A DNA stretch of 64,000 bases, from NCBI GenBank assembly GCA_965247985.1, contig OZ252051.1, forward strand, positions 3,973,045 through 4,037,044, in the 5' to 3' direction. This DNA comes from an uncultured Candidatus Binatia bacterium. GTDB taxonomy: Bacteria > Desulfobacterota > Binatia > Bin18. How positions within the stretch are numbered: the first letter of the stretch is position 1; each line of letters starts with the position of its first letter. Both the position numbers and the translations under genes were made by a program. Below are positions 1 through 64,000 of this stretch, in pieces. The notes under the pieces were generated by a model. It searched no databases, was not told the origin of the DNA, and saw only the letters and a list, made by a program, of their open reading frames with translations.

Positions 1-62
1 CCGCCGCCGAGATTCAGCGTTTTCTCGGTAAGAACCAGGGCGAAAAGTCGAAAGACGTGTGA
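1..62 (+). CDS. 3' end of an unidentified upstream gene (partial)
   Basis: The frame is open from the window edge (...AAEIQRFLGKNQGEKSKDV) with TGA at 60-62. There is no start in the window. The last codons run into a heptad repeat element. Confidence 0.3.
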   Translation, partial: AAEIQRFLGKNQGEKSKDV

Positions 63-108
63 CTTTGGACGCTCTGGACTTGTGACCCTGGACTCTGGAC
101 TTATGAAA
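45..108. repeat. Heptad-periodic GACTTNN/TGGACTY element, locus A
   Basis: 7-nt periodic units: gactttg gacgctc tggactt gtgaccc tggactc tggactt (61-102). They are preceded by aagtcgaaag in the opposite orientation. The same unit type occurs at 1617-1736 and 29872-29940. Confidence 0.6.
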
Positions 109-249
109 AGCCGGGTCTCTTCCCACTTGCAATACAGGGCCGACTCGTATTATGCTTCCTCGTGTATGGACGACCCTCCATCTGATGGCCCGTGGTCTGA
201 GACTCAACTGCGGCTCCCCTTAGCCAGCCGGGAGGTGTGAAGCGCACGC

Positions 250-1599
250 ATGGAGAGTCCCGCCCTCGGTCTGCTGATCACATTCCTGCTGGTCCTGGCC
301 AACGCCTTTTTTGTCGCCGCTGAGTTTGCAATCGTCAAGGTTCGTGCGTCCCAGATCGAACTCCTGGTTCAGGCCGGCAGTCGAACGGCCAAGATGGGCC
401 AGTATCTCATCTCTCACCTCGATGCCTCCCTGTCGACGATCCAACTTGGCATTACCCTGGCTTCTCTGGGCTTGGGCTGGATCGGGGAGCCGATTGTGGC
501 CAAACTCATTATTGAAATTATGCACCTGGTTGGCCTGGAAGCCGACCCGGATTTGGCGCACAGTATCGCCCTGCCGGTTGCCTTTATCCTGCTCACATTT
601 CTTCTTATTGTCTTTGGCGAACTCGCCCCCAAAGCGCTCGCCATTCAGCACTCCCAATCAACAACGCTGGCGGTCGCCTTTCCGTTGTGGGTTTTTTATC
701 TGATCTTTTCGCCGGCGATTGTGGCCCTGAACTGGACCGCCAACCAAGTGCTACGGCTGTTTGGCATCAGGCCAGCGAGCGAAGCGGAGCATTATCATTC
801 GGGGGAAGAGCTACGCTTCCTGCTTGAGCAGGGCCGCGAGGGCGGCACGATCGAGGAGGAGGAGCACGAACTCATAGAGAACGTCTTTGAGTTTGGGGAG
901 ACCACTGTGCGGGAAATCATGGTTCCCCGGACCAATATCGCCGCCATTGAGGTTACCTCCTCCCGAAGTGAGCTAGTCAACTTGCTGGTGGAAGGCGGCT
1001 ATAGCCGGATACCGGTGTATGAAGATTCACTCGACAATATTATTGGCGTTGTGCACGCCAAGGACCTGATTACCCTCATGGAACATCGGGACCTGATCAT
1101 TCTGCGAGACCTCCTCCGACCCGCGTTCTTTGTGCCGGAGACGAAGCCGATCGACGATCTGTTGCGAGAGTTTCAACGCCGCAAGGTGCATCTTGCCATG
1201 GTTGTGGACGAGTTCGGCAGCACGGCCGGCCTGGTCACCATGGAAGACATTCTTGAGGAGCTGGTTGGAGAGATTCAGGACGAGCACGATAGCGAAAATC
1301 ACGATATTGAAAAAGTCTCCAATCAAACTTATATCGTCAACGCGGCCCTTTCTATTTCCGATGTCAACGATCACATTCATGAATTTGAGCTGCCCGAGGG
1401 GAACGACTACACCAGCGTGGGGGGCTTCATCAATAAGTGGCTCGGGCGTATCCCTGAGGTTGATGAGATATTCGAGTACAAGACTCTTCGCATGACCGTC
1501 CTCAAAACCGATAACCATCATGTCACCCAGGTCAAAATAGAAAAATTGTCAGATGTCACGCCCACGCCCTCCGCCCCCCTGCTACAAGAGGAAGTATGA
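250..1599 (+). CDS. HlyC/CorC (CNNM) family transporter: DUF21 membrane domain + CBS pair + CorC_HlyC C-terminal domain
   Basis: 449 aa. Hydrophobic N-terminus (LLITFLLVLANAFFVAAEFAIVKV), CBS-pair motifs (IMVPRTNI; VVDEFGSTAGLVTMEDILEELVGEI) and a C-terminal transporter-associated domain. Confidence 0.9.
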   Translation: MESPALGLLITFLLVLANAFFVAAEFAIVKVRASQIELLVQAGSRTAKMGQYLISHLDASLSTIQLGITLASLGLGWIGEPIVAKLIIEIMHLVGLEADPDLAHSIALPVAFILLTFLLIVFGELAPKALAIQHSQSTTLAVAFPLWVFYLIFSPAIVALNWTANQVLRLFGIRPASEAEHYHSGEELRFLLEQGREGGTIEEEEHELIENVFEFGETTVREIMVPRTNIAAIEVTSSRSELVNLLVEGGYSRIPVYEDSLDNIIGVVHAKDLITLMEHRDLIILRDLLRPAFFVPETKPIDDLLREFQRRKVHLAMVVDEFGSTAGLVTMEDILEELVGEIQDEHDSENHDIEKVSNQTYIVNAALSISDVNDHIHEFELPEGNDYTSVGGFINKWLGRIPEVDEIFEYKTLRMTVLKTDNHHVTQVKIEKLSDVTPTPSAPLLQEEV

Positions 1600-1616
1600 A
1601 GATTGACAAGGCATAA

Positions 1617-1736
1617 GGTCCGAAGTCGAAAGTCGGAAAGGCCAAAGTCCAAACGATGTGGAAAGGGGTATTTGACCCGCGACTTGTGACCTTTGACATG
1701 CGACTTGTGACTTGCGACTTCTTGACCTTCGACTTT
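1617..1736. repeat. Heptad-periodic GACTTNN element, locus B (inverted halves)
   Basis: The left half has AAGTC-type units (ccgaagtcgaaagtcggaaaggccaaagtcc). The right half has six phased 7-mers: gcgactt gtgacct ttgacat gcgactt gtgactt gcgactt (1679-1720). The element starts 18 nt after the stop at 1599. Confidence 0.65.
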
Positions 1737-1784
1737 ACAAATTCCAGGAAGTATAAAAATGGCACAAAATTACATTGAGGAAGC

Positions 1785-2051
1785 ATGACGCTCTCGGTGA
1801 CATTGTATTCTCGTCCTGGCTGCTGTTTGTGTGAAGACATGAAAGCGATTGTGGCTGAAGTACAGACCGACACAGCCTTCACCTTGACAGAAATCGATAT
1901 TTCAACCCAACCAGAACTCGAAGCCGGCTTTGGCCAGGACATTCCCGTGCTCTTTATCAACGGCCGGAAGGCATTCAAATATCGAGTCACAGCCAGGGCC
2001 CTGCGCCGTCGTCTGAGCCACCCTCTTCCTGAGGCGAGGCGTCTTCCATGA
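1785..2051 (+). CDS. Glutaredoxin-like protein (Glutaredoxin_2/DUF836 type)
   Basis: 88 aa. LYSRPGCCLCEDMK redox motif and IPVLFINGRK. Its stop overlaps the cutA start (ATGA). Confidence 0.75.
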   Translation: MTLSVTLYSRPGCCLCEDMKAIVAEVQTDTAFTLTEIDISTQPELEAGFGQDIPVLFINGRKAFKYRVTARALRRRLSHPLPEARRLP

Positions 2052-2374
2052 CGCCGGCCATCGTTGTCCTGGTCACGGTCAGCTCCGAGCGAGAAGCCGA
2101 GACCATTGCCACAGCCCTCCTGCATGAGCGCCTCGCCGCCTGTGTGAATGTGACCAGTCCGGTGCGGTCGCTCTATCGCTGGGAAGGGCGCATAGCGGAC
2201 GATCAGGAATGGCAGTTGGTCATCAAAACACAGGCGCGTCTCTTTGAGGCACTCGCGACTCGGGTTCGCGCCCTCCACGCCTATGACGTCCCCGAGATCA
2301 TCGCGCTGCCCGTTCTGGCCGGGACGGCAGAATATTTAGACTGGATTCAACGCGAGACACGCAACGAGCAGTGA
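2048..2374 (+). CDS. cutA: Divalent-cation tolerance protein CutA
   Basis: 108 aa. VVLVTVSSEREAETIATALLHERLAACVNV...YRWEG...DQEWQLVIKT...HAYDVPEIIALPV is the typical CutA1 pattern. Confidence 0.85.
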   Translation: MTPAIVVLVTVSSEREAETIATALLHERLAACVNVTSPVRSLYRWEGRIADDQEWQLVIKTQARLFEALATRVRALHAYDVPEIIALPVLAGTAEYLDWIQRETRNEQ

Positions 2375-2394
2375 CGAACGGAGCAACGGTCACT

Positions 2395-3192
2395 TTACCA
2401 CTCAGCCCAGCGATCATCTTCTTCTACGACAATGCTTTGCAGGCCAGCCTGAGCAACGCAGCGGGCCTGGTGTTCGGCGTGGACGCGTTCCGTGAACGGT
2501 CCGAGGCGCACTTGATAGTATCGCAACCGGCCGATTGACAACGGACTGATATACACTGACGAGAACCGCGGTGTTAAAGCGTGCTTCAACGCAAACGCTT
2601 TGTCTGCATCGGTGTACGAGCCAACTTGGACGGCATACAGGACGGCGCGCCGAGGGGTCGGAGCGGAGAGGACCTCTACGCGCACTGGCGCGGTCCCTGG
2701 GGTATACACGCCAATGCGTTTTGCCGCCGCAAAGGATAGGTCGATAATGCGGCCTTCCACAAAGGGGCCGCGGTCATTGATGCGGACTTCAACCGCCTGT
2801 CCACTCACAATGTTTGTCACTATCACACGGGTTCCCAGAGGCAGGCTGCGATGGGCCGCGGTCAGAGCGTACTGGTTATAGGTTTCACCGTTTGCCGTTC
2901 GCTTGCCATGGAATCCCGGTCCATACCATGAGGCGATTCCGGTCTGCACAAAAAGTGAAGGACGAACCACTCCAAACGGTGAAAGAGTGCCCTTCCTGAG
3001 CGGTGTCGAAGCGGCCAGTACCGCCGGGTCTGTCCGTGACTCAGGCGCTTGATGGATACGCATTGCCACAGAAGACGCAGGAGCGGTAGGAGAAAACCGA
3101 GCAGGCTGGACGGGCCGCGTCACAGAGCTGCTACACCCAGCTAGCATACTCATCAGCATCCACACTCCCCACATCCGTCCCTGCATGGACAA
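2395..3192 (-). CDS. rlpA: Septal ring lytic transglycosylase RlpA (DPBB domain + C-terminal SPOR domain), lipoprotein
   Basis: Lipobox MLAGCSS. DPBB motifs GIASWYGPGFHGKRTANGETY...TAAHRSLPLGTRVIVTN...VEVRINDRGPF. SPOR-like C-terminus (YAVQVGSY...YYQVRLGPF). Confidence 0.85.
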   Translation of the reverse strand: MSMQGRMWGVWMLMSMLAGCSSSVTRPVQPARFSPTAPASSVAMRIHQAPESRTDPAVLAASTPLRKGTLSPFGVVRPSLFVQTGIASWYGPGFHGKRTANGETYNQYALTAAHRSLPLGTRVIVTNIVSGQAVEVRINDRGPFVEGRIIDLSFAAAKRIGVYTPGTAPVRVEVLSAPTPRRAVLYAVQVGSYTDADKAFALKHALTPRFSSVYISPLSIGRLRYYQVRLGPFTERVHAEHQARCVAQAGLQSIVVEEDDRWAEW

Positions 3193-3292
3193 CGGTTATA
3201 CAGAAAGGCAATGGAGGCAGCAATGAGCCGTATCGTCTCTCCCCGCCTCCATTGCTTGTCCTCATGCTGTTTCCCGTGTACCATGCAGAGCC

Positions 3293-3997
3293 ATGGCGGG
3301 CTTCAATACGCCTTTTCGCCAACTCAAAAAGACGCTCAGGCCATCCATAGCGGAGCGAGCCTCAACCACCTCGGCTTTACCCAGGAGTACGCCCAATCCC
3401 GCTGGAAATACTGAGGAAAGCCCCACGGACCTTTTCCAGCGGGAAATGCGAGATGTCACCCGGCTCAAGCAGGACTCGCGTGTCAGCAATGCGCCACCAG
3501 CCGTCACCCGCCGTTCTCCGCAAGAAGGGGAGAACGAAGCCATTGCCGAGTTGTATGACCTCGTCGCCGGGCGGAGTGACTTTGATGTCACGGATACCGA
3601 CGAGTATGTCGAGGGCTGTGTCGTTGGCCTTGATACGCGTTTGGTCCAGAAGCTCAGACAAGGAGAATTTGCACGCCAGGCAGTCTTGGACTTACATGGG
3701 ATGAAGACCGCTGAGGCCAAGCCCGAGCTGGAGCAGTTTCTCAGTCGGGCCACCCAGGCTGGCGTCCGCTGCGTCCTCATCATTCATGGCCGCGGCAAAA
3801 ACTCGCCGGGGCAATTCCCGATCCTCAAGGATAAGCTGAAACAGTGGCTCACCCGAGGCCGGCTGGCCAAACTGGTATTGGCCTTTGCCAGCGCCCGTAT
3901 CCATGATGGCGGACCCGGTGCTATGTATATCCTGCTGAGACGAAAACGAGGCCAGAAAAGGCCCATCCTGATTTTGGAGGGAGCCAAGCGTGAGTGA
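3293..3997 (+). CDS. Smr domain-containing protein
   Basis: C-terminal Smr motif LDLHGMKTAEAKPELEQFL...VRCVLIIHGRGKNS...LKDKLKQWL. Confidence 0.8.
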   Translation: MAGFNTPFRQLKKTLRPSIAERASTTSALPRSTPNPAGNTEESPTDLFQREMRDVTRLKQDSRVSNAPPAVTRRSPQEGENEAIAELYDLVAGRSDFDVTDTDEYVEGCVVGLDTRLVQKLRQGEFARQAVLDLHGMKTAEAKPELEQFLSRATQAGVRCVLIIHGRGKNSPGQFPILKDKLKQWLTRGRLAKLVLAFASARIHDGGPGAMYILLRRKRGQKRPILILEGAKRE

Positions 3998-5279
3998 AAG
4001 TCGTCCGCTGGGTCAGCACGGCCAGCCAGCCTCTTCCAACGCCTCTCGTGCTCCTCAACCTATCCAGCTTGCTTATATTGGGCCAGACGGGCAAATCTTT
4101 GTGCGCCGCTTCCCGTCAGACACGGCCCACCAACTCACTTGGAGCTGGCACGCTCAGCAAGCTCAGCACATTTGGCAGAACCCTCAGGACCCGGCCGAGT
4201 CGCAGCCGGCCCCACCCCCCATGACCTATGCCTGGCCGACCTGGTCGCCCGATAGTAAACAGCTCGCCTGCTTTGCCCGGCACGGTGAAGGCGGGCCGGC
4301 CAGTGTGCATACGGTGTCAGCCGATGGCGTTGAATCCTGGGAACGGGCCAGCCTGGGGCAGGGAACTCCTATTTATGGCAACTGGTCACCCCAGGCTGAC
4401 ATATTTACCGTCCTGGTGCAGCGTGAAGCCCGCCAGCTTTCGCTAGAAACGATTGTCATGGCTCAGTCGGGCAAGACGCACACCCTGCTCAGCGGCGCGC
4501 CGCTCTTTTGGTCGTGGGCGCCGCGGGGGCCGCTTGTGGCCGCGCACGCCGGCGGCAACGCCACTGCCGGGCGGGTCGTGCTGATTGAGACCACCACGGG
4601 AGACATCGTCCGAGAGATCAGTATCAGTCCGGGTACCTTCCGCGTTCCGGTCTGGTCCCCAGACGGCGATTTACTCACCTATGTGGAGCGGAATGCAGAG
4701 GGCGTCCAGACCTTACGGCTCTTCGATATCCAGAGTGGAGAGAGCGCGCCCATTAGCCACACAAGCGGTCTGACGTCCGCCCTGTGGTCACCGGACGGGC
4801 AGGCCCTGGCCTTTGGCGGGACACAACGCCAGGGCTCTCTGCTCTTTCCCTCGCTGCATATGCTCGACCTGTCCACTGGCCAGAGTACGCTCCTCCTCGA
4901 AACGCCAGTCGCAGGGTTCCTGTGGGCTCCACACGGGACCAGTCTGTTGTATCTGAGTGTAGACGTACAACACAGCCAGCTCAGGTGGCATCGGTATGAC
5001 CGGCTGACGGGAGAAAGCCTGGAACTGGTCCGGTTTCTGCCGAGCAGAGAACAAACGCTCCAGGTTTCATTTTTTGACCAGTATGCCGCCTCTCACCCCT
5101 TGCTCGCCCCGGATGGGACCATGCTGACGTTTACCGGTCACATTCCCGGACCGGCTGCAACCCGCACCACTACCTCTCCCACGGTCTATACTCTGCCCCT
5201 CACGCCGCCCTTTACTCCACAGGCTATCGCAGCGGGCTCCTTTGCCTGCTGGAATATGGGAGCCAAGACCGCCATCTGA
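3990..5279 (+). CDS. PD40/TolB-like beta-propeller repeat protein
   Basis: Repeated WSPD motifs (WSPDSKQLA, WSPDGDLLTY, WSPDGQALAF). GTG start overlaps the smr stop by 8 nt. No obvious signal peptide. Confidence 0.7.
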   Translation: MSESRPLGQHGQPASSNASRAPQPIQLAYIGPDGQIFVRRFPSDTAHQLTWSWHAQQAQHIWQNPQDPAESQPAPPPMTYAWPTWSPDSKQLACFARHGEGGPASVHTVSADGVESWERASLGQGTPIYGNWSPQADIFTVLVQREARQLSLETIVMAQSGKTHTLLSGAPLFWSWAPRGPLVAAHAGGNATAGRVVLIETTTGDIVREISISPGTFRVPVWSPDGDLLTYVERNAEGVQTLRLFDIQSGESAPISHTSGLTSALWSPDGQALAFGGTQRQGSLLFPSLHMLDLSTGQSTLLLETPVAGFLWAPHGTSLLYLSVDVQHSQLRWHRYDRLTGESLELVRFLPSREQTLQVSFFDQYAASHPLLAPDGTMLTFTGHIPGPAATRTTTSPTVYTLPLTPPFTPQAIAAGSFACWNMGAKTAI

Positions 5280-5522
5280 TTCGGATGCCGCCATGGATAC
5301 GGAAGCGTATCTCCTGGGAGCGCGCCGCAGAATGACGATATTTATGACGAGGGCATGAAATGGCTCAACAGCCTCGCCGGTGAGCCGTCACGGGACGGTG
5401 AGCAGGTCGTCCGGTTTTCGGACGAGGTCTAGAAGTCCACTCCCAGAAAGCGAAGGGAAGCCGACAGATACGCGGTAACGAATTACGTGCTCTCCGACGA
5501 CGCCAACGCAGGAGGCGATAAG

Positions 5523-5714
5523 ATGGACAGGAATACATATCCCACGGGCTGGAATAAGCAACGTGTCCAGGAGGTTCTTGACCACATCGAAACCCGGACG
5601 GAAGAAGAGACTATCGCCGAAGACGAGGCCGCCTTCGAGCAGGATTACACTGCGATGCAGGTTCCCCGCAAACTGGTGCCTGTCGTGCGCCAACTCATCG
5701 CCCTGATGGAGTAG
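5523..5714 (+). CDS. Small hypothetical protein (63 aa)
   Basis: ATG at 5523 lies 8 nt after AGGAGG. Acidic, helical sequence (TEEETIAEDEAAFEQDY). Function unknown. It sits at the edge of the TA/defence islet. Confidence 0.4.
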   Translation: MDRNTYPTGWNKQRVQEVLDHIETRTEEETIAEDEAAFEQDYTAMQVPRKLVPVVRQLIALME

Positions 5715-5774
5715 CTGGTATCGGTTCTTTCGATGAAGATGGCATATTTCACAGAGACACCGTAGCGGCTCCAG

Positions 5775-5987
5775 TCACAAAAGCTTGCGGAATTCTTCAA
5801 TGGTTAATCCTGCGGCCCTCACAATTCCCCCCATAGTAAAGGCATTCACAGGATTATTTCTTGGAACAGTCAGAATACGCACTCCATCTGTCATGATGAT
5901 GTGCTTGCCCTGACGTGCAATGCGAAAACCCGCTTTTTCCAAAGCTCGCACCGCAGCGAGATGGTTGACGCCCGGAATCTTGGGCAT
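5775..5987 (-). CDS. hicA: Type II toxin HicA (mRNA interferase)
   Basis: 70 aa. VRALEKAGFRIARQGKHIIM...ILTVPRNNPVNAFTMGGIVRAAGL is the YcfA/HicA pattern. It lies 2 nt downstream of hicB. Confidence 0.85.
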   Translation of the reverse strand: MPKIPGVNHLAAVRALEKAGFRIARQGKHIIMTDGVRILTVPRNNPVNAFTMGGIVRAAGLTIEEFRKLL

Positions 5988-5989
5988 GT

Positions 5990-6193
5990 TTATATGGCTA
6001 CTTCGATTTCTCGGACTTCGACGTCCTCCAACAGGTCTTCTACGACGCTGAGATATTCACGGATGGCGTCTTCGATATTGGCAAGGGCCTCTGCTTCTGT
6101 TTTTCCCTGGGACCAACAACCGGGCAAGCCGGGTATCGACACACTATAGCCTTCGTCCGATTGGTGAAGGGCAATTTTGTATCTCATGGTCAT
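5990..6193 (-). CDS. hicB: Type II antitoxin HicB (UPF0150)
   Basis: The internal start MTMRYKIALHQSDEGYSVSIPGLPGCWSQGKTEAEALANIEDAIREYL lies 8 nt after AAGGAG. The longer track ORF (to 6292) adds a non-homologous leader. Confidence 0.85.
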   Translation of the reverse strand: MTMRYKIALHQSDEGYSVSIPGLPGCWSQGKTEAEALANIEDAIREYLSVVEDLLEDVEVREIEVAI

Positions 6194-6555
6194 GATCGAT
6201 ACTCCTTTCAGAGTGGATGCTGCCGCGGGAAATATCAAGAAGAGCCCTCTCCCCACACCTGCCGGAACCTTCTTCTCAAAATGTTCTATCAATGCACGGT
6301 TCGCAGTGACAAGGGTGTGGCCCGCTTTGGGCTTGGCAACATTTTCTATTTTTCTTGCTATTCCAACATCGATATGCCACGGCGTGTATTGGCTTACAGG
6401 CAGACTTGTTATCGTGTATCGCGATATAAGACAGAATGTCAGGGTGCGCTCGCTCCCTGGCTATCCTTGAACAACGCTAGATATCGTTAGCTATCGTTCT
6501 CTAGGGTTTCGTTTCGCACAGGAGTGCCTGTAAGCCTTCTCTTGAGAACTAACCT

Positions 6556-6717
6556 ATGGCCGACTTGGAGAAGTTGCGGGCAGCCCGAACATTGAAGGAT
6601 GTCGCGCCTATTCTCGGTGTACAACCGAAAACAGTTTCATATCTACTGTATAAGTTACCAGAAACAGAAAAGTACAACTCTTTTGAAATCCCAAAACGTA
6701 ATGGTGGGAAGCGGCCA
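6556..6717 (+). pseudogene. 5' stump (about 54 codons) of a retron-type / group-II-like reverse transcriptase
   Basis: LEKLRAARTLKDVAPILGVQPKTVSYLLYKL...YNSFEIPKRNGGKRP is the characteristic N-terminus that precedes RT motif 1. Similarity stops at about 6717. No RT motifs follow. Confidence 0.6.
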
Positions 6718-7088
6718 GCGATGGCATCATCAATGCCGCCGAGAAGCATCTGATGCAAAAGCAGGAGCAGGTCTTGGTTCAGTTCGCTGTCTTGCGCCCT
6801 CATGCGTTTATATTCGGTAACGCGGGCCAGGCTTTTCGCTTCAAAGACTTCCCGCATAGAGACATTCCGAGACAACACCTGCTCCAGTAGGATTCTTTCC
6901 GTCTCCCCGAGCGTGAGGGTCGAGTTCTCGATCGCGTTCGAGTTGTACACGCTCTCGGCTATCTCCACTTCATCAATCATCGACAGCAGCGATTCCTTGC
7001 CCTGGCTCACGGTATCGTACTCCCGTTTCAGGGTCTGGATACGGGTCTTTATCGGGCGTGAGGTTGCCATGACATTATTATATTCCAT
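6709..7088 (-). pseudogene. 5' portion (about 125 codons) of a Fic/DOC family gene, lacking the catalytic HxFx(D/E)GNGRxxR region
   Basis: YNSNAIENSTLTLGETERIL...LHQMLLGGIDDAIAGRF is the typical Fic N-terminal region. After GRF the frame is merely the antisense of the RT stump. Confidence 0.6.
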
Positions 7089-7214
7089 TCACTCCATATT
7101 GCCAAAAAAGAGTGAAGGGAACGCATTTTATACCTCCTATTCACTCTTTTTTACGCGAAACGTGGAAATCCTTATCCCGCAAACTGATTGAGGGAGACGT
7201 AATCCTTGACGTAC

Positions 7215-7343
7215 TCAGGAATCAGGTATGGTGACGCTGGGCTCAAGGCGAATAGTCGCCGACTTGTCGCCATCGGCAAAGAAGCGCCAGCCGGCTGCTT
7301 CAAGTAGCGTATTGATCTTGATACGGGCCGTGGATTCGTTCAT
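7215..7343 (-). pseudogene. 42-codon N-terminal stump of a restriction-enzyme/helicase (HsdR/Res-type N-terminus)
   Basis: MNESTARIKINTLLEAAGWRFFADGDKSATIRLEPSVTIPDS, then TGA. The E..TR.KI...L..AGW motif is the usual N-terminus of type I/III restriction R subunits. Not in the ORF track because it is too short. Confidence 0.45.
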
Positions 7344-7423
7344 TCCATAGTCACCCTACACATGTTGTGCTATGTTTCCTCTTCATAATATAAATTTCCA
7401 AATCCCATAAATCATAGTCCATC

Positions 7424-8083
7424 ATGGTCCACATTCTCCCCTCGATCCTATCCGCCGACTTTCGCTGTCTCGGACAACAAATTGCCGAGGTCGAGCAGGC
7501 TGGAGCAGACCGCATCCACGTCGATGTGATGGATGGCCGTTTTGTTCCAAACATCACGATTGGGCCGCTGATTGTCGAGGCGGCCCGCAAGAGTACAACC
7601 TTACCGCTCGACGTACACTTGATGATTGTTGAGCCCGAACGCTATCTCGCCGATTTTGCGAGCGCCGGGGCTGATATCATCCTGGTTCACCAGGAAACCT
7701 GCCCCCATCTGCACCGCACCCTTGAGCAGATTAAACGGCTCGACAAGCAAGCCGGTGTGGTCCTCAATCCCGGCACCTCGATTACCACGCTGGAAGAAGT
7801 GATCGACAGCGTTGACCAGGTCCTCATCATGAGTGTGAATCCCGGTTTTGGCGGGCAGCGCTTTATTGGTTCGAGTGTGGAGAAAGTCCGTCGCCTCCAT
7901 CATCTGTTGCAAGAACGCGGAGCCCAGGCAGCAATTGAGGTTGACGGCGGTATTGATGCGACAACGGCCCCGTCAGTTGTTGCCGCAGGGGCCTCTCTGC
8001 TTGTTGCCGGTTCTGCCGTATTCGGGGCTCCAGGCGGGCCGGGCGAGGGCGTGCGGCAGCTTCGCGCCAGCCTTTCACAATAG
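7424..8083 (+). CDS. rpe: Ribulose-phosphate 3-epimerase
   Basis: 219 aa. PSILSADF...[17 protein letters not shown]...DVHLMI...[13 protein letters not shown]...EVDGGI motifs. Confidence 0.95.
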
Positions 8084-8119
8084 ACGTAGAGGCTGGGCAG
8101 TGCTCAATATCTCCTCTGC

Positions 8120-9571
8120 CTATTTTCTCTTTTTACCCTGCTGCAAGAGATCTCCCAGGCTGAGCCCGAACCCCGACTGCTGTTGCGTTGAAGCCAGGTA
8201 GGCTTGTGTTTCAGCCTGCTCTTCATGTGTGCGTGCCTTGGTGCGAGACAGGCGGATACGCCTCCCCCCTTCTTCGACTGCCAGTACGGCAACCTTCACT
8301 TCAGTTCCAGGAGGAAACTCTTTGCGGTGATCTGCTCCACGCGGCGTCCCCATCTCCGCATTCGGAATCAGTCCAGTCTTCCCAGGACCGAGCCGGACAA
8401 AGACCCCAAACGACTCAACCCGCTCAACCGTTCCAGTGACAACCGTTCCGGTCGTCAGGTCCATCTCCTCGGCTCGGTCGCCTGGAGCGAACCCTTCCGG
8501 GGCTAGGGCCAGGGCAATGCGCCGCTTGTCAGGGTCAATCGTTAAAATAAGAACGGTCACTTCCTCGTTGGTCGCGGCCGCCTCCTTCAATACCCCCTGT
8601 TGGCTACGTGGAATTTCACTCACGTGCAGCAGCCCGTCAACGCCGGGCAAGAGTTCGACAAAGACGCCAAAGTCCGTCATCCGAACCAGACGGCCGCTCA
8701 CCACCTGGCGTTCACGCAGCTGCTCGATCGCTGCCGTCCACGGGTCATCTTCAAGAGCTTTCAGACTCAGCGCAACCTTACCGGTTTCCGCATCAACTTT
8801 GAGCACTTTGACTGTGACCGCTTCGTCAACGCTGAGTCGGTCGGCCGGTGTGCCCAGCCGTGAATACGAAATCTCAGAGATGTGTACCAAGCCCTGTACT
8901 CCCCCAAGGTCAATAAATGCGCCGAAATTTGTTAAGGAGGCCACCGTCCCCGGCAGCACCGCGTCTGGAATCAATTTCCGGCGGGTCTCTTGCGCGGCCT
9001 GTTCGGCCCGCTCTTCTAAAAGTCGACGCCGCGAGAGGACAATATTGCGCCCGTTTTCGCTGTATTGGGTCACATAGAACTCAAGGGTTTGGTCAAGGAA
9101 GACTTCCGCCGCATCCGGGCGGTGGAGTCCCATCTGAGAGAAGGGACAAAAGGCACGCAGCCCGGCGACCGTCACTTCGTAGCCGCCTTTGGTCTCACGA
9201 GTCACCGTGCCTTCAACCGGCAAGCGCTGCTCTACCGTCAGGGCCAAGCGCTGTCGGGCGTGGGCCCCCTTGAGCAATTTCTTTGACAGCCGCAGCTCTC
9301 CCTCTGTTGAGAGAACCGTTGCTTCCACTTCGTCTCCAACCGTAATGTCAAGCTCGCCGTGCTCATTTTCGAGCTCTGCACGGTCAATGATCCCCTCGCC
9401 TTTATCCCGGACATCAATAAAGACACTATCCGCACCAATGAGAACGACTCGGCCCTTCACAACCTGGCCACTGCTCAGCGCAGGTCCGGTCTGTTCATGT
9501 TCGAGTAGGGCGGCAAAGCTCTCTTCAGTCACCGCCTCTTCAGGGGGCGATGGGCCCGTCTCTTCCCTCAT
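8120..9571 (-). CDS. rpsA: 30S ribosomal protein S1 (multiple S1 domains)
   Basis: Repeated S1 motifs (G.VV.G.V......FIDVG..GEGI; GLVHISEIS; GLLHVSEI). Start chosen at MREETGP (9571). The track ORF extends to 9697 inside glnE. Confidence 0.9.
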   Translation of the reverse strand: MREETGPSPPEEAVTEESFAALLEHEQTGPALSSGQVVKGRVVLIGADSVFIDVRDKGEGIIDRAELENEHGELDITVGDEVEATVLSTEGELRLSKKLLKGAHARQRLALTVEQRLPVEGTVTRETKGGYEVTVAGLRAFCPFSQMGLHRPDAAEVFLDQTLEFYVTQYSENGRNIVLSRRRLLEERAEQAAQETRRKLIPDAVLPGTVASLTNFGAFIDLGGVQGLVHISEISYSRLGTPADRLSVDEAVTVKVLKVDAETGKVALSLKALEDDPWTAAIEQLRERQVVSGRLVRMTDFGVFVELLPGVDGLLHVSEIPRSQQGVLKEAAATNEEVTVLILTIDPDKRRIALALAPEGFAPGDRAEEMDLTTGTVVTGTVERVESFGVFVRLGPGKTGLIPNAEMGTPRGADHRKEFPPGTEVKVAVLAVEEGGRRIRLSRTKARTHEEQAETQAYLASTQQQSGFGLSLGDLLQQGKKRK

Positions 9572-12500
9572 GCAAATCTCCCTGTTCTCTTTCAAACAAC
9601 CGGCTATAGCACGCCCGGATCGTTTCCCGCTGCGTGTGGTATTCGGCCAATACACGCGAACCCGCCTCAGCCCCGTCGTAGCCCATCCGCCGGGCAAGTG
9701 CCGTCAACTGCTCAGCATTGCTTTCCAGCGCCTCAACGGGCTGGTCTCGTTCGAGGCGCAGCCGATTTTCCAGCTTACGCAGGAACTGGTAGCCCAGCCT
9801 GAGCATCCGACTCTCTTCACCAGAGAGTATCTGATATACGCTCAAGGCCTCCAGGGCAGCAAGTGTATTCCTATGCCGCAGTGCCGGAAAGCCATGACCA
9901 TAGCGGAGCTGCAACATCTGTACAAGAAACTCAATGTCCACAAGACCACCCCGACCAGTTTTAATATTAAATCGCTCGGTCGTCTCCCCGGCTAACTCGG
10001 ATTCCATCCGTCCGCGCAAGCGCTGAATTTCGGCAACATCGGCAGCCAGAATTGGGCCGTTATAGACGCAGCGCTCAAACAAGGCATTGACCTGAGCGGC
10101 AAGGGCGCTATCGCCCGCCACTGCGCGCGCCTTAATGAGCGCTTGCCGTTCCCACAGTTGCGCCTGGCTGTGATGGTAGCGGGTAAAGGCTGCCACAGAA
10201 GACACCAGGGAACCCGCGCGGCCAGAGGGACGCAAGCGGGTGTCAATTGTATACACCGCGCCCTCACGCGTTTGGATCTGGAGAATGGAAATCAGGCGCT
10301 GTACCAGCTTGGCAAAGATTTCTTGCGCCACGAGGTCTGCCCCATCCTGCTCATCCGGTGATGATGGATTTGGCTCATACAGGAAGATGAGATCCAGGTC
10401 CGAATTATAGTTCAACTCGCGCGCGCCCAGTTTTCCCATGCCCACGATGACAATCCGGCCAGGCAGGTCTGTCCGCTCCAATTTCTCCAACAAGGCCGAC
10501 CGGGCGGTCTCGTACGCCCCCTGGAGACAGGTCTCCGCAAGGTCTGACAGTTGGGCACTCACGGACGGGAAATCAAGCTGTCCGTTGGTGTCGTTAATGC
10601 CAATACGCAGAAACTCCTCACTCCGATATTCACGTAAAATATCAAGTCGGTCCTCAAGTTCTGGAGCACCCTCAATCCGAGCCATCAACTCGTCTTGCAT
10701 CCGCTCTTGAGACTTATACACGTGGACCAGGTCGGCCCGGACCAGACTGTCGAGTAATTCCGGTCGTCGTAAAAAGATTCGGGACAGGTAGGGACTACTT
10801 CCAAACAGACCAATGAGCGTTTGCAGCGTCTGTGGATTCTCACGCAATAACGATAAAAAGTTCGACCGGGCGCCAATCGACGCAACCAAATCCGCCATAT
10901 AGGCTAACGCCTGATCCGGATCTGCCGCTCGACACACTTCATGGAAGAGTGTGGGAGCAAGGGCGTACAATAGCTTTCTCCGTCTTGGCGAGGCGGGGGC
11001 ATACGGAGGGCCATCGTGCAGCAAACGCAGGCGCTCATACGTATGTGTCAGGTCACGAAACCCAAGTCGCTTCAGACATTGCTTGGTCCGCTCAGGGTGC
11101 TGCAACTCGTGGAAAAGTGCTTCAATGACCGCTTGCTCTCCAGTTTCGTCAGCCTCGGAGCTCTCTTCAGGACTGTGGAAAAGAGAGCGGAAAATCGTGT
11201 GGACCGCATGCGTATGATCCTGGAGAGTCGTCAGAAATACGGCGTCTTCTTCGGCCTCGGCCGTGCCCCCAATACGCAGGCGACGCGCCAAGGCCCGCAT
11301 TTCTTCTTCAGACCCAGGCAGCGTATGCGTTTGGCGGTCGTGCACCACTTGTAGCTTGTGCTCGACATGACGCAAGAAGCGATAGGCTGCTGCCAGGGCA
11401 TCTCGATCCGAGGCGATGAGATAGGCACCCTCAACCAAACGGTCGAGGGCATCCAGCGTGTTACGCCCCAGGACGCGCGGGTCTTTTCCGGCATGGATGA
11501 GTTGCAAGACTTGGGTCACAAATTCAACCTCTCGGATGCCACCCCGACCGAGCTTCACATTCAGCCGCTCTCGGTCGGCCCGGCGCAGCGAGCGCTCGAT
11601 CCGCGTCTTCAGGTCCTCCATATCCTCGACCATGCTGAAGTCGAGGTAGCGGCGCAGGATAAACGGTGCGACTTCACGCAAAAAGCGCTCGCCCAACACT
11701 CGCTCGCCGGCAATGGGCCGCGCTTTGAGCAGAGCGATACGTTCCCAGGTTTGGCCCCAAGACTCATAATACAATATTGTATTTGCTAGAGAATTGACAA
11801 TCTGGCCATTCGTCCCGTCCGGCCGCAGGCGAAGGTCAACCCGGAAGACAAAACCACCGGCACCAGAGGTGCTGAGGGCCTGGGTGAGATGCTGGGCAAG
11901 CTCGGTAAAATAGGTCCGTGTGTCAACCTGGCCCTTGCTTCCAGCAGTGGTGAGGCCGGCATCACATTCGTATAGATAGATGAGGTCGATGTCCGAACTG
12001 AAATTGAGTTCTTCTCCCCCGAGTTTACCCATACCAAAAACGACGAAGGCAATCGGGCGCTTATCTCCAGCCTCTTCATCCGTTTCAATCAGGGCCTCAC
12101 CGTAGTCCCGCTCCATTCTTGCCCGCGTATATTCGTACGCAATCTGAACCGCGGCATCGGCCAGCGCGCTCAAGTCGCGCGTCGTCTCTTCGAGGGACGC
12201 ACGGGCGAGCAGGTCTCGCGTTCCAATCCGCAGATATTCACGATTGCGGTAAGCGCGCAGCCGGTGTAAAAAATCGTCTTCCGCCAGATCAAGAGGGAGG
12301 GCGGCGCGACACGCCTGGAGGTGGGTCAGCGTCGATTTTTCCTCAGCGCTGCGATCGGCCAAAAAAACTGCCTCCCAGTCTTGTCCCTGGTGAACCAACA
12401 CATTCGTGAGATGCTGACTTGCCCCCAAAAGAAACAGCAGGTCGCGGGACAGCTCAGCACAATGAAGGACGACGCCCGTCCCAAACCCATGTTCTAATAT

Positions 12501-12638
12501 ACGGCTCAGATTAGCCGCGGCTAAAGATGGGTCTGGAGCCTGCGCAACTCCAGCGACAATATGCTTCCAGGAAGGAGTCAGCTTCTCCCGCAGCGCAAGG
12601 AGGGGACGGAGAATATCGGGGGAAACGTCACTGGGCAT
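9540..12638 (-). CDS. glnE: Bifunctional glutamine synthetase adenylyltransferase / adenylyl-removing enzyme GlnE
   Basis: Two nucleotidyltransferase modules (FVVFGMGKLGGEELNFSSDIDLIYLY and IVIVGMGKLGARELNYNSDLDLIFLY), each followed by a GlnE-type helical domain. Start taken at MPSDVSPD (12638) to avoid overlap with the upstream gene. Confidence 0.9.
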   Translation of the reverse strand: MPSDVSPDILRPLLALREKLTPSWKHIVAGVAQAPDPSLAAANLSRILEHGFGTGVVLHCAELSRDLLFLLGASQHLTNVLVHQGQDWEAVFLADRSAEEKSTLTHLQACRAALPLDLAEDDFLHRLRAYRNREYLRIGTRDLLARASLEETTRDLSALADAAVQIAYEYTRARMERDYGEALIETDEEAGDKRPIAFVVFGMGKLGGEELNFSSDIDLIYLYECDAGLTTAGSKGQVDTRTYFTELAQHLTQALSTSGAGGFVFRVDLRLRPDGTNGQIVNSLANTILYYESWGQTWERIALLKARPIAGERVLGERFLREVAPFILRRYLDFSMVEDMEDLKTRIERSLRRADRERLNVKLGRGGIREVEFVTQVLQLIHAGKDPRVLGRNTLDALDRLVEGAYLIASDRDALAAAYRFLRHVEHKLQVVHDRQTHTLPGSEEEMRALARRLRIGGTAEAEEDAVFLTTLQDHTHAVHTIFRSLFHSPEESSEADETGEQAVIEALFHELQHPERTKQCLKRLGFRDLTHTYERLRLLHDGPPYAPASPRRRKLLYALAPTLFHEVCRAADPDQALAYMADLVASIGARSNFLSLLRENPQTLQTLIGLFGSSPYLSRIFLRRPELLDSLVRADLVHVYKSQERMQDELMARIEGAPELEDRLDILREYRSEEFLRIGINDTNGQLDFPSVSAQLSDLAETCLQGAYETARSALLEKLERTDLPGRIVIVGMGKLGARELNYNSDLDLIFLYEPNPSSPDEQDGADLVAQEIFAKLVQRLISILQIQTREGAVYTIDTRLRPSGRAGSLVSSVAAFTRYHHSQAQLWERQALIKARAVAGDSALAAQVNALFERCVYNGPILAADVAEIQRLRGRMESELAGETTERFNIKTGRGGLVDIEFLVQMLQLRYGHGFPALRHRNTLAALEALSVYQILSGEESRMLRLGYQFLRKLENRLRLERDQPVEALESNAEQLTALARRMGYDGAEAGSRVLAEYHTQRETIRACYSRLFEREQGDLHEGRDGPIAP

Positions 12639-12678
12639 TGATTCTGAACCATCGTCAGAAAGAGAGGGGACTGTAAAC

Positions 12679-12709
12679 ACAGAGGGACACGGCAGCCGTG
12701 TCCCTCTGT
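12679..12709 (-). terminator. 13-bp perfect stem-loop between the 204-aa gene and glnE
   Basis: acagagggacacg-gcagc-cgtgtccctctgt. It lies 30 nt after the stop at 12739. Only a weak T-tract follows on the minus strand. Confidence 0.45.
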
Positions 12710-12738
12710 CAGTGGATACGAATGAAAAGATGCGACCG

Positions 12739-13353
12739 CTAGGCGGCTTTGGGCGCACTGAGCATCTCACACGACTCCATGAGCCATTTGATGCTCGACA
12801 TTTCGTCGTCAATGATGGTCCGCAGGAGTTCTTTGGTCTGCTGATCAGCCTGAATCTGATCGATAGAATCGGTCAGCGGCCTCAATGCGGCCTCGGGGTC
12901 TTTGAGCAACTCGGCAATGGATTGGAGTTTTTCCACATCAGTTTTCTCTTTTGATGTAAAGAAAGGCAGCTCTTTATCCCGCCGCTCGGCCGGGACCGTG
13001 CACTGCGGGTCCCCCCCCAGCTCGCGCAGCCGGGCTTCCAAGAGGTGGGCGTGAAAGGCTTCGCGTTGCTGAATCGTTTGCAAGCCGCCCTTCACACAGG
13101 CCTGGTCACTGACCTCAATCCAGCCGTTGAGATATTCGGCTGCAAAGTTCTCTCCACACCGGAACTCGTCCAACAACGCGAGAATCATGTCTTTCTCTGT
13201 GGCGTGACTTATCCCGTTGTAGGTATAGGCCGCGGCCCCATTCTCCTGGCCGTTGGACAGTTCATTCATCTGTTCCTCGAACAGCGCGTCCGAGATAACG
13301 CCCTTGCGATATGCCTTGAGGAGTTGGCGTACTTCGAAATCTGCGTGTGACAT
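12739..13353 (-). CDS. Hypothetical protein, possibly ferritin-like four-helix fold
   Basis: 204 aa, helical, with E/H-rich pairs (CGENFAAEYL; QQREAFHAHLLEARL; DDEMSSIKWL). The assignment is tentative. Confidence 0.45.
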   Translation of the reverse strand: MSHADFEVRQLLKAYRKGVISDALFEEQMNELSNGQENGAAAYTYNGISHATEKDMILALLDEFRCGENFAAEYLNGWIEVSDQACVKGGLQTIQQREAFHAHLLEARLRELGGDPQCTVPAERRDKELPFFTSKEKTDVEKLQSIAELLKDPEAALRPLTDSIDQIQADQQTKELLRTIIDDEMSSIKWLMESCEMLSAPKAA

Positions 13354-13553
13354 GGTGTTTTTCTCCTTTCACCCTTTTTCCTGATAGATACACGATACAT
13401 AGCAGATGTGGTGGGGGCTGTGTCAACTTCGTCTGTTCAGAGTTTAGGCAGTCCTGTCTTTCAGGTGCCACTCTTCTAAGCAGCATCTTCATACCATCTT
13501 CCAAAAAAAGAAAAACTTCTTTGGTTTCTCTAGGGTTTCCTCCTGTACGAAAT

Positions 13554-13569
13554 TGGCATCAGCTTTGCT
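13554..13569 (+). promoter_or_regulatory. Sigma-54 (-24/-12) promoter candidate upstream of porin-glnB-amtB
   Basis: TGGCATcagctTTGCT. GG-N10-GC spacing is exact. It ends about 70 nt upstream of the ATG at 13638. Confidence 0.6.
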
Positions 13570-13637
13570 CATTTGATTATATAGGAATGTCCCAATACAG
13601 AATCCAAGGGGCATATTTTTATCTAAGGGGGTAATGC

Positions 13638-15041
13638 ATGAAGAGATTTATTAGCGTTGCGGCTCTCGGGGTTGCGTTGGTGGTTGGGGGGAGCGTGAAC
13701 GCTTGGGCTGACTCGCATGAGATGCAGGAAATGCTGCAGAAAATGCAACAGCGGATCGATGAGCTGGAAGGTGAGATGAGCCGTATGAAAGAAGGCTCTG
13801 GGGAAAGTGGCGAGGGGGGGGCCGGGGTTATGGACCTCACCAGCCGAGTGGAGGCCCTGGAAGGCGACGTGCTCGGGCTCAACGGCTTTCAATTCGGCGG
13901 CTTGATGTACGGGTCGTACAACTACAACTTCAACAGCCCGGACTCGGGTAGCAACAATATGCGCATCTTTGACCAGAACCACAACGACTTCACCATGGAT
14001 TTGTTGCAACTCGAAGTGTCCAAAGAAACCGAGAGCGGCATCGGCTTCCATGCCGTACTGGACTATGGTGAGACCGCCGGCCTGATTCAGTCTGACTGGG
14101 GCGGCAGTTCCGACTGCGGCACCGGTGGATATCCGGTCTCTGCGCCCTTTGGGGAGCTCGTGGGGATTTCTGCCGGTGGCGACCCGGTTGTTGTAACAGA
14201 GACGGGCGAGCCGGTCGGAGCCGGTCGGAGCAGACGTATCAATCTGGACTGCGGCAACGGCTTGGCTCACAACTTTGAGATTCAGCAGGCCTATATGACC
14301 TACACCTTTGGAATCGGAAATGGCATCGAGATGAAGTTCGGAAAGTTCGCCACGCTGCTGGGCGGCGAGGTGATCGAATCGCCCTATAATCCCAATGTGT
14401 CGCGCTCCTTCATGTTCGGCTACGCCATTCCGCTCACGCACACTGGGGTGCTGTTCTCCACGGCCCTCAACGACAATATCAGCCTGACAGCCGGCATCGT
14501 GAACGGCTGGGACAATGTGAGGGATAACAACAACGGCAAGACCTTTCTCGGGAGTTTAGGTCTGGAATTCGGCGACTTGGCCTGGACCTTCAACGGCGTC
14601 TTTGGGGCCGAGGATGACGATAGCGGCAGCTCCAAGACGGGCGTGTTTGATACGGTCCTGACCTATTCACCCATGGACAACGTTGACCTGCTGGCCAACT
14701 TCGACTACGGCACGGCCTCGGAACAGGTGGACGGAGATGACGCAAACTGGACCGGGCTGTCGGGCATCGTGACCCTGGGCGGCGGTCTGCTGGGCGAGGG
14801 CTTGGCCGACTGGTCTTTTGCGCTGCGCGGCGAGTGGTTCTCTGACCCGGACGGCTACCGGACCGGCATTGAGCAGGACCTGCGGGAAGTCACCGGCACC
14901 TTCAAATGGCAGATGACGGAGAACATGCAGGCCCGCTTGGAGTTCCGCCACGACTGGTCGAACAAAGATGTATTCAACGACGGCGGCAGCTACACGGATG
15001 ACCAGGACTCGATGATTCTGGAGTTCGCCTACCTCATGTAA
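13638..15041 (+). CDS. Outer-membrane beta-barrel porin (OmpL/BBP2-like) with N-terminal coiled coil
   Basis: Signal peptide MKRFISVAALGVALVVGGSVNAWA, coiled coil (EMLQKMQQRIDELEGEMSRMKE), then alternating beta-strand pattern (QQAYMTYTF, IEMKFGKFATLLGGE, FALRGEWFSD, ARLEFRHDWS). Confidence 0.7.
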   Translation: MKRFISVAALGVALVVGGSVNAWADSHEMQEMLQKMQQRIDELEGEMSRMKEGSGESGEGGAGVMDLTSRVEALEGDVLGLNGFQFGGLMYGSYNYNFNSPDSGSNNMRIFDQNHNDFTMDLLQLEVSKETESGIGFHAVLDYGETAGLIQSDWGGSSDCGTGGYPVSAPFGELVGISAGGDPVVVTETGEPVGAGRSRRINLDCGNGLAHNFEIQQAYMTYTFGIGNGIEMKFGKFATLLGGEVIESPYNPNVSRSFMFGYAIPLTHTGVLFSTALNDNISLTAGIVNGWDNVRDNNNGKTFLGSLGLEFGDLAWTFNGVFGAEDDDSGSSKTGVFDTVLTYSPMDNVDLLANFDYGTASEQVDGDDANWTGLSGIVTLGGGLLGEGLADWSFALRGEWFSDPDGYRTGIEQDLREVTGTFKWQMTENMQARLEFRHDWSNKDVFNDGGSYTDDQDSMILEFAYLM

Positions 15042-15407
<366 letters not shown>

Positions 15408-15415
15408 ACGGTAAC

Positions 15416-15469
15416 AATGAGTAAACGTGCCCTCCAACAGACATGCAGATGTTGGCACGTTTACTCATT
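15416..15469 (+). promoter_or_regulatory. Perfect 16-bp inverted repeat (stem-loop, 22-nt loop) in the glnB-amtB spacer
   Basis: aatgagtaaacgtgcc (15416-15431) and ggcacgtttactcatt (15454-15469). It starts 9 nt after the glnB stop. No U-tract follows. Confidence 0.6.
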
Positions 15470-15650
15470 TCGTGTCGGGGCTCTGATGTTGTGAGGGCAA
15501 TATCGATAAGGAGCCCTGGCATGACAACCAGAAACATCGAGAATATCAAATCGAATCAGGCTGTAATTCTCGATACTGCTGTGGGGCAAAATGGGGCATC
15601 TCAACACGTAGGTATGAAGGAATGGTATCGCACGACATAAGGAGGTTGGG

Positions 15651-17093
15651 ATGAAACGTTTACTCGCTTTGGGGTCACTCGCCACGTTTGGCATCGGGCT
15701 GCTTGCACCGCTCGCCTTTGCCGAGGACGCACCACAGTACAAAGATTACGCAGAATTTGCGGCTTCACAGGGTTTTGCCCTGTTCACTGCACATAACTTG
15801 TGGATGATGATAGCGGCGGCGCTCGTGTTCGTCATGCACCTTGGTTTTGCCACCCTGGAGTCAGGTCTGACGCAATCCAAGAATACCGTTAATATCCTAT
15901 TCAAAAATACCTTTGTCATCTGCATCGGCATTCTTACCTACGCGCTGTGTGGGTTTAATCTGATGTATCCAGGTTTTGCCGAAGACTCTGCCGGCTGGTT
16001 TGCGTTTGCGGGGTTTGGCGTTGAGGTGATGGACGAAGTGGCTTCACAGACCAGTCTGTACAGTGAGGGCTATACCTATTGGACAGACTTTCTCTTCCAA
16101 GCCATGTTTGCTGCCACTGCCGCTACCATCGTATCCGGAGCCGTTGCCGAACGTATTAAGCTGTCCTCTTTCATGGTGTTTGCAACTCTCTTTGTAGCGA
16201 TCTCCTATCCCATCACCGGTAGTTGGAAGTGGGGCGCGGGCTGGCTGGATATGATGGAAACGCCCTTTTATGACTTTGCCGGATCAACCATAGTCCATTC
16301 AGTTGGTGGTTGGGGAGCCTTGGCCGGTGCCATCCTACTTGGCCCCCGGATGGGGAAATATCTCCCAGATGGCCGTATTCGACCCATTTTGCCCAGCAAT
16401 ATGCCGCTTGCCACTATTGGCGTCTTCTTGCTGTGGCTGGGTTGGTTTGGATTTAATGGCGGTTCCGTCCTTTCAGGCGATCCCAATCTCGTTTCTTTAA
16501 CCCTGGTCACGACCTGTATTGCAGCCTCGGCCGGTGGTGTGAGCGCGATGGCAACCTCTTGGATACTCCTCCAAAAGCCGGACCTATCCATGGCCTTAAA
16601 CGGGATTCTCGCCGGCCTCGTCGGTATTACCGCTGGTGCAGATCAAATGGCAGCCATGTCAGCCACACTGATAGGCTTGATCGCAGGAGCCTTGGTGGTC
16701 AGCTCGGTCCTTTTCTTTGACAAAATCAAGATCGACGACCCGGTCGGCGCCATCTCCGTCCACCTCACCTGTGGCATCTGGGGAACCCTGGCCGTCGGCA
16801 TTTTCGGTAACTCGGCCGGTGGTGCGCAGCTCGTCAGTCAGGCCATCGGTATCGTCGCAATTGGTATCTTTACCTTTACGTTTGCCTTTATCCTTTTCAG
16901 CATCATTAAGACCACCATGGGACTCCGGGTCTCGCCGGAAGAAGAGTCCGAGGGCTTGGATGTTGGCGAGCATGGCAACGTGGCATACGGAACCTCTCAG
17001 ATGTTCTCCTCAGGGGGTTCGACTATGGGTATGGCCAGCCAGCAATCGATGCTAGCAGAACCAATTCCACGTCTCCGTACCGAGGAGGCATAA
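15651..17093 (+). CDS. amtB: Ammonium transporter AmtB
   Basis: 480 aa with signal peptide. Conserved Amt motifs (FATLESG, DFAGSTIVHSVGGWGALAG, LWLGWFGFNGGS, VHLTCGIWGTLAVG). Confidence 0.95.
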   Translation: MKRLLALGSLATFGIGLLAPLAFAEDAPQYKDYAEFAASQGFALFTAHNLWMMIAAALVFVMHLGFATLESGLTQSKNTVNILFKNTFVICIGILTYALCGFNLMYPGFAEDSAGWFAFAGFGVEVMDEVASQTSLYSEGYTYWTDFLFQAMFAATAATIVSGAVAERIKLSSFMVFATLFVAISYPITGSWKWGAGWLDMMETPFYDFAGSTIVHSVGGWGALAGAILLGPRMGKYLPDGRIRPILPSNMPLATIGVFLLWLGWFGFNGGSVLSGDPNLVSLTLVTTCIAASAGGVSAMATSWILLQKPDLSMALNGILAGLVGITAGADQMAAMSATLIGLIAGALVVSSVLFFDKIKIDDPVGAISVHLTCGIWGTLAVGIFGNSAGGAQLVSQAIGIVAIGIFTFTFAFILFSIIKTTMGLRVSPEEESEGLDVGEHGNVAYGTSQMFSSGGSTMGMASQQSMLAEPIPRLRTEEA

Positions 17094-17098
17094 CCACC

Positions 17099-17127
17099 AA
17101 GCAGGACGGGAACCTCCCGTCCTGCTT
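17099..17127 (+). terminator. 13-bp stem-loop just after the amtB stop
   Basis: aagcaggacggga-acc-tcccgtcctgctt. It starts 6 nt after TAA. The 3' tail is not strongly T-rich. Confidence 0.5.
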
Positions 17128-17246
17128 CCACTCCAATCGGACACCCTTGGGGATATGGCTCTCACCATATTCTTTACTCGGTCCCATTGAGAGAGGTCGC
17201 TACGGCCCAGGCAAAGCCGATACAGCCATTCTAACCCCCAACCACC

Positions 17247-18497
17247 ATGAGCAGCAGGATGAATACGCGCCAGGGACATCTCGAAGAACGGCTCGAAGCG
17301 CTGTTCACCGTTGGGGCTGAAATCTCATCAACCTTACAATTGGAAGAAGTGCTCCAGCGTATTGTTGCCCATGCCCGTCGTCTCATGGCTGCGCGCGTAT
17401 CCTCGATCCTCCTCCTGAATCCCGAAGAAGGCACGCTACGTCCCGCAGCCACCGAGGGGGCGAGCGAAGAATACCTCGCCCAGCCAGCACGCGAGGTAGC
17501 CACCAGTCTGACCGGGGAAGTGATCAAAACCGGCCAGCCGCTGTACGCGCCGGATGTTCGGAAAGAAACACGCTACCGCGTGGCAGACTTGGCCCGACGT
17601 GAGGGACTGTGCTCACTGCTCTCCGTTCCGCTGCGGACCAAGACTGATATTATCGGCGTGCTGAATGTCTATACTACAGAACCGCGTAGTTTTGAGGAGA
17701 GTGACGTCCGGCTGCTGACCTTGCTCGCCAGCCAATCCGCCATTGCCATAGAAAATGCCACCCTCTATCGGGAAGAAATGCAGGCCAGAGAACAGCTGCG
17801 TCAATCTGAGAAATTGGCCGCTCTGGGCAAGCTGTCCGCAGGACTGGCCCATGAACTGCGCAACCCGCTGAATACGGTCAGCATGTTGATCTACGCCATG
17901 GCCCAGGACCATGCCCAGAAGTATCAGGGGGAGTATCCGCGAGGCCAAGCCCTGCCGAACGGGCTGTCCGATGATCTCAATATTGTCCAGGGCGAGTTGC
18001 AACGCATCCAACTCCTCCTCGATCAGTTTCTGGAATTTGCCGGACCGCGTCCGCCGCATTTTCAACGCGAACGACTCCAGGAAGTCATGGAAGAAACCCT
18101 TCTTTTGATTGGTCCGGAGGCGCGCGTGCGTGCGGTCGTCATCCGCAAGGATTGGGCCGACGATCTCCCCTTGGCCTGGGTTGACGGGGCCCAGATCAAG
18201 CAGGTGTTTTTGAACCTCTTGCTCAATGCCATTCAGGCCATGCCACACGGCGGGACACTGACCATTCACATCGGAGTCGGTGGCGGCAGCCTCCAGGTCT
18301 CCATTGCTGACCAAGGTGAAGGAATCTCGCCACAGGTTCGGACACAGCTCTTTGACCCGTTTTTTACGACCAAAGAAGGCGGCACCGGGCTCGGGTTGTC
18401 CATATCGCAGCGCATTATTGAGGGCCATAACGGCCGACTGCGCCTCTTCTCTCAGCCAGGAACAGGAACAACGGTTTGCATACGCCTTCCACTCTAG
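17247..18497 (+). CDS. Cytoplasmic GAF-domain sensor histidine kinase
   Basis: N-terminal GAF region, H-box LSAGLAHELRNPLN, and N/G boxes (LLNAIQAM, DQGEGI, GTGLGLS). No TM segments. Confidence 0.85.
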   Translation: MSSRMNTRQGHLEERLEALFTVGAEISSTLQLEEVLQRIVAHARRLMAARVSSILLLNPEEGTLRPAATEGASEEYLAQPAREVATSLTGEVIKTGQPLYAPDVRKETRYRVADLARREGLCSLLSVPLRTKTDIIGVLNVYTTEPRSFEESDVRLLTLLASQSAIAIENATLYREEMQAREQLRQSEKLAALGKLSAGLAHELRNPLNTVSMLIYAMAQDHAQKYQGEYPRGQALPNGLSDDLNIVQGELQRIQLLLDQFLEFAGPRPPHFQRERLQEVMEETLLLIGPEARVRAVVIRKDWADDLPLAWVDGAQIKQVFLNLLLNAIQAMPHGGTLTIHIGVGGGSLQVSIADQGEGISPQVRTQLFDPFFTTKEGGTGLGLSISQRIIEGHNGRLRLFSQPGTGTTVCIRLPL

Positions 18498-18501
18498 CCA
18501 T

Positions 18502-19896
18502 ATGGAAAAGATTCTTATTGTCGATGATGAACGGAACGTCCACTATTCCTTTCGACGCGTCCTCGGTCAGGAATACGAATTGCTGTCAGCATTCTCCGGT
18601 GTCGAAGCGCTGGAAAAAATAGACGATCCGGCCTTACGGCTCATCCTCATGGACGTACGCATGCCCAACCGCGACGGACTCTCTACGCTAGAAGAAATCA
18701 AACAGCGCCGGCCAACCATCCCCGTCATCATGATGACGGCTTTTGTTTCAGCCGAAACGGCCATCCGGTCTACCACGCTCGATGCGGATGACTATCTGGT
18801 CAAGCCGTTTGATGTCGAAACCCTGAAGCAGCTTATTGTCCGGACGCTCCAAAAACATCCCTCCGAAGACCCCACCATTCCCCCGGACAGAGCGAGTACG
18901 GAAACACTGCCGCCCGAGGCGGTTCCCATGTTAGGGAACAGTCAGGCTATGCAGGAAGTGTATAAAATTATCGGCAAAAGTGCGGCGCGTGACATTACGA
19001 TTTTGATTACCGGCGAAAGCGGTACGGGCAAAGAGCTTGTTGCCCACGCCCTGCATACCTACTCGCAACGCAGTAACGGACCGTTCCTGGCAATTAATTG
19101 TGCAGCCATTCCGGACTCCCTTCTGGAAAGTGAGCTGTTTGGCCATGAGCGCGGCGCCTTTTCCGGGGCAGTCGAATCACGCCCAGGGAAATTTGAGCTC
19201 GCCCACGGCGGAACGCTATTCTTGGATGAAATTGGAGACATGCCACCCCTCCTCCAGGCCAAACTGCTCCGCGTTTTGCAGGAACGCGAGATATACCGGC
19301 TGGGAGGACGGAAGTCGCGGCAGATAAACGTGCGTATTATTGCGGCGACCAACCAAGCACTCGAAACGCTGCTTCAAGATGGACGGTTTCGTGAAGACTT
19401 ATACTATCGACTCAATGTCGTGCGGATTAATCTGCCGCCTTTGCGGGAGCGCGGTGAAGACATCCTCCTCATAGCCAAGCATCTCCTTCAACTGCACACC
19501 CAGGACAATAAAAACGGACCGCAAGAGTTTTCTTCGACCGCAGGTGAGAAACTCCTCTCCTATCCCTGGCCTGGCAATGTGCGAGAGCTTGAGAACGTTA
19601 TTGCCCAAGCCGTATTGTACACACGGGGTCCCGTCATCACTGAAGAGGACCTCACCATGCCCACCACCGGTGCGCAGGCAAGCCTCGAACCCACACCACC
19701 AAGCGTCGAAGCCGCCCTGAATACAACCCTGGAGGAGCTGTTTGCGCAGCATGCGGGCAATGTCCTTGCTCGCTCTGAGCAGCTCGTTGTCAGCAAAGCG
19801 CTTGAACTCTCTCGCTACAATCAAGTCCAGGCCGCTCGTCTGCTGGGCGTAAGCCGCAATGTCCTGCGGGAGCGGATGAAACGCTATAATTTGTGA
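18502..19896 (+). CDS. Sigma-54-dependent response regulator (NtrC family: REC + AAA+ + Fis-type HTH)
   Basis: Start at MEKILIVDDE (REC; MDVRMP). AAA+ motifs GESGTGKE, GAFSGA (GAFTGA variant) and RVIAATN. C-terminal HTH QVQAARLLGVSRNVLRERM. The track ORF start at 18280 overlaps the kinase and is rejected. Confidence 0.9.
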   Translation: MEKILIVDDERNVHYSFRRVLGQEYELLSAFSGVEALEKIDDPALRLILMDVRMPNRDGLSTLEEIKQRRPTIPVIMMTAFVSAETAIRSTTLDADDYLVKPFDVETLKQLIVRTLQKHPSEDPTIPPDRASTETLPPEAVPMLGNSQAMQEVYKIIGKSAARDITILITGESGTGKELVAHALHTYSQRSNGPFLAINCAAIPDSLLESELFGHERGAFSGAVESRPGKFELAHGGTLFLDEIGDMPPLLQAKLLRVLQEREIYRLGGRKSRQINVRIIAATNQALETLLQDGRFREDLYYRLNVVRINLPPLRERGEDILLIAKHLLQLHTQDNKNGPQEFSSTAGEKLLSYPWPGNVRELENVIAQAVLYTRGPVITEEDLTMPTTGAQASLEPTPPSVEAALNTTLEELFAQHAGNVLARSEQLVVSKALELSRYNQVQAARLLGVSRNVLRERMKRYNL

Positions 19897-19954
19897 CTGG
19901 GCGGATACCCTCACCCTGGCCCTTGTCTGTTGACGTAGCGAGGAGAGCAATTCT

Positions 19955-20137
19955 TGTAGGGTGCGCCCTGCGCACCATCCGGTAGCCGCCGGCCGGGAGC
20001 CTGGATTCCGGCTCCTGTTTTCACACGGGTGACGGTCTTTCATAGGAATGACGGGCCATGGTGTGTAGGGGCGGCTCGTGAACCGCCCGGTGGGGAACTG
20101 CGGGGTTTGAGCCTGGGAGTGCGGGCTTCCGGCCCGC
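19955..20137. repeat. Cluster of four GC-rich REP-like hairpins in a convergent spacer
   Basis: ggtgcgc/gcgcacc (19960-19976), ggagcc/ggctcc (19996-20015), gggcgg/ccgccc (20069-20088) and gcgggc/gcccgc (20121-20137). Two are prefixed by TGTAGGG. Confidence 0.5.
19996..20022 (+). terminator. Intrinsic terminator candidate after the sigma-54 activator gene
   Basis: ggagcc-tggattcc-ggctcc followed by tgttttc. Confidence 0.45.
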
Positions 20138-20148
20138 AACCGCCCCGC

Positions 20149-21888
20149 CTAGCGCCGCGTCACAACCTGGGCCTCCGCCGACCGCAGCACGTCTTGTAAG
20201 CGTTGCCACAGCTCTCCCGCATCCCCGGCCTGAACCAGGCCGTGCCGCACCTCTTCTGCCCCCATACTGCGGGCTAATGCCGCCAGAATCTGTAACTGTG
20301 CACCTTCGTCCTGAACAGGCGTAAGCAGCAGAAAGACCAACTGCACGGGCAAACCATCCGGTGCGTCCCAATCGACCCCAGCCAGCGAACGTCCACAGGT
20401 AAGCACAGGTTTCGAGAGAGTCGCCAAACGGGCGTGCGGGATGGCAATCCCACTCCCGACTCCGGTTCCCATCAGTTCTTCCCGAGCGTATACCTCCGTG
20501 AATAAAGTTTCCCCGTCCAACATCGGACTATGTTCCGCTATTTCCTGACAGAGTTCCTGGATGACCGCCTGACGTGTCAGGCCGGTCAAATGAGGAATCA
20601 GAGCCCGACGGACAAACAGCTCACCGATATTCATGGCCGGCCGGCGTCGAATCGACCACATCAGCCAGGGTCCGACAATCAGAGAAGAGATAATCGCCGA
20701 GAGGACAATGGAAACAAAGACTGGAATGGTAATGATCTGATACTCTACCGCCACCGCGGCAACCACAATGCCGGTCACGCCACTGGGAGTAAAAGCAATA
20801 CCGATTGAAACCCGATCTCCGGGAGACAGGCCGGCCTGTTGAGCTCCCAGCCAGGCCCCAAAATACTTCCCTCCGATTGATACCACGGTCACAAAAAAGA
20901 CCAGAAAGACATCGAAGTTTGCAAAGAAGTCTATTTGCAGGGCGATAGTCGCAAAATAGAGCGGCACAAAAATCGCGTGGACCATCTGGGTCAGGATCTG
21001 CCGTACCCGCTCAGAAAGTGCCCCGGCATCCCCAGCCATAATCCCGGCCAGAAAAAACCCAAGCAGGGCAGTCAGCCCGACCCACTGGGTGACTGCCCCA
21101 CACAGCAACCCTAAGCAACACACAAAGGTGAGGACAATGCCGGGTTGGCGCGGTAAGCGTTTGACCAGTCCGGTCAGCGATTGGTCAACAATGCGTAAAC
21201 CCAGCGAGAGACAAAAGGCGGTAAAGCCGACTGCGGTCCCCAGCAGGAGGATGACCGAACCAACACTCAGGCTGGCCGCGGCCGCGGTCGCGAATACCAG
21301 GCTGAGAATCACCCAGGCCAAAATATCGTTCACCGCATAGCCACACAGGGTTAACAACCCCAAATCACTCTTGACCAAATCTAGGTCGTGCAGTACGCGG
21401 GCGATAATGACCATGGCACTGATGGCCATGGTCGTGCCTAAAAAGAGGGCGAAGGTCACCCGCTGGTCCGGCATGGCGAGGTAATAGTCAGGCAGCAACA
21501 GCGATAAGAGAAAGCCAACGGTCAGGGGAACGATCACGCCAATAATGCCAATGCGGAGGGCGGGGCCGCGTTGCTGCCAGGCCGCGGACACGTCGACTTC
21601 AAGACCCGTCTCAAGCAAGAGCAGCAGCACGCCAAACCATGAGACCGTTTCCAGCATAGTGTATTGGATCGGGTCGGGCGGAAACAAGGTCTGGTACAGT
21701 TCGGGAAAGAGCCGTCCAAGCAGCGTGGGGCCAAGGAGCAGACCAACCAGGATTTCCCCAACAACGGGCGGATGGCCCCAATGGCGTAAGACTTCACCAA
21801 ACCCACGTGCCATCACCAGCAACAGCAGGATCTGAAGCAGAAAAATCAGAAAATGGTGTTCATTCAGATAATGTCCATGCGGAAGCAT
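20149..21888 (-). CDS. CPA2 cation:proton antiporter fused to a C-terminal PTS EIIA(Ntr/Fru)-type domain
   Basis: About 410 aa of Na_H_Exchanger-type TM helices (VVGEILVGLLLGPTLLG), followed by LTGLTRQAVIQELCQEI...REELMGTGVGSGIAIPHARL...VQLVFLLLTP, an EIIA type 2 pattern with the phospho-His. Confidence 0.85.
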   Translation of the reverse strand: MLPHGHYLNEHHFLIFLLQILLLLVMARGFGEVLRHWGHPPVVGEILVGLLLGPTLLGRLFPELYQTLFPPDPIQYTMLETVSWFGVLLLLLETGLEVDVSAAWQQRGPALRIGIIGVIVPLTVGFLLSLLLPDYYLAMPDQRVTFALFLGTTMAISAMVIIARVLHDLDLVKSDLGLLTLCGYAVNDILAWVILSLVFATAAAASLSVGSVILLLGTAVGFTAFCLSLGLRIVDQSLTGLVKRLPRQPGIVLTFVCCLGLLCGAVTQWVGLTALLGFFLAGIMAGDAGALSERVRQILTQMVHAIFVPLYFATIALQIDFFANFDVFLVFFVTVVSIGGKYFGAWLGAQQAGLSPGDRVSIGIAFTPSGVTGIVVAAVAVEYQIITIPVFVSIVLSAIISSLIVGPWLMWSIRRRPAMNIGELFVRRALIPHLTGLTRQAVIQELCQEIAEHSPMLDGETLFTEVYAREELMGTGVGSGIAIPHARLATLSKPVLTCGRSLAGVDWDAPDGLPVQLVFLLLTPVQDEGAQLQILAALARSMGAEEVRHGLVQAGDAGELWQRLQDVLRSAEAQVVTRR

Positions 21889-22092
21889 ACGCGTACCACC
21901 AGCGAGGGCTCGTATTTAACTGCCTGCCTTCTTTATCCGTTGAGACCCCCCAAAGTCAAAAGGGAGGAGCAGGATGGTTTCTTTGCCGTGGCCTTCTCTT
22001 TGCTATGGATACTATGGATAAAGAGGACTTCCCTGGTTCCGAGTCGTCTCGGGCCGCAGGACGCTCGGAGCACGCACGGAGAGGAGACGCTG

Positions 22093-22482
22093 ATGTTGAT
22101 TGAGACCACATCCCCCGCCTTCCCGGCATCCCCCGCATACGGATTATACGGAGAATGCGGACCGCCTGATTTTCTCCCAATCGGGGTCTCCATTGGAGCC
22201 CCGCAAGCACGACCGCCCCAGCACGAAAGCCCCCGCCAGAAACTCTGGTGGGCAGTTATTATCGATGCCTTTTTTGTAAGAGATGCAGCGCATCAGGGCA
22301 ATAAGGGAGCGCGGCCACAGTACGAGCGGGATCAAACCTGGATTGCAGACGAGAGTGAAGGGCTCTTATCTTTTCGCTGGACGTGTACGCAGCTCGGTCT
22401 TGACCCGCAGCGCGTCAAACAGGCGTATCACAACATGCCCATCGAAAGTTGGGGGAAACGAAAACGCCGCACTCGACTGTGA
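22093..22482 (+). CDS. Hypothetical protein (129 aa)
   Basis: Protein-like only from MLIETTS onward (LWWAVIIDAFF...LLSFRWTCTQLGLDPQRVKQAY). The upstream part of the track ORF overlaps the antiporter start. Function unknown. Confidence 0.35.
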   Translation: MLIETTSPAFPASPAYGLYGECGPPDFLPIGVSIGAPQARPPQHESPRQKLWWAVIIDAFFVRDAAHQGNKGARPQYERDQTWIADESEGLLSFRWTCTQLGLDPQRVKQAYHNMPIESWGKRKRRTRL

Positions 22483-22486
22483 GGAA

Positions 22487-22573
22487 GGGATTGGGGATTA
22501 GGAAGGGCAACCACAACGGGTTGCCCCTATCATTGTGCCTGCCCTAACCCCCAATCCCCAACACCTAATCCCC
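22487..22573. repeat. Nested palindromic element (outer 16-nt arms + inner hairpin)
   Basis: Outer arms gggattggggattagg (22487-22502) and cctaacccccaatccc (22543-22558, 1 mismatch). Inner hairpin gggcaacc-acaacg-ggttgccc (22505-22526). An extra cctaatcccc lies at 22564-22573. Confidence 0.6.
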
Positions 22574-22681
22574 TCTGGAAACTGTTGTCTCAGCAGCAGG
22601 AAACAACACAGTCATGCTGAAAAGATGGGCAGCTCAAAACGGCGGCAACTCAAAAATACGGCCTTTTCCGCTCTTTCAGCT

Positions 22682-22697
22682 TGGCATGCTTCCTGCT
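22682..22697 (+). promoter_or_regulatory. Sigma-54 (-24/-12) promoter candidate upstream of the second porin gene
   Basis: TGGCATgcttcCTGCT. GG-N10-GC spacing is exact. It lies about 270 nt upstream of the ATG at 22967. Confidence 0.5.
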
Positions 22698-22966
22698 CCT
22701 GTTTATTACCTATGTGTGAGTCAGAGCTCTTGATTGAGTTTGATGAAGAGAGTTTCCCTTCCTTCCGCTCTCTTCTAGGTTGCCCCGGGGGCGGTTGTCC
22801 CTCCGACCGCCCCCGCCCCTCTCTCTTTTCCGATCAAATATCGTTCCCTTTTTTACATTCACAAGCTATGAATTCTCAAGCCGCTCAAGGATAAAGAACA
22901 CAATTGTTTAGCCTGTCTTGCTCTGCCGAAACGCTGAGCAAGGCATACAGACGAGGGAGAGAGAGA

Positions 22967-24508
22967 ATGATGCAAGGCCTAAGAAGTTTTACAGAATACA
23001 CCAGATACACCAGGACGACCTATCGAAAGGCATCGGCTTTCATCCAACGAGGCTGTCCCTCGCTGCTCGTCCTCTGGCTCCTTATTGTGTGGCCCGCTCC
23101 GCTTCAGGCGGAAGTCCCAATCACCCAGATTTCCCCAAAGCTGTCAGTTTTCGCGAGCCTGCGCGCGCGGGGCGAGTTCTGGGACTGGTTCAAAGGCAGC
23201 TCGGGCGATTCCTCGTATTCCTATGCGGCCACCGTAGCCAAGCTGGGCCTGAAATGGCAGCAAGACCTGTTTGACCTGTACCTTGAGGCGCAAAACACCG
23301 CTTTGATGGGTCTGCCCGATGACGCCAGCGCTCCTGCCCCGCAGGGCGCCTTCGGCCTGGGCCCCGTCTATCTGTCCCATAATCGCCGCCAGAACGACGC
23401 CAGCGTATTTCTCAAACAGGCCCACCTGACCCTCAAACAGCTCGGTATCCCCGGCCTGCGCCTGAGGGGCGGACGGCACTCGATCGCCGAGGGCGCAGAA
23501 GTGCTGAGCAAGGACCCGACCATTGACTGGATCAAGAAAATGCGCGTCTCCCAGCGTCTGCTCGGCCCCTTTGGTTGGTCCCATATCGGACGCTCCTATG
23601 ACGGCTTCACCCTGAGCTGGACCAAGGACGCCTACAACTTCACGCTGCACGGCTCCCATCCGACCCAGGCCGGTTTTGACCTGGCCGGGAACAAGACCAT
23701 AACCGACATCGACATCCTGTACGTCGGCTTCAATCTCACCCGGCCCGAGTTCGCCAAGACGACCGACGCGCGGCTGTTCTACATCTACTACGCCGACGGG
23801 CGGAATCTGCGGCCCACCGATAACCGGCCGACGGCCGTCCGCAACGTCGACCGCCGTCACCTGGCCATCAACACGGGCGGTGGCCACCTGATTCATGTCG
23901 TGCCGACCGGGGCCGGTCCGATTGACCTGATGGGCTGGGGCGTGGTGCAGGGCGGCGACTGGGGCCGGCAGGATCATCGCGGCTGGGCGTTTGCCGCCGA
24001 GGTCGGCTGGCAACCCGGCGGGCTGCCGGGGAAACCCTGGCTTCGGTTTGGCTATAACCGCAGCTCGGGCGACGACGACCCCAACGACGGCGACCACGAC
24101 ACCTTTTTCCAGATGCTGCCGACCGCTCGGGTGTATTCGTTTTCGACCTTCTACAATCTGATGAATAACGAAGATATCTTCTTCCAACTCATACTGCGTC
24201 CGCTCAAAGGGCTGGTCTGGCGCACGGACTTTCACTATATCCGCGTCAGCGAGAAGAATGACCTGTGGTATCAGGGCGCTGGCGCGACCCTGGGAGACCG
24301 GCAGGGAGGCTTTGGCTTTGCCGGCCGGCCGACCTTTGGCAAGCGCGACTTGTTTCAGATTATCGAAACCAGCCTCAGCTACAACCTGAACAAACACATC
24401 AACGTCAATGTCTTTTTTGCCCACGTCTTCGGCGACAGCATCGTAGACCAGATCTATCCCGACGATAGCGCCAATTTTGGCTATATTGAGACGACCTTGA
24501 AGTTTTAG
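22967..24508 (+). CDS. Outer-membrane porin, alginate-export (AlgE)-like beta-barrel
   Basis: Start MMQGLRS after GAGGGAGAGAGAGA. Signal-like LLVLWLLIVWPAPLQAEV. Beta-barrel periodicity and a C-terminal ...FGYIETTLKF (terminal Phe). Confidence 0.65.
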   Translation: MMQGLRSFTEYTRYTRTTYRKASAFIQRGCPSLLVLWLLIVWPAPLQAEVPITQISPKLSVFASLRARGEFWDWFKGSSGDSSYSYAATVAKLGLKWQQDLFDLYLEAQNTALMGLPDDASAPAPQGAFGLGPVYLSHNRRQNDASVFLKQAHLTLKQLGIPGLRLRGGRHSIAEGAEVLSKDPTIDWIKKMRVSQRLLGPFGWSHIGRSYDGFTLSWTKDAYNFTLHGSHPTQAGFDLAGNKTITDIDILYVGFNLTRPEFAKTTDARLFYIYYADGRNLRPTDNRPTAVRNVDRRHLAINTGGGHLIHVVPTGAGPIDLMGWGVVQGGDWGRQDHRGWAFAAEVGWQPGGLPGKPWLRFGYNRSSGDDDPNDGDHDTFFQMLPTARVYSFSTFYNLMNNEDIFFQLILRPLKGLVWRTDFHYIRVSEKNDLWYQGAGATLGDRQGGFGFAGRPTFGKRDLFQIIETSLSYNLNKHINVNVFFAHVFGDSIVDQIYPDDSANFGYIETTLKF

Positions 24509-24544
24509 TTTTTCTCAGACATACGGGTTCTCACAAGGAAAGGA

Positions 24545-24571
24545 GGGGCAGCTCAGGCTGTCCCTTTTTTT
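24545..24571 (+). terminator. Rho-independent terminator after the porin gene
   Basis: ggggcagc-tcag-gctgtccc (one G.U pair) followed by T7. Confidence 0.7.
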
Positions 24572-24711
24572 GTCTTCCTTTTCCTCTTCGACCTGTAAAA
24601 ATCGAGGTGTATGTCCTTTTTCTTTATGGTTACAGAGTATGTTCTTCTGCGAGGTCCGAGCAATCCCTCTATTCTGGGTGAACCTCCTGTCCCATCAGCC
24701 AGATGTTGCTT

Positions 24712-24750
24712 AGCCAACAATTCATTGCTTCTCTGCCTATATTGTTGGCT
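24712..24750. promoter_or_regulatory. 10-bp inverted repeat about 100-135 bp upstream of the cyn sigma-54 promoter (candidate activator site)
   Basis: agccaacaat-N19-attgttggct. The position is appropriate for a bEBP upstream activating sequence. Confidence 0.3.
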
Positions 24751-24848
24751 GATCCGTTCCCTCTCGCCGGGTGCTCCCCCTCTCTTCCGAATGTCCAACT
24801 CCCCAGGGCTGCTGGTATTTTTCGCGTTCTTTCCCAAGCGGTCTCTAT

Positions 24849-24864
24849 TGGCATGCATGTTGCT
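24849..24864 (+). promoter_or_regulatory. Sigma-54 (-24/-12) promoter candidate upstream of the cyanate operon
   Basis: TGGCATgcatgTTGCT. GG-N10-GC spacing is exact. It ends 49 nt before the ATG at 24913. Confidence 0.6.
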
Positions 24865-24912
24865 CTTTCTGCTCCGTAGAAGGGTTAAGCACACATAAGG
24901 GAGGGTCCCTCA

Positions 24913-26280
24913 ATGCAAAGCAAGAGTTTACACGATCCCTATGATCCGCATACGTCTCTCGATCACTCCCACAGTCATGGAGAGCCGACACCGCCAGAGA
25001 CCCATTCTACACTCCAGACCCCGGAAAAAATTATCGATCGAGTAGTGGAGAATACGGTTGTCCGCGCCATATTCGGGGGTAATGATGTGAACCGCAGGCG
25101 CTTCATGCAACTCGTTGGTGCAAGTAGCGCCGCGGCCCTCATCGAGTCACTCTTTCCTCTCAAAATGGCGAAGGCCTTGGCTCAGGAACAGGTTGGCAAT
25201 ATTGAAAAGAAAGACCTGACGATTGGCTTCATCCCAATTACCTGTGCAACGCCTATTATTATGGCGGAACCCATGGGATTCTATCAAAAACACGGGCTGA
25301 ATGCGAAGGTCCGCCGCGCAGCGGGCTGGGCCATGGTTCGGGACTGGTCAATCAATAAGGACGTCGACGCAGCCCATATGCTGAGCCCGATGCCCTTGTC
25401 CATCACGTTAGGAGCCGGGTCGCAACAGGTACCGTATTTCATGCCGGCCGTTGAAAATATTAATGGCCAGGCCATCACTCTGCATACGAAGCATGCGGGC
25501 GTACAGTCCGCAAAAGATATGAAGGGCTTCCGCTTTTGTGTACCCTTTCGCTACTCCATGCACAACTATTTGCTCCGCTATTATTTAGCGGAGGGCGGAG
25601 TTCACCCAGACAAAGATGTGCAGATCCGCGTTGTTCCGCCGCCGGAAATGGTGGCTAACCTCAAAGCCGACAACGTAGACGGCTACCTGGCCCCCGACCC
25701 GTTTAACCAACGGGCGGTGTACGAAAATGCCGGATTTATTTACCTGCTGTCAAAAGAAATTTGGGATGGTCACCCCTGCTGTGCTTTCGCTATTTCTCAG
25801 GAATTCGCCACAACATACCCCAATACATTCCTGGCCCTGTTTAGGTCTATTGTTGATGCAACCCATTACGCCTCAAAGCTCGAAAACCGTAAAGATATCG
25901 CAAAAGCCATTGCGCCGAAAAACTATCTCAACCAGCCTACCATTGTGCTCGAACAGGTCCTCACCGGAAAATTTGCTGACGGCCTTGGCAATATTAAGAC
26001 CGTGCCGGACCGGATCGATTTCGACCCATTCCCCTGGCACTCAATGGCAGTCTGGATACTGACCCAGATGAAGCGCTGGAAGCATGTCGAAGGCGATTTC
26101 GATTACAAGAAGATTGCAGAAGAAGTGTATCTCGCCTCAGAATGCGACAAAATCTCTCGGGAACTCGGCTATGACGTTCACCAACAGACCTATAGCTCCC
26201 ACGTTCTCATGGGAAAAACTTTTGATCCCAACCAGCCAGAGGAATATCTCAAAAGCTTTCCCATAAATAATCTGACATAA
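24913..26280 (+). CDS. ABC transporter substrate-binding protein, NrtA/CmpA/CynA family (Tat signal)
   Basis: Twin-arginine NRRRFMQLVGASSAAALIE. NMT1/NrtA-like body (LTIGFIPITCATPIIMAE, YLAPDPFNQRAV, HPCCAF). Confidence 0.85.
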   Translation: MQSKSLHDPYDPHTSLDHSHSHGEPTPPETHSTLQTPEKIIDRVVENTVVRAIFGGNDVNRRRFMQLVGASSAAALIESLFPLKMAKALAQEQVGNIEKKDLTIGFIPITCATPIIMAEPMGFYQKHGLNAKVRRAAGWAMVRDWSINKDVDAAHMLSPMPLSITLGAGSQQVPYFMPAVENINGQAITLHTKHAGVQSAKDMKGFRFCVPFRYSMHNYLLRYYLAEGGVHPDKDVQIRVVPPPEMVANLKADNVDGYLAPDPFNQRAVYENAGFIYLLSKEIWDGHPCCAFAISQEFATTYPNTFLALFRSIVDATHYASKLENRKDIAKAIAPKNYLNQPTIVLEQVLTGKFADGLGNIKTVPDRIDFDPFPWHSMAVWILTQMKRWKHVEGDFDYKKIAEEVYLASECDKISRELGYDVHQQTYSSHVLMGKTFDPNQPEEYLKSFPINNLT

Positions 26281-26363
26281 ACACAGCAGAGAGAGGTCAG
26301 CCGATTCCGGCCCCTCAGCGTACGTCAAAAGGAAACAAACATCACAAAAATGGAGGATGGAAT

Positions 26364-26807
26364 ATGACACGGAGCGACGCAACAGCTCTCCTACTCGTAG
26401 CCAAGAAAGACAAAGGGCTCTCTTTTAGCGATATCGCAACAATTCTGGGAAGAGACAAAGTGTGGGTCGCTGCGGCCTTTATGGGCCAAGCCACATTATC
26501 TGCGGAAGAGGCTGAGCGGCTGAGCGAGCTCTTAGGCGTGGCACCGGATGTGACCCTGCCCCTGCAAGAGCCTCCCTTAAAAGGGGCCTTGGACGGCACG
26601 GTTCCGGTTGATCCCCTGATCTATCGCTTTCACGAAATCACTCAGATTTACGGAACAGCCATGAAAGCGGTGATCCATGAAATGTTCGGCGATGGCATTA
26701 TGAGCGCCATCGACTTTGAAATTGATATTCAGAAAAAGGCAGACCCCAAAGGAGATCGAGTGATTGTGACCTATAGTGGAAAATTTCTCCCGTACCGGAA
26801 ATGGTGA
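26364..26807 (+). CDS. cynS: Cyanase (cyanate hydratase/lyase)
   Basis: 147 aa. N-terminal HTH-like KGLSFSDIATILGRDKVWVAAAFMGQA and C-terminal catalytic domain ...YRFHEITQIYG...SAIDFEIDI...DRVIVTYSGKFLPYRKW. Confidence 0.95.
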   Translation: MTRSDATALLLVAKKDKGLSFSDIATILGRDKVWVAAAFMGQATLSAEEAERLSELLGVAPDVTLPLQEPPLKGALDGTVPVDPLIYRFHEITQIYGTAMKAVIHEMFGDGIMSAIDFEIDIQKKADPKGDRVIVTYSGKFLPYRKW

Positions 26808-27814
26808 TCCTCATGAACGCACGTGCCTTGTCCATCCGAGATGCTGCGACCGCCGTATTGACGCAACAGTCGCAGGGTAAGGGAGAAGGAAAGGAGCCCT
26901 CACAAGACCCCCTTCTGCGACAGTCCATGAGGAAAAAAATATACACGCAGGGGCAGCCGTGGCTTCTGTCTGTTACTCTTCTGATCTTTTTTCTGGTGGC
27001 CTGGCATCTGGCGACGGTTCGGCCAGCTTTTGACCCAACCGGCCGGACAGAAGACGAATTACTGACCATGGAGTTTAATGGAGATATTATCAGAACGGAG
27101 AGTGGCATCTACATCCATAATCCCGACAAAATCCAGGGCATTCCAGGGCCCCTCGTCCTGGTAAAGAAATCCGTCGAAGAACTCTCGGACCCTTTCCATA
27201 GGAAAGGAACAAACGACCATGGGATTGGCTATCTCGTATTCTATACCGTGACGCGTTTTGCAGTCGGATTTATATCCGCCTCGGTGCTTGCGGTGTGTAT
27301 CGGCATACTTATCGGCATGTCACGACCACTCTATCAAGCCCTGAACCCCTTTATTCAGCTCTTGAAGCCCATCTCGCCTCTGGCGTGGATGCCTCTCTTA
27401 TTATACAGCGTGCAAGACTCTACCTGGACAGCCATTCTTGTCGTCTTTATGGCATCGTTGTGGCCAACTATTGCGAATACCGCATTTGGGGTGAGTTCGA
27501 TCCGCAAAGAATACATCCAAGTTGCTCGCTTGCTACAGCTGTCCTGGTTCCGTCGTCTTATCATGGTTATCTTACCCGCTGCAGCACCGACTATTATCGC
27601 AGGTCTGCGCATCTCTTTTGGGAGTGCTTTGGTGGCAGTAGTGCCTGCGGAGATGTTGTTAGGCGAACTCGGTCTTGGCTATTTAACTTGGATTGAATGG
27701 AACAATCTCGACATCTCTGGCGTGATGTTTGCCATTCTCGTCGTTGGATCGGTGGGCATTATACTAGACTCCGGCTTTAATCAGCTCGCCCGCCTCGTGA
27801 CCTATGCTGAGTAA
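26801..27814 (+). CDS. ABC transporter permease, NrtB/CynB family
   Basis: BPD_transp_1-type core (RFAVGFISASVLAVCIGILIG...LKPISPLAWMPLLL...EYIQVARLLQLSWFRRL). ATG overlaps the cynS stop (ATGGTGA). An alternative ATG lies at 26813. Confidence 0.85.
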   Translation: MVILMNARALSIRDAATAVLTQQSQGKGEGKEPSQDPLLRQSMRKKIYTQGQPWLLSVTLLIFFLVAWHLATVRPAFDPTGRTEDELLTMEFNGDIIRTESGIYIHNPDKIQGIPGPLVLVKKSVEELSDPFHRKGTNDHGIGYLVFYTVTRFAVGFISASVLAVCIGILIGMSRPLYQALNPFIQLLKPISPLAWMPLLLYSVQDSTWTAILVVFMASLWPTIANTAFGVSSIRKEYIQVARLLQLSWFRRLIMVILPAAAPTIIAGLRISFGSALVAVVPAEMLLGELGLGYLTWIEWNNLDISGVMFAILVVGSVGIILDSGFNQLARLVTYAE

Positions 27815-27855
27815 CCTGCCCAGTCCAGAGTGCATACTGCTACAGAAAGAGTAGA

Positions 27856-28668
27856 ATGTCTTTCCTTGAAATTGACCATGTCAGCAAGCATTTCCCCCTG
27901 CGTGAAGGGACAACTGACCTTGCCCAGATGACAGAGACCTTCTGCGTCTTCCAAGATATCTCGCTCACTGTTGAAGAGGGGGAATTCGTCACCCTGGTTG
28001 GTCACTCGGGGTGTGGCAAGAGTACACTGCTTAATATTCTTGCCGGCTTTGAGACTGCCTCCGAAGGGGGCATGGTCTTGGACGGTCGGGAAGTCGTTGA
28101 GCCCGGCTTAGATAGAATGGTCGTCTTTCAAAGTTTTGCTTTGATGCCATGGCTCTCTGCCTTCGACAATGTCCGCATTGCGGTGAAAGCCGCCTACCCG
28201 GAGTGGGACAAGTCACAGACGGATGCCCATACACAAAAATATCTCGCCATGATGAATTTACAGCAGGCGGCCAATAAGAAGCCCACCTTTTTATCGGGAG
28301 GCATGCGTCAGCGTGTCGGGCTTGCACGTGCTTTTGCCGTCCAACCGAAAGTGCTGCTGCTGGATGAGCCCTTTGCACAAATCGATGCTCTCACTCGGGG
28401 CGTGATTCAGGACGAGCTGATGAGGATGTGGGAGGCGACTGGTACAACTGTTTTCATGGTAACCCACGATGTGGATGAAGCGATTTTACTATCGGATCGC
28501 ATCGCCCTCATGAGCGCCGGCCCGGAAGCCTTTCTCGCCGAGTGTGTCGAGATCGATATTCCTCGACCCCGACGACGGGAGACCATTATTGACCTGCCAC
28601 GGTATATACAACTCCGGAATGAGATCCTCCGCTTCCTCATGCACGCCTCTCAAGTCGAACAAGATTGA
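27856..28668 (+). CDS. ABC transporter ATP-binding protein, NrtD/CynD family
   Basis: Walker A GHSGCGKST, signature LSGGMRQR and Walker B LLLDEPF. Confidence 0.9.
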   Translation: MSFLEIDHVSKHFPLREGTTDLAQMTETFCVFQDISLTVEEGEFVTLVGHSGCGKSTLLNILAGFETASEGGMVLDGREVVEPGLDRMVVFQSFALMPWLSAFDNVRIAVKAAYPEWDKSQTDAHTQKYLAMMNLQQAANKKPTFLSGGMRQRVGLARAFAVQPKVLLLDEPFAQIDALTRGVIQDELMRMWEATGTTVFMVTHDVDEAILLSDRIALMSAGPEAFLAECVEIDIPRPRRRETIIDLPRYIQLRNEILRFLMHASQVEQD

Positions 28669-28757
28669 GAGTGAATGCAAGCGCTCTCTTTGACTTTCGC
28701 CCCTCCCCTGTCACTCATCCACCAAGCGTATGGTATAGGGGCTATCATGAGGAGAGT

Positions 28758-29873
28758 ATGCGTATCCAAAGAATTGGAGTGTTAACCGGAGGGGGCGATG
28801 CCCCTGGCTTGAACCCGGCACTCAAGGCGATTGTGTATCGCGCCACAGCCGAGGGCGTGGAAGTGATGGGGCTGCCCGACGGCTGGTACGGTTTACTCGA
28901 CGCAGGCGTTGGCGAGGCCGTCCGGCTGGAGGATTACCAGGTCCGGCGCTGGGACCGCGATGGGGGCACCAATCTGGGTTCGTCTCGCACCAACCCGTTT
29001 CGCGTGACAGTGCCGGGCGATGCGAGTGCGCGAAATCGTCCACAAGACCGGTCGGATGAAGTCATGGCCAATATCGCTCAGCTTGGCCTGGATGCCATTA
29101 TCGCCCTGGGCGGAGAAGATACCTTAGGCGTGGCGCACCGGCTGAGTGAAAAAGGCTGCCCGGTGGTGGGCATTCCAAAAACCATTGATAAAGACCTCAG
29201 CCACACCGACTACACCTTGGGATTTGATACGGCGCTGCGCAATTGCACCAGTGTCATCGAGCAGGCCCGCACCCCGGCCGGCTCGCACCATTGGGTGCAG
29301 GTGGTTGAGGTCATGGGCCGTCATGCCGGCCATCTGGCCCTATGGAGTGCGGTCGCCGGAGGCGCGACCCTGGCCCTTATCCCTGAGTATCCTTTTGCGT
29401 ATGAACGAGTGTATGAATTGTTGACCCAACGGCTCAGGCGTGGAGAGCAGGACCGGCGCTATCCCCGCTATGCGGTGATTGTGGCGGCCGAGGGCGCGCA
29501 CGCGGTTGAGGAGGGCGTGGTGACGCTGGATGCCCGCCGGGATGCCTTCGGACATGAACGCTTGGGCGGCATTGGGAGTCAACTCGCCCACCGGATTCGC
29601 CGCGACACGCCTTTTGATTCACGCGAGTTGGTAATCGGCCATAGCCAGCGCGGCGGCAGTCCGTCGGCGCTGGACCGGATTATGGGGCGGATGTTTGGCA
29701 CGGCAGCCGTCGAAGCCGTGCGGCACGGCGCCTGGGGACAGATGGTCAGTGCTCAGGGCATTGGCCCGACCTGCCAGCTCAGCCTGGTCCCCCTCAGTCA
29801 AGCCGTCGGCGGGCTCAATACCGTGGACCTTGAGCGCTTGTATGACATCAACCGGTATACCGCAAAGGTATAA
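28758..29873 (+). CDS. 6-phosphofructokinase (ATP- or PPi-dependent; GGEDT-type)
   Basis: Start MRIQRIGVLTGGGDAPGLN after GAGGAGAG. Motifs ALGGEDTLG, GIPKTIDKDL, MGRHAGHLAL and GHSQRGG. Confidence 0.9.
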   Translation: MRIQRIGVLTGGGDAPGLNPALKAIVYRATAEGVEVMGLPDGWYGLLDAGVGEAVRLEDYQVRRWDRDGGTNLGSSRTNPFRVTVPGDASARNRPQDRSDEVMANIAQLGLDAIIALGGEDTLGVAHRLSEKGCPVVGIPKTIDKDLSHTDYTLGFDTALRNCTSVIEQARTPAGSHHWVQVVEVMGRHAGHLALWSAVAGGATLALIPEYPFAYERVYELLTQRLRRGEQDRRYPRYAVIVAAEGAHAVEEGVVTLDARRDAFGHERLGGIGSQLAHRIRRDTPFDSRELVIGHSQRGGSPSALDRIMGRMFGTAAVEAVRHGAWGQMVSAQGIGPTCQLSLVPLSQAVGGLNTVDLERLYDINRYTAKV

Positions 29874-29940
29874 GTCATAAGTCAAGAGTCGCAAGTCCCA
29901 CTTTCGACTTTCCAACTTTCGACTCCCCGACCTTTCGCCC
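29872..29940. repeat. Heptad-periodic element, locus C (AAGTCNN x4 then NNGACTT-type units, imperfect long palindrome)
   Basis: aagtcat aagtcaa gagtcgc aagtccc, then actttcg actttcc aactttcg actcccc gaccttt. It begins within the pfk stop codon. Confidence 0.65.
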
Positions 29941-30000
29941 CATAGCTTGCCAGGTGGCGTCCACATACGATAATGGGCAGTCGGATGAAGAGGAGGGGAT

Positions 30001-30290
30001 ATGCCTGAGTCCACCTATGCGGAGACCCGTTTTCAGAGAGATGCGGTTCAGGGCGATTCGCTTGCGCCCCATCCCTTTTCATCAGAGCGCTTCGATGAAA
30101 TGTGTTCGGCTCCAGGAACTGTGCGTCCCCACTGGCAATACGCCATGCGCGCTTTCAGTGCTCTTGGCGGACAAGAGCTGGGTCGCCGTCGGGACGAAGT
30201 GCAACAGGTCTTGCGCGAAAATGGAGTGACCTACAACGTCTATACGGACACCCAGGGACGAACCCGGCCGTGGGCTCTTGACGTCATACC
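30001..30290 (+). pseudogene. N-terminal stump (about 95 codons) of a circularly permuted type-2 ATP-grasp protein
   Basis: FDEM....GTVRPHW......LG..EL..R..EV...LRENGVTYNVY.D..G..RPWALDVIP matches the family N-terminus. The family is normally about 480 aa. The ORF then drifts and ends at 30384 inside the convergent ubiE 3' end. Confidence 0.55.
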
Positions 30291-30364
30291 CGCGAAAGCA
30301 AGTATCCAGGTAGCCGGGCTTCCCGGACAAGACGAAGTCAGAGAACACTTCTCTACCCCCCCCT

Positions 30365-31060
30365 TTATCGTCTCACCGCTGTAATCAACTGCGCCACACC
30401 ACCGGATAAACTCTCCTTTACGACCTGCTCGAATCCCGCCGCTCGAACCATCTCCAACAGTTCCGCTTCCTCCGGGAGATACACCACAGAACGCGGCAAA
30501 TAGCGATACGACTTTCTGTCTGAGATGAGACCGCCCAGCAGGGGCACGAGCCGCTGAAAATAGAATCTATGGCCCCATTTCAGGAGGGCATTGCGAGGCG
30601 TATCAACCTCAAGCAAAGCCAAGCGGCCGCCGGGCTTGAGGACGCGCGCCGCTTCTTGGAGTGCGTGTGGTATTGAGACAAAATTTCGTAGAGCAAAGCC
30701 GGACAAGACAACGGAAACGGAGGCGGGCAGTAAGGGTAAGGCATTCGCATCGGCATGAATAAAGTCCGCTTTGATCCGGCGCCGGGTTGCGCCGACAAGC
30801 ATATTGCGGGCAAAGTCAACACCCATCACTCGGGCACCGGTCGCCGCGGCGAGTTCGCTCAAATCTCCCGTTCCGCAGGCTAGGTCGAGCACGACATCGG
30901 TAGCACGGACGTCAACGCTACGGATAGTCTTGCGGCGCCAGTATTGATCGAGGCGCAGAGACAGCCACCGGTTCAGCCGGTCATACTGCGGGGCGATCAG
31001 ATCAAACATTGCCCGCACTGCCGCGGCTTTCTCTGGAGCGGGAGGCAAGACCTCGGACAT
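30365..31060 (-). CDS. ubiE: Demethylmenaquinone/ubiquinone C-methyltransferase UbiE/MenG
   Basis: MFDLIAPQYDRLNRWLSLRLDQYWRR...VLDLACGTGD...NALPL...FALRNF...LKPGGRL.LLE are the canonical UbiE motifs. Confidence 0.9.
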   Translation of the reverse strand: MSEVLPPAPEKAAAVRAMFDLIAPQYDRLNRWLSLRLDQYWRRKTIRSVDVRATDVVLDLACGTGDLSELAAATGARVMGVDFARNMLVGATRRRIKADFIHADANALPLLPASVSVVLSGFALRNFVSIPHALQEAARVLKPGGRLALLEVDTPRNALLKWGHRFYFQRLVPLLGGLISDRKSYRYLPRSVVYLPEEAELLEMVRAAGFEQVVKESLSGGVAQLITAVRR

Positions 31061-31178
31061 GGGGATAGGGAATCAGCCAAAGCCGGTGCGGGCAAGGGTG
31101 GGAGAGGTATGAGGACACACGGACACGACTCGACGGTGCTGTCATTCCAACGCAGGCCGGAATCCAGTCCCTCGGCTC

Positions 31179-32930
31179 CTAGGGGATCACTGGCAACACA
31201 ATATGTGACCGAAACTTACTGTTATGCAAAACGGTCTGCTGCGCGGTGTGGAACTGCGTGCCGGTCGCCTGGTCGCCGCCGGTGTTCAGGTTGCGGTCAA
31301 AGCGGGGGAAGTTGCTCGACGACACTTCTACGCGGAGACGATGCCCCGGCAGAAACACATGGCTGGTTGCCCATAAGTCTATGCTGAACTCATACGGCTC
31401 GTCCGGGGTCAGCAGAGTCGGACTGCTCAAGGAGTCACGATAGCGTGCCCGCAGGATGCCATCAGCAATGTTCTGGGCATAACCGTCGGGCCGGACATCT
31501 ACCAGCTTGGCAGTAAAATCGGTGTCGGTGGCTGAAGACGAAGCGTAGAGCACAACCTTGAGGGGTCCGGTGACTTCCAGCGCTGCTTCCAGCGGCGCTC
31601 CGGTATAGACCAACACGTCCGAACGGCTTTCTACCTCACGCTGGTCTGCCACGCCAACCGGGATAATCAGCGTGTTGCCGCCACAGGTCGGCACCGGATT
31701 GGCCGGATCATATTCATACTGATCGTTGGGTTCGTCCTGGGGGGGGTCAACACTCAGCTCGCCATCGCCGTTGAGGCTGTTCGCCTGGCCCTGACTGTGG
31801 AAGTAGTAGGGTGTGTACTGCGTCCGGGCGAGCGGCCATTCGTATTCGTCCCGCCATTGATTGGTCCCCATCACAAACAGCCGGATAGGTGGCTCCTCGG
31901 AAATTCCCGAGTCAATTCCTTTGAGCCAATAGTCAAACCAGCGCAACTGCGTCTCGTGCAGTTCGATGGCAGCATTCGGACCGAAATCAATATCTCCGGT
32001 CCCACCGGAAATTGGCGTGGTATACGGAAAGAGGTGGGCCCACGGTCCAAGCAGCAATTTCTGGCCCCCGCGTGCTTCTGGCGTCATGGCCCGCGCCTGT
32101 AAGCCACAGAAGTGGACTAAGGCATCGCGCAGGAAAATGTCATACCACGAGCTGACATGGTACATGGGGATGTTGATGTTGCGATGCTGACGCTCAATGT
32201 TGATCGGCCACCAATACGGACCATCCTCGGGGTGGGTCAGGTAATCGCGCAGATACGGAGCAACCTCTTCAAGCAAATCGGCCCAGTACATGAGCGGCAA
32301 GCGTTGGTAGGCTTCTTCTGAAAGCGGATTCCCAAAATTGATTGAACGCAGCAGGTCGGGCCGAACCTTTGGCCAGAGTTGCTCTTTTATGCCTTTGCGA
32401 TCGATAGTGTTACGCGCGAGGAAGACAGCATACGGGATTTGCCAACCGAGGGAGAAGGCCCCACCGGTGTGGTAGACCCAGCCTTGATGATAATCAGCCC
32501 CGGCAGAGATGGGGAAAGCACACTGGAGATGTGGCGGCCGCGTGGGTGCGAGTTGATACTGGGTTGCGCCGAGATACGACTGGCCCTGAGTCCCGACCAT
32601 GCCGTTCGAGTACGGCAGGGCAGCGGCCCACTCGACTGTATCGTAGCCATCCTGAGCTTCATCAATGAGTGGGTAGTATTCCCCCTCTGACGCAAACCGT
32701 CCGCGACCGTCCTGGACGACCACCACATAACCACGCGAAGGAAAATACTCATGGTCGCCAAAGACCTCTGCCAATTGTTTGCCATACGGGAGGCGCAATA
32801 AAATAACGGGGAAACGCCCCTCGGCATCAGGTCGATATACATCGGCGTATAATGTCGTCCCATCCCGCATGACTGCCGGGACCTCTTTTTCTGTTATGAT
32901 TCGATATTCCTGACGACTTTCGCGTGGCAT
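31179..32930 (-). CDS. CocE/NonD family hydrolase (X-Pro dipeptidyl-peptidase S15 fold)
   Basis: Start MPRESRQEY after AAGGAGGGGG. Motifs MRDGTTLYADVYRPD, LPYGK, GYVVVVQDGRGRFASEG, GQSYLG (nucleophile elbow) and a C-terminal jelly-roll domain. Confidence 0.85.
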   Translation of the reverse strand: MPRESRQEYRIITEKEVPAVMRDGTTLYADVYRPDAEGRFPVILLRLPYGKQLAEVFGDHEYFPSRGYVVVVQDGRGRFASEGEYYPLIDEAQDGYDTVEWAAALPYSNGMVGTQGQSYLGATQYQLAPTRPPHLQCAFPISAGADYHQGWVYHTGGAFSLGWQIPYAVFLARNTIDRKGIKEQLWPKVRPDLLRSINFGNPLSEEAYQRLPLMYWADLLEEVAPYLRDYLTHPEDGPYWWPINIERQHRNINIPMYHVSSWYDIFLRDALVHFCGLQARAMTPEARGGQKLLLGPWAHLFPYTTPISGGTGDIDFGPNAAIELHETQLRWFDYWLKGIDSGISEEPPIRLFVMGTNQWRDEYEWPLARTQYTPYYFHSQGQANSLNGDGELSVDPPQDEPNDQYEYDPANPVPTCGGNTLIIPVGVADQREVESRSDVLVYTGAPLEAALEVTGPLKVVLYASSSATDTDFTAKLVDVRPDGYAQNIADGILRARYRDSLSSPTLLTPDEPYEFSIDLWATSHVFLPGHRLRVEVSSSNFPRFDRNLNTGGDQATGTQFHTAQQTVLHNSKFRSHIVLPVIP

Positions 32931-33058
32931 TATTCCCCCTCCTTTGAGCCTTCTTATAAAGAGACAAGCTGGGAAACGCAATCAAAAAGACGAAGTGAAA
33001 AAACGCGGGGGGAGTATGCTGTTCAGCATCATACAAAACCGATAAGGAACACAGTGCT

Positions 33059-33469
33059 ATGAAGTATTGGCTGGTGAAATCCGAACCGTATAAATACTCC
33101 TGGGACGATCTCCAAAAAGACGGCTGGACGTATTGGGACGGCGTGCGCAACTACCAGGCCCGGAATAACCTGCGCGCCATGCGGCTGGACGACCGGGTTT
33201 TGTATTATCACAGCAACGAAGGGCTGGAGATTGTTGGGATTGCGCGCGTCATCAAAGCGGCCTACCAGGACCCCACGACTGATGATGAGCGCTGGAGTGT
33301 GGTTGATATTGAACCGGTCGAACCCTTGACTACGCCGGTCACGCTGAGCGAGATCAAACAGGAGAAACGCTTGCAGGACATGGCTCTGCTCAAACAGAGC
33401 CGTCTCTCAGTCATGCCGGTGACCAAAAAAGAGTTTGATGTGATTGTCAAACAGGGACGGACGAAATAG
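33059..33469 (+). CDS. EVE (PUA-like) domain protein
   Basis: MKYWLVKSEPYKYSWDDL....WDGVRNYQARNNLRAMRLDDRVLYYHS...IVGIARV. Confidence 0.85.
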   Translation: MKYWLVKSEPYKYSWDDLQKDGWTYWDGVRNYQARNNLRAMRLDDRVLYYHSNEGLEIVGIARVIKAAYQDPTTDDERWSVVDIEPVEPLTTPVTLSEIKQEKRLQDMALLKQSRLSVMPVTKKEFDVIVKQGRTK

Positions 33470-33914
33470 TTCAGGCTCCTCCCTTCTTGTTCTCTGGGAG
33501 GCGTACTCCCGTGGTGAGACGCGGTGCTATTGCCTGTATCCACCACAGGAAACTCACTGTCTACACTTGACTCGTCAAAAAAGAGTGCTAGGGAAAGATT
33601 AGATGCCTGTGGCAGGTGGTGGTTGGGGATTCACTCACTAAACATGAGACTGGAGGGGATCCGCTACTATGCAATACCTGGAGCAACAGCCGTGCTCCTT
33701 CCCCACCAGCGGACAGTCTGGATTTGCTCCCGCCGTTCGCCAGGCCCCATCCGAGTCTGCTTCCCCCTCTTTCAGCCGCTCGCATCTTTCTCCTGCTGTC
33801 TCCACACGATTGTTCTATTTCTACCCGCCTGCGAAAGCGTGGTCCTCCGATCGTATAGGTCACCGCCGTTGCCCCGACTTGGTTTTCGTTCAGCCACAGA
33901 CAGGAGGAAGGGAT

Positions 33915-34046
33915 ATGAAACCTATTCTCGGCTTTATTGGAGGCGGTCTCATAGTCGTAGTCGTCCTGCTCTGGGGAACAATAGCAGACGCCTGCTTCGG
34001 CTACCCGGATGAGACGCCGTATCTCAATATGCATATTGAACCGTGA
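33915..34046 (+). CDS. Small membrane protein candidate (43 aa)
   Basis: ATG 7 nt after AGGAGGAAGGG. MKPILGFIGGGLIVVVVLLWGTIADACFG gives one TM helix. No homology recognised. Confidence 0.35.
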   Translation: MKPILGFIGGGLIVVVVLLWGTIADACFGYPDETPYLNMHIEP

Positions 34047-34082
34047 TTTCATACTTTTGGAAAACGATCAGGAGGTGTCATC

Positions 34083-34550
34083 ATGCCAATGCTCAATGCT
34101 CTTCAAGAGGCGCTTGAAGCGAACCATATCCCCTATCTCTTACAGACCCACCCTCGGACCTATTCCAGCCAAAAAACGGCCGCGGTCCAGCATGTGCCTG
34201 GCAGAGAGATGGCAAAAGTCGTTATAGTCAAAAAGGATGGACGGCCCATCATGACAGTGCTGCCGGCAAGCCATCGGGTGAATTTTACCCGGCTGAAGGA
34301 ATCTCTTGGGGGGGAGGTCGAACTTGAGGGTGAACAGGAGTTCCGGCGGTTGTTCCCGTACTGCGAGACCGGAGCAGAGCCGCCGTTTGGGAATTTGTTT
34401 GGCTTGGACGTCTGGGTTGATACTGCCCTGGCAGAGGACGAGGAAATCGTCTGTAACGCGGGGACGCACTATCAAACGGTCCGGCTGCGCTATGCTGACT
34501 TTGCCTGGCTCGTGCGGCCTCATGTCGCCACGTTTGCAGAGCATGGGTGA
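34083..34550 (+). CDS. YbaK/EbsC-like aminoacyl-tRNA editing (deacylase) domain protein
   Basis: 155 aa. AKVVIVKKDGRPIMTVLPASHRVNFTRL...GAEPPFGNLFGLDVWVD...IVCNAGTH. Confidence 0.8.
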   Translation: MPMLNALQEALEANHIPYLLQTHPRTYSSQKTAAVQHVPGREMAKVVIVKKDGRPIMTVLPASHRVNFTRLKESLGGEVELEGEQEFRRLFPYCETGAEPPFGNLFGLDVWVDTALAEDEEIVCNAGTHYQTVRLRYADFAWLVRPHVATFAEHG

Positions 34551-34738
34551 CAACAGCCTTGAGGGGAGAGCTCCTCAGGATCGAGATCAGAGGTACGGAT
34601 TAAGATGAAACCTCCCAAGGGAAGAGAACGAGGCCCGCCATATATGCCCCTAACGGGATCGGGCAGAAAGAAACGTCCGCGATGTGCGTTCCTCCGAGAG
34701 CGCGACTCTTCAGGAGAGCATTGAGAAAGGAAACCGTT

Positions 34739-35044
34739 ATGCCGACCTATATTTTGCTCAGCACCCTCACCCCCGAAGGCAACAAAACCCTCCATCAGCA
34801 TCCGAATCGTCTGGAAGAAGTGAACAAAGAGATTACCGAGTTTGGTTGTAAAGTGACGGGCCAGTTTGCGACGCTCGGCGCGTATGATTTTGTCAGCATT
34901 ATTGAGGCGCCCGACAACGAAACCGTGGCCCATCTGTCGGTTGATTTGAGTTCACGTGGCACAGTCCATATTACGACGTTACCAGCGATTCCAACCGCTC
35001 AGCTTTACGAAAAACTCATGGGACCGAAACAGATAGGTCGGTAG
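34739..35044 (+). CDS. GYD domain protein
   Basis: MPTYILLSTLTPEG.......R.EEVNKEI.EFGCKV..QFATLGAYDFVSIIEAPDNETVAHLSVDLSSRG. Confidence 0.8.
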   Translation: MPTYILLSTLTPEGNKTLHQHPNRLEEVNKEITEFGCKVTGQFATLGAYDFVSIIEAPDNETVAHLSVDLSSRGTVHITTLPAIPTAQLYEKLMGPKQIGR

Positions 35045-35482
35045 CAGCAGGCACCCACGCAGTTGACCGAGTTCTGTGCCGCTTAAAAAACTTGACACGG
35101 AACAATCAAGCGGAGTGGGAGAAAGTATCGGGTCTCTGGTGGACCCGTCGGACGAGGACGGCGCGCCCGTCAAAAAACCCTCCACAGGAGAGACAGGAGG
35201 TGCGAATGGAAAGTCCGCCGGAATATACACGCCCGCCGACGGTGGGCAGCAGCCACGTTAGACAGTGGCTATTGTGTTCGCGCTCTTGATGCTCAGACCC
35301 CGCCTGACTGTCGTGCTCGAAAGTACGGGGCCGAAAACGGCCGACTAACAAGAGAAGGCCAGCGGGAAAACGGACTGAGGACAGTCCGGAGCAGCCAGGG
35401 TTCAGAACAAGCCTGCTGTACTACCGCCAAGTCGGGCATACAACACAGACAACTGATAGTCGATTCTCAGCGCATAACGCGC

Positions 35483-35524
35483 ACCAAAGAGGGCGGCCTT
35501 TCCGGAAAGGTCGCCCTCTTTGGT
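35483..35524. terminator. Long near-perfect palindrome (about 20 bp stem), bidirectional hairpin
   Basis: accaaagagggcg gcctttcc/ggaaaggt cgccctctttggt, inside an ORF-poor 790-bp spacer. Confidence 0.5.
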
Positions 35525-35831
35525 TGACGCTGTGTGCTATCCATCTGGAATTGGCTTGGCTGTCTGAAATGCTGGTGGAGAGTGCTCAGCCATATTCTCT
35601 CACTTAGCACTCCTCCTGTCCCGGCCTCGCCCAGGATCAAGGAGGTCTCTCCAGTGTCTGAAATTACACCAGATATGGTAAATGTCCATTCGCCCCGCTC
35701 ACTTACTGTACGATTCGTCTGAGCGGCGAATATCACTCTGTGTTTCGCCCTTCTGCCAGAGAGCTATTTTGGCTATATAGGTCGCAGTACACTTCACCCA
35801 TCACGAGCGGGGAGTATATGGGAGACTCAAC

Positions 35832-36038
35832 ATGCGGGTGCAGCAGATTGACGTGAGCTATGCAGACGGAGCCGGAGAAACACTCGGGGGGGCGACACTC
35901 CACGTGCAATCGAAAACGCTGGCCGGCCAGGAGATTTATACACAGCTACCTCTTGAAGCAAAAGAAGTCAGAGCCCTCGAACAGGTGATACGGCAAGCCC
36001 TGAGGCGTTTGACCCAAGAAGCCCTGAAACTGATTTAG
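35832..36038 (+). CDS. Small hypothetical protein (68 aa)
   Basis: The ORF ends 4 nt before the glf region. The sequence is protein-like and helical at the C-terminus. No motif recognised. Confidence 0.35.
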   Translation: MRVQQIDVSYADGAGETLGGATLHVQSKTLAGQEIYTQLPLEAKEVRALEQVIRQALRRLTQEALKLI

Positions 36039-36054
36039 GCGTGTGGCACTACCG

Positions 36055-37188
36055 ATGAACCGGAGAGATTCGGAGTACGACCTGCTGATAGCCGGAGCCG
36101 GCCCGGTCGGTTGTGTTATCGCCGAGCGAGCCGCCAGCCAGCTCGGTTGGCGGGTCCTGCTGGTTGAGCAACGCAGCCATATTGCCGGCATGTGTTATGA
36201 CGGACTGCATACCAGCGGGGTGTTTATACATCACTTTGGGCCGCATTATTTTCGGACCAGCAACCCTGCTCTGGCCGAGTATCTGTCCCAATTCACCAAC
36301 TGGATCGACAGCAACTATATTGTAAAAAGCTGGGTGAACGGACGCTTGCACCCCTTCCCTATCAATCTCACAACGCTCGAAATGTTTTTCCACCGCCCTT
36401 TTACCGCCGCTTCAGCCGAGCAGTTACTCGATACCCTACGGGTAAAAATCAACGAACCGCAAAATGCCGAAGAATACGTATTGTCCCGCGTCGGACGCGA
36501 GTTGTACGAAGCATTTTATCTCCACTACACCCTGAAGGCATGGGGCAAACATCCGCGCGATTTACATCCGAGCGTCGTTGGGCGCATTCCTATTCGTTTC
36601 AACAGAGACGAACGCTATGTTGACCACACTTTTCAAAAAACTCCCGCGCAAGGGTTTACGGCCATGTTCGCCGCCATGCTGAATCACCCGAATATCGAAG
36701 TCCGGCTGAACGCCAGCTACAAAGACGCGGCCAAAGAAGTCCGGCCGCGCAGAGCGACAGTCTTTTCCGGGCCGGTAGATGCGTATTTTGATTACCGTTT
36801 AGGCAAACTTCCCTGGCGCTCGACCGCATTCGAGTTTGAATACTTTGATCAGGTGTTCAAACAGCCCTGTGTCCAAATCAACTATCCGACTCAGCATGCC
36901 TATACCCGCTCAACCGAGATCAAGCACCTGACCCGACAACGACACCCAGGCACAGTCGTAGCCTATGAATATCCGGGTGCGGACGGCGACCCGCTCTATC
37001 CTATCCCGGCGGCTGAGAATGAGCGCTTATACCAATCCTATGTAGAACTCGCGCAACGAGAAACACGGGACAAACACGTCTATTTTTGTGGCCGGCTGGC
37101 GCAATATACCTATATTAACTCCGACCAGGCCATGGAAAGAGCGCTCCAGACCTTTCAGCAAATCCGGGCGGATTGTGCGGGCGTGTAG
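36055..37188 (+). CDS. glf: UDP-galactopyranose mutase
   Basis: YDLLIAGAGPVGCVIAERAA (FAD fold), GPHYFRT, YTLKAWG and RLAQYTYINSDQAM. An alternative GTG start lies at 36043. Confidence 0.9.
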   Translation: MNRRDSEYDLLIAGAGPVGCVIAERAASQLGWRVLLVEQRSHIAGMCYDGLHTSGVFIHHFGPHYFRTSNPALAEYLSQFTNWIDSNYIVKSWVNGRLHPFPINLTTLEMFFHRPFTAASAEQLLDTLRVKINEPQNAEEYVLSRVGRELYEAFYLHYTLKAWGKHPRDLHPSVVGRIPIRFNRDERYVDHTFQKTPAQGFTAMFAAMLNHPNIEVRLNASYKDAAKEVRPRRATVFSGPVDAYFDYRLGKLPWRSTAFEFEYFDQVFKQPCVQINYPTQHAYTRSTEIKHLTRQRHPGTVVAYEYPGADGDPLYPIPAAENERLYQSYVELAQRETRDKHVYFCGRLAQYTYINSDQAMERALQTFQQIRADCAGV

Positions 37189-37928
37189 TGCAACAGCCCT
37201 CACACTCTGACACGCTCTTCGTTGTCCTGCCGGTGTACAACGAACAAGCTGCCCTGCGAGAGGTGATCGAAGAATGGCTGCCCGTTCTCAGAGCAGCCTG
37301 TGAAAATTTCGTCTTATACGCCATTAATGATGGCTCGACCGATGCGAGTCTCCGCATTCTCACGACGCTGTCCGCAGAGTTTCCCGAGATCGAAATACGG
37401 GATCAGGCCAACGCTGGCCACGGCCGCTCGTGTGTGCGCGGGTATGCGACCGCGGTCGCCCGCAATGCGGAGTGGGTCTTCCAAATAGACTCTGATGGTC
37501 AGTGCGATGTGCATTACTTTTCCAGCCTGTGGGACAGACGAAACACAAAGAAACCCGTGTACGGTTTTCGCTCCAAACGGGACGACGGCCTGAGACGGGT
37601 GCTGATATCACGAGCCCTGCGGTGGTGCGTCTATCTTGGAACCGGCACCTGGGTCCGAGACGCCAACGTCCCGTATCGGCTGATGCCCGTCTCCAGCGTT
37701 GCCCAGTGCCTCTCCCTCATCCCGGACAACCCTGCTTTGGCCAATGTTTTTTTATCCGCCCTGCAAGAGCACTACTATGGCATTGAGTGGGTCGATATCC
37801 GCTTCCGCAATCGCCACAGCGGCCAGTCGTCTCTGCGCTTCTCCGCCCTGCTGCGCACCGCGCTGCAACTGTATGGGCAACTCCGCCAGTGCTTTTCCGC
37901 TCTCCGCAAGTCCACCAAGTCCGCTTAA
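37173..37928 (+). CDS. Family 2 glycosyltransferase
   Basis: LFVVLPVYNEQAAL...YAINDGSTD...FQIDSDGQ (DxD). The start is uncertain: TTG at 37173 or GTG at 37188. It overlaps the glf end. Confidence 0.8.
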   Translation: MCGRVVQQPSHSDTLFVVLPVYNEQAALREVIEEWLPVLRAACENFVLYAINDGSTDASLRILTTLSAEFPEIEIRDQANAGHGRSCVRGYATAVARNAEWVFQIDSDGQCDVHYFSSLWDRRNTKKPVYGFRSKRDDGLRRVLISRALRWCVYLGTGTWVRDANVPYRLMPVSSVAQCLSLIPDNPALANVFLSALQEHYYGIEWVDIRFRNRHSGQSSLRFSALLRTALQLYGQLRQCFSALRKSTKSA

Positions 37929-38491
37929 CTGAGCGACAGGCGGAGGGTACCACTATCCAAATCTTGTCGAACCGCTTTCAGACAGGCCTCAAAATCGCCC
38001 TCGACCAATCGTCCGCCACTATCAAGCATGCCGCACTCCATCATAAGATTAATCGAGGTCCCAAAGTCGTCAACCAGCAGAAAGCCATCCTGGTCGATCT
38101 TTTGTCCGTCCGGCAGGGTCGTAAAACTGCACCGGCTTGGTAGGAATTCCTGCGCTGGAATCAAACGCTCAATATAACCATAGGTTGGTTTGCCGAGCGC
38201 GTTACCATACCCCAACTCATACGCCGTCCCGTCGTCGATTAACCCTCCTCGAAAGGCATTACAGTTCGCAACGATCATGTCACAGGCTTTGATCTGACCG
38301 ATGTCGCCCCGATAGATCTTCGTGGCCGTTCGCATTGAGCTTTCACTCAGGTCCACATTATTGTCCATGGGATGGAGGCCAATGAAACCGTACTGTACGC
38401 ACAGGCTCCGCTGAATCTGCGCGTACTCAACCGCGTCGGGGCGAAAGACTTCGGGTCCGGCGAGGTAGAGTTTAGGCGGAGTGTTTGACAT
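37925..38491 (-). CDS. Nucleoside 2-deoxyribosyltransferase family protein
   Basis: Start MSNTPPKLYLAGPEVF. Motifs CDMIVANCNAFRGGLIDDGTAYELGYGNALGKP. Its stop overlaps the convergent GT2 stop (TTAA). Confidence 0.8.
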   Translation of the reverse strand: MSNTPPKLYLAGPEVFRPDAVEYAQIQRSLCVQYGFIGLHPMDNNVDLSESSMRTATKIYRGDIGQIKACDMIVANCNAFRGGLIDDGTAYELGYGNALGKPTYGYIERLIPAQEFLPSRCSFTTLPDGQKIDQDGFLLVDDFGTSINLMMECGMLDSGGRLVEGDFEACLKAVRQDLDSGTLRLSLS

Positions 38492-38568
38492 GGGGAGTAG
38501 GCCTCCAATCTTCTCCTCTCTCGGGAGGGGACGAGCATTATTCAACACAGACGAGGGACACGAGGAGA

Positions 38569-39336
38569 TTACCGACCAATATACTTGGGCTCGCGTTTCT
38601 CCAGAAACGAATTGACCCCTTCTTCGTAATCATGGGTGGAGCGCAGCCAGGCGTAGGACTTGCGCTCTAACTCCAGGGCCGTCTCCAGCGCGGCATCAGC
38701 GCCTTTATTGAGCACCGTCTTTAAGGTCCGGAGTGCTAGGGGCGCGCGCTCAGCCAACTCAGTCGAAAGTTCGGCTAGGGCGCGCTCAAATTCGTCGCCA
38801 GCAACGCATTGCGTAATCAACCCCCACTGCTCGGCTTGGGGTGCTGTAATGCGGCGACCGGTCATCATAAACAACTTCGCCCGCGTCATACCGATGAGGC
38901 GCAGGGCCCGCTGCGTGCCACCGCTGCCAGGGATCATCCCCAGACGAATTTCAGGAAACGCGAACTGTGAGCGCTCAGTGGCAATACGAAAGTCGCAGGC
39001 CAGCGCGAGTTCAAGACCAGCTCCCATAGTATAGCCATCAATGGCCGCAATCACAGGCTTACGACAGCGCTCCGGCCAGCTCAGCGTGTCGCCCCACTCT
39101 TCCAGGTCGGCCGGCGTTTGGGTCAGGAATTCGGACAGGTCGCCGCCGGCACTAAACGCCTTTCCGCCCGCACCGCGAATAATGACCACTCGCACCGCGT
39201 CGTCCGCATCAAGACTGAGTATGAGGCCGGGCAGCTCTTTGCGCATGGCTACGGTGATGGTGTTCATCAGCGTCTGACGGTCAATCCAGATAGTTGCTTC
39301 AGCACCGTTCTTTTCTATGCGAATGACATCACTCAT
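38569..39336 (-). CDS. Enoyl-CoA hydratase/isomerase (crotonase) family protein
   Basis: Start MSDVIRIEKNG. Motifs VVIIRGAGGKAFSAGGDL, AAIDGYTMGAGLELALACDFRIA and PEIRLGMIPGSGGTQRL. Confidence 0.9.
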   Translation of the reverse strand: MSDVIRIEKNGAEATIWIDRQTLMNTITVAMRKELPGLILSLDADDAVRVVIIRGAGGKAFSAGGDLSEFLTQTPADLEEWGDTLSWPERCRKPVIAAIDGYTMGAGLELALACDFRIATERSQFAFPEIRLGMIPGSGGTQRALRLIGMTRAKLFMMTGRRITAPQAEQWGLITQCVAGDEFERALAELSTELAERAPLALRTLKTVLNKGADAALETALELERKSYAWLRSTHDYEEGVNSFLEKREPKYIGR

Positions 39337-39371
39337 TGTTCTTCTTCCTGTTTTCTTCTTCCAAGCAACAT

Positions 39372-39408
39372 CCCCTCGTCCCTTGGGGGAGAGGGCTAGG
39401 GTGAGGGG
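39372..39408. repeat. GGGAGAGGG-type dispersed repeat, copy 1
   Basis: cccctcgtcccttgggggagagggctagggtgagggg. It is near-identical to 59076-59112, in the same orientation, and lies in the spacer upstream of a minus-strand gene. Confidence 0.65.
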
Positions 39409-39433
39409 AATCAAAATCAGTTTTCATGAGACT

Positions 39434-40999
39434 TCACACCGTCTCATATTCTCCCTCAAGCAGTCTGCGACGCAATAATTTGCCCGTCGGACTCTTGGGT
39501 AAGCCGGGCACAAACTCATAGCGCCGCGGACGTTTGAAGTCGGCAAAGTCCTCGGCCTGACGACAGAAGGCGTCCAGGTCTTCCGCACGCAGCGCAACAA
39601 GACTCCCGTCAGCCCCCCGTTTGGGAATAACAAAGGCAGTGACCACCTGTCCCCAGCGCTGGTCCGGTAGACCGACGACACAAGCTTCATCAACCCCAGG
39701 GTGACGAGAGACAACCTCCTCAACCTCAAGCGGATAAATATTCTCCCCACCGCTAATGACCATATCATCCACCCGACCAACGGTGAAAATATCTCCGTCT
39801 TCGTCCTCGTACACGAGATCGCCGCTAAAATACCAGCCGCCACGCAGCGCTTTGGCATCCGCCTCGGGCCGCCGCCAATAGCCCTGAAACGCTTCGGGCG
39901 AGGAGAGACTGACAATCAGCTCGCCGGTTTCCCCCCGAGACAGAACGGCGTCCGGGTCACCCTGTCTTTCGGAATCAGCCCGCACGATGCGGATCCGGCT
40001 AAAGATACCGGCTCGGCCGGCACAGGTCGGTTTCTCCAATATACGATCACAGATCGTGAATGTATAAATTTCGGTACTCCCGAGATGATTGACAAAAACC
40101 CGAGGCTGGAAAATATCCGCAACCTGTTGCGTGAGTGTCCCGGACATGGGCGCTCCGGCGTAACCCAGCTTGGTGACGCTCGCCATTGCCGTCCGCGTGC
40201 AATCCGGCACATTGACCAGATCGTGATACAGCGTCGGAACGAGATAGAGCGACGTGACCTGCTCGTTCGCAATCAGATTCACGGCTGTCTCCGGGCTCCA
40301 GTCCGGCAGGCAGATCAAGCAACCGTTCAGTAAGGCCATGACAAGCATCGAGCGGACACCCATCGTATGGTAGAGCGGCATGACTCCGAGGGTGCGATCT
40401 CGAATGCTGTTCTGGCTTTGCAGGCTATGGGCGAGGGCCGCACTATACTCGGCCCGATGCGTGCGCGGCACTCCTTTGGGCCGACCGGTTGTGCCGGACG
40501 TATACAGCATAATGCTGCTGTCCGCTTCGGAAACCTCAGCTGGCGATGCCCTGCCGGTCCCTTCGTCCTCTAACAGAGCGGAAAAAGAAAGACAGTCTGC
40601 CGGGGGATTGTCTCCAACGTAGATCCAGGTATGAACGGTTGACAGTGAGGGCCGCGCCGCCTGGACCGCCGCGTGACTTGCCTGTTCAAATATGACCGCA
40701 ACCGCTTCCGCGTCCTGGACACAAAATGCGATATCCCCGGCTGACCAGCGCCAGTTAAGCGGCGTCGCAATGGCGCCGATCCGCTGACACGCCCAGTACG
40801 CGGTGGCATGTTCGAGCCGGTTTTTCAGCAAAAACACAACATGGTCACCGCGGGTAATACCACGCCGGTGTAAGGCCTGCGCCACCCGGCTGATACGAGT
40901 CTGCCAGGCGCGGTAGGTCAGACGCCGGTCTCCATCAATAATAGCCTCTGCCTCGGGATACCGAGCGGCGGCCATATCGATGACGCTGGCGATATTCAT
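39434..40999 (-). CDS. AMP-dependent acyl-CoA synthetase/ligase
   Basis: Start MNIASVID. Its ATG overlaps the upstream TGA (ATGA). Motifs MLYTSGTTGRPKGV, YHTMG, GELIV, SGDL.Y.DEDG and ISGGENIYP.EVE. Confidence 0.9.
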   Translation of the reverse strand: MNIASVIDMAAARYPEAEAIIDGDRRLTYRAWQTRISRVAQALHRRGITRGDHVVFLLKNRLEHATAYWACQRIGAIATPLNWRWSAGDIAFCVQDAEAVAVIFEQASHAAVQAARPSLSTVHTWIYVGDNPPADCLSFSALLEDEGTGRASPAEVSEADSSIMLYTSGTTGRPKGVPRTHRAEYSAALAHSLQSQNSIRDRTLGVMPLYHTMGVRSMLVMALLNGCLICLPDWSPETAVNLIANEQVTSLYLVPTLYHDLVNVPDCTRTAMASVTKLGYAGAPMSGTLTQQVADIFQPRVFVNHLGSTEIYTFTICDRILEKPTCAGRAGIFSRIRIVRADSERQGDPDAVLSRGETGELIVSLSSPEAFQGYWRRPEADAKALRGGWYFSGDLVYEDEDGDIFTVGRVDDMVISGGENIYPLEVEEVVSRHPGVDEACVVGLPDQRWGQVVTAFVIPKRGADGSLVALRAEDLDAFCRQAEDFADFKRPRRYEFVPGLPKSPTGKLLRRRLLEGEYETV

Positions 41000-43437
41000 G
41001 CAGGGCTTCCTTTCATACTCGCCTCCAACTGCTGCCACAGCTTGTTTGGGGTCAGGGGCAACTCGGTAATTTCAATACCAAGATGGCGGACGGCATCGGC
41101 CACCGCATTGGCAATGGCAATCGGCGCAGTCTGGGCGGTGCTTTCCCCGATGCCCTTGGCTCCGGTTAAGGACTGGGGAGTCGGCAGCACAATATGGTCC
41201 ATCACCACGTTGTCCGGCATTTCGTTCAGCGTCGGACACAGATAGTCCATCAACGTTCCGGTCAGAAAATCACCCGTCTCGGTGTAACGCAGCTCCTCGT
41301 ACAGAGCACCGGCAAGGCCGTGTAAGAGACCGCCGGCGAACTGTCCTCGGGCTATCTGTGGGTGCAGGATATTCCCGGCGTCGTGCACAGTAATGTAGTC
41401 GGTCACGCGGATATCGAGCGTCTCTGTATCGATCTCAACAACGGCAACATCCGCAGTGAAAGCATAGACCGCAGAAGAGTTCACCTGATCGTACTCGTTC
41501 GGATAGTCGAGATCACGGGCAATAAACGTTCCTTCAACGTTACAGGCGGTCTCCAACTTCGGCGGCAGCGTTCCGGTTGACCAGTGCAGACGCGCCGCGA
41601 CGTCTTTCAGGCTCAGGCCGAGCTGGGTGTTATCGAGCGCAACAATGCGGCCTTCCCGGACGCTGAGTCGATGCGCTTCAACATCCAGGAAGTAGGCAGC
41701 CGCCTGGATAAGATTGTCTTGCAACTGCTTGGTAGCAGCGACAATTGAACTTGCCCCGACCGCGCCAAAACGACTGGAATAGCTGCCTGAAGAAACCGAC
41801 CACGGTCTGGAGCCGGTATCCATCCCGGCGATGACAGTCACGTCTGCTGGCGCAATGCCCAAGGCTTGGGCGACAATAAAAGCGGCAGTCGTTTCCTGTC
41901 CCTGTCCGTGGGCCGCTGTCTCCAACTCAACCGTGACGCCGCCCGTCGCGTCCAAGTAGATACGTGTCGTCTGAGCCGAGCCGACTCGGACTAGGTTTGG
42001 GCGTCGCTGCGCGGCTTTCTTACTCACGTCTATATAGCCCATATTCGAGCCCGAGGGATCTATTGCAACGGCGATGCCAACCCCGCGCCACACCCTGGCA
42101 TCACTCGGACCTGAAGTACCCCCTGAAGTGCCGGTGGATTGCCGTAGCTTCCAGTAATCACTCAGTTCCAGCGCGCGCTGCGTGGCACGGGGATAATCCC
42201 CGGAGTCGTACAGTCCGCCCGTCACCGTGCGGTAGGGGATATCGTGTGGCTGGATGAGGTTTTGCAACCTGACCTCGGCTGGGTCTTTACCAATCTTCAG
42301 GGCGATTTCGTCAATCGCGCGCTCAATCGGGAAATAGTGCTGTTGGCAGGCATAGCCACGATTCGGGCCGCTGGGACAGACATTCGTCATGACCGCCAGG
42401 GCGTTGACCTGAAGATGCTCGATCTTGTAGGCGTTCATGAAATTGCCGACTGGACGGAACAAACAGCCAGGTTCCGGCGCACGAATATAGGCCCCCACAT
42501 TGTCCATGAGGCGCATTTTGAGACCGAGCAGTTGGCCATCATTGCGTGCCGCGACCTCAAGTTCCGTCACCCGGTCCGTTCCGGTCGAGCTTGCGCTGAG
42601 CGACTCCAGGCGGTCTTCGATCCACTTGACCGGACGGCCGGCTTTCCGAGAAGCAAGCGCCATTAAGGCCATATAGGGATACAGGGCGATCTTATTCCCG
42701 AATGAACCACCGACATCCGGTGGCGTTACTACGCGCAGCTTGCTGAGGGGAACACGGAGCGCCCCAGCCAAAACTGCCAGCATGCTATACGGCCCGTGAA
42801 AGTTGGCCCAAAAACTGACCTGTGACGAGGACGGATTCCAACTGGCGATAATCCCATAGGTTTCGAGTGGAAAGGACTGATAGCGGGGAAAAACATAGCG
42901 CTGCGAGAACACCATATCCGCAGTGCTGAAGACCGCTTCCACATCGCCGTAGGTGAGCTGACGATCGATGGCGACATTGGTTGCAAGCTCCTCATGCAGG
43001 ATGGGGGCCGAGGGCTGCATGGCGGCCTCAACATCAACCACGGCAGGCAGTGGCTCATACTCCACTTCGATTTTATCCCGGGCGTCTTCAGCAATATATC
43101 GGTCGGCGGCAACCACCACCGCGACCGGCTCGCCAACATAGCGTACTTTTTCGATAGCGCAGGAATAGTATCGTCCCGGACGTTCGGCAGCCACCGCAAA
43201 CGGCCGACTCCACCCTTGGATTTCACGCCCGGTCAGCACAGTGATGACGCCCGGAAGCGCCAGCGCAGCGCTGGGATCAATGTCTATAATACGCGCATGC
43301 GCATACGGGCTTCTCACCACCGCGGCATGGGCGAGATTGGGCAGCGGGTTGAGGTCGGCAATATACTGGGCCTGAAGATCAAAGAGCCGCCGGCCTTCGG
43401 TTGAGGGCGGCGGCGCGGTGGTTGGATGCTGAGACAT
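40996..43437 (-). CDS. Molybdopterin-dependent hydroxylase large subunit (xanthine dehydrogenase / aldehyde oxidase family)
   Basis: 813 aa. Contains Ald_Xan_dh_C and C2 regions, and the C-terminal catalytic Glu context GAKGIGESTAQTAPIAIANAV. The active-site loop reads GPNRGYACQQ. It is neither the VAYRCSFR loop (form I CODH) nor AYRGAGR. Confidence 0.9.
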   Translation of the reverse strand: MSQHPTTAPPPSTEGRRLFDLQAQYIADLNPLPNLAHAAVVRSPYAHARIIDIDPSAALALPGVITVLTGREIQGWSRPFAVAAERPGRYYSCAIEKVRYVGEPVAVVVAADRYIAEDARDKIEVEYEPLPAVVDVEAAMQPSAPILHEELATNVAIDRQLTYGDVEAVFSTADMVFSQRYVFPRYQSFPLETYGIIASWNPSSSQVSFWANFHGPYSMLAVLAGALRVPLSKLRVVTPPDVGGSFGNKIALYPYMALMALASRKAGRPVKWIEDRLESLSASSTGTDRVTELEVAARNDGQLLGLKMRLMDNVGAYIRAPEPGCLFRPVGNFMNAYKIEHLQVNALAVMTNVCPSGPNRGYACQQHYFPIERAIDEIALKIGKDPAEVRLQNLIQPHDIPYRTVTGGLYDSGDYPRATQRALELSDYWKLRQSTGTSGGTSGPSDARVWRGVGIAVAIDPSGSNMGYIDVSKKAAQRRPNLVRVGSAQTTRIYLDATGGVTVELETAAHGQGQETTAAFIVAQALGIAPADVTVIAGMDTGSRPWSVSSGSYSSRFGAVGASSIVAATKQLQDNLIQAAAYFLDVEAHRLSVREGRIVALDNTQLGLSLKDVAARLHWSTGTLPPKLETACNVEGTFIARDLDYPNEYDQVNSSAVYAFTADVAVVEIDTETLDIRVTDYITVHDAGNILHPQIARGQFAGGLLHGLAGALYEELRYTETGDFLTGTLMDYLCPTLNEMPDNVVMDHIVLPTPQSLTGAKGIGESTAQTAPIAIANAVADAVRHLGIEITELPLTPNKLWQQLEASMKGSPA

Positions 43438-43485
43438 AATGCTAAGAAAGACGCTGTTGGACTATCACGCAGGGGTTGAATCCGT

Positions 43486-43968
43486 TCACTTTCTTTGATC
43501 CCGCAAGCGCTTGGCTGCCTCCACAATACTCACATAGCCGGTGCAGCGACATATATGCCCCCCCAGCGTCTCTTGAATATCCCGGTCCGTAATCGGCTCT
43601 GGCGCGGTCTCCAGGAGATGACACAGACTAAGGGCGAAACCGGCAGTGCAAAAGCCGCACTGCATAGCAAAGTGCTCAACAAAAGCCTGCCCGACCGTTT
43701 TTCCGAGGTCGGTTTGCATGATCCCTTCAAGCGTGGTGATCGCATGTCCTGCCGCTTGCGGGGCCAAACGCAAACATGAACGAACGGGCAATCCATCAAC
43801 CAGCACCGTACAGGCACCGCACACCCCCTGCTCACACCCCAGATGTACGCTGGTGCAGCCGGCCTCTTCGCGCAGAAAGTCGGCCAGCGTTTTGCGAACG
43901 TCAACCAGCGTTTCAACTGGCGTTCCGTTGACGGCGGTCGTGACAATGATGCGGCGTTGAGGCTGCAC
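43486..43968 (-). CDS. (2Fe-2S)-binding small subunit
   Basis: GTG start 5 nt after AGGAGA, overlapping the upstream TAG by 1 nt. Motifs CEQGVCGACTV and CGFCTAG...NICRCTGY-type (HICRCTGY). Confidence 0.9.
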   Translation of the reverse strand: MQPQRRIIVTTAVNGTPVETLVDVRKTLADFLREEAGCTSVHLGCEQGVCGACTVLVDGLPVRSCLRLAPQAAGHAITTLEGIMQTDLGKTVGQAFVEHFAMQCGFCTAGFALSLCHLLETAPEPITDRDIQETLGGHICRCTGYVSIVEAAKRLRDQRK

Positions 43969-44864
43969 TATGCTCTCCTGACCGTGTTCTCTCGGCCTTC
44001 CTTCCCTTTCCACATAGCAACAGCATCCAGGTAGGCGCGCTTGACCATCACCCGAGCGAGATGCTTCCGATACTCGGCAGAGGCATGCAGATCAGTGTGA
44101 CAATCGAGTCCTGCGACAGCCGACGCCGCAACCGCCTCGGCCTGACCGTCAGACAATACCTGCTGTGTCAGCACGGCTTCAGCCTGGGGGACCCGCAGAG
44201 GGCGATCCTCCACGCCAAACAGGACGACACGTCCATGCGCACAACGGTCCTCACCCATCTCGGCCAGCACGATCGCCCCGGCCAGGGCAAAATCCCCCGC
44301 CCGTCGGGTGTACTCCCGCACCCCCCACACCACGTTCTTGCGGATGGGGATACGGACTTCGGTCAGCAGTTCGTCAGGCCGGATATCCGCGCTCAGGGGA
44401 CCCTGAAAAAAATCAACCGCCTGAATACAGCGTGCTCCGGACGGTCCGACAACGAGCAGCTCTGCGTTTAAGGCGCAAATTGCCGCCGGCAGTTCCGCGG
44501 CCGGGTCGGCATGGGCCAGACTCCCCCCAATTGTTCCCGCATACCGAATAGGCGGATGGCCGATCAGGCGCGTGACCGCAGCCAACACGGGCACGGTGCG
44601 CTGAATACGAGCGTCCCGTTCAAGCCTGTATTGCCGGGTGAGAGCGCCAATATGCAGGCGCTCAGCCTCTTGACGGATGTAGCTCAACTCGTCCAAGCCG
44701 TTGATGTCCACAACCACGCCGGGAGTTGTCAGTCGCATATTGAGGAGCGGCATAAGACTCTGGCCCCCAGCGAGAATCTTCGCCTCGTCGCCATACTGAC
44801 CAAGGACGGCCAGCGTCTGTTCGATTGATTTCGGAGCAATATACTCAAAGGGGGCAGGCTTCAT
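43968..44864 (-). CDS. FAD-binding subunit (CoxM/XdhB-like)
   Basis: Start MKPAPFEYIAPKS after GAGGGAGAA. Motifs ILAGGQSLMPLLNMR and AGTIGGSLAHADPAAE. There is no Cys-rich 4Fe-4S insertion. Confidence 0.9.
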   Translation of the reverse strand: MKPAPFEYIAPKSIEQTLAVLGQYGDEAKILAGGQSLMPLLNMRLTTPGVVVDINGLDELSYIRQEAERLHIGALTRQYRLERDARIQRTVPVLAAVTRLIGHPPIRYAGTIGGSLAHADPAAELPAAICALNAELLVVGPSGARCIQAVDFFQGPLSADIRPDELLTEVRIPIRKNVVWGVREYTRRAGDFALAGAIVLAEMGEDRCAHGRVVLFGVEDRPLRVPQAEAVLTQQVLSDGQAEAVAASAVAGLDCHTDLHASAEYRKHLARVMVKRAYLDAVAMWKGKEGRENTVRRA

Positions 44865-45021
44865 TTCTCCCTCTTCGACCTCGCGCCGGACTATACTATG
44901 GATGGAATAGCCAGTCCAGTTTTCCAGCCCCCTGCGTTTCTCCAGTTGACGCACCCCCGGACAATCCATATTGATGGGCCGAAGAGTCTAGGATCACTTT
45001 TTTTCCGAAAGGAGTATGTGT

Positions 45022-45696
45022 ATGAGCGGTCAAGAAGCAGGGCTCAACAACGAGCTCAAGCAACAAATCGTAGCCTTCCAAAAGGAAATGCTGCCAAAGA
45101 TTCCACCGGAGATTCGTGAGGTACTGGTCCGCACGACCGAAGATCAAGTCAAATCCGGCATCACGGCCAAGGCCCTGAAAGTCGGAGACAAAGCCCCTGA
45201 CTTCACCCTGCCCAACGTGCGTGGAGAGGCGGTGACGCTTTCAAACCTCCTGGCCAAAGGACCGGCCGTCATTGCCTTTTATCGAGGCGCGTGGTGACCG
45301 TACTGCAACCTGCAGTTGCAGGCTTACCAAAAACGCTTGGCTGAGATGCAGGCGCAAGGCGCGTCCTTGATCGCCATCTCTCCCCAGACCCCGGATAATT
45401 CGTTGACTGTTGCAGAAAAGAATGAGCTTCAATTTGAGGTTCTCAGCGACGCCGGCAACGCCGTCGCCCGACAGTTCGGGCTGGCGTTTCGATTTGTTGA
45501 TGAGTTGCAGGAGACCTTTGAAAAAATGGGTATTCAACTGCCCACATACAATGGCGATGAGGCTTGGGAACTACCGATACCCGGCACCTATGTCATTGAC
45601 CAGGACGGCACCATTACGCTGGCCTATGTGGATGCAAACTATACCACCCGGCTTGAGCCAGGTGATATTCTTGACAGTCTGCAAGGGCTGAATTAA
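45022..45696 (+). CDS. Predicted selenoprotein: PRX_like2 / AhpC-TSA family thiol-disulfide oxidoreductase with Sec (UGA 45295-45297) in a W-U-P-Y-C motif
   Basis: Track ORFs 45016-45297 and 45316-45696 share one frame, separated only by TGA plus 6 codons. The joined sequence reads ...PAVIAFYRGAW-U-PYCNLQLQAYQKRL...LIAISPQ. The family normally has FYRG.WCPYCN there. A hairpin follows the UGA. Confidence 0.7.
45300..45327 (+). promoter_or_regulatory. Candidate bacterial SECIS stem-loop
   Basis: ctgcaac-ctgca-gttgcag (45303-45321), extendable by gta/tac. The loop lies 13-17 nt after the UGA and contains G. Confidence 0.5.
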
Positions 45697-45714
45697 ACGG
45701 ACGCAGGCTATTAT

Positions 45715-45738
45715 GCGGGGAGCGCTCTTGCTCCCCGC
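45715..45738 (+). terminator. 9-bp GC-rich stem-loop after the redoxin gene
   Basis: gcggggagc-gctctt-gctccccgc, 19 nt after TAA. No clear U-tract. Confidence 0.4.
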
Positions 45739-45856
45739 GAGTCATTATCCACCGTGGCACAGTCTCAATAAGAAATGGGCAATATCGCTTGTTTCCCTTG
45801 CTCTCTCTTTTCTGAAAAGTTAGTCTGAATTTTAGTCTATTGAAAGGAGAAATGAG

Positions 45857-46123
45857 ATGCCACGCAATCTTCCTTTATCTGAGGCAAAAGCGAAACTAAG
45901 CCAGATCATCGCAGATGTAGAGAGTACAGAAGAAGAAATTACCATCACCCGGAACGGGCGTCCTGCCGCTGTACTGATGAGTGCGGATGAATTCGCGAGT
46001 TGGCAAGAAACAAGAGCAATTCGTCAGGATCCCGAATTGATGCGAGAAATTAAACGTGGACTTCGGCAACTCCAGAAAGGACAACGATTCACTTTTGAAG
46101 ATATCTTTGGGGAGCCGCTCTGA
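45857..46123 (+). CDS. Phd/YefM family antitoxin
   Basis: LSEAKAKLSQIIADVESTEEEITITRNGRPAAVLMSADEFASWQET. Confidence 0.9.
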   Translation: MPRNLPLSEAKAKLSQIIADVESTEEEITITRNGRPAAVLMSADEFASWQETRAIRQDPELMREIKRGLRQLQKGQRFTFEDIFGEPL

Positions 46124-46132
46124 AGGAAGAGT

Positions 46133-46453
46133 ATGGCGAAAACGCCCCGGTATCGTATAGAAACCGCGAAAGCTGTCCGAGATGCAATCATTCACCTCCC
46201 CCCACATCTCAAACGAAGAGTGAAAGCAGCCTTTCGAGCTATCGCGGGCAATCCGCACCAGGCAAGGCCTCTCAAAGATGAATTGATATGGCTCCGAAGT
46301 TATCGGGTCGGCAGGAACCGGCTTGTCCTGCGTATCAAAGGCTCCGTCATCGAAATTATTGCCTTCGGTCCCCGGAGTAATATCTACGAACGCGCCGCTG
46401 CTGAACTCAGCATCTCATTGCGTGCCAAAGACGAAAACGACGAGAAAGGGTGA
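46133..46453 (+). CDS. RelE/ParE family toxin
   Basis: 106 aa, 10 nt downstream of the antitoxin. LKDELIWLRSYRVGRNRLVLRIKGSVIEIIAFGPRSNIY. Confidence 0.8.
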   Translation: MAKTPRYRIETAKAVRDAIIHLPPHLKRRVKAAFRAIAGNPHQARPLKDELIWLRSYRVGRNRLVLRIKGSVIEIIAFGPRSNIYERAAAELSISLRAKDENDEKG

Positions 46454-46459
46454 GCGCTC

Positions 46460-47626
46460 GTGAACGTTACCCATCTCTCTTGTTCAGCCTGTGGGGCCCA
46501 CTACGCACCCAATCAGCTCCATAACCTGTGTACCCAATGCGGGAAGCCGTTATTGGTTCACTACGATCTTGAGCGGGCTGCGACGACGTTAAAAAAAGAC
46601 AGCCTACCGGCTCGCTCTTCAAGCCTGTGGCGTTATCGGGAAGTGCTGCCCGTTATCCAAGACGACAATATCGTCAGTCTGGGTGAGGGCTGGACCCCAT
46701 TGCTGCACGCCCATCGGCTGGGTGAACAACTCGGGCTGCCGCGGCTCCATATCAAAGACGAGTCGCTCAATCCCACGGGATCATTCAAAGCTCGCGGGAT
46801 GACCGTCGCCGTCTCAATGGCAAAAGAACTCGGGGCGAAGAAGCTGGCAGTTCCCTCGGCCGGGAACGCGGCTGGCGCACTTGCCGCCTATGCGGCGCAG
46901 GCCGGACTCGAAGCCCATATCTTTATGCCCAAAGATGTTCCGTTGGCCAATCGGCTTGAGTGCGAACAGACGGGCGCACACGTCACCCTGGTTGAGGGCC
47001 TTATTACTGATTGTGGAAAGATCGTCGCCGAACGCAAAGAGCAAGAAGGCTGGTTCGATGTCTCGACCCTCAAGGAGCCCTATCGGATCGAAGGCAAGAA
47101 AACGATGGGCTATGAGCTGGCAGAACAGTGTGGCTGGCATCTGCCGGATGTCATTCTGTATCCCACCGGCGGAGGGACCGGTCTGATCGGGATGTGGAAA
47201 GCCTTTGACGAAATGGAGCGGCTCGGTTGGATCGACTCACGCCGGCCGCGCATGGTGAGCGTGCAAGCAGCCGGCTGTGCCCCCATTGTGCACGCCTTTG
47301 CAACTGGCGCGTCACACGGCGCGGAGATTCCCAGGCCACACACCGTCGCCTCAGGCTTGCGCGTACCTGCGGCGATTGGCGATTTCATTATGCTCGATAT
47401 TCTGAAAAAAAGCGGCGGCACGGCTATAAGTGTCAGCGACGAGGAACTGCTCGCCGCGGTCGGTGAAATCGGTTCAGCCGAGGGCATCTTTCCCGCACCA
47501 GAGGGCGCTGCCTGTCTGCCGGCGCTCAAGCGTCTGCTTCAGCGGGGTGAGGTCAAACCAGACGAATGGGTCGTCCTGTTTAATACCGGTTCGGGGCTGA
47601 AGTACCTGGACGTGTTGTCTGCTTAG
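46460..47626 (+). CDS. thrC: Threonine synthase family PLP enzyme with N-terminal zinc ribbon
   Basis: GTG start. Motifs CSACGAHY....[11 protein letters not shown] Lys motif [10 protein letters not shown] and [12 protein letters not shown]. Confidence 0.8.
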
Positions 47627-47627
47627 C

Positions 47628-49313
47628 TCACGCCTCCACGTTCGAGCGCAGCACGCGGCCAGACAACGGGCCGGTCTGCTCTCCATCTGAGAACAGGAAT
47701 TGTCCGTTCAGGAGCGTATGCGCGATACCCGTCGATTTTTCGATGTAGCGCAGTCCTCCACCGGGGAAATCATGCACCGGCTCCTGTTTTCCGCAGTCGA
47801 CCGTCTCAGGATCAAATACCACCAGATCGGCGATCATACCCGCAGCGACTGTCCCGCGCAGTGGTACGCCAAAGACCTGAGCGGGGACGGACGTCAACTT
47901 CCGGATGGCCTCTTCGAGCGGTAACATCTGTTTGTCGCGCACCAGCGTTCCGAGCAGATAGGTCGAGTAGCCCGCCTCGCAGCGCATATCGGCATGTGCC
48001 CCGCCATCCGACAAACCGACCAGGGTATGCGGATGCGTGAGCATGTCTTTATTGACCTCGCCAAACTCGTACAAGAACTGCATGTCCAGATCGTCGTTGA
48101 GGGCTAGATCAAAAAACAGATCGAGCGGGTCTTTCCCCCGCTCGTGGCTCAGGCTGGCCAGGCTCTTGTCCAGCAGGGGTTGCAACTCCGGCTTGTTGAC
48201 CGTGAACACGCTCAACTGCTCCCACTGTCCGGTGAAAATACGCGGCTGTTTCAGCTCTTCACGAAACGCGGCCCGAAAGACAGGGTCGGCACACATGCGT
48301 TGCTGCTCGTCCAGAGGCCGGTCGAAGATCGGCTTCCAGCAATCAAAATTCCCAAAGATAAACGGGCGTTTCAGATTAAACCGAGCGCTCTTGTAATGAC
48401 ACGGTACTTGCCCCAGCGGCAGATAGCCCCGGTCAAAGAGCGGCACCACCCGATTGACCGCAGCCTGCCAGGCATCGGGTGGCGCCTCCGGCTTTTGCAG
48501 CAGCCCCAGCCACGTTACCGGCCGTTCACTCTGGAGTAGCAAAAAGGTCAGCAGGTCATATTCGTCATCAGACAAAAACCCCGGACTCCGCGTGAGCGCA
48601 ATCTCGATACTCCCCCGGCCGCGTTCTTTGAGCACGCCGGACAAAGCCCCCAGTTCGTCCCGGCTGGCCATCCGGCACGGCAGCGGTCGGCCCCGAAAGC
48701 CTAAGTGCTGGGGTAAGACGGTCGTCGAGAAACCAAACGCGCCAGCGTCCATAGCAGTGCGGAAGAGCCCCGTGAGTTGCCGGATCTCGTCTTCCGTTGC
48801 CGCTCGCTCCTTACTCTCCTCTCCGAGCACGTATTGGCGCAGCGGCGAGAGCGGCAGCATCATTCCTACATTCATTCCCAGCCCGTTATTGCCGAGCGCG
48901 TTGAGGTATTCGTCAAAGCCCTGCCAGGACCACCCGACTCCTTTTTGGAGGACCTCCAGGGACATGCCCTCGACATTGACCAGGTCGCCAACCAGGGCCT
49001 CCCGGTCGGCGGGTTTGCACGGCGCCAGGCCAACCCCGCAGTTCCCCATGATAATGGAAGTCACACCGTGCCAGGATGAACACGTTGCCAGCGGGTCCCA
49101 GAGAATTTGGGCGTCGTAATGGGTGTGATGGTCAATAAATCCTGGGCACACGATCAGCCCACCAATGTCGAGGACGGTGGCCGCCTGGCGGGACGGAATA
49201 GTGGGTTCAACCGCAACGATCCGATCTCCGCTCAGCGCTACGTCCGCGGCAAACCGCTCCCGGCCGGTTCCATCAATAACCGTCCCCCCTTTGAGCACTA
49301 TGTCGTAGGACAT
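47628..49313 (-). CDS. N-acyl-D-amino-acid deacylase (D-aminoacylase) family amidohydrolase
   Basis: MSYDIVLKGGTVIDGTG...GDRIVAV...PGFIDHHTHYD...GVTS...GLSDGGAH. Confidence 0.85.
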   Translation of the reverse strand: MSYDIVLKGGTVIDGTGRERFAADVALSGDRIVAVEPTIPSRQAATVLDIGGLIVCPGFIDHHTHYDAQILWDPLATCSSWHGVTSIIMGNCGVGLAPCKPADREALVGDLVNVEGMSLEVLQKGVGWSWQGFDEYLNALGNNGLGMNVGMMLPLSPLRQYVLGEESKERAATEDEIRQLTGLFRTAMDAGAFGFSTTVLPQHLGFRGRPLPCRMASRDELGALSGVLKERGRGSIEIALTRSPGFLSDDEYDLLTFLLLQSERPVTWLGLLQKPEAPPDAWQAAVNRVVPLFDRGYLPLGQVPCHYKSARFNLKRPFIFGNFDCWKPIFDRPLDEQQRMCADPVFRAAFREELKQPRIFTGQWEQLSVFTVNKPELQPLLDKSLASLSHERGKDPLDLFFDLALNDDLDMQFLYEFGEVNKDMLTHPHTLVGLSDGGAHADMRCEAGYSTYLLGTLVRDKQMLPLEEAIRKLTSVPAQVFGVPLRGTVAAGMIADLVVFDPETVDCGKQEPVHDFPGGGLRYIEKSTGIAHTLLNGQFLFSDGEQTGPLSGRVLRSNVEA

Positions 49314-49328
49314 GCTTCTCTCCTTTTT

Positions 49329-49796
49329 TTACGGGCGAGACGGCTTGTCTGTTTGCGGCCTCTTCTTAATCAGATAGGCGTGCATACCCTCAAGCACGAC
49401 CTCGTCGCGTTGATTGATAATACGGGTTGTGAGGCGCAGGACGCCGACAGCGGTCTTGGGAATCAGTTCGCTCACTTCCAGCTCGGGTTTCACGGTGTCG
49501 CCGATCAGGACCGGTTTGAGAAACCGGGAAGACTGCTCAAGAAAGGCCACCATCGACTCTTCGACCAACGGCGACAGTTCGGACGCACCCAGACAGCCCA
49601 GGGCGGTCACCAACAGCCCGTGGGTGACACGTTTGCCAAAGCGAGTGGTCTTGGCGTATTCGTCATCGTAGTGAATCGAGTGGTTGTCGCCCGTCATGCC
49701 GGAGAAAAAAAGAAAATGGGCATCGGTCAGGGTTTTGGCCGGACTCCGATAGACCTCACCAAGCTCGAAATCTTCAAAGTATTTGGTAGTTGGCAT
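49329..49796 (-). CDS. MaoC-like (R)-specific enoyl-CoA hydratase / hotdog-fold dehydratase
   Basis: FSGMTGDNHSIHYDDEYAKTTRFGKRVTHGLL. Its start abuts the RidA stop (49796/49797). Confidence 0.85.
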   Translation of the reverse strand: MPTTKYFEDFELGEVYRSPAKTLTDAHFLFFSGMTGDNHSIHYDDEYAKTTRFGKRVTHGLLVTALGCLGASELSPLVEESMVAFLEQSSRFLKPVLIGDTVKPELEVSELIPKTAVGVLRLTTRIINQRDEVVLEGMHAYLIKKRPQTDKPSRP

Positions 49797-50189
49797 CTAT
49801 TTCTCATCCAGCACGGCAATCGCATCAATTTCTATGAGCGCTTCCGGACGCAGCAGTTCCTTGACCACAATCCCGGTTGCCGCGGGGAAACCGTTTTTGA
49901 AAAACTCGCGGCGGACCTCGGCTGTGCCGCGATAGCCTTCCTTGGTGGTGATATAGTCCACGGTCTTGACGATATCGTCAAAGCTCGCTCCGGCTGCGTC
50001 CAGGATCTTGCCGATCTTCTGAAAGATCTCGCGCGTTTGGACAACAATATTACCCTCGCCCACGACTTCGCCTTTTGCGTTGAACGCGGTTAGGCCGGAA
50101 ATAAACAACAGATTCCCCTTGCGCACCGCCGGCGAGAACGTATAGCGCTGGTCAAAGCCCCAGGGATCAACGATTTCAAGTTTCGGCAT
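49797..50189 (-). CDS. RidA/YjgF/L-PSP family protein
   Basis: Start MPKLEIV 9 nt after GAGGAGA. Motifs LLFISGLTA, QTREIFQKIGKILDAAGASFDDIVK and IEIDAIAV. Confidence 0.85.
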   Translation of the reverse strand: MPKLEIVDPWGFDQRYTFSPAVRKGNLLFISGLTAFNAKGEVVGEGNIVVQTREIFQKIGKILDAAGASFDDIVKTVDYITTKEGYRGTAEVRREFFKNGFPAATGIVVKELLRPEALIEIDAIAVLDEK

Positions 50190-50230
50190 GGATTGGTTTC
50201 TCCTCTCGTCCACTCTCGCTTATCTTCAAT

Positions 50231-50782
50231 TCAACCGTGCGCGACACGCTGAAGAGGCGGTCCGTCCAATTCAAGCTGGACCGCAATTTCGGCCAGCGCC
50301 TCTTCGGCGCGGCCACGAAAATCCTCAGGCTTTTCCCCGGCCTTGATGTGCGGAATGACCACGATGGGAATATCCGGCATGGCCATGGCTTTGGCTTGAT
50401 CCTGGGCCGCAACGAGAAAGGTATCAAAAGTCACGGCAACGGCTCGCACCCCCCGCTTCCACAGTTTTGCTGAGTCGAGCATACAGCCCGACGTACACGA
50501 CCCTCACGCGCACAGGCCGACAACGGCCTGCTGCGACGCTGCGGCGACCTCGTTAATCAACTGCTCGGGCGAAGGACGGGTAAACATCGGCTTGCGCCAG
50601 ATCGACACCTTACTCACGGCCGGCTTCGCCTCCAGGAGTTCCTTGAGTCGTTCAAAAAACATCCCGGCGATCTCATTGCCAAAGCCATTGTTCACCAATC
50701 CGATGACACGGCCTGCAGCGTTCCTATCGATTTTCTTTTCGGCAAATTGTCGTCGGACTCCGACGGGGCTGAGTACCCGCAT
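50231..50782 (-). CDS. Predicted selenoprotein of the UGSC family (Sec at UGA 50504-50506)
   Basis: Track ORFs 50504-50845 and 50231-50482 are in one frame. The joined sequence reads ...QQAVVGLCA-U-GSCTSGCMLDSAKLW...IPIVVIPH. Start MRVLSPVG (50782) lies 6 nt after GAGGT and 8 nt after the upstream stop. Confidence 0.7.
50474..50501 (-). promoter_or_regulatory. Candidate SECIS stem-loop downstream of the UGSC UGA
   Basis: On the minus strand: GUCGUGUACGUCGGGCUGUAUGCUCGAC. The outer stem is GUCG/CGAC, continued by GUA/UGC-type pairs, with a G-rich apical region. It starts 3 nt after the UGA. Folded by eye only. Confidence 0.35.
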
Positions 50783-50790
50783 ATGGCACC

Positions 50791-51843
50791 TCACTGACTG
50801 TGTTGAATTTCCTTGGTCACGGCAAATCCACCCAGTCCACCCCAACCTGGACAGATCGCCGCGAAATACGTTTCTCCTCCAGCCACCACAATGTGAATGT
50901 TACGGGGCCGCTCGGTGATGGGCACCCGGTAGTCGTCATTATCCTTCTCCACCCAACTCGGCCAAAACTGGTCTGATATCCCAAGGGCGTCCACTGCTCG
51001 AATGTCCCCCAGCCGGGCCCGGGCGTGCTCCCACAGGTAGACCCGAATCTCAGGCTTGGACCAGCCTTCACGCTGAAACTGGCGCGCCTGCCAGGGATTC
51101 AGCACAACCAGGGTTTCACCCATGGCTTGGACATTATTACTGCCCAAGCCGCTGAGCGAGCTAACCAGTGAGGCCAGCATCTGTGCGACCGTGCCGTAGC
51201 ATAACACCGAGTGAGGGGCCTCACAGCTAAACACGGTCACGGCATTTTTACCGGCTTCGATCCCACGCTCAACGTGCAGCGGTTCCCACGGATTCGACTC
51301 TTCCTTTTCTGCAATACAAAAGCTCCACTTGCCGGGGTGGGCCTGGGTGGACTTATCTACCTCACCGGGGATATTGCCGCCCAGATTCCAGAGGAGCAGA
51401 CGGATGGCACGGCCAACAGTCCCGTTGGCCCGGAAGCCGTTACCAAACACACCGTCGCTGGCATTGAACTTGAGTTCTGTAGCAATCGGACCGTTGACGA
51501 TGGTCAGCGGCACACAACTATGGGTGGTGGTCTGCACGCCGTTGAGATTGTGTTCCGGCTCCAGCATGGCCTCGACCGCAGCGATAATAATCGGAAAGTA
51601 TTCAGGCCGACAGCCGGCCATGACACTGTTGACCGCCAGTTTTTCAATAGTGGCAATGCCTTGAGCCGGCGGAATCTCGCCCAACTCTTCTTGCGGGTCA
51701 CGCCCGGAGGCTTTGATCGTTGCCTCGACCAGTTCTTCAGTCGGCGGCACGATAGCCAAGCCATCGGTCCAGCCGCGCTCAAAGAACAACTCGACCGCGG
51801 CGTGGTAGTCTTCAACGTCAATCGGTTCGGATGTGAACTGCAT
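50791..51843 (-). CDS. Conserved-looking hypothetical protein (350 aa), first gene of the UGSC operon
   Basis: Globular, with no TM segment or signal peptide. Clean ORF with Cys-containing segments (MAGCRPEYFP, THSCVPL, FSCEAPHSVLCYG, FAAICPGWGG). I recognise no family. Confidence 0.6.
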   Translation of the reverse strand: MQFTSEPIDVEDYHAAVELFFERGWTDGLAIVPPTEELVEATIKASGRDPQEELGEIPPAQGIATIEKLAVNSVMAGCRPEYFPIIIAAVEAMLEPEHNLNGVQTTTHSCVPLTIVNGPIATELKFNASDGVFGNGFRANGTVGRAIRLLLWNLGGNIPGEVDKSTQAHPGKWSFCIAEKEESNPWEPLHVERGIEAGKNAVTVFSCEAPHSVLCYGTVAQMLASLVSSLSGLGSNNVQAMGETLVVLNPWQARQFQREGWSKPEIRVYLWEHARARLGDIRAVDALGISDQFWPSWVEKDNDDYRVPITERPRNIHIVVAGGETYFAAICPGWGGLGGFAVTKEIQHSQ

Positions 51844-51939
51844 ATCCCCTCCGGCCAGTCTTCTGATGTCTACACAGCCGGAAGGGACAGCGTCAAGGGT
51901 TTACCTCGCCTGCCGCGCGCCTCAAGACCTTGAGAGCAA

Positions 51940-52275
51940 TCACGCCGCCAGCATTTTCTCGTTGCAGGTATAGATCGTGACATCGGGAATGCGGGCGAAA
52001 TCCGTATCTGTGGTCGCAATGATGGAGACCTCATGGTCCTGCATAATAGACCAATGATAGGCGTCCCGAGGCAGTAAGAGGTGACGGTCCACTGTTTTGA
52101 GGGCCGTCTCATATGAACCTGCTTCTGTTTCGATAAAGGAGATATGCGGTAACTGCTCAAGCCTTTTTGTAAACGCTCGCAACTTCCGCAATATTGGTTT
52201 GAAACGGTCAGGCTCTTCTCGATACACTTCCCAAAAAGTTTTCGGAGCATGAAGCTGTTCGGTTTCGAGCTTCAA
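51940..52275 (-). CDS. PIN-domain-like protein (possible VapC toxin, atypical N-terminus)
   Basis: C-terminal pattern RDAYHWSIMQDHEVSIIATTDTDFARIPDV resembles PIN. The usual N-terminal D(T/S)N motif is absent. TTG start overlaps the upstream stop. Confidence 0.45.
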   Translation of the reverse strand: MKLETEQLHAPKTFWEVYREEPDRFKPILRKLRAFTKRLEQLPHISFIETEAGSYETALKTVDRHLLLPRDAYHWSIMQDHEVSIIATTDTDFARIPDVTIYTCNEKMLAA

Positions 52276-52394
52276 TAAGATGTACCACGTTCTCGTACAA
52301 AGCGGTCCAACAGGAAAAGCAGAGTCTGCTGGTTCTCCTGGGCGAGTCGCTTCAGTGTGCGATGGAGCGCGTCGTCAACGTAGACAGATTTCAT
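52272..52394 (-). CDS. 40-aa ribbon-helix-helix-like antitoxin candidate (not in ORF track)
   Basis: MKSVYVDDALHRTLKRLAQENQQTLLFLLDRFVRERGTSY. Its TGA overlaps the TTG of the PIN-like gene. Confidence 0.4.
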   Translation of the reverse strand: MKSVYVDDALHRTLKRLAQENQQTLLFLLDRFVRERGTSY

Positions 52395-52415
52395 GTCATT
52401 TTCTCTTCGCAGCAT

Positions 52416-52439
52416 TATTTTAGCTATTCAGCTAAAATA
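52416..52439. promoter_or_regulatory. Perfect 10-bp inverted repeat (operator candidate) upstream of the antitoxin
   Basis: tattttagct-attc-agctaaaata, 22 nt upstream of the ATG at 52394. Confidence 0.45.
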
Positions 52440-52734
52440 AACAGGAATGCACGGAAAAGAGGCTTTACTCATGTCGATGCTCTTATTGGCAGGGGTATAT
52501 ATCTCTGCGTTGCCGCATACTCGCAAATCCGCAGGGGCTCCCGTGTGGTACACAATCGACACAAATTCGCGATCAAGGTGGCGAGGGTGTATGAGGTATA
52601 GCGAGGGGTATCATAAGTTCCTGGAAAAATTGACCTTTTCCGCTTGCCCGTATGATATGGAAACACGTTACAGCCAAAACTGGATAAGAAGAGAGAATCT
52701 TTCCTTTGTCAAGTGGTGCCATATGTGTTACTAA

Positions 52735-53001
52735 TTGCCCGTGGCCGAAGTCCGAGAATATCTTACCGACCGAGGGCAGAGCCCGTATGCAAATTGGTTT
52801 TATCGACTCAATGCCCCAGCGGCGGCCAAGGTCGCAGTAGCCTTGACTCGTATAGAACAGAGCAATTTCTCGAATGTCAAAGGGGTTGGTGGGGGCATCT
52901 TTGAATACAAGATTGACTTTGGACCTGGCTACCGAGTGTATTTCGGTAAGGACGGAGAGACGCTGGTTATTCTGCTCGGTGGAGGAACGAAGAAACAATA
53001 A
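52735..53001 (+). CDS. Addiction-module killer protein (RelE/ParE superfamily, HigB-like), truncated by an in-frame TAA
   Basis: EYKIDFGPGYRVYFGKDGETLVILLGGGTKKQ, then TAA (52999-53001). The same frame continues as QKDIVTAKSLWQDYKRRKRLES to a TAG at 53068-53070, 2 nt before the antidote ATG. Confidence 0.7.
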   Translation: MPVAEVREYLTDRGQSPYANWFYRLNAPAAAKVAVALTRIEQSNFSNVKGVGGGIFEYKIDFGPGYRVYFGKDGETLVILLGGGTKKQ

Positions 53002-53072
53002 CAAAAGGACATCGTGACAGCAAAATCCCTTTGGCAAGACTACAAACGAAGAAAAAGGCTGGAGAGCTAGCT

Positions 53073-53390
53073 ATGCCGTTAACACGGAGCTTTAAGGAAA
53101 CTATTCAGGCACGAGTGCACAGTGATCCCGCCTTCCGGGACGCGCTTTTGAGGGAAGGGGTGGAGTCCTTACTCGCAGGAGATGTCGAGACGGGGAAGGC
53201 GGTACTTCGTGACTATATCAATGCGACAATTGGCTTTGAGGCGTTAGGTACACTCGCGAATAAGCCTGCAAAGAGCCTCATGCGCATGTTTGGGCCGCGC
53301 GGCAATCCACAAGCAAAGAATCTCTTTGAAGTGATTGGGCATTTGCAGAAACAAGAAGGAATTCAACTGGAAGTGCACGCCGTGCGCTAG
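53073..53390 (+). CDS. Addiction-module antidote protein (HigA family HTH)
   Basis: MPLTRSFKETIQARVHSDPAFRDALLREGVESLL.GD...GKAVLRDYINATIGFEAL.....K.AKSLMRMF...GNP. Confidence 0.8.
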   Translation: MPLTRSFKETIQARVHSDPAFRDALLREGVESLLAGDVETGKAVLRDYINATIGFEALGTLANKPAKSLMRMFGPRGNPQAKNLFEVIGHLQKQEGIQLEVHAVR

Positions 53391-53470
53391 AGCGTCTATA
53401 CCCAACGGCAAAAATTGAATCGGCCTTTCACAAGGCCATCAAGGGAATCCGCAGAATCTGGCCCAGGTCG

Positions 53471-53650
53471 CTAGCTGCCCACTGACGCGGCGGCGGCCGT
53501 TGCGACGTAACGCTCGGCGTCTTCGGCCAGCAGCAAGCGTTTTTCTTGTAGCTCAGCGGCGGCGCGGGTCACGGCCTCAACGGAGTGCTCGTGACTGGGA
53601 TAACGCTCTTCAAGCGAGAGCCTCGGATCGCCATTTGCCCGTCGTTCTTT
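53471..53650 (-). pseudogene. Possible start-less C-terminal remnant of a hydrolase-type gene
   Basis: The frame reads ...AKERRANGDPRLSLEERYPSHEHSVEAVTRAAAELQEKRLLLAEDAERYVATAAAASVGS, then TAG (53471-53473). It has no usable start. The resemblance to C-termini of an alpha/beta-hydrolase family is from memory only. Confidence 0.3.
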
Positions 53651-53739
53651 GGCGGTGACGGCAACGTGTAGGGGCGGTATGGCACGTTGCCCGGTAGACT
53701 CGCCCGCTCGACCATGATGGTGAAACTGGAGCGCCTCTT

Positions 53740-54270
53740 TTACCCGGATTGTGCTCCAACCAAAACGAAAGCCACCAGAGCTGGCTCTGCTGAACGATTA
53801 CTCCAGGCATGATTGGTCGCCCGCTGGATGAGGACATCCCCAGCCTGCATGCAAGTTTCACCTTCGTCCATGACTGCCCAAATCTCACCTGATAGGACGA
53901 TGGCGTAGTCTACTGAGGCGGTTTTATGCATCATCGGGGTTGAGCTGGTAGAATCAGCGGCATGACCCGCCTCCATGGAGGAAAAGACTTCGCTCGCATC
54001 AGTACGGTCTTGCCATGCCGCATCAGGCGGAAACTCGACGACGCGGCAGATTGTCCCGGTCGACTGAGGTTCAAGATGCATAGGACGATCAACCGGGTCG
54101 GCATCACTGGACAGGTCAGCAGGCGCAGTTGTCGTCTCCCATAGATCAGTGGCTCGCAGTCCTGGCACTGCTTCGAGATCTAGAATGCTCGTGGCAGTGG
54201 CATCTTCAGCAATGACCGATTTTCCTTCAGCATTGTGACCGGTCACAATGCGGCGGATTTTCTTTGGCAT
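53740..54270 (-). CDS. Cupin domain protein
   Basis: Start MPKKIRRIVTGHN after GGGGAGAGAG. Motifs MHKTASVDYAIVLSGEIWAVMDEGE...AGDVLIQRATNHAWSN. Confidence 0.75.
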   Translation of the reverse strand: MPKKIRRIVTGHNAEGKSVIAEDATATSILDLEAVPGLRATDLWETTTAPADLSSDADPVDRPMHLEPQSTGTICRVVEFPPDAAWQDRTDASEVFSSMEAGHAADSTSSTPMMHKTASVDYAIVLSGEIWAVMDEGETCMQAGDVLIQRATNHAWSNRSAEPALVAFVLVGAQSG

Positions 54271-54412
54271 CTCTCTCCCCCTCTCATTCATGAAACGGAT
54301 ATCCTTCCTCCTAACACGAGTCAAACGTGTCGGTTCAACCCGACTCTCTCAAATCAGACAGCACCTGACCTTTGATCCATAGCTGTTGAGGGCGGTGTCC
54401 CTCTGTGAAAAA

Positions 54413-55552
54413 TCAGCTCACAGCCTGCTTGGGTGGAATCTCTTCTGCATTCTCGGCTTGCCCAGCCGGCTGGATTGATAGCCCTTCAGGTACATGAATC
54501 GTAGAGGTTGGGAAGGCGGTTTGTGCGCCGTGAGACTCGATAATCTCCAGGATTTTCAGCAACACGTCTTGCTTGACCTTGTGGTAATAGGTCCAACTCG
54601 TCGTCTTGGTGAAGGTATACACAAAGAAGTCTAGGGAAGAGGGGGCAAAGGCATTGAAATTGACCATCAAGGTCCGCGAGGTATCAATCTCGGGATGGGA
54701 ACGCAGCATCCGCTCAACCGCGTGGACAATAGGCTCCATCTTGTCGGCATCGTCATAGCGGATGCCGATCGTCTCGTAGATGCGACGGTTCGACATCCGC
54801 GAAGGATTCTCCACCGCAATAGTGGCAAAGGCTGCGTTCGGGATGTATAACGGCCGCCTATCAAAGGTGCGGATGCGCGTCTGTCGCCAACCGATCTGCT
54901 CAACTGTTCCCTCGATCTCACGGTCCGGAGAGCGTATCCAATCGCCTACCGCAAACGGACGATCAAGATAGACCATCAAGCCCCCGAAAAAGTTCGCCAA
55001 TAAATCCTTGGCAGCAAAGCCAATGGCAATACCGCCAATGCCGCCAAACGCCAGCACTCCGGATACACTCACCCCCAGCGTCTGCAGAATCACCAACGTC
55101 GCTATAATCGTGACAAACATGCGCAGCAACTTGGCAATGGCATCCAGGGTGGTGCGGTCGTAGGCTTCGCCTTCGGCTTCATATTTTGCGAGGATCGCCC
55201 CTTCCCCTTCTTTAATGAGGCGCATCAAAAACCAGGCGAAGAGGGACATTACTCCCAGCATCCGAAAGGGGCCAAGCTCAGTAAAAAGTGTGGGTTCGGA
55301 ATGACGCAGAACAATATCAAGAGCCAAGCTCAGACCGATAAAAAGCACAAGAAAAGCCAGCGGTCTTTGCAGGGCCTTGACGACCGCATCGTCCCAATAC
55401 GCCTGTGAGTCCAGGGCTTTGTGATGCAAGCGGTTGAGGAGCCGCCGCAAAATGAAATCCAGCACCAGGGTGATGAAAACAATGACACAGACCTGGACCA
55501 GCCACGATGTGGCCCAGTCGGGCTTTTCGGTGAAAAGGCGTGTGAGTTCCAT
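54413..55552 (-). CDS. Mechanosensitive ion channel (MscS family)
   Basis: N-terminal TM helices, then FGGLMVYLDRPFAVGDWI......EGTVEQIGWRQTRIRTFDRRPLYIPN. Confidence 0.9.
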   Translation of the reverse strand: MELTRLFTEKPDWATSWLVQVCVIVFITLVLDFILRRLLNRLHHKALDSQAYWDDAVVKALQRPLAFLVLFIGLSLALDIVLRHSEPTLFTELGPFRMLGVMSLFAWFLMRLIKEGEGAILAKYEAEGEAYDRTTLDAIAKLLRMFVTIIATLVILQTLGVSVSGVLAFGGIGGIAIGFAAKDLLANFFGGLMVYLDRPFAVGDWIRSPDREIEGTVEQIGWRQTRIRTFDRRPLYIPNAAFATIAVENPSRMSNRRIYETIGIRYDDADKMEPIVHAVERMLRSHPEIDTSRTLMVNFNAFAPSSLDFFVYTFTKTTSWTYYHKVKQDVLLKILEIIESHGAQTAFPTSTIHVPEGLSIQPAGQAENAEEIPPKQAVS

Positions 55553-55595
55553 ACCTACCTCTGTAGCATGTCCGGCGTTTGAATGATGGGGAGGA

Positions 55596-56258
55596 TCAAC
55601 GCGTGATAATCAACCAGCGCGCACTCCAATAAATGAAGAATAACGCCAACGCCTGGACCACATGGTAGAGGGCGTTATGGCTCAGGGACACCGGCAAATA
55701 TATGGAGTGAAAGCCCCACTGCGCTTGCTGTATGCCTGCTGCAACGAATGTCAGGACGAGTCCGAGCAGGCCGATCAGAATCGCAGACTCGCGCCCCTGT
55801 TGATACACCAGACCATAGACAATTAAAAGAAAAACCGTTGCGGGCAGGTAGTAAACAATCGCTACAAGAAAATTGCGCGAGACGAACAGAACAACCCCGC
55901 AGTAGAGGACGAAGAGCACAACAGCGCCTTGCCTGATCCACACAGCCACGCTTTCCGAGAAATAGAGTTGCGCCCCAATAATCCAGCCGCATAGCGCGGT
56001 GACCCCAATCGCGATTAGGGTCGTTCCCCACAGCAGGCTATGGCTAACGGTTCCCTCGCCAGGGAAGTAGCCGTGCACCGTTCCGCCACTGAGGGCAGCC
56101 ACGCCAATCGAGGCAAAAAATATTGCAAACCAGAGGCGCAGCGGGTTCTCCGCCTGGCCCGCCTGGCCCGCCTGGCCAGATACAAGCAGCCAATAGGCAA
56201 ACAGTCCACACTCAAGCGCGACTGCATAATCGGTCAGGGTGACATCCGGTTCGTTCAT
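55596..56258 (-). CDS. Integral membrane protein, function unknown
   Basis: 220 aa with about 7 hydrophobic segments. No motif recognised. Confidence 0.6.
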   Translation of the reverse strand: MNEPDVTLTDYAVALECGLFAYWLLVSGQAGQAGQAENPLRLWFAIFFASIGVAALSGGTVHGYFPGEGTVSHSLLWGTTLIAIGVTALCGWIIGAQLYFSESVAVWIRQGAVVLFVLYCGVVLFVSRNFLVAIVYYLPATVFLLIVYGLVYQQGRESAILIGLLGLVLTFVAAGIQQAQWGFHSIYLPVSLSHNALYHVVQALALFFIYWSARWLIITR

Positions 56259-56359
56259 GATCTTCGTAACGGAGAAGACTTCGCTCTGACTTCTTGTTCC
56301 GGCGCAGCCTTTCCGTTACCACACTGACGGAAGGGATTGAATACAAAAAGGAGGACAGC

Positions 56360-57244
56360 ATGAAATATGGCATTCAACTTGGTGGTGGGGCGTCCGTGTC
56401 TCAGCGCGACTCGCTCAAAAAAGTCGCCACTGCCGCAGAAGCACTTGGCTTTGATTCGCTCCTGATTGGCGATCATATTGTCATTCCCAAGCAGATTACC
56501 GCCCCCTGGCCCTATGACGAATATGTGGGCGGCAAGACGCCGTATGCGGTGTACACCGAAATGGTCTGGCTGGACCCGTTCGACACCATGGCCTTTCTGG
56601 CGGCGATTACTGAGCGGATACGCCTGGGCATCAGCGTCGTAATTGTGCCGTATCGGCATCCCTTTGACGTTGCGCGCCGGGTAGCCACCATTGATGTGCT
56701 GTCCGGCGGACGTTTTGTCATGGGCATTGGAGTCGGCTGGCTGGAGGACGAATTTCGTCTGCTGAATATCCCCTTCAAAGAACGGGGTGCTCGCACGCGC
56801 GAATATATTGCTATGATGCAAGCCTTGTGGACGCAGGACTCGCCCCGTTTTTCCGGCAAATTCGTCGAGCTGAAGGAAGATGTCAACGTCCTGCCCCGTC
56901 CGCTCCAAAAGCCCCATCCGCCCATTTGGGTGGGGGGAGAATCCAAGCCGGCCTTGAGACGCGTAGCCGCCTTTGGCAATGGCTGGCACTGTGGCCTGGT
57001 CCTGCCCGAGCGGATTCCTGGCTTACTGGATCAAATCAAAGGACTCATGGACGAAGCCGGCCGCGATTTTAACGAGTTGGAGATTACCGCTCTTGCCCTA
57101 TCCAATAGGACTGGCGACAAAGAACTTGAGGAGTATCGGGCCGCCGGCGTTGATGTGCTGTATATGCTGCCGTTGAGCAACGAGACCGATGCCGTCATTG
57201 AGGAAATGCACGACTTTGCGGAGCGAGTCAGTAGGTCGGATTAG
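56360..57244 (+). CDS. LLM-class (luciferase-like) F420/flavin-dependent oxidoreductase
   Basis: Start MKYGIQLGG after AAAGGAGGA. Motifs GFDSLLIGDH, RLGISVVIVPYRHP, LSGGRFVMGIGVGW, PRP.QKPHPPIWVGG. The last 4 codons and the stop lie in a REP copy. Confidence 0.85.
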   Translation: MKYGIQLGGGASVSQRDSLKKVATAAEALGFDSLLIGDHIVIPKQITAPWPYDEYVGGKTPYAVYTEMVWLDPFDTMAFLAAITERIRLGISVVIVPYRHPFDVARRVATIDVLSGGRFVMGIGVGWLEDEFRLLNIPFKERGARTREYIAMMQALWTQDSPRFSGKFVELKEDVNVLPRPLQKPHPPIWVGGESKPALRRVAAFGNGWHCGLVLPERIPGLLDQIKGLMDEAGRDFNELEITALALSNRTGDKELEEYRAAGVDVLYMLPLSNETDAVIEEMHDFAERVSRSD

Positions 57245-57303
57245 CGCAGCGTAATCCGACACGTCCGGGCTGTCGGGTTACGCCTACGGCTAACCCGACC
57301 TAC
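57231..57303. repeat. Pair of inverted REP-like hairpin elements (GTAGGTCGGRTTAGC...GTAAYCCGACA)
   Basis: Copy 1: gtaggtcggattagcgcagcgtaatccgacac (57231-57262). Copy 2, on the opposite strand: gtaggtcgggttagccgtaggcgtaacccgaca (57303-57271). Each has a 9-bp stem. Confidence 0.7.
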
Positions 57304-57937
57304 AAGGCTTCGGTGGCTGCTGAGCCCGCGTCACGCCGATCATACTGTCTCGCGTGACCAACTCGGCGAGATCATCCTCGCCCATCCCCTCCGTGCCGGT
57401 TGGCCGCTGTGGAATCACCAGATAGCGCATATCTGCCGTACTGTCGTACACCCGGACCTCCATATCAGGCGCTAATTCCAAGCCAAATTCTTTGAGGACG
57501 GCACGCGGCTCTTTCACCACCCGGGCTCGGTAGTTCAGACTTTTATACCAGTCGGGCGGGAGACCGAGGAGCGCGCGCGGATAGCAGGAACACAAGGTAC
57601 ATACCACAACGTTGTGGATGGTAGGCGTGTTCTCCACAGCCACAAGCGTACTCCAGGTGTCCACGTCAATGTCGAGTGTGGCAATGGCCGCCTTGGCGTC
57701 TGCAAGTAAGTGTTGCTTAAAGTGCGGATCGACCCAGGCGCGCGCAATCACCCGCGCCCCGACTGCCGGAGTGCGGGCATCCATATCTTCGACCGCGCGC
57801 CGAACGTCGTCTGCGCTCAGCAATCCCTTTTCGATCAGCAGGACCTGAATGGCTTCTACCCGCTGCTCGTAATAGGTCAGCTCGGAAGCCTCTTCAAGAG
57901 GAACGTGCGGGTCGGGCTCATCGTGTTCGTGCATCAC
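57290..57937 (-). CDS. nthA: Nitrile hydratase alpha subunit, cobalt type (metal claw VCTLCSCYP)
   Basis: VVCTLCSCYPRALLGLPPDWYKSLNYRARVV.EPR.VL.EFG......EVRVYDSTADMRYLVIPQRP. AAGGAG lies upstream of GTG/ATG (57937/57934). Confidence 0.9.
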   Translation of the reverse strand: MMHEHDEPDPHVPLEEASELTYYEQRVEAIQVLLIEKGLLSADDVRRAVEDMDARTPAVGARVIARAWVDPHFKQHLLADAKAAIATLDIDVDTWSTLVAVENTPTIHNVVVCTLCSCYPRALLGLPPDWYKSLNYRARVVKEPRAVLKEFGLELAPDMEVRVYDSTADMRYLVIPQRPTGTEGMGEDDLAELVTRDSMIGVTRAQQPPKPCRSG

Positions 57938-57948
57938 TTACTCCTTAC

Positions 57949-58251
57949 TTACTCCTGGGGGCAGGGCTCCAGCCAGTGTTCATACATATCAATCAATAAC
58001 TGATCATTCTGATACTGAGAGGCAGATTCATATTGTTCCCAGATATGGGTTTGATCAAAGCGGACTAAATAGAGCGCTTGCTTGGGGCGTCCGTCTTTAC
58101 CATACGCCAGCGTCTCGGGGTTGCGGAACGTACCATGGACAGTCTCTATGATCCCTACTTTGCCTTGAATATAGGCTGGCGTCCGGCAATGACCGGACGG
58201 GCTAGCGACTCGGATGCGAACGCGGTCTCCGGGCTTGTACTGCGGCATCAC
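57949..58251 (-). CDS. Stand-alone C-terminal half of nitrile hydratase beta subunit (SCNase-alpha / ToyL-like)
   Basis: 100 aa. YKPGDRVRIRVASPSGHCRTPAYIQGKVGIIETVHGTFRNPETLAYG......LYLVRFD....W......LLIDMYEHWLEP. Starts 10 nt after the SDR stop. Confidence 0.85.
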   Translation of the reverse strand: MMPQYKPGDRVRIRVASPSGHCRTPAYIQGKVGIIETVHGTFRNPETLAYGKDGRPKQALYLVRFDQTHIWEQYESASQYQNDQLLIDMYEHWLEPCPQE

Positions 58252-58260
58252 CGTTCGTCC

Positions 58261-59046
58261 CTAGTAGGCCGACAACCCGCCATCAACCGGCACGATTGCG
58301 CCGGTCATCATGCGGGCTTCATCCGAGGCCAGAAAGAGGGCCACCCGGGCGATATCTTCAGGCTCGCCCACAGAGAACGGATATTTCTTCAGTTGGGATT
58401 CCAGGTTCACGACAGCGGACTGGCCGGCCGACTGCGGACTATCGACGCTCAGGCGTTGCCGCACCCGGTCGGTCATAATAACGCCCGGACAAATCGCATT
58501 GGCTCGAATCTTATCCTTGGCATACGTCCCAGCTAACACCTGGGTAAAAGAAATGACGCCACCCTTGGCCGCGGTGTAGACGTGCAGCGGAAACGATCCC
58601 CGCAAAGCGACGACGGAGGACATATTGACAATCGCGCCACCACCAGCCTTGATGAGTTCAGGAATTCCGTGCCGGCAGCACAGAAACGGGCCCAGCAAAT
58701 CGAGCGACTGGGTATGCTGCCAGACTGACATATCAACCTCAGTCACTGTCTTATCTTCGGCAATGGACCCGCCGGCGCAGTTGTACAAAATATCAAGCCT
58801 GGCGTAGCGTGCCACCGTTTGGTGGATAGCGTTCTGCACGCTCTCTTCTTGGGTGACATCGGTTTCTATAAAAACAGCCTCTCCACCAGCGTCATGGACC
58901 AGGCGTTCAGTCTCGCGTCCAAGCTCAGGCCTGAGTTCGGCAATGGCGACCTTCGCCCCCTCTTGGGTAAAAATCCGGGCGGCAGAGCGAGCAATACCTG
59001 AACCAGCCCCGGTAATGAATGCGACTTTGCCATCGAGGCGTCCCAT
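58261..59046 (-). CDS. Classical short-chain dehydrogenase/reductase (SDR)
   Basis: GKVAFITGAGSGIA (TGxxxGxG), NCAG and the S...YTAAK catalytic triad. Strong SD: CAAGGAGGAATAT-ATG. Confidence 0.9.
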   Translation of the reverse strand: MGRLDGKVAFITGAGSGIARSAARIFTQEGAKVAIAELRPELGRETERLVHDAGGEAVFIETDVTQEESVQNAIHQTVARYARLDILYNCAGGSIAEDKTVTEVDMSVWQHTQSLDLLGPFLCCRHGIPELIKAGGGAIVNMSSVVALRGSFPLHVYTAAKGGVISFTQVLAGTYAKDKIRANAICPGVIMTDRVRQRLSVDSPQSAGQSAVVNLESQLKKYPFSVGEPEDIARVALFLASDEARMMTGAIVPVDGGLSAY

Positions 59047-59075
59047 ATATTCCTCCTTGTTTTTCCCCTTCCTAC

Positions 59076-59112
59076 TCCCTCGCCCCTTGGGGGAGAGGGT
59101 CGGGGTGCGGGG
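59076..59112. repeat. GGGAGAGGG-type dispersed repeat, copy 2
   Basis: ctccctcgccccttgggggagagggtcggggtgcgggg. It abuts the stop (59116-59118) of the beta N-half gene and fills most of the spacer to the SDR gene. Confidence 0.65.
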
Positions 59113-59115
59113 TGT

Positions 59116-59475
59116 CTACGCAACAGAAGCGTCCGGGCCACCCACCGAACTTCCCTCAGTCGTTTCGACCCTCCGCTGCGCCACAATCTCTTCGGCCTTA
59201 TGGTCAATCTCGACTTTGGTCAGGACGTTCTTTTCAATCAGGAGGGTTTCAATTGCACTTATCCAGCGTTCGTAATAACTCATTGTTTCATATGCCTCGG
59301 ACGGCAGACTTTCGATTGCCCGACGCAATTCATCCACCCGGATCACGCGCTGGTCGGCGCTACTCAGCAGCACCAGTAAGGCATCCGTCCGTTTCTCCCA
59401 AAACGACAGTTCATGTTCTGCCCGGTTGACAGGCTCGGCATCAGGCCAGCCCCCACGGTCATGTACGCCCGGCAT
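59116..59475 (-). CDS. Stand-alone N-terminal half of nitrile hydratase beta subunit (SCNase-beta / ToyK-like)
   Basis: 119 aa. MPGVHDRGGW...E..FWEKRTDAL........IRVDELRRAIESLP..AYE.MSYYERWISAIETLLIEK.VLT. Strong SD: GAAGGAGGG. Confidence 0.85.
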   Translation of the reverse strand: MPGVHDRGGWPDAEPVNRAEHELSFWEKRTDALLVLLSSADQRVIRVDELRRAIESLPSEAYETMSYYERWISAIETLLIEKNVLTKVEIDHKAEEIVAQRRVETTEGSSVGGPDASVA

Positions 59476-59526
59476 ACGACCCTCCTTCTTTTTGAACGGG
59501 TCTTTTTACCCTTTTTCTTGATGGAT

Positions 59527-59710
59527 TTAGTATAAATCGATACAGGCAATATCAAGGGCGCGCAAACTCGCTTCTGCTGCTCGTAGGACAGCGGCGTATT
59601 GCAGATGGCTGCCAGAAACTTTCGAGGCAATCAGAACCTGATCAGATATCTTTGATCGCCGCTCCAACCACATCTTCCACGCCGGTATTGCCGAGCTGTT
59701 TATACTCCAT
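59527..59710 (-). pseudogene. Eroded aldo/keto reductase remnant
   Basis: MEYKQLGNTGVE (AKR N-terminus), fused to EDVVGAAIKDI, then TGA. After a frameshift the sequence reads DQVLIASKVSGSH...AAEASLRALDIACIDLY, then TAA. About 60 of about 330 codons remain. Confidence 0.55.
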
Positions 59711-59752
59711 ATCGAGTCTTTCCCGAGCGTATAGAGCAGGAACGGAGTGCGC

Positions 59753-60835
59753 TCACTTTCTTTTCCTACCACGAGGCTTCCGTTGCCCCACTGCATGCAG
59801 CCGGCGTGGATTATCGACCATCATCAGATTGACGTCCGCCTCTGAAGCGCCTAACGATTTGAGCCAGGGAATAATATTGTCATACACGTGCGAGTAGCCC
59901 CAGCCGCCGTAGTTCTTATAGCACGTCTTCATGGCGACCTCGGCACACAACAGCACCCGGTCAGCATAGCCAGCATCCAAAAGATCTCGCACGACACGGA
60001 CTTCTTCCTTATCTGTCGAAAACCCAAACCCAGGGCCACCCGCACTTTCAAACAACTCCTCGTGACCAAAATGGTCGTAAGAGACAAAGCCGACCCCTTT
60101 GTTCAGGATACGTTTGGGTACGTCAGCGTTGGGAAAGAGGCCCAGGTGGGACATATAACATTTACCCAGATCGGCGCCTTCTTTTTCCAAAATATCAATA
60201 TAGGTATCCCAGTGGTCTGCCGGAAAATTCGGATGAACCGTCAGCGACACTCCGGTAGCTTTCTGGGCGCGGGCTGACGCCCGCAAGACCTTCTCTTCTC
60301 CCGGTTGAAACGGCTCATGGGGTTGACCGCTCATCGCGATTTCGCCAATGTTGCCAGCTTTAATCCCCGTGCTGCCGATCCCTTGCGTGATCTCTTTGAT
60401 CATAATGTCGGAGAGTTCTTCAACATTCTTGTCGGCGATTTCAGGCGGATGAGAAAACTGTACATACCACCCTGTTGAAGCCACAATATGCAGGCCGGTG
60501 GCACGCGCAATTTTCTGTAACGCAATGGGGTCACGTCCCATGCCGGGCAGATCAACATTGATCAATGTTTGCCCGCCGGCGAACTTGTACTCAGCAGATT
60601 CCTGAATCGCCAGGTCCAAGTCATCCTGCACGAGGTTGTCTTTAAAGAGCATGGCGTTACGACGCACTTGGCCAAGATTTTGCATCGTAATCTTGCTCTC
60701 GCTGAGCCCCTTGAGCACCCCAGAATCTGGCGGCTGGTGCCAACACAGAATATCAATGGTCAGATGTACGTGGGACATGGTGCCCCCAATCTGACTGTCA
60801 TCAATTTCCCCTAACACGGTATTGAGTGTAGCCAT
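59753..60835 (-). CDS. Phosphotriesterase-family (PTE/PHP, PLL-like) amidohydrolase-fold protein
   Basis: Start MATLNTVLGEI after AAGGAGGG. Motifs TMSHVHL (HxH metal site), GIKAGNIGEI, VSLTVH and SHLGLF...YDHFG. Confidence 0.85.
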   Translation of the reverse strand: MATLNTVLGEIDDSQIGGTMSHVHLTIDILCWHQPPDSGVLKGLSESKITMQNLGQVRRNAMLFKDNLVQDDLDLAIQESAEYKFAGGQTLINVDLPGMGRDPIALQKIARATGLHIVASTGWYVQFSHPPEIADKNVEELSDIMIKEITQGIGSTGIKAGNIGEIAMSGQPHEPFQPGEEKVLRASARAQKATGVSLTVHPNFPADHWDTYIDILEKEGADLGKCYMSHLGLFPNADVPKRILNKGVGFVSYDHFGHEELFESAGGPGFGFSTDKEEVRVVRDLLDAGYADRVLLCAEVAMKTCYKNYGGWGYSHVYDNIIPWLKSLGASEADVNLMMVDNPRRLHAVGQRKPRGRKRK

Positions 60836-60955
60836 ACCGGCCCTCCTTTCTTTCTCGACAAACTTGTATAACGCCAAGCCTAGCATAGCTACGAATCACG
60901 AGAGAAGAGAAATTTATATTTGTCTGGATAGAACGGCTCGGCTATAGTCGGCCCC

Positions 60956-61822
60956 ATGCTGAAAGCCGGCGATATAGTCATTCACTTTTTGAACGACGGG
61001 CTGTGGTGGGATGACGGCGGCGCGCAGTTCGGTATTGTCCCACGTGAAGTCTGGCAACGGGAGAAACAACCCAACGAACGTGGTCGCATTACCATGAGTC
61101 TGACGTGTCCGCTGATTGTGACCCGCAACGAACTCATAGTCGTGGATACCGGAATTGGCAATCGTCTGAGTGAACGTGAGCAACAATTTTTTACGCCCCG
61201 GCGCGGAGACGGTCTGACTGGCCAGCTTCGCGCCCTCGGCTACACCCCAGAAGACGTGACGCACGTCGTGCTGAGCCATCTGCATTTTGATCATGTGGGC
61301 GGTGTCATTGATAAAGCGGACGACGGGACGATCACCCCGGTTTTTCCCAACGCCCGCGTTGTTATGCAAAAGGCGGAATGGGAGCTGGCAACCCATCCAC
61401 CGGACGAACGCATTGCTGCGGCCTACCGGCACGCCCCGGAATGCCTGGAGCCGCTTGAGCATATTGCACTGATCGACGGCGATACGAGACTGACGGCTCA
61501 GGTTCGTACAACCGTCTCGGGCGGTCATACCAGCCCACACCAGTGTGTCATTGTTGAGACGAGTGGAACCGGCTTGATTCACTTCGCCGATATTGTGCCT
61601 ACGACCTCGCACCTGCGGCTGGCCTGGAATGCTGCGTATGACACTGACCCGTTAGGGACCATCGCCGCGAAAAAACGTCTCTACGCGGAGGCCAGAGAGA
61701 AAGATTTATGGGTTTCGTTTTCTCACGATGACACTATCGCCGCCGGACGTTTTTCAGACGAAGAAGGGAAAACTCCAGCGTTGGCAGAGACAATTCCCAT
61801 CGCCCCTCCCAGCGGAGCATAG
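60956..61822 (+). CDS. MBL-fold metallo-hydrolase (AHL-lactonase-like HLHFDH motif)
   Basis: LIVVDTGIG....HVVLSHLHFDHVGG...GGHTSPH..V. Confidence 0.85.
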   Translation: MLKAGDIVIHFLNDGLWWDDGGAQFGIVPREVWQREKQPNERGRITMSLTCPLIVTRNELIVVDTGIGNRLSEREQQFFTPRRGDGLTGQLRALGYTPEDVTHVVLSHLHFDHVGGVIDKADDGTITPVFPNARVVMQKAEWELATHPPDERIAAAYRHAPECLEPLEHIALIDGDTRLTAQVRTTVSGGHTSPHQCVIVETSGTGLIHFADIVPTTSHLRLAWNAAYDTDPLGTIAAKKRLYAEAREKDLWVSFSHDDTIAAGRFSDEEGKTPALAETIPIAPPSGA

Positions 61823-61866
61823 CAACGAGGCAGCTCTTTTTTCACCGGACGGTGTAATCAGCGCGC

Positions 61867-62760
61867 CTATTCAACCGAGAGTTCGACGCGGCGGTTCATG
61901 GCTCTGCCTTCCGGATTGTCCGAGCCATCATCTTTGGCATTCGGGGCGAGAGGGTCGATTTCTCCTCGTCCAACTGATCGGAGACGCTCGGCTGTAATCC
62001 CGCGCTCCACCAGATATTCTCGTACAGCTTCCGCTCGATTGTACGAGAGTACCTGGTTAAACGACTCGGGGCCAACCGCGTCAGAGTAACCTTCAATCAG
62101 GACAGATATATTCGGGTTGTCGTTGAGAATACGGACCGCCTCATTCAGCTCCGTCAGGAATTCCGGCTGAACCGTGTAGTCGCTGAAAGCAAAAGGAATA
62201 CCCCGCAGGATAATTTCTTCCGGAGCTTCTTCTCCCCGTGGAGCGTCCTCTTCCTCTTGTGCAGGAGTCGGTGGTGGTAGCGGCGGCCGTGTCGGTTGTG
62301 TACCAGCGTCCTGATGGGGCAACTCCTGCCCGCCCGACCTCTCTGACACGCGCGCCTGCTCGCCAGAACCGGCCCCACCGTCATACAGCAGAACACCCGT
62401 CGCTCCAATAAGCATCACTACCCCAACGATGGCAGACGCGCGCCAATACGTCTGAATGAGAGCGGGGGAGAAACCCGCAAACAGTCCAATCGGGTAGAGC
62501 GCCAAGATAGACCAGTTGGGGGCAAGGACAGCGAGAATTCCACCAGTGACCACGGTTCCGAGGAGGGTAGCCAGAAATTTCTGCACGGCAGTAAAGGACG
62601 GAGGCGGGGCGTCTTCCATGCGGCGATTTGGCCTTTTGCGAACGCCCTGAAGGGATTGGGCGGCCCGCGCCATCCAGCGGACGTTCAGTTGCAGCCAGAC
62701 CTGGCCGTGAACCTTCCCCCACACAAACCCGCACAGAACAGCAGCAAGCGCGATAAGCAC
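61867..62760 (-). CDS. OmpA/MotB C-terminal domain protein with N-terminal TM segments and a Pro-rich linker
   Basis: FAFSDYTVQPEF...L..NPNISVLIEGYSDAVGPESFNQVLSYNRAEAVREYL...RL..VGRGE..P.......GRAMNRRVEL. Confidence 0.8.
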   Translation of the reverse strand: MLIALAAVLCGFVWGKVHGQVWLQLNVRWMARAAQSLQGVRKRPNRRMEDAPPPSFTAVQKFLATLLGTVVTGGILAVLAPNWSILALYPIGLFAGFSPALIQTYWRASAIVGVVMLIGATGVLLYDGGAGSGEQARVSERSGGQELPHQDAGTQPTRPPLPPPTPAQEEEDAPRGEEAPEEIILRGIPFAFSDYTVQPEFLTELNEAVRILNDNPNISVLIEGYSDAVGPESFNQVLSYNRAEAVREYLVERGITAERLRSVGRGEIDPLAPNAKDDGSDNPEGRAMNRRVELSVE

Positions 62761-63037
62761 GTCAGTACTATAATGAGTAAACGTGCCAACATCTACATGT
62801 CTGTTGGAGGGCGCGTTGACTCATTAAGCGCCTGCGTTCTTAAACGCTAGTCTAGCAGGGGCAGACCCAAATCCGGACTATCTCCGCAAATCGGCAGGTC
62901 GTTGAGACGGCACTGCACAAAGACCGCCGCTCAGACCGAGTCCACTTACCAGCTCCACTTGTTGAGGGGTGTACGAACACGATAGGCTTGGGCACCTTGC
63001 AGCCTGGACAGATGCGTCTGTCGAGCCACACAGCAGC

Positions 63038-64000
63038 ATGTCTTTTATGGATACCTCCTCTTTGACTCCAACTCCGGACCCCAAGCCCCGCGTCTTCTAC
63101 GGTTGGTGGTTGGTCGCGCTCAGCGGCTTCATCATGATGCTTGCCCACGTACCGCTTTTTCACGCGATGGGGGTGTGGGCAGTTGCCCTGGAACGAGAAT
63201 TTGGCTGGAGCCGGACCCAACTCAGCCTGGCACTGACCTTTACTCGTATTGAAGGGGGCTTGATGGGCCCGGTCGAGGGCTATCTGGCTGATCGTCTCGG
63301 CACGCGCCGTATGGTTCTCATAGGCCTCTTTTTTCTGGCCACGGGCTTCCTGCTGTTCAGCCAGGTTCAAGGCTTGTGGATGTTTTATACCGCCTACATC
63401 GTCATGGCCGTAGGCCAGGGGTTTGGGGGCTGGCTGCCACTGATGACGATGCTGACCCACTGGTTTGTACGCCGGCGGGCGAGCGCCATCGGCTGGGCCA
63501 ATGTCGGCAGTCGCCTGGGGGCGTTATTCCTCGTCCCAGCGATTGCCTGGGCCATTGACCCCGACTACGACCGTCTCGGCTGGCAGACGACCGCCCTGCT
63601 GCTGGGGGTCTTTACCCTTGTGGTTGCTATTCCGGTTTCGCGGCTCATCCGTGACCGCCCACAGGACTATGACCTGCTGCCCGATGGCGAGCCGGCAGCG
63701 CCAGCAGCGCACAGGGCCGAAGCAAGCGACCCACAACGCCCAGCGACATCTCAGCCTATCAGCCCGACCCACAGTGCCGACCTGACCGCAGCGCAAGCGC
63801 TCAGAACACCCGCCTTTTGGCTCATCTCCTTTGGCCACGGTTTTACCTCCATGGTGCTCTTGGCCATCATGGCCCACCTGGGACTGCTGATGGAGGATGC
63901 CGGCTTTTCGGTTCAGACAACGGCCTGGCTCGTCTCGGTGTACACCGCTATTTCCATGGTCTTTCAGCTCGTTGGCGGATATGTCGGTGATCGCATGCCA
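63038..64000 (+). CDS. MFS transporter (5' partial; runs off the window end; absent from ORF track)
   Basis: The frame is open from TGA at 62963 to the window end. MSFMDTSS...FYGWWLVALSGFIMML...GPVEGYLADRLGTRRMVLIGL...GQGFGGWLP...RRRASAIGW. Alternative ATG at 63047. Confidence 0.85.
   Translation, partial: MSFMDTSSLTPTPDPKPRVFYGWWLVALSGFIMMLAHVPLFHAMGVWAVALEREFGWSRTQLSLALTFTRIEGGLMGPVEGYLADRLGTRRMVLIGLFFLATGFLLFSQVQGLWMFYTAYIVMAVGQGFGGWLPLMTMLTHWFVRRRASAIGWANVGSRLGALFLVPAIAWAIDPDYDRLGWQTTALLLGVFTLVVAIPVSRLIRDRPQDYDLLPDGEPAAPAAHRAEASDPQRPATSQPISPTHSADLTAAQALRTPAFWLISFGHGFTSMVLLAIMAHLGLLMEDAGFSVQTTAWLVSVYTAISMVFQLVGGYVGDRMP

What the first reader, a model, noticed from the sequence alone, without database searches (positions are those of the whole stretch)
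38569..44864. Translationally coupled Mo-hydroxylase (FAD / 2Fe-2S / Mo subunits) + acyl-CoA ligase + crotonase operon, functionally parallel to the furoyl-CoA pathway genes hmfABCDE
Seen in the sequence: the minus-strand order is FAD subunit, 2Fe-2S subunit (GTG overlapping the upstream TAG), 813-aa Mo subunit, AMP-dependent CoA ligase (ATGA overlap) and enoyl-CoA hydratase-family protein. A nucleoside 2-deoxyribosyltransferase-family gene follows after 77 nt.

The large subunit's active-site loop reads GPNRGYACQQ. It matches neither the CODH signatures (VAYRCSFR / AYRGAGR) nor the common RG.G loop. The FAD subunit has no Cys-rich insertion, which argues against 4-hydroxybenzoyl-CoA reductase.

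Established knowledge: the furfural/2-furoate (Trudgill) pathway uses exactly these five functions: HmfD ligase, HmfABC Mo-dependent 2-furoyl-CoA dehydrogenase and HmfE crotonase-family hydrolase.

Inference: the operon hydroxylates a (hetero)aromatic acyl-CoA thioester. The substrate could be furoate, thiophene-2-carboxylate, a pyrrole or pyridine carboxylate, or something new given the odd loop.
Basis: partly seen in the sequence, partly recalled or inferred. Interest (0 to 1): 0.6.

Follow-up and report, generated by a model that had tools for sequence, protein, structure and literature searches.

The report
Furoate-type CoA/molybdenum operon, variant form
An uncultured soil bacterium (Binatia) carries a diverged version of the known five-gene operon that breaks down 2-furoic acid as a coenzyme A ester. 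Its molybdenum enzyme comes from an unstudied sister lineage with a cysteine in the active-site loop, so the pathway type is known but the substrate is not.

Summary
Five co-directional minus-strand genes encode a FAD subunit, a 2Fe-2S subunit, an 813-aa Mo subunit, an AMP-dependent CoA ligase and a crotonase, with the start/stop overlaps described.

All five are true homologues of HmfB, C, A, D and E, not just functional parallels. Identity to the hmf clusters of Cupriavidus necator pENH92, Dinoroseobacter shibae pDSHI01 and Geobacillus kaustophilus pHTA426 is 37-49%.

- The ligase sits inside the HmfD clade.
- The crotonase falls in a separate sister clade, here called "ech-II".
- The large subunit lies outside the canonical HmfA clade. 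It belongs to a large uncharacterised group with loop GPNRGY[A/G]C; canonical HmfA has GL.RG[F/Y]GG.

This Cys-loop subunit is also joined to an HmfD-type ligase and ech-II in a different gene order in Rokubacteria, and the two co-occur across Rokubacteriales genomes. So the cluster is a type-II Hmf-like acyl-CoA hydroxylation pathway. 2-Furoate is the best single substrate guess, unproven.

Two caveats. Genus-mates lost the ligase at least four separate times while keeping the Mo enzyme under purifying selection. The deoxyribosyltransferase-family gene is only a neighbour.

The scan has reported hmf-like operons on other DNA before. Verdict: new variant of a known kind, moderate interest.

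The parts
43968..44864 (-). FAD-binding medium subunit (HmfB/CoxM type), 298 aa
   Evidence: Pfam FAD_binding_5 and CO_deh_flav_C. 37-43% identical to HmfB of reference clusters. Four scattered Cys and no Fe-S insertion.
43486..43968 (-). 2x[2Fe-2S] small subunit (HmfC/CoxS type), 160 aa; its GTG start overlaps the upstream TAG by one base
   Evidence: Pfam Fer2 and Fer2_2. Junction read. Both Cys motifs are present. 46-49% identical to HmfC.
40996..43437 (-). Molybdopterin large subunit, 813 aa, Cys-loop type (GPNRGYACQQ at residues 357-366); no CoxG domain
   Evidence: Pfam Ald_Xan_dh_C, MoCoBD_1 and MoCoBD_2. Below every NCBIfam cut-off. 41-48% identical to HmfA. Placed in the HmfA superclade but outside the canonical clade.
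39434..40999 (-). AMP-dependent acyl-CoA ligase of the HmfD family, 521 aa, ATGA overlap with the large subunit
   Evidence: Pfam AMP-binding and AMP-binding_C. 48-49% identical to HmfD against at most 35-36% for paralogues in its own genome and relatives. Inside the HmfD clade. Core motifs intact.
39372..39408 (-). 37-nt dispersed repeat in the ligase-crotonase spacer; it creates the false N-terminal extension of the TTG ORF
Evidence: The spacer sequence and the translated 'LTLALSPKGRGD' stretch were seen.
38569..39336 (-). Crotonase-fold enzyme of the HmfE superfamily, 'ech-II' subclade, 255 aa
   Evidence: Pfam ECH_1. 44-48% identical to HmfE and 74-79% to Rokubacteria/metagenome ech-II. 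Both catalytic Glu are conserved. Clade support 95*.
44890..44918 (-). Sigma-70-like promoter match upstream of the FAD-subunit gene (weak evidence)
   Evidence: 9 of 12 matches. The number of such sites in the region is no higher than in shuffled sequence.
37925..38491 (-). Nucleoside 2-deoxyribosyltransferase-family gene: a neighbour, not part of the pathway
   Evidence: Pfam PF05014. It is kept at the same place in genus-mates that lost ligase, crotonase or all five genes. It is absent from every other hmf-like locus examined.

Best explanation
The operon encodes a type-II version of the Hmf (Trudgill) lower pathway.

1. An HmfD-family ligase makes the CoA thioester of a small (hetero)aromatic carboxylate of the 2-furoate kind.
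2. The FAD / 2Fe-2S / Mo enzyme hydroxylates the ring with oxygen from water. It passes the electrons through the Fe-S clusters and FAD to an unknown acceptor.
3. After tautomerisation and ring opening, the crotonase-fold ech-II enzyme hydrates or hydrolyses the CoA ester. If the substrate is furoate, the product is 2-oxoglutarate.

Shown here: homology of all five proteins to HmfABCDE, intact catalytic motifs, translational coupling, and repeated independent linkage of this Mo-enzyme lineage with HmfD-type ligases and ech-II.

Inferred: the chemistry, and the substrate. 2-Furoate is the single most likely substrate at about 0.35. A related acid such as thiophene-2-carboxylate or pyrrole-2-carboxylate is about equally likely in sum. 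The invariant Pro/Cys loop suggests that the active site differs from that of canonical HmfA.
For: 1. Identity to bona fide hmf clusters. The references are C. necator pENH92, which carries hmfFGH-type genes, LysR, hmfABCDE and an MFS gene; D. shibae pDSHI01; and G. kaustophilus pHTA426. Values: L 41-48%, M 37-43%, S 46-49%, ligase 48-49%, crotonase 44-48%. This spread equals the spread among the Hmf orthologues of different phyla. It meets the published working criterion of HmfA, D and E homologues at 40% or more lying side by side (PMC3223595).

2. The ligase lies inside the HmfD clade, on a long stem with 100* support. Ligase paralogues in the same genome reach at most 35%.

3. The L subunit lies in a 99-100* superclade with HmfA. 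It is separate from form-I CODH, form-II CoxL and other Mo hydroxylases.

4. Across 160 fetched loci, L above about 41% identity goes with an adjacent ligase and crotonase. L at 33-38% never does.

5. Cys-loop L is joined to an HmfD-type ligase and ech-II in a second gene order, lig-ech-L-M(-S). This is seen in metagenome locus L120 and in Rokubacteriales genomes G394, G414 and G360.

6. In 81 Rokubacteriales genomes, ech-II and Cys-loop L are both present in 35, ech-II only in 7, L only in 8 and neither in 31.

7. The catalytic residues are intact: Arg360, Glu192 and Glu765 in L, the Fe-S cysteines, the ligase core motifs and both crotonase Glu.
Against: - L is outside the canonical HmfA clade (97* monophyly of the GL.RG[F/Y]GG rows). 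It differs at two invariant active-site-loop positions.
- The CoxG/SRPBCC module found with most canonical HmfA loci examined (30 of 37 holding a canonical-loop L) is missing from the operon. It is encoded only elsewhere in the genome.
- No transporter, regulator, hmfFGH or UbiD gene is nearby or, for UbiD, anywhere in the genome.
- Most Cys-loop L genes in other phyla have no ligase or crotonase within reach.
- Within the genus the ligase was lost at least four separate times. In those genomes M-S-L stayed intact with dN/dS near 0.1. The Mo enzyme therefore does not depend on this ligase.
- No biochemical datum exists for any member of the Cys-loop or ech-II clades.
Confidence: 0.7

Rival explanations
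1. The M-S-L enzyme acts on its own, on a substrate that is not a product of the adjacent ligase. That substrate could be a free N- or O-heterocycle, an aldehyde, or a CoA ester made elsewhere. On this reading the Rokubacteria-like lig-ech module is a loosely attached, dispensable add-on.
For: - In 6 of the 17 genus genomes that have an L orthologue (16 of them with all of M-S-L shown intact or adjoining the ligase), the ligase is gone: G001, G002, G006, G007, G023 and G340. In two of these the crotonase is gone too. The deletion junctions differ, so the losses were independent.
- L still evolves at dN/dS 0.09-0.12. This includes the G007-G023 pair, which shares the same ligase replacement (0.096 at dS 0.355).
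- These genomes have no other HmfD-type ligase.
- Most Cys-loop L-M-S loci in Rokubacteriales, Gaiellaceae and Caldarchaeum have no adjacent ligase or crotonase.
- ech-II and the ligase are 64-79% identical to Rokubacteria genes while L is only about 50% identical. This suggests a mosaic origin.
Against: - The crotonase is also kept under purifying selection in four ligase-less genomes (dN/dS 0.08-0.16). That points to continued CoA-ester chemistry.
- The same three functions were joined independently in another gene order.
- Genome-level co-occurrence is strong: 35, 7, 8 and 31.
- L and the ligase are translationally coupled by an ATGA overlap in the window.
Confidence: 0.18
2. The operon is a decaying remnant in this lineage and has no function in the window's genome.
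For: The distribution in the genus is patchy: 11 of 28 genomes lack L, and several carry partial clusters. A dispersed repeat sits in the ligase-crotonase spacer.
Against: All five frames in the window are intact with conserved catalytic motifs. dN/dS is about 0.1 for L and the crotonase between full-cluster genomes. The start/stop overlaps are preserved.
Confidence: 0.05
3. It is a 4-hydroxybenzoyl-CoA reductase-type enzyme (reductive dehydroxylation of an aroyl-CoA), or an aerobic CO dehydrogenase / form-II CoxL that merely lies next to fatty-acid genes.
For: The three subunits hit TIGR03193-03195 and TIGR02416 with significant E-values. The best solved relative is a CoxL, 8uem.
Against: - All scores are far below the curated cut-offs: 363 bits against 995 for the HcrA model, 451 against 991 for the CoxL model.
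- The FAD subunit has no Cys-rich Fe-S insertion.
- The loop lacks AY.CSFR and AYRGAGR, and the gene sits in a different, well-supported clade.
- The ligase and crotonase are HmfD/E-family members, not FadD/FadB types.
- No cox accessory genes are adjacent.
Confidence: 0.04

Closest known systems
hmfABCDE, the 2-furoate lower (Trudgill) pathway of Cupriavidus basilensis HMF14 and orthologues. Compared here with C. necator NH9 pENH92, D. shibae DFL12 pDSHI01 and G. kaustophilus HTA426 pHTA426 (PMC3223595, PMC8091172).
   Same: The same five protein families, all homologous at 37-49% identity, in one tightly coupled operon. The ligase is within the HmfD clade. The crotonase has both catalytic Glu. 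L is in the same superclade.
   Different: - Gene order is M-S-L-lig-ech, not L-M-S-lig-ech.
- L lies outside the canonical HmfA clade, with GPNRGY[A/G]C in place of GL.RG[F/Y]GG.
- No CoxG domain or gene is in the operon.
- The crotonase is in a separate ech-II clade.
- No hmfFGH, regulator or transporter is nearby.
- The host is an uncultured Binatia bacterium.
Cys-loop L-M-S genes of Rokubacteriales, Methylomirabilis, Acidobacteria and Entotheonella. JGI auto-names them '2-furoyl-CoA dehydrogenase large subunit'; none is characterised.
   Same: The same loop type, with Pro and Cys invariant in 105 sequences. L is about 50% identical (69% to the Entotheonella factor cluster). The same ech-II partner at 74-79% identity.
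   Different: In most of those genomes L-M-S is separate from lig-ech. There lig-ech sits in a cluster of CoxG, a PaaK-like ligase, a Zn-ADH, lig, ech-II and a luciferase-like monooxygenase. Where the genes are linked, the order is lig-ech-L-M-S. The loop ends in GH rather than QQ.
Thiophene-2-carbonyl-CoA monooxygenase (EC 1.14.99.35) of Aquamicrobium defluvii. From my own knowledge: a Mo-containing enzyme, and to my knowledge no gene has been assigned to it.
   Same: It would need the same logic: a ligase, a Mo-dependent hydroxylation of a five-membered heteroaroyl-CoA, and ring opening to 2-oxoglutarate.
   Different: No sequence is available for comparison, so the link is only a possibility.
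4-Hydroxybenzoyl-CoA reductase HcrABC (PDB 1rm6)
   Same: A three-subunit xanthine-oxidase-family enzyme that acts on a CoA thioester.
   Different: It is a much more distant relative (248 bits against 419 for CoxL 8uem). It has a [4Fe-4S] insertion in the FAD subunit that is absent here, and it works reductively.

Membership tests
hmfABCDE 2-furoate pathway | [quoted passage not shown] 2011, PMC3223595) | tested here: met
   42%, 49% and 47% identity to the C. necator pENH92 proteins. The genes are contiguous. HMF14 itself was not available for comparison.
hmfABCDE 2-furoate pathway | Large subunit inside the canonical HmfA clade, with the XDH-like loop GL.RG[F/Y]GG | tested here: not met
   The loop is GPNRGYACQQ. 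The canonical rows form a 97* clade that excludes the window clade. A sister position cannot be rejected (AU p = 0.42).
hmfABCDE 2-furoate pathway | Ligase inside the HmfD clade | tested here: met
   The HmfD superclade has 100* support. The window clade nests between the actinobacterial clade and the Firmicutes/Proteobacteria clades, with 84-92 support.
hmfABCDE 2-furoate pathway | Crotonase inside the canonical HmfE clades | tested here: inconclusive
   It is inside the HmfE superfamily (99*) but in a separate ech-II clade (95*) together with partners of Cys-loop L.
hmfABCDE 2-furoate pathway | CoxG/SRPBCC domain fused to HmfA or encoded next to it | tested here: not met
   None is in the operon. 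The two CoxG genes of the genome lie elsewhere.
hmfABCDE 2-furoate pathway | Canonical gene order A-B-C-D-E | tested here: not met
   The order is B-C-A-D-E. Gram-positive variants also deviate (PMC3223595).
hmfABCDE 2-furoate pathway | Growth on 2-furoate, or 2-furoyl-CoA dehydrogenase activity | not testable with these tools
   The organism is uncultured and no biochemical data exist.
Xanthine oxidase / Mo-hydroxylase family (three-subunit type) | Hammerhead and two MoCo-binding domains in L, the catalytic Glu near the C-terminus (GxGE), the loop Arg, two 2Fe-2S motifs in S and an FAD_binding_5 domain in M | tested here: met
Form-I aerobic CO dehydrogenase | Active-site loop AY(R/A)CSFR with the Cu-binding Cys; score over the TIGR02416 cut-off | tested here: not met
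   The loop differs and lacks the 2-residue insertion. Score 451 bits against a cut-off of 991. The gene sits in a separate clade.
4-Hydroxybenzoyl-CoA reductase | [4Fe-4S]-binding Cys insertion in the FAD subunit; scores over the TIGR03193-03195 cut-offs | tested here: not met
   Four scattered Cys only. Scores of 107, 127 and 363 bits against cut-offs of 405, 258 and 995.

The most novel reading that the evidence does not exclude
The Cys-loop M-S-L enzymes, together with ech-II, form a distinct and uncharacterised family of acyl-CoA-hydroxylating molybdoenzymes. Their substrate is not 2-furoyl-CoA. One candidate is thiophene-2-carbonyl-CoA, whose Mo enzyme to my knowledge has no assigned gene; another is pyrrole-2-carbonyl-CoA. 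On this reading the invariant loop Cys, four residues after the catalytic Arg, has a catalytic, persulfide or metal-binding role, by analogy with the Cu-binding Cys of CODH.
Probability: 0.2. Interest if true: 0.7.

Novelty: new variant of a known kind. Interest (0 to 1): 0.42.

Why it matters
Automatic annotation calls thousands of soil and sediment proteins '2-furoyl-CoA dehydrogenase'. This analysis shows that many of them belong to a sister lineage of the enzyme that was actually studied. That lineage has its own invariant active-site loop and its own partner crotonase. It is common in uncultured groups: Binatia, Rokubacteria, Methylomirabilis, Acidobacteria and Entotheonella.

If its substrate is furoate, furan breakdown is much more widespread in soil bacteria than the proteobacterial surveys suggest. 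If it is another heteroaromatic acid, the lineage may account for an orphan enzyme activity. In either case the Binatia operon offers a compact five-gene set that can be expressed and tested.

Tried and rejected
The genomic context of the closest metagenomic relatives (P0003-P0035, including the Entotheonella cluster at 69%) could not be read. I used the search for related loci, the genome search and the fetch from genomes instead.
- **NCBIfam gave no family over its cut-off** for any of the five proteins.
- **The deoxyribosyltransferase-family gene is not a pathway member.** I rejected it because it stays in place when the operon is partly or wholly absent.
- **A redoxin link was dropped.** The window has a Prx-like selenoprotein upstream and L120 has a redoxin upstream of its ligase. 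The two proteins belong to different thioredoxin-fold types: WUPYC Prx-like2 against a WCTPC TlpA-like protein.
- **Clade-specific residues.** A search for positions separating the canonical and Cys-loop groups returned only the two loop positions that defined the groups, so it adds nothing independent.
- **Greedy ORF calling** on high-GC Rokubacteria loci was unreliable. I replaced it with targeted Pfam scans.
- **No structure was predicted.** The tools return no coordinates, so the distance from Cys364 to the Mo site could not be measured.
- **Literature.** Searches found no paper that links Binatia or Rokubacteria with furoyl-CoA, and none on thiophene-2-carbonyl-CoA genes.
Full report
**1. 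The observation**

The window comes from a complete 4.48-Mb genome of an uncultured Binatia bacterium.

On the minus strand lie, in order:
- a FAD-subunit gene (44864-43968);
- a 2Fe-2S-subunit gene (43968-43486), whose GTG shares one base with the upstream TAG;
- after 48 nt, an 813-aa molybdopterin subunit (43437-40996);
- an AMP-dependent ligase (40999-39434), joined by an ATGA overlap;
- after a 97-nt spacer that holds a 37-nt dispersed repeat, a crotonase (39336-38569);
- 77 nt further, a nucleoside 2-deoxyribosyltransferase-family gene (38491-37925).

The listed 281-aa TTG crotonase ORF is an artefact of reading through the repeat. The loop GPNRGYACQQ is at residues 357-366 of the large subunit.

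**2. Relation to hmfABCDE**

A tblastn search of plasmids led to three reference clusters.
- *Cupriavidus necator* NH9 pENH92 carries UbiD/UbiX/GMC-oxidoreductase (hmfFGH-type) genes, LysR regulators, then L(1012 aa)-M-S-ligase-crotonase-MFS.
- *Dinoroseobacter shibae* DFL12 pDSHI01 is from a confirmed furfural degrader, according to PMC3223595.
- *Geobacillus kaustophilus* HTA426 pHTA426 has UbiD ... XdhC-MocA-L-CoxG-M-S-ligase-crotonase.

The window proteins compare with these as follows:

| Protein | Identity to reference clusters |
|---|---|
| L | 41-48% |
| M | 37-43% |
| S | 46-49% |
| Ligase | 48-49% |
| Crotonase | 44-48% |

The Hmf orthologues of different phyla are no closer than this to each other. 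The nearest ligase paralogues in the window's genome and its relatives reach only 35-36%. The published working criterion for hmf clusters is met: HmfA, D and E homologues at 40% or more, side by side (PMC3223595). No NCBIfam model reaches its cut-off. JGI auto-names relatives '2-furoyl-CoA dehydrogenase large subunit'.

**3. Position in the family trees**

Large subunit. I used 203 large subunits with FastTree and 66 with IQ-TREE. Both show a 99-100* superclade that holds HmfA and the window protein. It is separate from form-I CODH (loop AY.CSFR), form-II CoxL (AYRGAGR) and other groups.

Inside the superclade:
- Every row with the XDH-like loop GL.RG[F/Y]GG forms one clade (97*). These are the loci with hmf-type neighbours in Proteobacteria, Bacillales and Actinobacteria.
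- The window clade lies outside it, among lineages with the loop GPNRGY[A/G]C. This clade comprises Binatia plus 63-80% metagenomic relatives. One of their 90% clusters contains *Candidatus* Entotheonella factor.
- The branching order of the window subclade, the canonical clade and the main Cys-loop clade is unresolved. A sister position to HmfA is not rejected (AU p = 0.42).
- Pro358 and Cys364 are invariant in 105 Cys-loop sequences. The canonical group has Leu and Gly there. This comparison is circular as a discovery step, but it shows that no other position separates the groups at 90% conservation.

Ligase. It is inside the HmfD superclade (100*, long stem). Its nearest kin are Rokubacteria ligases at 64-68%.

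Crotonase. It belongs to a distinct ech-II clade (95*) within the HmfE superfamily. It is 74-79% identical to Rokubacteria and metagenome members. Both crotonase Glu residues are conserved, as in HmfE.

**4. Is the Cys-loop enzyme really tied to CoA chemistry?**

Across the 80 genome loci anchored on L, an adjacent HmfD/E-type pair goes with L identity above about 41%. It never occurs with L at 33-38%. Of 80 metagenome loci anchored on the ligase, nearly all are canonical hmfABCDE. Locus L120 instead shows an ABC importer, then lig, ech-II (77%), Cys-loop L and M.

In 81 Rokubacteriales genomes the counts are:

| ech-II (73-79% identity) | Cys-loop L | Genomes |
|---|---|---|
| present | present | 35 |
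| present | absent | 7 |
| absent | present | 8 |
| absent | absent | 31 |

- One of the seven 'ech-II only' genomes, G333, in fact has a frameshifted L.
- Three of the 35 'both' genomes (G370, G387, G411) are unpublished. Without them the 'both' count is 32.
- Related genomes are not independent, so this table is suggestive, not a formal test.

In G394, G414 and G360 the order is lig-ech-L(-M-S), and the G360 ligase is 64% identical to the window's. The same three functions were therefore joined at least twice in different orders. This supports a real functional link.

In most Rokubacteria, however, L-M-S is separate. There lig-ech sits in a conserved cluster of CoxG, a PaaK-like ligase, a Zn-ADH, lig, ech-II and a luciferase-like monooxygenase. 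In other Cys-loop lineages no ligase or crotonase is near: Caldarchaeum L049, Gaiellaceae L028 and the Proteobacteria MAG L019. One Cys-loop locus, G076 (identical to P0051), lies next to two UbiD-like genes and a UbiX gene. This recalls hmfFG.

**5. Microevolution in the genus**

Of 28 genus genomes, 17 have an L orthologue with an open frame and 14 have the crotonase. Ten have the full M-S-L-lig-ech set.

The ligase was removed in at least four different ways:
- a 53-codon remnant is left in G001;
- a clean deletion in G006;
- replacement by an opposite-strand HSDR_N-domain gene, shared by G007 and G023;
- separate deletions of ligase plus crotonase in G002 and G340, with different junctions.

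These genomes hold no other HmfD-type ligase. Yet M, S and L stay intact, and L evolves at dN/dS 0.09-0.12 in all pairs. This includes G007-G023 (0.096 at dS 0.355). The crotonase evolves at 0.08-0.16. So the Mo enzyme, and in four genomes the crotonase, is maintained without this ligase. Either another enzyme supplies the CoA ester, or the Mo enzyme has a ligase-independent role. This is the main evidence for the rival reading.

The deoxyribosyltransferase-family gene stays at the same place in every variant. That includes genomes that lack all five genes (G022, G013), and the gene occurs next to no other hmf-like locus. It is a neighbour only.

**6. Other context**

The genome has about 12 large-subunit paralogues, all at most 39% identical. 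It has two CoxG genes and one XdhC gene elsewhere, and no UbiD gene. Upstream of the operon lie a divergent Prx-like selenoprotein gene and a Phd/ParE toxin-antitoxin pair. No transporter or regulator is adjacent. A weak sigma-70-like site lies upstream of the first gene.

**7. Conclusion**

The operon is a diverged, mosaic relative of hmfABCDE. It most likely activates a furoate-like carboxylate, hydroxylates it as the CoA ester and opens the ring. The enzyme lineage is uncharacterised and the substrate is open.

It fails several membership features of canonical hmfABCDE: the clade and loop of L, CoxG, and gene order. I therefore file it as a new variant that works like Hmf, not as an hmfABCDE member.

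The scan has already reported hmf-like operons in other genomes (actinobacterial, archaeal and marine), so the general theme is not new to it. No paper in the held library links Binatia or Rokubacteria with this pathway.

Noticed in passing
G001, G002, G006, G007, G023, G340 (loci L191-L196), syntenic with window 38569-44864: Genus-mates lost the ligase, or the ligase plus the crotonase, by at least four different deletion or replacement events. They kept M-S-L intact under purifying selection. In G007 and G023 the ligase is replaced by an opposite-strand 346-aa gene with an HSDR_N (type I restriction R, N-terminal) domain.
   Followed up: yes
L104:1144-5004, L116:2891-9033, L115, L117 (Rokubacteria-type loci): A conserved cluster: CoxG, a PaaK-like 441-aa ligase, a 342-aa Zn-dependent dehydrogenase, an HmfD-type ligase, ech-II and a luciferase-like monooxygenase. 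No Mo subunit is adjacent. Its pathway is unexplained.
   Followed up: partly
L108 (G076:C168:4000-16806), identical to protein P0051: A Cys-loop large subunit followed by CoxG and M lies directly downstream of two UbiD-like genes and a UbiX gene. This echoes the hmfFG decarboxylase association, but without a ligase or crotonase.
   Followed up: partly
window 36043-37928: A UDP-galactopyranose mutase (glf) gene and a family-2 glycosyltransferase gene are present here but absent from the otherwise syntenic relative L016. This is an insertion or deletion right next to the operon.
   Followed up: partly
window 45857-46453: A Phd/YefM antitoxin gene and a ParE-like toxin gene sit between the Prx-like selenoprotein gene and the threonine synthase gene.
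   Followed up: partly
L043:3263-7997 (Rokuibacteriota MAG QHRW01000157.1): Two large-subunit genes lie in tandem. The Cys-loop copy (50% identical to the window's) is split by a frameshift near residue 465. The upstream copy is a 35% paralogue.
   Followed up: no
window L subunit residues 211-216 (within 40996-43437): In the whole HmfA superclade the motif around the conserved Gln of CODH and form-II enzymes ([ST]SQ.PH) reads SNF[H/M/Q]GP. The aligned position is His here, Met in C. necator HmfA and Gln in D. shibae.
   Followed up: partly
protein cluster of P0005 (69% identical to the window's L): This 90%-identity cluster contains proteins of Candidatus Entotheonella factor and E. gemina (ETW97164.1, ETX03883.1). 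The window's L clade therefore extends to sponge-associated Tectomicrobia. Their gene context could not be read.
   Followed up: no
L120:9167-9802 and window 45022-45696: A thioredoxin-fold redoxin lies directly upstream of both Cys-loop clusters. The two are of different types: TlpA-like WCTPC in L120 and a Prx-like2 selenoprotein WUPYC in the window. Probably coincidence.
   Followed up: partly

Follow-up and report, generated by a model that had tools for sequence, protein, structure and literature searches.

A predicted Prx-like selenoprotein with a W-U-P-Y-C active site in an uncultured Binatia-like bacterium

The question raised by this locus is whether a TGA codon that separates two open reading frames ends a gene or is decoded as part of it. 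In the 64,000-nucleotide (64-kb) stretch of DNA analysed here, which we call the window, two forward-strand ORFs (45016-45297 and 45316-45696) lie in a common frame that is interrupted only by the TGA at 45295-45297. Re-translation matches exactly both the shared frame and the read-through peptide quoted in the original prediction, which runs ...PAVIAFYRGAW, the TGA codon and then PYCNLQLQAYQKRLAEMQAQGASLIAISPQ..., and with selenocysteine (Sec, U) written at the UGA the joined translation reads ...GPAVIAFYRGAW-U-PYCNLQLQAYQ.... The peptide that contains this residue, Sec92, is GAW-U-PYCNLQLQAYQK in the joined frame. Between 45022 and 45696 (+ strand), the 224-codon frame holds this one in-frame TGA and ends with the stop TAA at 45694-45696. 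Translation probably starts at the ATG at 45022, since this codon stands 7 nt from a Shine-Dalgarno-like AGGAG read from the sequence at 45010-45014 (+), as opposed to only 1 nt for the ATG at 45016; in the orthologue L001, a GGAG precedes the ATG at a similar spacing. Judging from the translation, Pfam, the homologues and dN/dS, we consider it highly probable (roughly 0.9) that 45022-45696 (+) holds an intact gene whose product is a selenoprotein of 224 residues, a Prx-like thiol:disulfide oxidoreductase with the motif W-U-P-Y-C. A scan of 44700-45900 for promoters and terminators gave nothing useful. Beginning 19 nt past the stop, a perfect 9-bp G+C-rich inverted repeat (GCGGGGAGC-GCTCTT-GCTCCCCGC, 45715-45738, +) may form a hairpin at the transcript end; it is followed by no T-tract and was for that reason left uncalled by the terminator scan.

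Pfam places the joined protein in AhpC-TSA (PF00578; E = 8.4e-34, 116.6 bits, cut-off 26) and also matches it to Redoxin (E = 3e-22), and a search of a large protein collection returns 7529 homologues. The alignments show hardly any variation in the motif F-Y-R-G-x-W-C-P-Y-C-N, and the TGA (45295-45297, +) falls on its first Cys, the N-terminal, thioredoxin-type nucleophilic site of the CxxC. The second redox residue, Cys95, is encoded by the TGC at 45304-45306 (+), is invariant in the alignments and occupies the peroxidatic Cys position of peroxiredoxins in the phmmer alignment to Bcp (PDB 2cx3). The original prediction held that the UGA stands in place of the first Cys of the CxxC and proposed a homology search with the joined 224-residue protein, and inspection of the aligned column bears this out. 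The residue is Cys in 25 of the 26 aligned database homologues, and a protein-based scan that yielded 60 metagenome homologues with a recognisable motif gives 51 with Cys (TGC or TGT), 8 with TGA and a single exception to Cys or TGA, which has Gly (GGC). The Cys homologues, named 'peroxiredoxin-like family protein' at NCBI and which we take to be PRX_like2/cd02970, resemble the window protein in sequence (50-65% identity), in length, which is equal, and in the motif FYRGxW-C-PYCN. They differ from it in having TGC or TGT rather than TGA and in being without a positioned hairpin after this codon, where their synonymous sites vary.

The 26th database homologue, P0001, is the closest protein match (76% identity) and was deposited with W at this column. 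Its annotation would favour a UGA read as a standard amino acid, namely Trp, Cys or Gly, through a reassigned code or near-cognate suppression, a reading that we consider very unlikely. The DNA behind P0001 (L001) has TGA at the codon, and the printed W is thus a choice made by the gene caller, which applied code 4 (Mycoplasma-type) to a 980-bp contig. A genuine Trp codon is seen in none of the 60 metagenome homologues at this column, which is moreover that of a redox Cys, the classical site of exchange between Sec and Cys. In the window itself, TGA terminates 21 of the 49 large ORFs, which argues for the standard genetic code and excludes a reassigned one.

If the UGA is instead decoded as Sec, the gene has a ready place among described selenoproteins. 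That Prx-like proteins are a known bacterial selenoprotein class was part of the original prediction, and membership of this class is shown directly by an alignment with the Prx-like selenoprotein of Geobacter metallireducens, which covers 224/224 residues without gaps at 47% identity (E = 3e-81) and has Sec at residue 92 in both proteins. The Desulfotalea, G. metallireducens and Rubrobacter xylanophilus sequences in supplementary file 4 of an earlier survey all carry W-U-P-Y-C, and the same survey counted Prx-like in the sequenced genomes of Geobacter, Desulfotalea and Syntrophus (PMC1794560). The Sargasso Sea study reported 'Prx-like' selenoproteins in which a thioredoxin-like UxxC replaces TxxU (PMC1088965). 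In the GOS data there are 225 copies of 'Prx-like 1', a pfam00578/UxxC entry (PMC2398784) that fits best and is probably the family of the window protein. Under the name 'Prx-like' (Zhang et al. 2005/2006), the family is recorded with pfam00578, the motifs UxxC/UxxU and the exemplar WP_010940744.1, and reviews grade it as 'predicted with high confidence', without experimental Se incorporation (PMC13188914). With this published family the window protein shares its fold family, W-U-P-Y-C and an occurrence in Sec-using lineages (Desulfobacterota, Geobacter, Rubrobacter, Acidobacteria); only the host differs, and the window's clade has an invariant SECIS core of its own (see below). Because the family has been described since 2004-2006, we regard the gene as an ordinary one. 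A literature search on Binatota together with selenocysteine found nothing related.

We scanned species-representative genomes, with one genome standing for each species, for DNA that matches Y-R-G-x-W-TGA-P-Y-C-N. In at least 119 genome loci the TGA is flanked by open frames, and the joined protein can be aligned with that of the window. Of the matches listed, about 88 align over nearly the full length, with 33-92% identity, and the remainder over the redoxin core only; L067 is the only chance match among the 120 matches listed. The TGA is also kept in 9 metagenome contigs, and the metagenome scan supplies 8 orthologues with TGA. The hosts among the matches listed include Desulfobacterota (with the cultured Desulfoluna, Desulfosediminicola and Malonomonas), Geobacteraceae, Acidobacteriota, Methylomirabilota/Rokubacteria, Dormibacterota, Rubrobacter and Chloroflexota, which are typical Sec users. 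The nearest among the matches listed, at 90-92% identity, all have TGA: the MAGs L055, L118 and L106, labelled Candidatus Binatia, 'Thermodesulfobacteriota' and 'Entotheonella', respectively, and the metagenome contig L122.

Purifying selection continues past the UGA. In comparisons that range from 92% to 62% identity, the 120 codons that follow the TGA show a dN/dS of 0.05-0.16, which matches that of the 80 codons before it, and the range for both sides together is 0.05-0.17. This bears on whether the TGA could be a real stop, leaving either a pseudogene or a 91-residue fragment followed by a separate 126-residue fragment that starts at the TTG at 45316. Mechanical ORF calling does yield two ORFs, and no Sec machinery is seen in the window: in scans of approximately 40 of its ORFs, Pfam and NCBIfam identify no selA, selB or selD, no tRNA-Sec was found, ARAGORN finds no tRNA and Rfam gives no match. 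A real stop is nevertheless highly improbable, as it would split the CxxC active site and would have to be reconciled with the low dN/dS beyond the TGA, with an RNA hairpin and a synonymous constraint that are specific to the Sec forms (see below), and with an identical TGA at the same column of no fewer than 128 independent assemblies, which come from many phyla and in which both halves are always open. A TGA that recurs unchanged in about 128 independent assemblies cannot be put down to a pseudogene or a sequencing error. An error of sequencing or assembly that turned TGC or TGT into TGA in the window would need only a single-base change; we give it a negligible probability, given that the TGA is present in the closest relatives (L055, L106, L118 and L122) as well as in more distant ones and that the SECIS core is there too.

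We turn to the RNA that would direct Sec insertion. A perfect hairpin, ctgcaac-ctgca-gttgcag, had been placed 6 nt after the UGA, and it does lie at 45303-45321 (+), starting at the 6th nucleotide, with 5 nt in between. This candidate SECIS element, H1, has a 7-bp stem (CUGCAAC/GUUGCAG) and the loop CUGCA at +16 to +20 counted from the U of the UGA, and it is put forward on the basis of folding and conservation. A second candidate, H2, overlaps it at 45309-45322 (+) and consists of a 5-bp stem (CCUGC/GCAGG) with the 4-nt loop A-G-U-U (G21, U22); it appears in the minimum free energy (MFE) fold and in several orthologues. Taken alone, the hairpin of the window is only suggestive. Perfect 7-bp hairpins number 52 on the + strand of the 64-kb window, which corresponds to a chance of about 2% that one starts in a given 25-nt stretch. 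The fold of 45298-45330 reaches -9.7 kcal/mol (z = -1.68), a value matched by 11 of 200 shuffles, and folds of longer stretches are unremarkable (z = -0.4; under synonymous-codon randomisation, z = -1.0 and p = 0.155).

The SECIS of E. coli fdhF has its loop at about +22, with GU in the loop. Like that element, the candidate hairpin lies directly 3' of the UGA and has a small apical loop with a G, or with GU in the case of H2. It differs in that its loop lies 2-6 nt nearer the UGA by the fdhF numbering, with H1 starting its loop at +16, and in that two overlapping registers are possible. A hairpin directly 3' of the UGA with a small, G-containing loop is a feature used in the prediction of bacterial SECIS elements (PMC1088965). 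Within the window, the hairpin of a second Sec-type gene, of the UGSC family (7-bp stem, loop UGUAU, with G23 and U24), is similar to the N-G-U-N loop of H2.

What makes the case for the hairpin convincing is comparative evidence rather than the fold of a single sequence. The comparison covered the 45 nt downstream of the codon in 126 distinct Sec sequences and 50 Cys sequences, with tests that treat related sequences as independent. The median MFE is -12.75 kcal/mol in the Sec forms versus -8.9 kcal/mol in the Cys forms at a G+C content of 0.563 and 0.552, respectively (p = 3e-14, phylogeny ignored), and when synonymous codons are randomised such that the peptide is kept, the median z is -1.37 versus -0.12 (p = 2e-12, phylogeny ignored). 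By the same randomisation, 35% of the Sec forms and 4% of the Cys forms individually reach p <= 0.05. Perfect hairpins of -6 kcal/mol or lower occur in 70% of the Sec forms (88 sequences), where the loop starts between +16 and +28 in 84 of the 88 and is mostly G-first (GGA, GGU, GGC, GUCUU and others); in the Cys forms they occur in 22%, at scattered positions.

The same contrast is seen at the level of individual codons. In the window's clade, all 16 Sec sequences that encode N-L-Q-L use AAC CUG CAG UUG, while the flanking synonymous sites (in Pro, Tyr, Cys, Ala and Tyr codons) vary freely in these sequences. Where the Sec forms are fixed, the 9 Cys forms with N-(L/I)-Q-L use CTT, CTA, CTC, CTG, ATT or ATC, and then CTG, TTG, CTT or CTC. 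The RNA structure and the synonymous-site constraint are thus specific to the Sec forms, and the SECIS-like hairpin of the original prediction holds up as a feature that is enriched and positioned only in them.

Within clade A, a 13-nt core, AACCUGCAGUUGC, is invariant in 18 Sec sequences, which are labelled Binatia, Gaiellaceae, Methylomirabilota and 'Deltaproteobacteria'. The few substitutions within the hairpin (C12 to U, A26 to G) leave both registers paired through G.U, and one sequence, L169, weakens both H1 and H2. Compensatory covariation is not found within the window's clade, where the only changes are from C-G to U.G and from U-A to U.G, and because the hairpin core is invariant, H1 and H2 are inseparable by covariation. 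A more speculative idea, which we hold to be improbable, is that the SECIS of this clade is atypical, with the invariant core and two registers (CUGCA at +16 and AGUU at +20) nearer the UGA than in fdhF. If this were so, SelB could read sequence in addition to shape, and the Sec allele could have spread together with its SECIS as a cassette through horizontal transfer.

What chemistry would such a protein perform? A phmmer search against PDB sequences gives BCP/PrxQ first (2cx3, 5e-15), and the alignment to 2cx3 pairs FYRGAW-C-PY-C-NLQL, shown with Cys at the Sec column, with FFPAAF-S-PV-C-TKEL. By this alignment, Sec92 takes the place of the Thr/Ser and Arg88 that of the Pro in the PxxxT/SxxC signature of peroxiredoxins (Prx), which is thus not kept, while Cys95 corresponds to the peroxidatic Cys. 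As a proxy for the structure, we used the AlphaFold model of P0002, a Cys homologue with 65% identity, which has a Prx/Trx fold (pLDDT 88.4, pTM 0.87). In this model, helices at residues 12-50 precede the fold, the CxxC opens a helix at 95-104 and there is an internal helical insertion; its best fold matches in the PDB are BCP/PrxQ (TM 0.80-0.85, target-normalised), AhpE and ResA. Compared with BCP/PrxQ (PDB 2cx3, 5epf, 3hjp), the window protein is alike in its overall fold and in keeping the peroxidatic Cys position as Cys95, and it differs by some 50 residues of helical extension at the N terminus and by the internal helical insertion.

Family models also give low scores. The NCBIfam peroxiredoxin models stay below their cut-offs (NF006960, 66 against 140 bits; TIGR03137, 16 against 272), as do the selenoprotein models for PrxU (NF040737, 31.4 against 270 bits), a SelL-related family (NF040769, 42.7 against 120) and the WAxxUGC family (NF041054, 24.6 bits against 300). 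PrxU is also a selenoprotein of the AhpC/TSA fold, with its Sec at the peroxidatic position (TxxU), whereas the Sec of the window protein lies three residues earlier (UxxC). Given the position of Sec92 at the Prx Thr/Ser site, the replacement of the motif Pro by Arg88 and the sub-threshold Prx models, thioredoxin-like chemistry appears most likely. The label 'AhpC/TSA-type' of the original prediction stands as a Pfam assignment and is not to be equated with peroxiredoxin, since the Sec aligns with the Prx Thr/Ser and it is Cys95 that matches the peroxidatic Cys.

The protein may still be a true peroxidase, in which Sec92, or Cys95 aided by Sec92, would reduce hydroperoxides in the manner of Prx or GPx, with the decoding of Sec unaffected. 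BCP/PrxQ as the best match in both sequence and structure, Cys95 at the peroxidatic position and the names given to the homologues by NCBI and JGI ('peroxiredoxin' or 'peroxiredoxin-like') all point in this direction, and selenolates react fast with peroxides. We nonetheless find a peroxidase unlikely, though deserving of some weight. The Prx signature is lost at Arg88 and Sec92 in the Bcp alignment, and the NCBIfam peroxiredoxin equivalogs all fall far short of their cut-offs. A nearly invariant Pro187 would furthermore occupy the position of the catalytic Arg, which is expected before the T-[FY]-x-I-D strand (R-x-T-F-x-I-D in BCP); this placement is by motif alone, as the PDB sequence alignments end before the region. 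Finally, the motif described in the literature is the thioredoxin-like UxxC, not TxxU (PMC1088965).

On the preferred reading as a thioredoxin-like oxidoreductase, the UGA at 45295-45297 would be decoded during translation by the established bacterial Sec pathway instead of acting as a stop; Sec insertion at the UGA, like SelB binding, the hairpin register and the substrate, is something that we infer. The predicted protein would have a Prx/Trx fold with its helical N-terminal extension and the active site W-U92-P-Y-C95, in which Sec92 would be the exposed nucleophile of a thioredoxin-like CxxC and its selenolate would attack a substrate disulfide or an oxidant. An internal selenenylsulfide between U92 and C95 would then form as the oxidised state, to be recycled by a cellular reductant.

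The gene has as neighbours an FAD-subunit gene and a divergently transcribed operon for a molybdenum enzyme of the xanthine dehydrogenase family. The gene order of the window is shared by L055, L118 and L122, the three closest relatives only, and because it holds only there, this synteny provides no evidence of a functional link to the operon; we rejected such a link as an explanation and retain it as a weaker possibility.

A further gene in the neighbourhood raises the same question of UGA decoding. The original prediction named a second Sec-type gene of the UGSC family 5 kb away, and we find it on the reverse strand at 50231-50782, with TGA at 50504-50506, the motif CA-U-GSC and the 7-bp hairpin with loop UGUAU noted above. 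Its match to NF041046 (E = 4e-26, 91.8 bits) lies under the 125-bit cut-off. As a selenoprotein family, UGSC (NF041046) is no less familiar than Prx-like (PMC2398784; PMC13188914). A scan of the window for UxxC and CxxU motifs gives no Sec candidates beyond the Prx-like and UGSC genes, which together make two selenoprotein genes in 6 kb. The presence of the UGSC gene, with a hairpin of its own, also hints indirectly that the genome encodes the Sec machinery.

For annotation, the value of the locus lies in the fact that standard gene callers split, truncate or mistranslate such genes, as with the W printed at the Sec position of P0001. The comparison of about 126 Sec with 50 Cys sequences offers a clean and reusable demonstration that constraint at the RNA level follows the UGA allele. 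Our knowledge of selenoproteins is unchanged by the finding, as the family was predicted about two decades ago and what is new is its Binatia-like host. For that organism, the Prx-like gene marks an uncultured, Binatia-like bacterium as a probable user of selenocysteine.

The selenoprotein gene (45022-45696, + strand) lies divergent from three genes for the FAD, 2Fe-2S and MoCo subunits of a molybdenum hydroxylase in the xanthine dehydrogenase/CO dehydrogenase family (40996-44969, - strand), with predicted starts only ~52 nt apart. This arrangement is kept in two of the genome loci, L055 and L118, and in the metagenome contig L122, but not in more distant loci carrying the Sec form. We found no evidence for a functional or selenium-cofactor link between the hydroxylase set and the selenoprotein gene. 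On the other side, a perfect 9-bp G+C-rich inverted repeat with a 6-nt loop (GCGGGGAGC / GCTCCCCGC; 45715-45738, + strand) begins 19 nt past the selenoprotein stop codon and is not followed by a T-run. Between the selenoprotein gene and the gene for a PLP-dependent enzyme lies a pair encoding a Phd/YefM antitoxin and a ParE-like toxin (45857-46453, + strand), which is also carried by L122 at 95-99% identity. In L118, the pair is missing from that site and the PLP gene comes directly next, and thus, the pair looks like a small mobile insertion.

The second selenoprotein-type gene in the window belongs to the UGSC family (50231-50782, - strand) and has its TGA at 50504-50506 within the motif CA-U-GSC. 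Its match to NCBIfam NF041046 (E = 4e-26) scores 91.8 bits, below the 125-bit cut-off. A 7-bp hairpin occupies positions +15 to +33 past the UGA, and in its UGUAU loop, G23 and U24 take positions like those in the SECIS hairpin of E. coli fdhF. Upstream are three consecutive ORFs of 350, 126 and 154 aa (50791-51843, 51870-52250 and 52573-53037, all - strand), none of which had a match in Pfam or NCBIfam at the thresholds used; the stop of the first is separated from the UGSC-gene start by 8 nt.

Three MAGs (L055, L106 and L118) carry orthologues 90-92% identical to the selenoprotein, with near-identical synteny, while their labels diverge strongly: Candidatus Binatia, Candidatus Entotheonella sp. 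and Thermodesulfobacteriota bacterium. Probably no more than one of the three labels is both correct and up to date.

Two homologues are recorded with unusual residues at the Sec column. The metagenome homologue L128 (Ga0210385_10015195) has the motif W-G-P-Y-C-N, with GGC (Gly) where all others have Cys or Sec. This Gly could reflect a single-base error (TGC to GGC) or a naturally occurring variant that is either inactive or of the 1-Cys type. The 76%-identical orthologue P0001 has Trp at this column in its public record, whereas the underlying DNA (L001 107-781, JGI contig Ga0589498_10528062) reads TGA. Evidently, the gene caller applied a TGA=Trp code to this short contig, and selenoprotein orthologues can therefore sit unseen in protein databases as "W" variants.

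Follow-up and report, generated by a model that had tools for sequence, protein, structure and literature searches.

Two adjacent open reading frames on the minus strand of a 64,000-nucleotide stretch of DNA from an uncultured Candidatus Binatia bacterium (hereafter, the window) pose a simple question. The ORFs, 50504-50845 and 50231-50482, lie in a common frame and are separated by a TGA; are they two genes, the remains of one, or a single gene in which UGA is read as selenocysteine (Sec)? We conclude that positions 50231-50782 very probably constitute one intact gene, decoded with Sec, for a 183-residue selenoprotein of the UGSC family, of which the two ORFs are the halves. The features of the locus are collected in Table 1.

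Table 1 Features of the UGSC locus and of the second UGA-containing gene in the window
Feature	Position	Strand	Remarks
UGSC-family predicted selenoprotein gene, complete	50231..50782	-	183 codons including Sec; stop TGA 50231-50233
In-frame UGA, predicted Sec (U93 of the U-G-S-C motif)	50504..50506	-	
Shine-Dalgarno motif GAGGT of the UGSC gene	50788..50792	-	Overlaps the stop codon of the upstream gene
Predicted SECIS hairpin	50474..50492	-	5' arm 50486-50492, loop UGUAU 50481-50485, 3' arm 50474-50480
Conserved partner gene, 350 aa	50791..51843	-	Uncharacterized family
Rid/YjgF (L-PSP) gene	49797..50213	-	PF01042, 87 bits; likely start ATG 50189
MaoC-like hydratase/dehydratase gene	49329..49796	-	PF01575, 65.7 bits; abuts the Rid stop codon
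Amidohydrolase-family gene, 561 aa	47628..49313	-	PF07969, 90 bits; last of the same-strand cluster
Prx-like (AhpC/TSA) gene, second predicted selenoprotein gene	45016..45696	+	UGA 45295-45297, FYRGAW-U-PYC

From ATG 50782 to the stop codon at 50231, the frame is interrupted solely by TGA 50504-50506. Translation yields 92 residues, the TGA and a further 90 residues, with the junction VVGLCA*GSCTSGCMLD (in longer form, ...QQAVVGLCA*GSCTSGCMLDSAKLWK...), and the seven codons GSCTSGC (50483-50503) separate the TGA from a second ATG at 50482. These features had been described in a sequence-only reading of the window, and the shared frame, the TGA plus seven codons and the junction were all confirmed on the minus strand. 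The same reading had placed the start at ATG 50782, preceded by GAGGT and 8 nt past the stop codon of the preceding 350-residue gene (TGA 50791-50793). This also held, the only discrepancy being the spacer between GAGGT and the ATG, which is 5 nt long and not 6. The initial peptide MRVLSPVG is kept in approximately 40 orthologues, each with a GGAGG-like Shine-Dalgarno motif before its ATG. TTG 50845 was considered as an alternative start and rejected, because a frame opened there would overlap the upstream gene and because MRVLSPVG is the N-terminus in every orthologue. The 350-residue gene is probably translationally coupled to the UGSC gene.

The identification as a UGSC selenoprotein is right, but the family has been known since 2005, when Zhang, Fomenko & Gladyshev reportedly recognized a UGSC-containing selenoprotein family in the Sargasso Sea. 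Scoring the joined protein against profiles with U written as C, we obtained an end-to-end match to Pfam PF24696 (UGSC; 108 bits, E = 7.4e-31, gathering cut-off 25), in which residues 3-170 of 183 correspond to profile positions 2-170 of 172; the family assignment proposed from the letters alone was thereby borne out. The U/C-G-S-C motif is present in the window as A-U-GSCTSGC. Against the NCBIfam equivalog NF041046, ‘UGSC family (seleno)protein’, the joined protein reached 91.8 bits, which is under the 125-bit naming cut-off. Sec forms of the clade comprising Binatia, Chloroflexota and Armatimonadota scored 83-98 bits against this model, and Cys forms from Nocardia, Planotetraspora and Advenella scored 126-158 bits. 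On these profile scores, the gene can be placed in the UGSC superfamily, in a clade that lies outside the NCBI naming rule. Because scores in this clade are under the NF041046 cut-off, its public records consist of two unnamed fragments.

UGSC-containing proteins make up a major predicted selenoprotein family in marine and, even more, in non-marine aquatic metagenomes (PMC2398784; PMC13188914). In the GOS data, 255 Sec and 21 Cys sequences of UGSC were counted, and UGSC was the most frequently used selenoprotein family among the non-marine samples (PMC2398784). The family was still listed as uncharacterized in a 2026 review (PMC13188914).

We then examined the UGA and its flanks in relatives of the gene. 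A word-indexed search with the joined protein recovered three close relatives only, all of them C-terminal fragments starting at the internal Met, and the contigs from which they derive match the window in the split, the TGA and the neighbouring genes. Using the N-terminal 92 residues as query in a HMMER scan of 1.84 billion cluster representatives (E up to 1e-3), we identified 21 N-terminal homologues, down to approximately 31% identity. Twenty of these reach the junction, are 89-121 residues long and end exactly one column before the UGA, while the remaining one is a 76-residue fragment that diverges partway. In all five contigs of N-terminal homologues that were read, a TGA is followed in frame by GSCT. 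Scanning 185,579 species-representative genomes for the peptide pattern GSCTSGCM gave a set of genes that is by design biased to the exact motif, with 36 confirmed loci, 36 of which have TGA as the codon before the motif. Thirty of these are Candidatus Binatia-like (70-94% identity), which places the organism of the window in this lineage, and six belong to Dehalococcoidia/Chloroflexi and Armatimonadota; because an exact motif was required, the scan is blind to divergent Cys forms. Altogether, 44 related genes were read, and in all 44 the TGA occupies the same codon; they come from Candidatus Binatia, Chloroflexota/Dehalococcoidia, Armatimonadota and metagenomes. With 44 such genes and 20 N-terminal homologues ending at the same column, the pattern is far beyond chance. 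One related low-coverage contig, L002, has a frameshift further downstream.

Full-length homologues of 191-208 residues were retrieved with a profile of ten joined sequences, and in all 13 that were aligned the UGA column holds Cys, in the context A/D-C-G-S-C-T-S-G-C or a close variant. The sequence-only reading had expected Cys or Sec at this column in homologues, and with Cys in 13 of 13 full-length proteins and TGA in 44 of 44 orthologues the alignment agrees. The gene thus shows the Sec/Cys pairing by which a bacterial selenoprotein gene is recognized, and its UGA is kept in orthologues with both flanks under selection.

A stem-loop immediately 3' of the UGA, noted in the sequence-only reading, was found again by folding. 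The hairpin, GUCGGGC-UGUAU-GCUCGAC, has a stem of 7 bp and a loop of 5 nt and begins 11 nt past the UGA. Published criteria for a bacterial SECIS element (bSECIS) specify an apical loop of 3-9 nt, an upper stem of 4-16 bp, a UGA-to-loop distance of 16-37 nt and a minimum free energy (MFE) of ≤ -7.5 kcal/mol, and a G as the first or second nucleotide of the loop, with G or U usually next to it on the 3' side (PMC13188914). The hairpin falls within every one of these ranges: beyond its loop and stem lengths, the distance from UGA to loop is 18 nt, the MFE is -10.4 kcal/mol for the hairpin alone, and the loop opens with U-G-U, placing G at position 2 and U after it.

Comparison across relatives separates this element from its surroundings. 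Among 23 distinct sequences, 93.2% of cells pair, compared with 24-38% when the 3' partners are slid. Of the seven pairs, three have changed in both members (G-C to A-U, G·U to U-A and C-G to G-C), in each case in L006 or L007, the most divergent sequences of the set. Covariation in the hairpin thus rests on these two sequences, and most of the hairpin signal is conservation. The loop is always N-G-U-N-U in the comparison set. We next compared codons across 18 diverse genes, in which 38 columns have a conserved amino acid that is encoded degenerately. Five codons within the hairpin are identical in all 18 genes (T97 ACG, S98 TCG, G99 GGC, C100 TGT and D103 GAC), and only these have zero codon entropy; the other 33 conserved-residue columns range from 0.79 to 2.47 bits. 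The codons of the spacer straight after the UGA (G94, S95 and C96) vary. A natural control is provided by the Cys-form gene of Planotetraspora, in which T-S-G-C is written ACC TCT GGA TGC and no hairpin is present; the Cys-form gene of Advenella keeps a weakened hairpin.

The fold of the 67-nt region is unremarkable against shuffled sequences (z = -0.65), and Rfam gave nothing at the gathering threshold in the window and nothing meaningful around the UGA site at E up to 10. Because of this z-score and the lack of an Rfam model, the case for a SECIS element rests on comparative data and not on thermodynamics. The codon-level data are the strongest evidence for it.

The window contains a second gene with the same arrangement. 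Listing all in-frame TGA junctions of the window yielded one other credible case, a Prx-like UxxC gene whose joined protein matches PF00578 (116.6 bits). Its hairpin, CCUGC-AGUU-GCAGG (45309-45322), likewise begins 11 nt past the UGA, and positions 2-3 of its loop are G-U; both TGA and hairpin are kept in 16 Binatia loci (15 genomes). Two unrelated genes sharing one recoding signature point to a SelB system that is presumably at work in this lineage. A search of the literature on selenium in Binatota or Candidatus Binatia found no relevant mention, and the present data are apparently the first to indicate that Binatota use Sec.

No selA, selB, selD or tRNA-Sec gene was found in the 64-kb window or in approximately 0.5 Mb of related loci. 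None of the larger ORFs of the window is a sel gene, ARAGORN detected no tRNA genes in the window and no tRNA-Sec in the window and 37 related loci, and a tblastn search of the window and related-locus DNA with an E. coli SelD query gave no match. This absence from the DNA covered could be taken to favour a recoding of the UGA to something other than Sec, either by near-cognate insertion of Trp or Cys or by delivery of Cys through the Sec pathway, with the hairpin serving as a generic stimulator of read-through; under selenium limitation, UGA can be decoded as Cys by the Sec pathway. We nevertheless regard such recoding as highly unlikely. The hairpin fits a SelB-type bSECIS in its loop G-U and its 11-nt spacing, the unrelated Prx-like gene does likewise, and TGA is otherwise a stop codon in this genome, for example at the end of the gene upstream of UGSC. 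Moreover, UGSC is an established Sec/Cys family (PMC2398784).

Were the UGA instead to terminate translation, the locus would be a split gene, with a 92-residue chain from ATG 50782 and an 83-residue chain from ATG 50482 assembling non-covalently. Public gene callers give exactly these two products in every relative, and ATG 50482 is conserved. However, this ATG has no Shine-Dalgarno motif, confirming what the sequence-only reading had noted of the downstream half; it encodes Met101 of the conserved motif and lies inside the hairpin loop. In full-length homologues, one chain spans both halves and has Cys in place of the UGA, and the GSCTSGC codons, which specify the most conserved part of the protein, would stay untranslated. 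We regard a split gene as about as improbable as recoding to another amino acid. Least credible, to the point of being negligible, is a pseudogene or a sequencing or assembly error, that is, a nonsense mutation in a former Cys gene: the frameshift in L002 could be read in its favour, but 44 independent assemblies, drawn from at least three phyla, share the TGA, purifying selection acts on both halves and codon-level conservation is confined to the hairpin, and this conservation effectively refutes it. The original proposal of an intact, Sec-decoded gene, as opposed to a pseudogene, is supported by the family match, the conserved TGA, the Cys in homologues and the hairpin.

For a single Sec-decoded gene, we propose the following course of events. 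The ribosome would initiate at ATG 50782 and, on reaching the UGA at 50504-50506, would be directed to insert Sec instead of terminating by the hairpin 11 nt downstream, acting as a bSECIS together with SelB·GTP·Sec-tRNASec. Translation would then go on until the genuine stop codon at 50231. The SECIS element would in this way be encoded within the codons of the conserved peptide U-GSCTSGCM(L/H)D.

To place the motif in a fold, we used an AlphaFold2 (AF2) model of the closest full-length Cys homologue, P0025 (30% identical to the window protein over 96% coverage), made with 23 homologues. The model (pLDDT 84.3, pTM 0.81) comprises five beta-alpha units, in which the Cys equivalent to U93 lies between strand 3 and helix 3, and the motif's second Cys falls within the initial turn of the helix. 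In this model of a homologue, U93 and C96 would occupy the classical position of a redox-active CxxC. Its best PDB matches were WrbA, PurE, RpiB, PTS IIB and the NagZ C-domain, with TM ≤ 0.47, and a sequence search of the PDB with UGSC gave no match. Modelled from a 30%-identical Cys homologue, the UGSC fold is predicted to be flavodoxin-like or Rossmann-like. A Trx-like fold was suggested for UGSC in the 2008 GOS paper (PMC2398784); because the PDB matches of the P0025 model are generic flavodoxin-like or Rossmann-like folds and none is a thioredoxin fold, this suggestion is unsupported, and we rejected it.

U93 and C96 are invariant, while C100 is replaced by Ser or Thr in L006, L007 and P0053. 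For this reason, we take U-x-x-C to be the functional core and rejected the reading of that core as a C-x2-C-x3-C metal site. The product would be a single flavodoxin-like alpha/beta domain with Sec93 and Cys96 at the end of strand 3 and in the first turn of the next helix, and the two residues would cycle between the selenol/thiol and selenenylsulfide states. The motif, its position in the model and family precedent suggest such a redox couple at U93/C96.

We also analysed the genomic neighbourhood. The 350-residue gene adjoins UGSC in 40 of 46 related loci, in either order and with Sec and Cys forms alike. It is adjacent in all 30 Binatia loci and, up- or downstream, in eight other Sec-form loci (L004, L006, L008 and L039-L043). 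A homologue also lies straight upstream of the Cys-form gene in Advenella (41% identity, E = 1e-87) and in Planotetraspora (42% identity, E = 4e-98). A partner match was absent in six loci, four of which end too near the gene to tell; L045 and L046, also among these six, were checked by BLASTP instead. The pair was thus present in each lineage that was looked at, and the phyla in which it occurs are Binatota, Chloroflexota, Armatimonadota, Actinomycetota and Pseudomonadota. Because the pair is kept in either order across five phyla, there is strong evidence that UGSC and the 350-residue protein form a functional unit.

The 350-residue protein itself has no Pfam or NCBIfam match and no PDB sequence match, and Pfam searches with 43 partner homologues at E up to 1 returned noise only. 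A search at E up to 1e-5 yielded more than 6369 homologues; those with a name are all called ‘hypothetical’, and many share 55-60% identity between phyla. Cys78 is invariant in 43 aligned homologues and Cys176 nearly so, and both are kept in the Advenella and Planotetraspora partners. An AF2 model of the partner (pLDDT 88.6, pTM 0.90) gave weak fold matches in the PDB, to class I fumarate hydratase and Toblerone-fold amide hydrolases (TM ≤ 0.31), which are not enough to assign its fold or chemistry. In GOS reads, UGSC was seen fused to a domain termed ‘Unknown_1’ (PMC2398784), and the 350-residue partner may be this domain.

In Binatia, the UGSC/350-residue pair heads a same-strand cluster with Rid/YjgF, MaoC hydratase and amidohydrolase genes. 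The Rid gene downstream of UGSC is kept in Binatia loci only; the MaoC gene is kept in Binatia loci and the amidohydrolase gene in most of them. The Advenella and Planotetraspora Cys-form loci each have a divergent LysR regulator, and neighbours in Advenella include a family III CoA-transferase, TctC and a pyridine-nucleotide disulfide oxidoreductase. Across loci, the context of the pair thus includes Rid, MaoC hydratase, amidohydrolase, family III CoA-transferase, TctC and LysR regulators, and does no more than hint at organic acid or amide catabolism.

Taken together, motif, model and synteny suggest a redox role for UGSC and a partnership with the 350-residue protein. UGSC could act as the redox-active small subunit, or as the dedicated reductant, of a two-protein enzyme with the protein encoded upstream, which in Binatia would sit in a small catabolic operon with the Rid, MaoC hydratase and amidohydrolase genes. 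More broadly, the pair may be a widespread, uncharacterized two-protein enzyme, a new type of reductase or lyase acting on small organic acids or amides, in which the U-x-x-C centre is catalytic or delivers electrons; we put this forward tentatively, finding it slightly easier to doubt than to believe.

These findings have implications for annotation. The UGSC gene is split into two unnamed fragments in every public gene call found, a gap that extends over the clade, and the neighbouring Prx-like selenoprotein gene is likewise split. Candidatus Binatia is widespread and uncultured, and right annotation would alter the proteome of this lineage. The locus also offers a textbook case of a putative SECIS element inside a conserved peptide motif, in which invariant codons are limited to the hairpin, and for which a Cys-form gene provides a natural control. 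What is new here is the annotation gap, the apparently first indication of Sec in Binatota, the SECIS signature brought out at the level of codons and the 350-residue partner. The constancy of this uncharacterized neighbour is more interesting than the UGSC identification itself, as the partner provides a concrete handle on the function of a family that is abundant in aquatic metagenomes.

Compared with the UGSC family as defined by PF24696 and NF041046, the protein is alike in its U-G-S-C motif with Sec/Cys pairing, its length class of approximately 180-200 residues and its single domain. As in GOS, where Sec forms far outnumber Cys forms, all near relatives here are Sec forms. In contrast to the actinobacterial and Advenella Cys forms, which score above the NF041046 cut-off, the Binatia/Chloroflexota/Armatimonadota clade falls below it. 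With Prx-like and Trx-like UxxC selenoproteins, such as ‘Prx-like 1’ of GOS, UGSC shares a U-x-x-C motif at a helix N-terminus, but it matches neither an AhpC/TSA nor a thioredoxin domain, and its predicted topology is one of five parallel beta-alpha units.

The hairpin resembles the SECIS element of E. coli fdhF in lying within the coding sequence, in presenting a minihelix 11 nt past the UGA and in carrying G-U in the apical loop. Both the 11-nt rule and the contacts of the loop G and U are known from fdhF. The UGSC hairpin differs in that its sequence is unrelated and its 7-bp stem has no evident bulged U, but a G·U pair that turns into a mismatch in the CAC (His) variants. Finally, the partner can be set beside class I fumarate hydratase and the Toblerone-fold cyclic amide hydrolases, to which Foldseek linked its model (7xky_A, E = 4e-5, probability 0.99). 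The pairing of a larger subunit with a small subunit of approximately 190 residues in two-subunit class I fumarate hydratase is reminiscent of the 350-residue protein and UGSC, although the superposition is poor (TM 0.31, rmsd 15 Å) and the partner has no sequence similarity to any PDB chain.

An in-frame TGA divides a Prx-like AhpC/TSA gene of the window into two ORFs, and the motif around it reads FYRGAW-U-PYC. A hairpin with the loop AGUU begins 11 nt past the UGA, and both the TGA and the hairpin are kept in 16 Binatia loci (15 genomes). It is the window's second predicted selenoprotein gene (Table).

Table. Features of the window and of the related loci L045 and L046
Feature	Locus	Position	Strand	Remark
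Prx-like AhpC/TSA selenoprotein gene (predicted)	Window	45016-45696	+	UGA 45295-45297; hairpin 45309-45322
350-aa partner protein gene	Window	50791-51843	-	Adjoins UGSC
Small PIN-like ORF (111 aa) and 47-aa ORF	Window	51940-52415	-	Just upstream of the UGSC operon
Large and FAD subunits of a molybdenum hydroxylase (xanthine dehydrogenase family)	Window	40996-44969	-	Beside AMP-dependent ligase
Cys-form UGSC gene	L045	7001-7597		
Cys-form UGSC gene	L046	7001-7597		

The 350-aa partner protein has no match in Pfam, NCBIfam or PDB, and more than 6,369 homologues. Its gene adjoins UGSC in Sec and Cys forms alike across five phyla (40 of the 46 related loci). AF2 gave a confident model of the protein, for which no convincing structural neighbour was found. 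Three MAG records titled 'uncultured Enterobacteriaceae bacterium' (L013, CAZBUD010000011.1; L018, CAZXFE010000203.1; L019, CAYWPF010000095.1) also have the Binatia-type partner-UGSC-Rid-MaoC operon, with proteins 80-90% identical to those of the window, and their taxonomic label therefore looks wrong.

The C-terminus of UGSC is variable because the end of the frame differs among Binatia genomes. In six Binatia loci (L009, L015, L016, L017, L020 and L032), the frame is 14-18 codons longer than in the window, so that ~104-108 residues follow Sec, as against 90 in the window (stop at 50231-50233), and it overlaps the Rid gene at its 5' end. In a further locus, L037, the UGSC coding sequence is partly overlapped at its 3' end by an ARAGORN call at 6187-6278 (-), a 'tRNA-???' whose anticodon has four bases (cggg); this call is probably a false positive.

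Of the two Cys-form genes (loci L045 and L046), that of Planotetraspora has lost the hairpin and spells T-S-G-C with different codons. In the Advenella gene the hairpin persists in weaker form (-7.4 kcal/mol), its stem having an A-U pair at the base, and may be what is left of an earlier SECIS.

Elsewhere in the window, the 111-aa PIN-like ORF, whose L002 homologue matches Pfam PIN, and the 47-aa ORF look like a VapBC-type toxin-antitoxin pair; some Binatia relatives have both ORFs and others are without them. The molybdenum hydroxylase genes lie ~5-10 kb from the window's selenoprotein genes. Some xanthine dehydrogenase family enzymes use a labile selenium cofactor.
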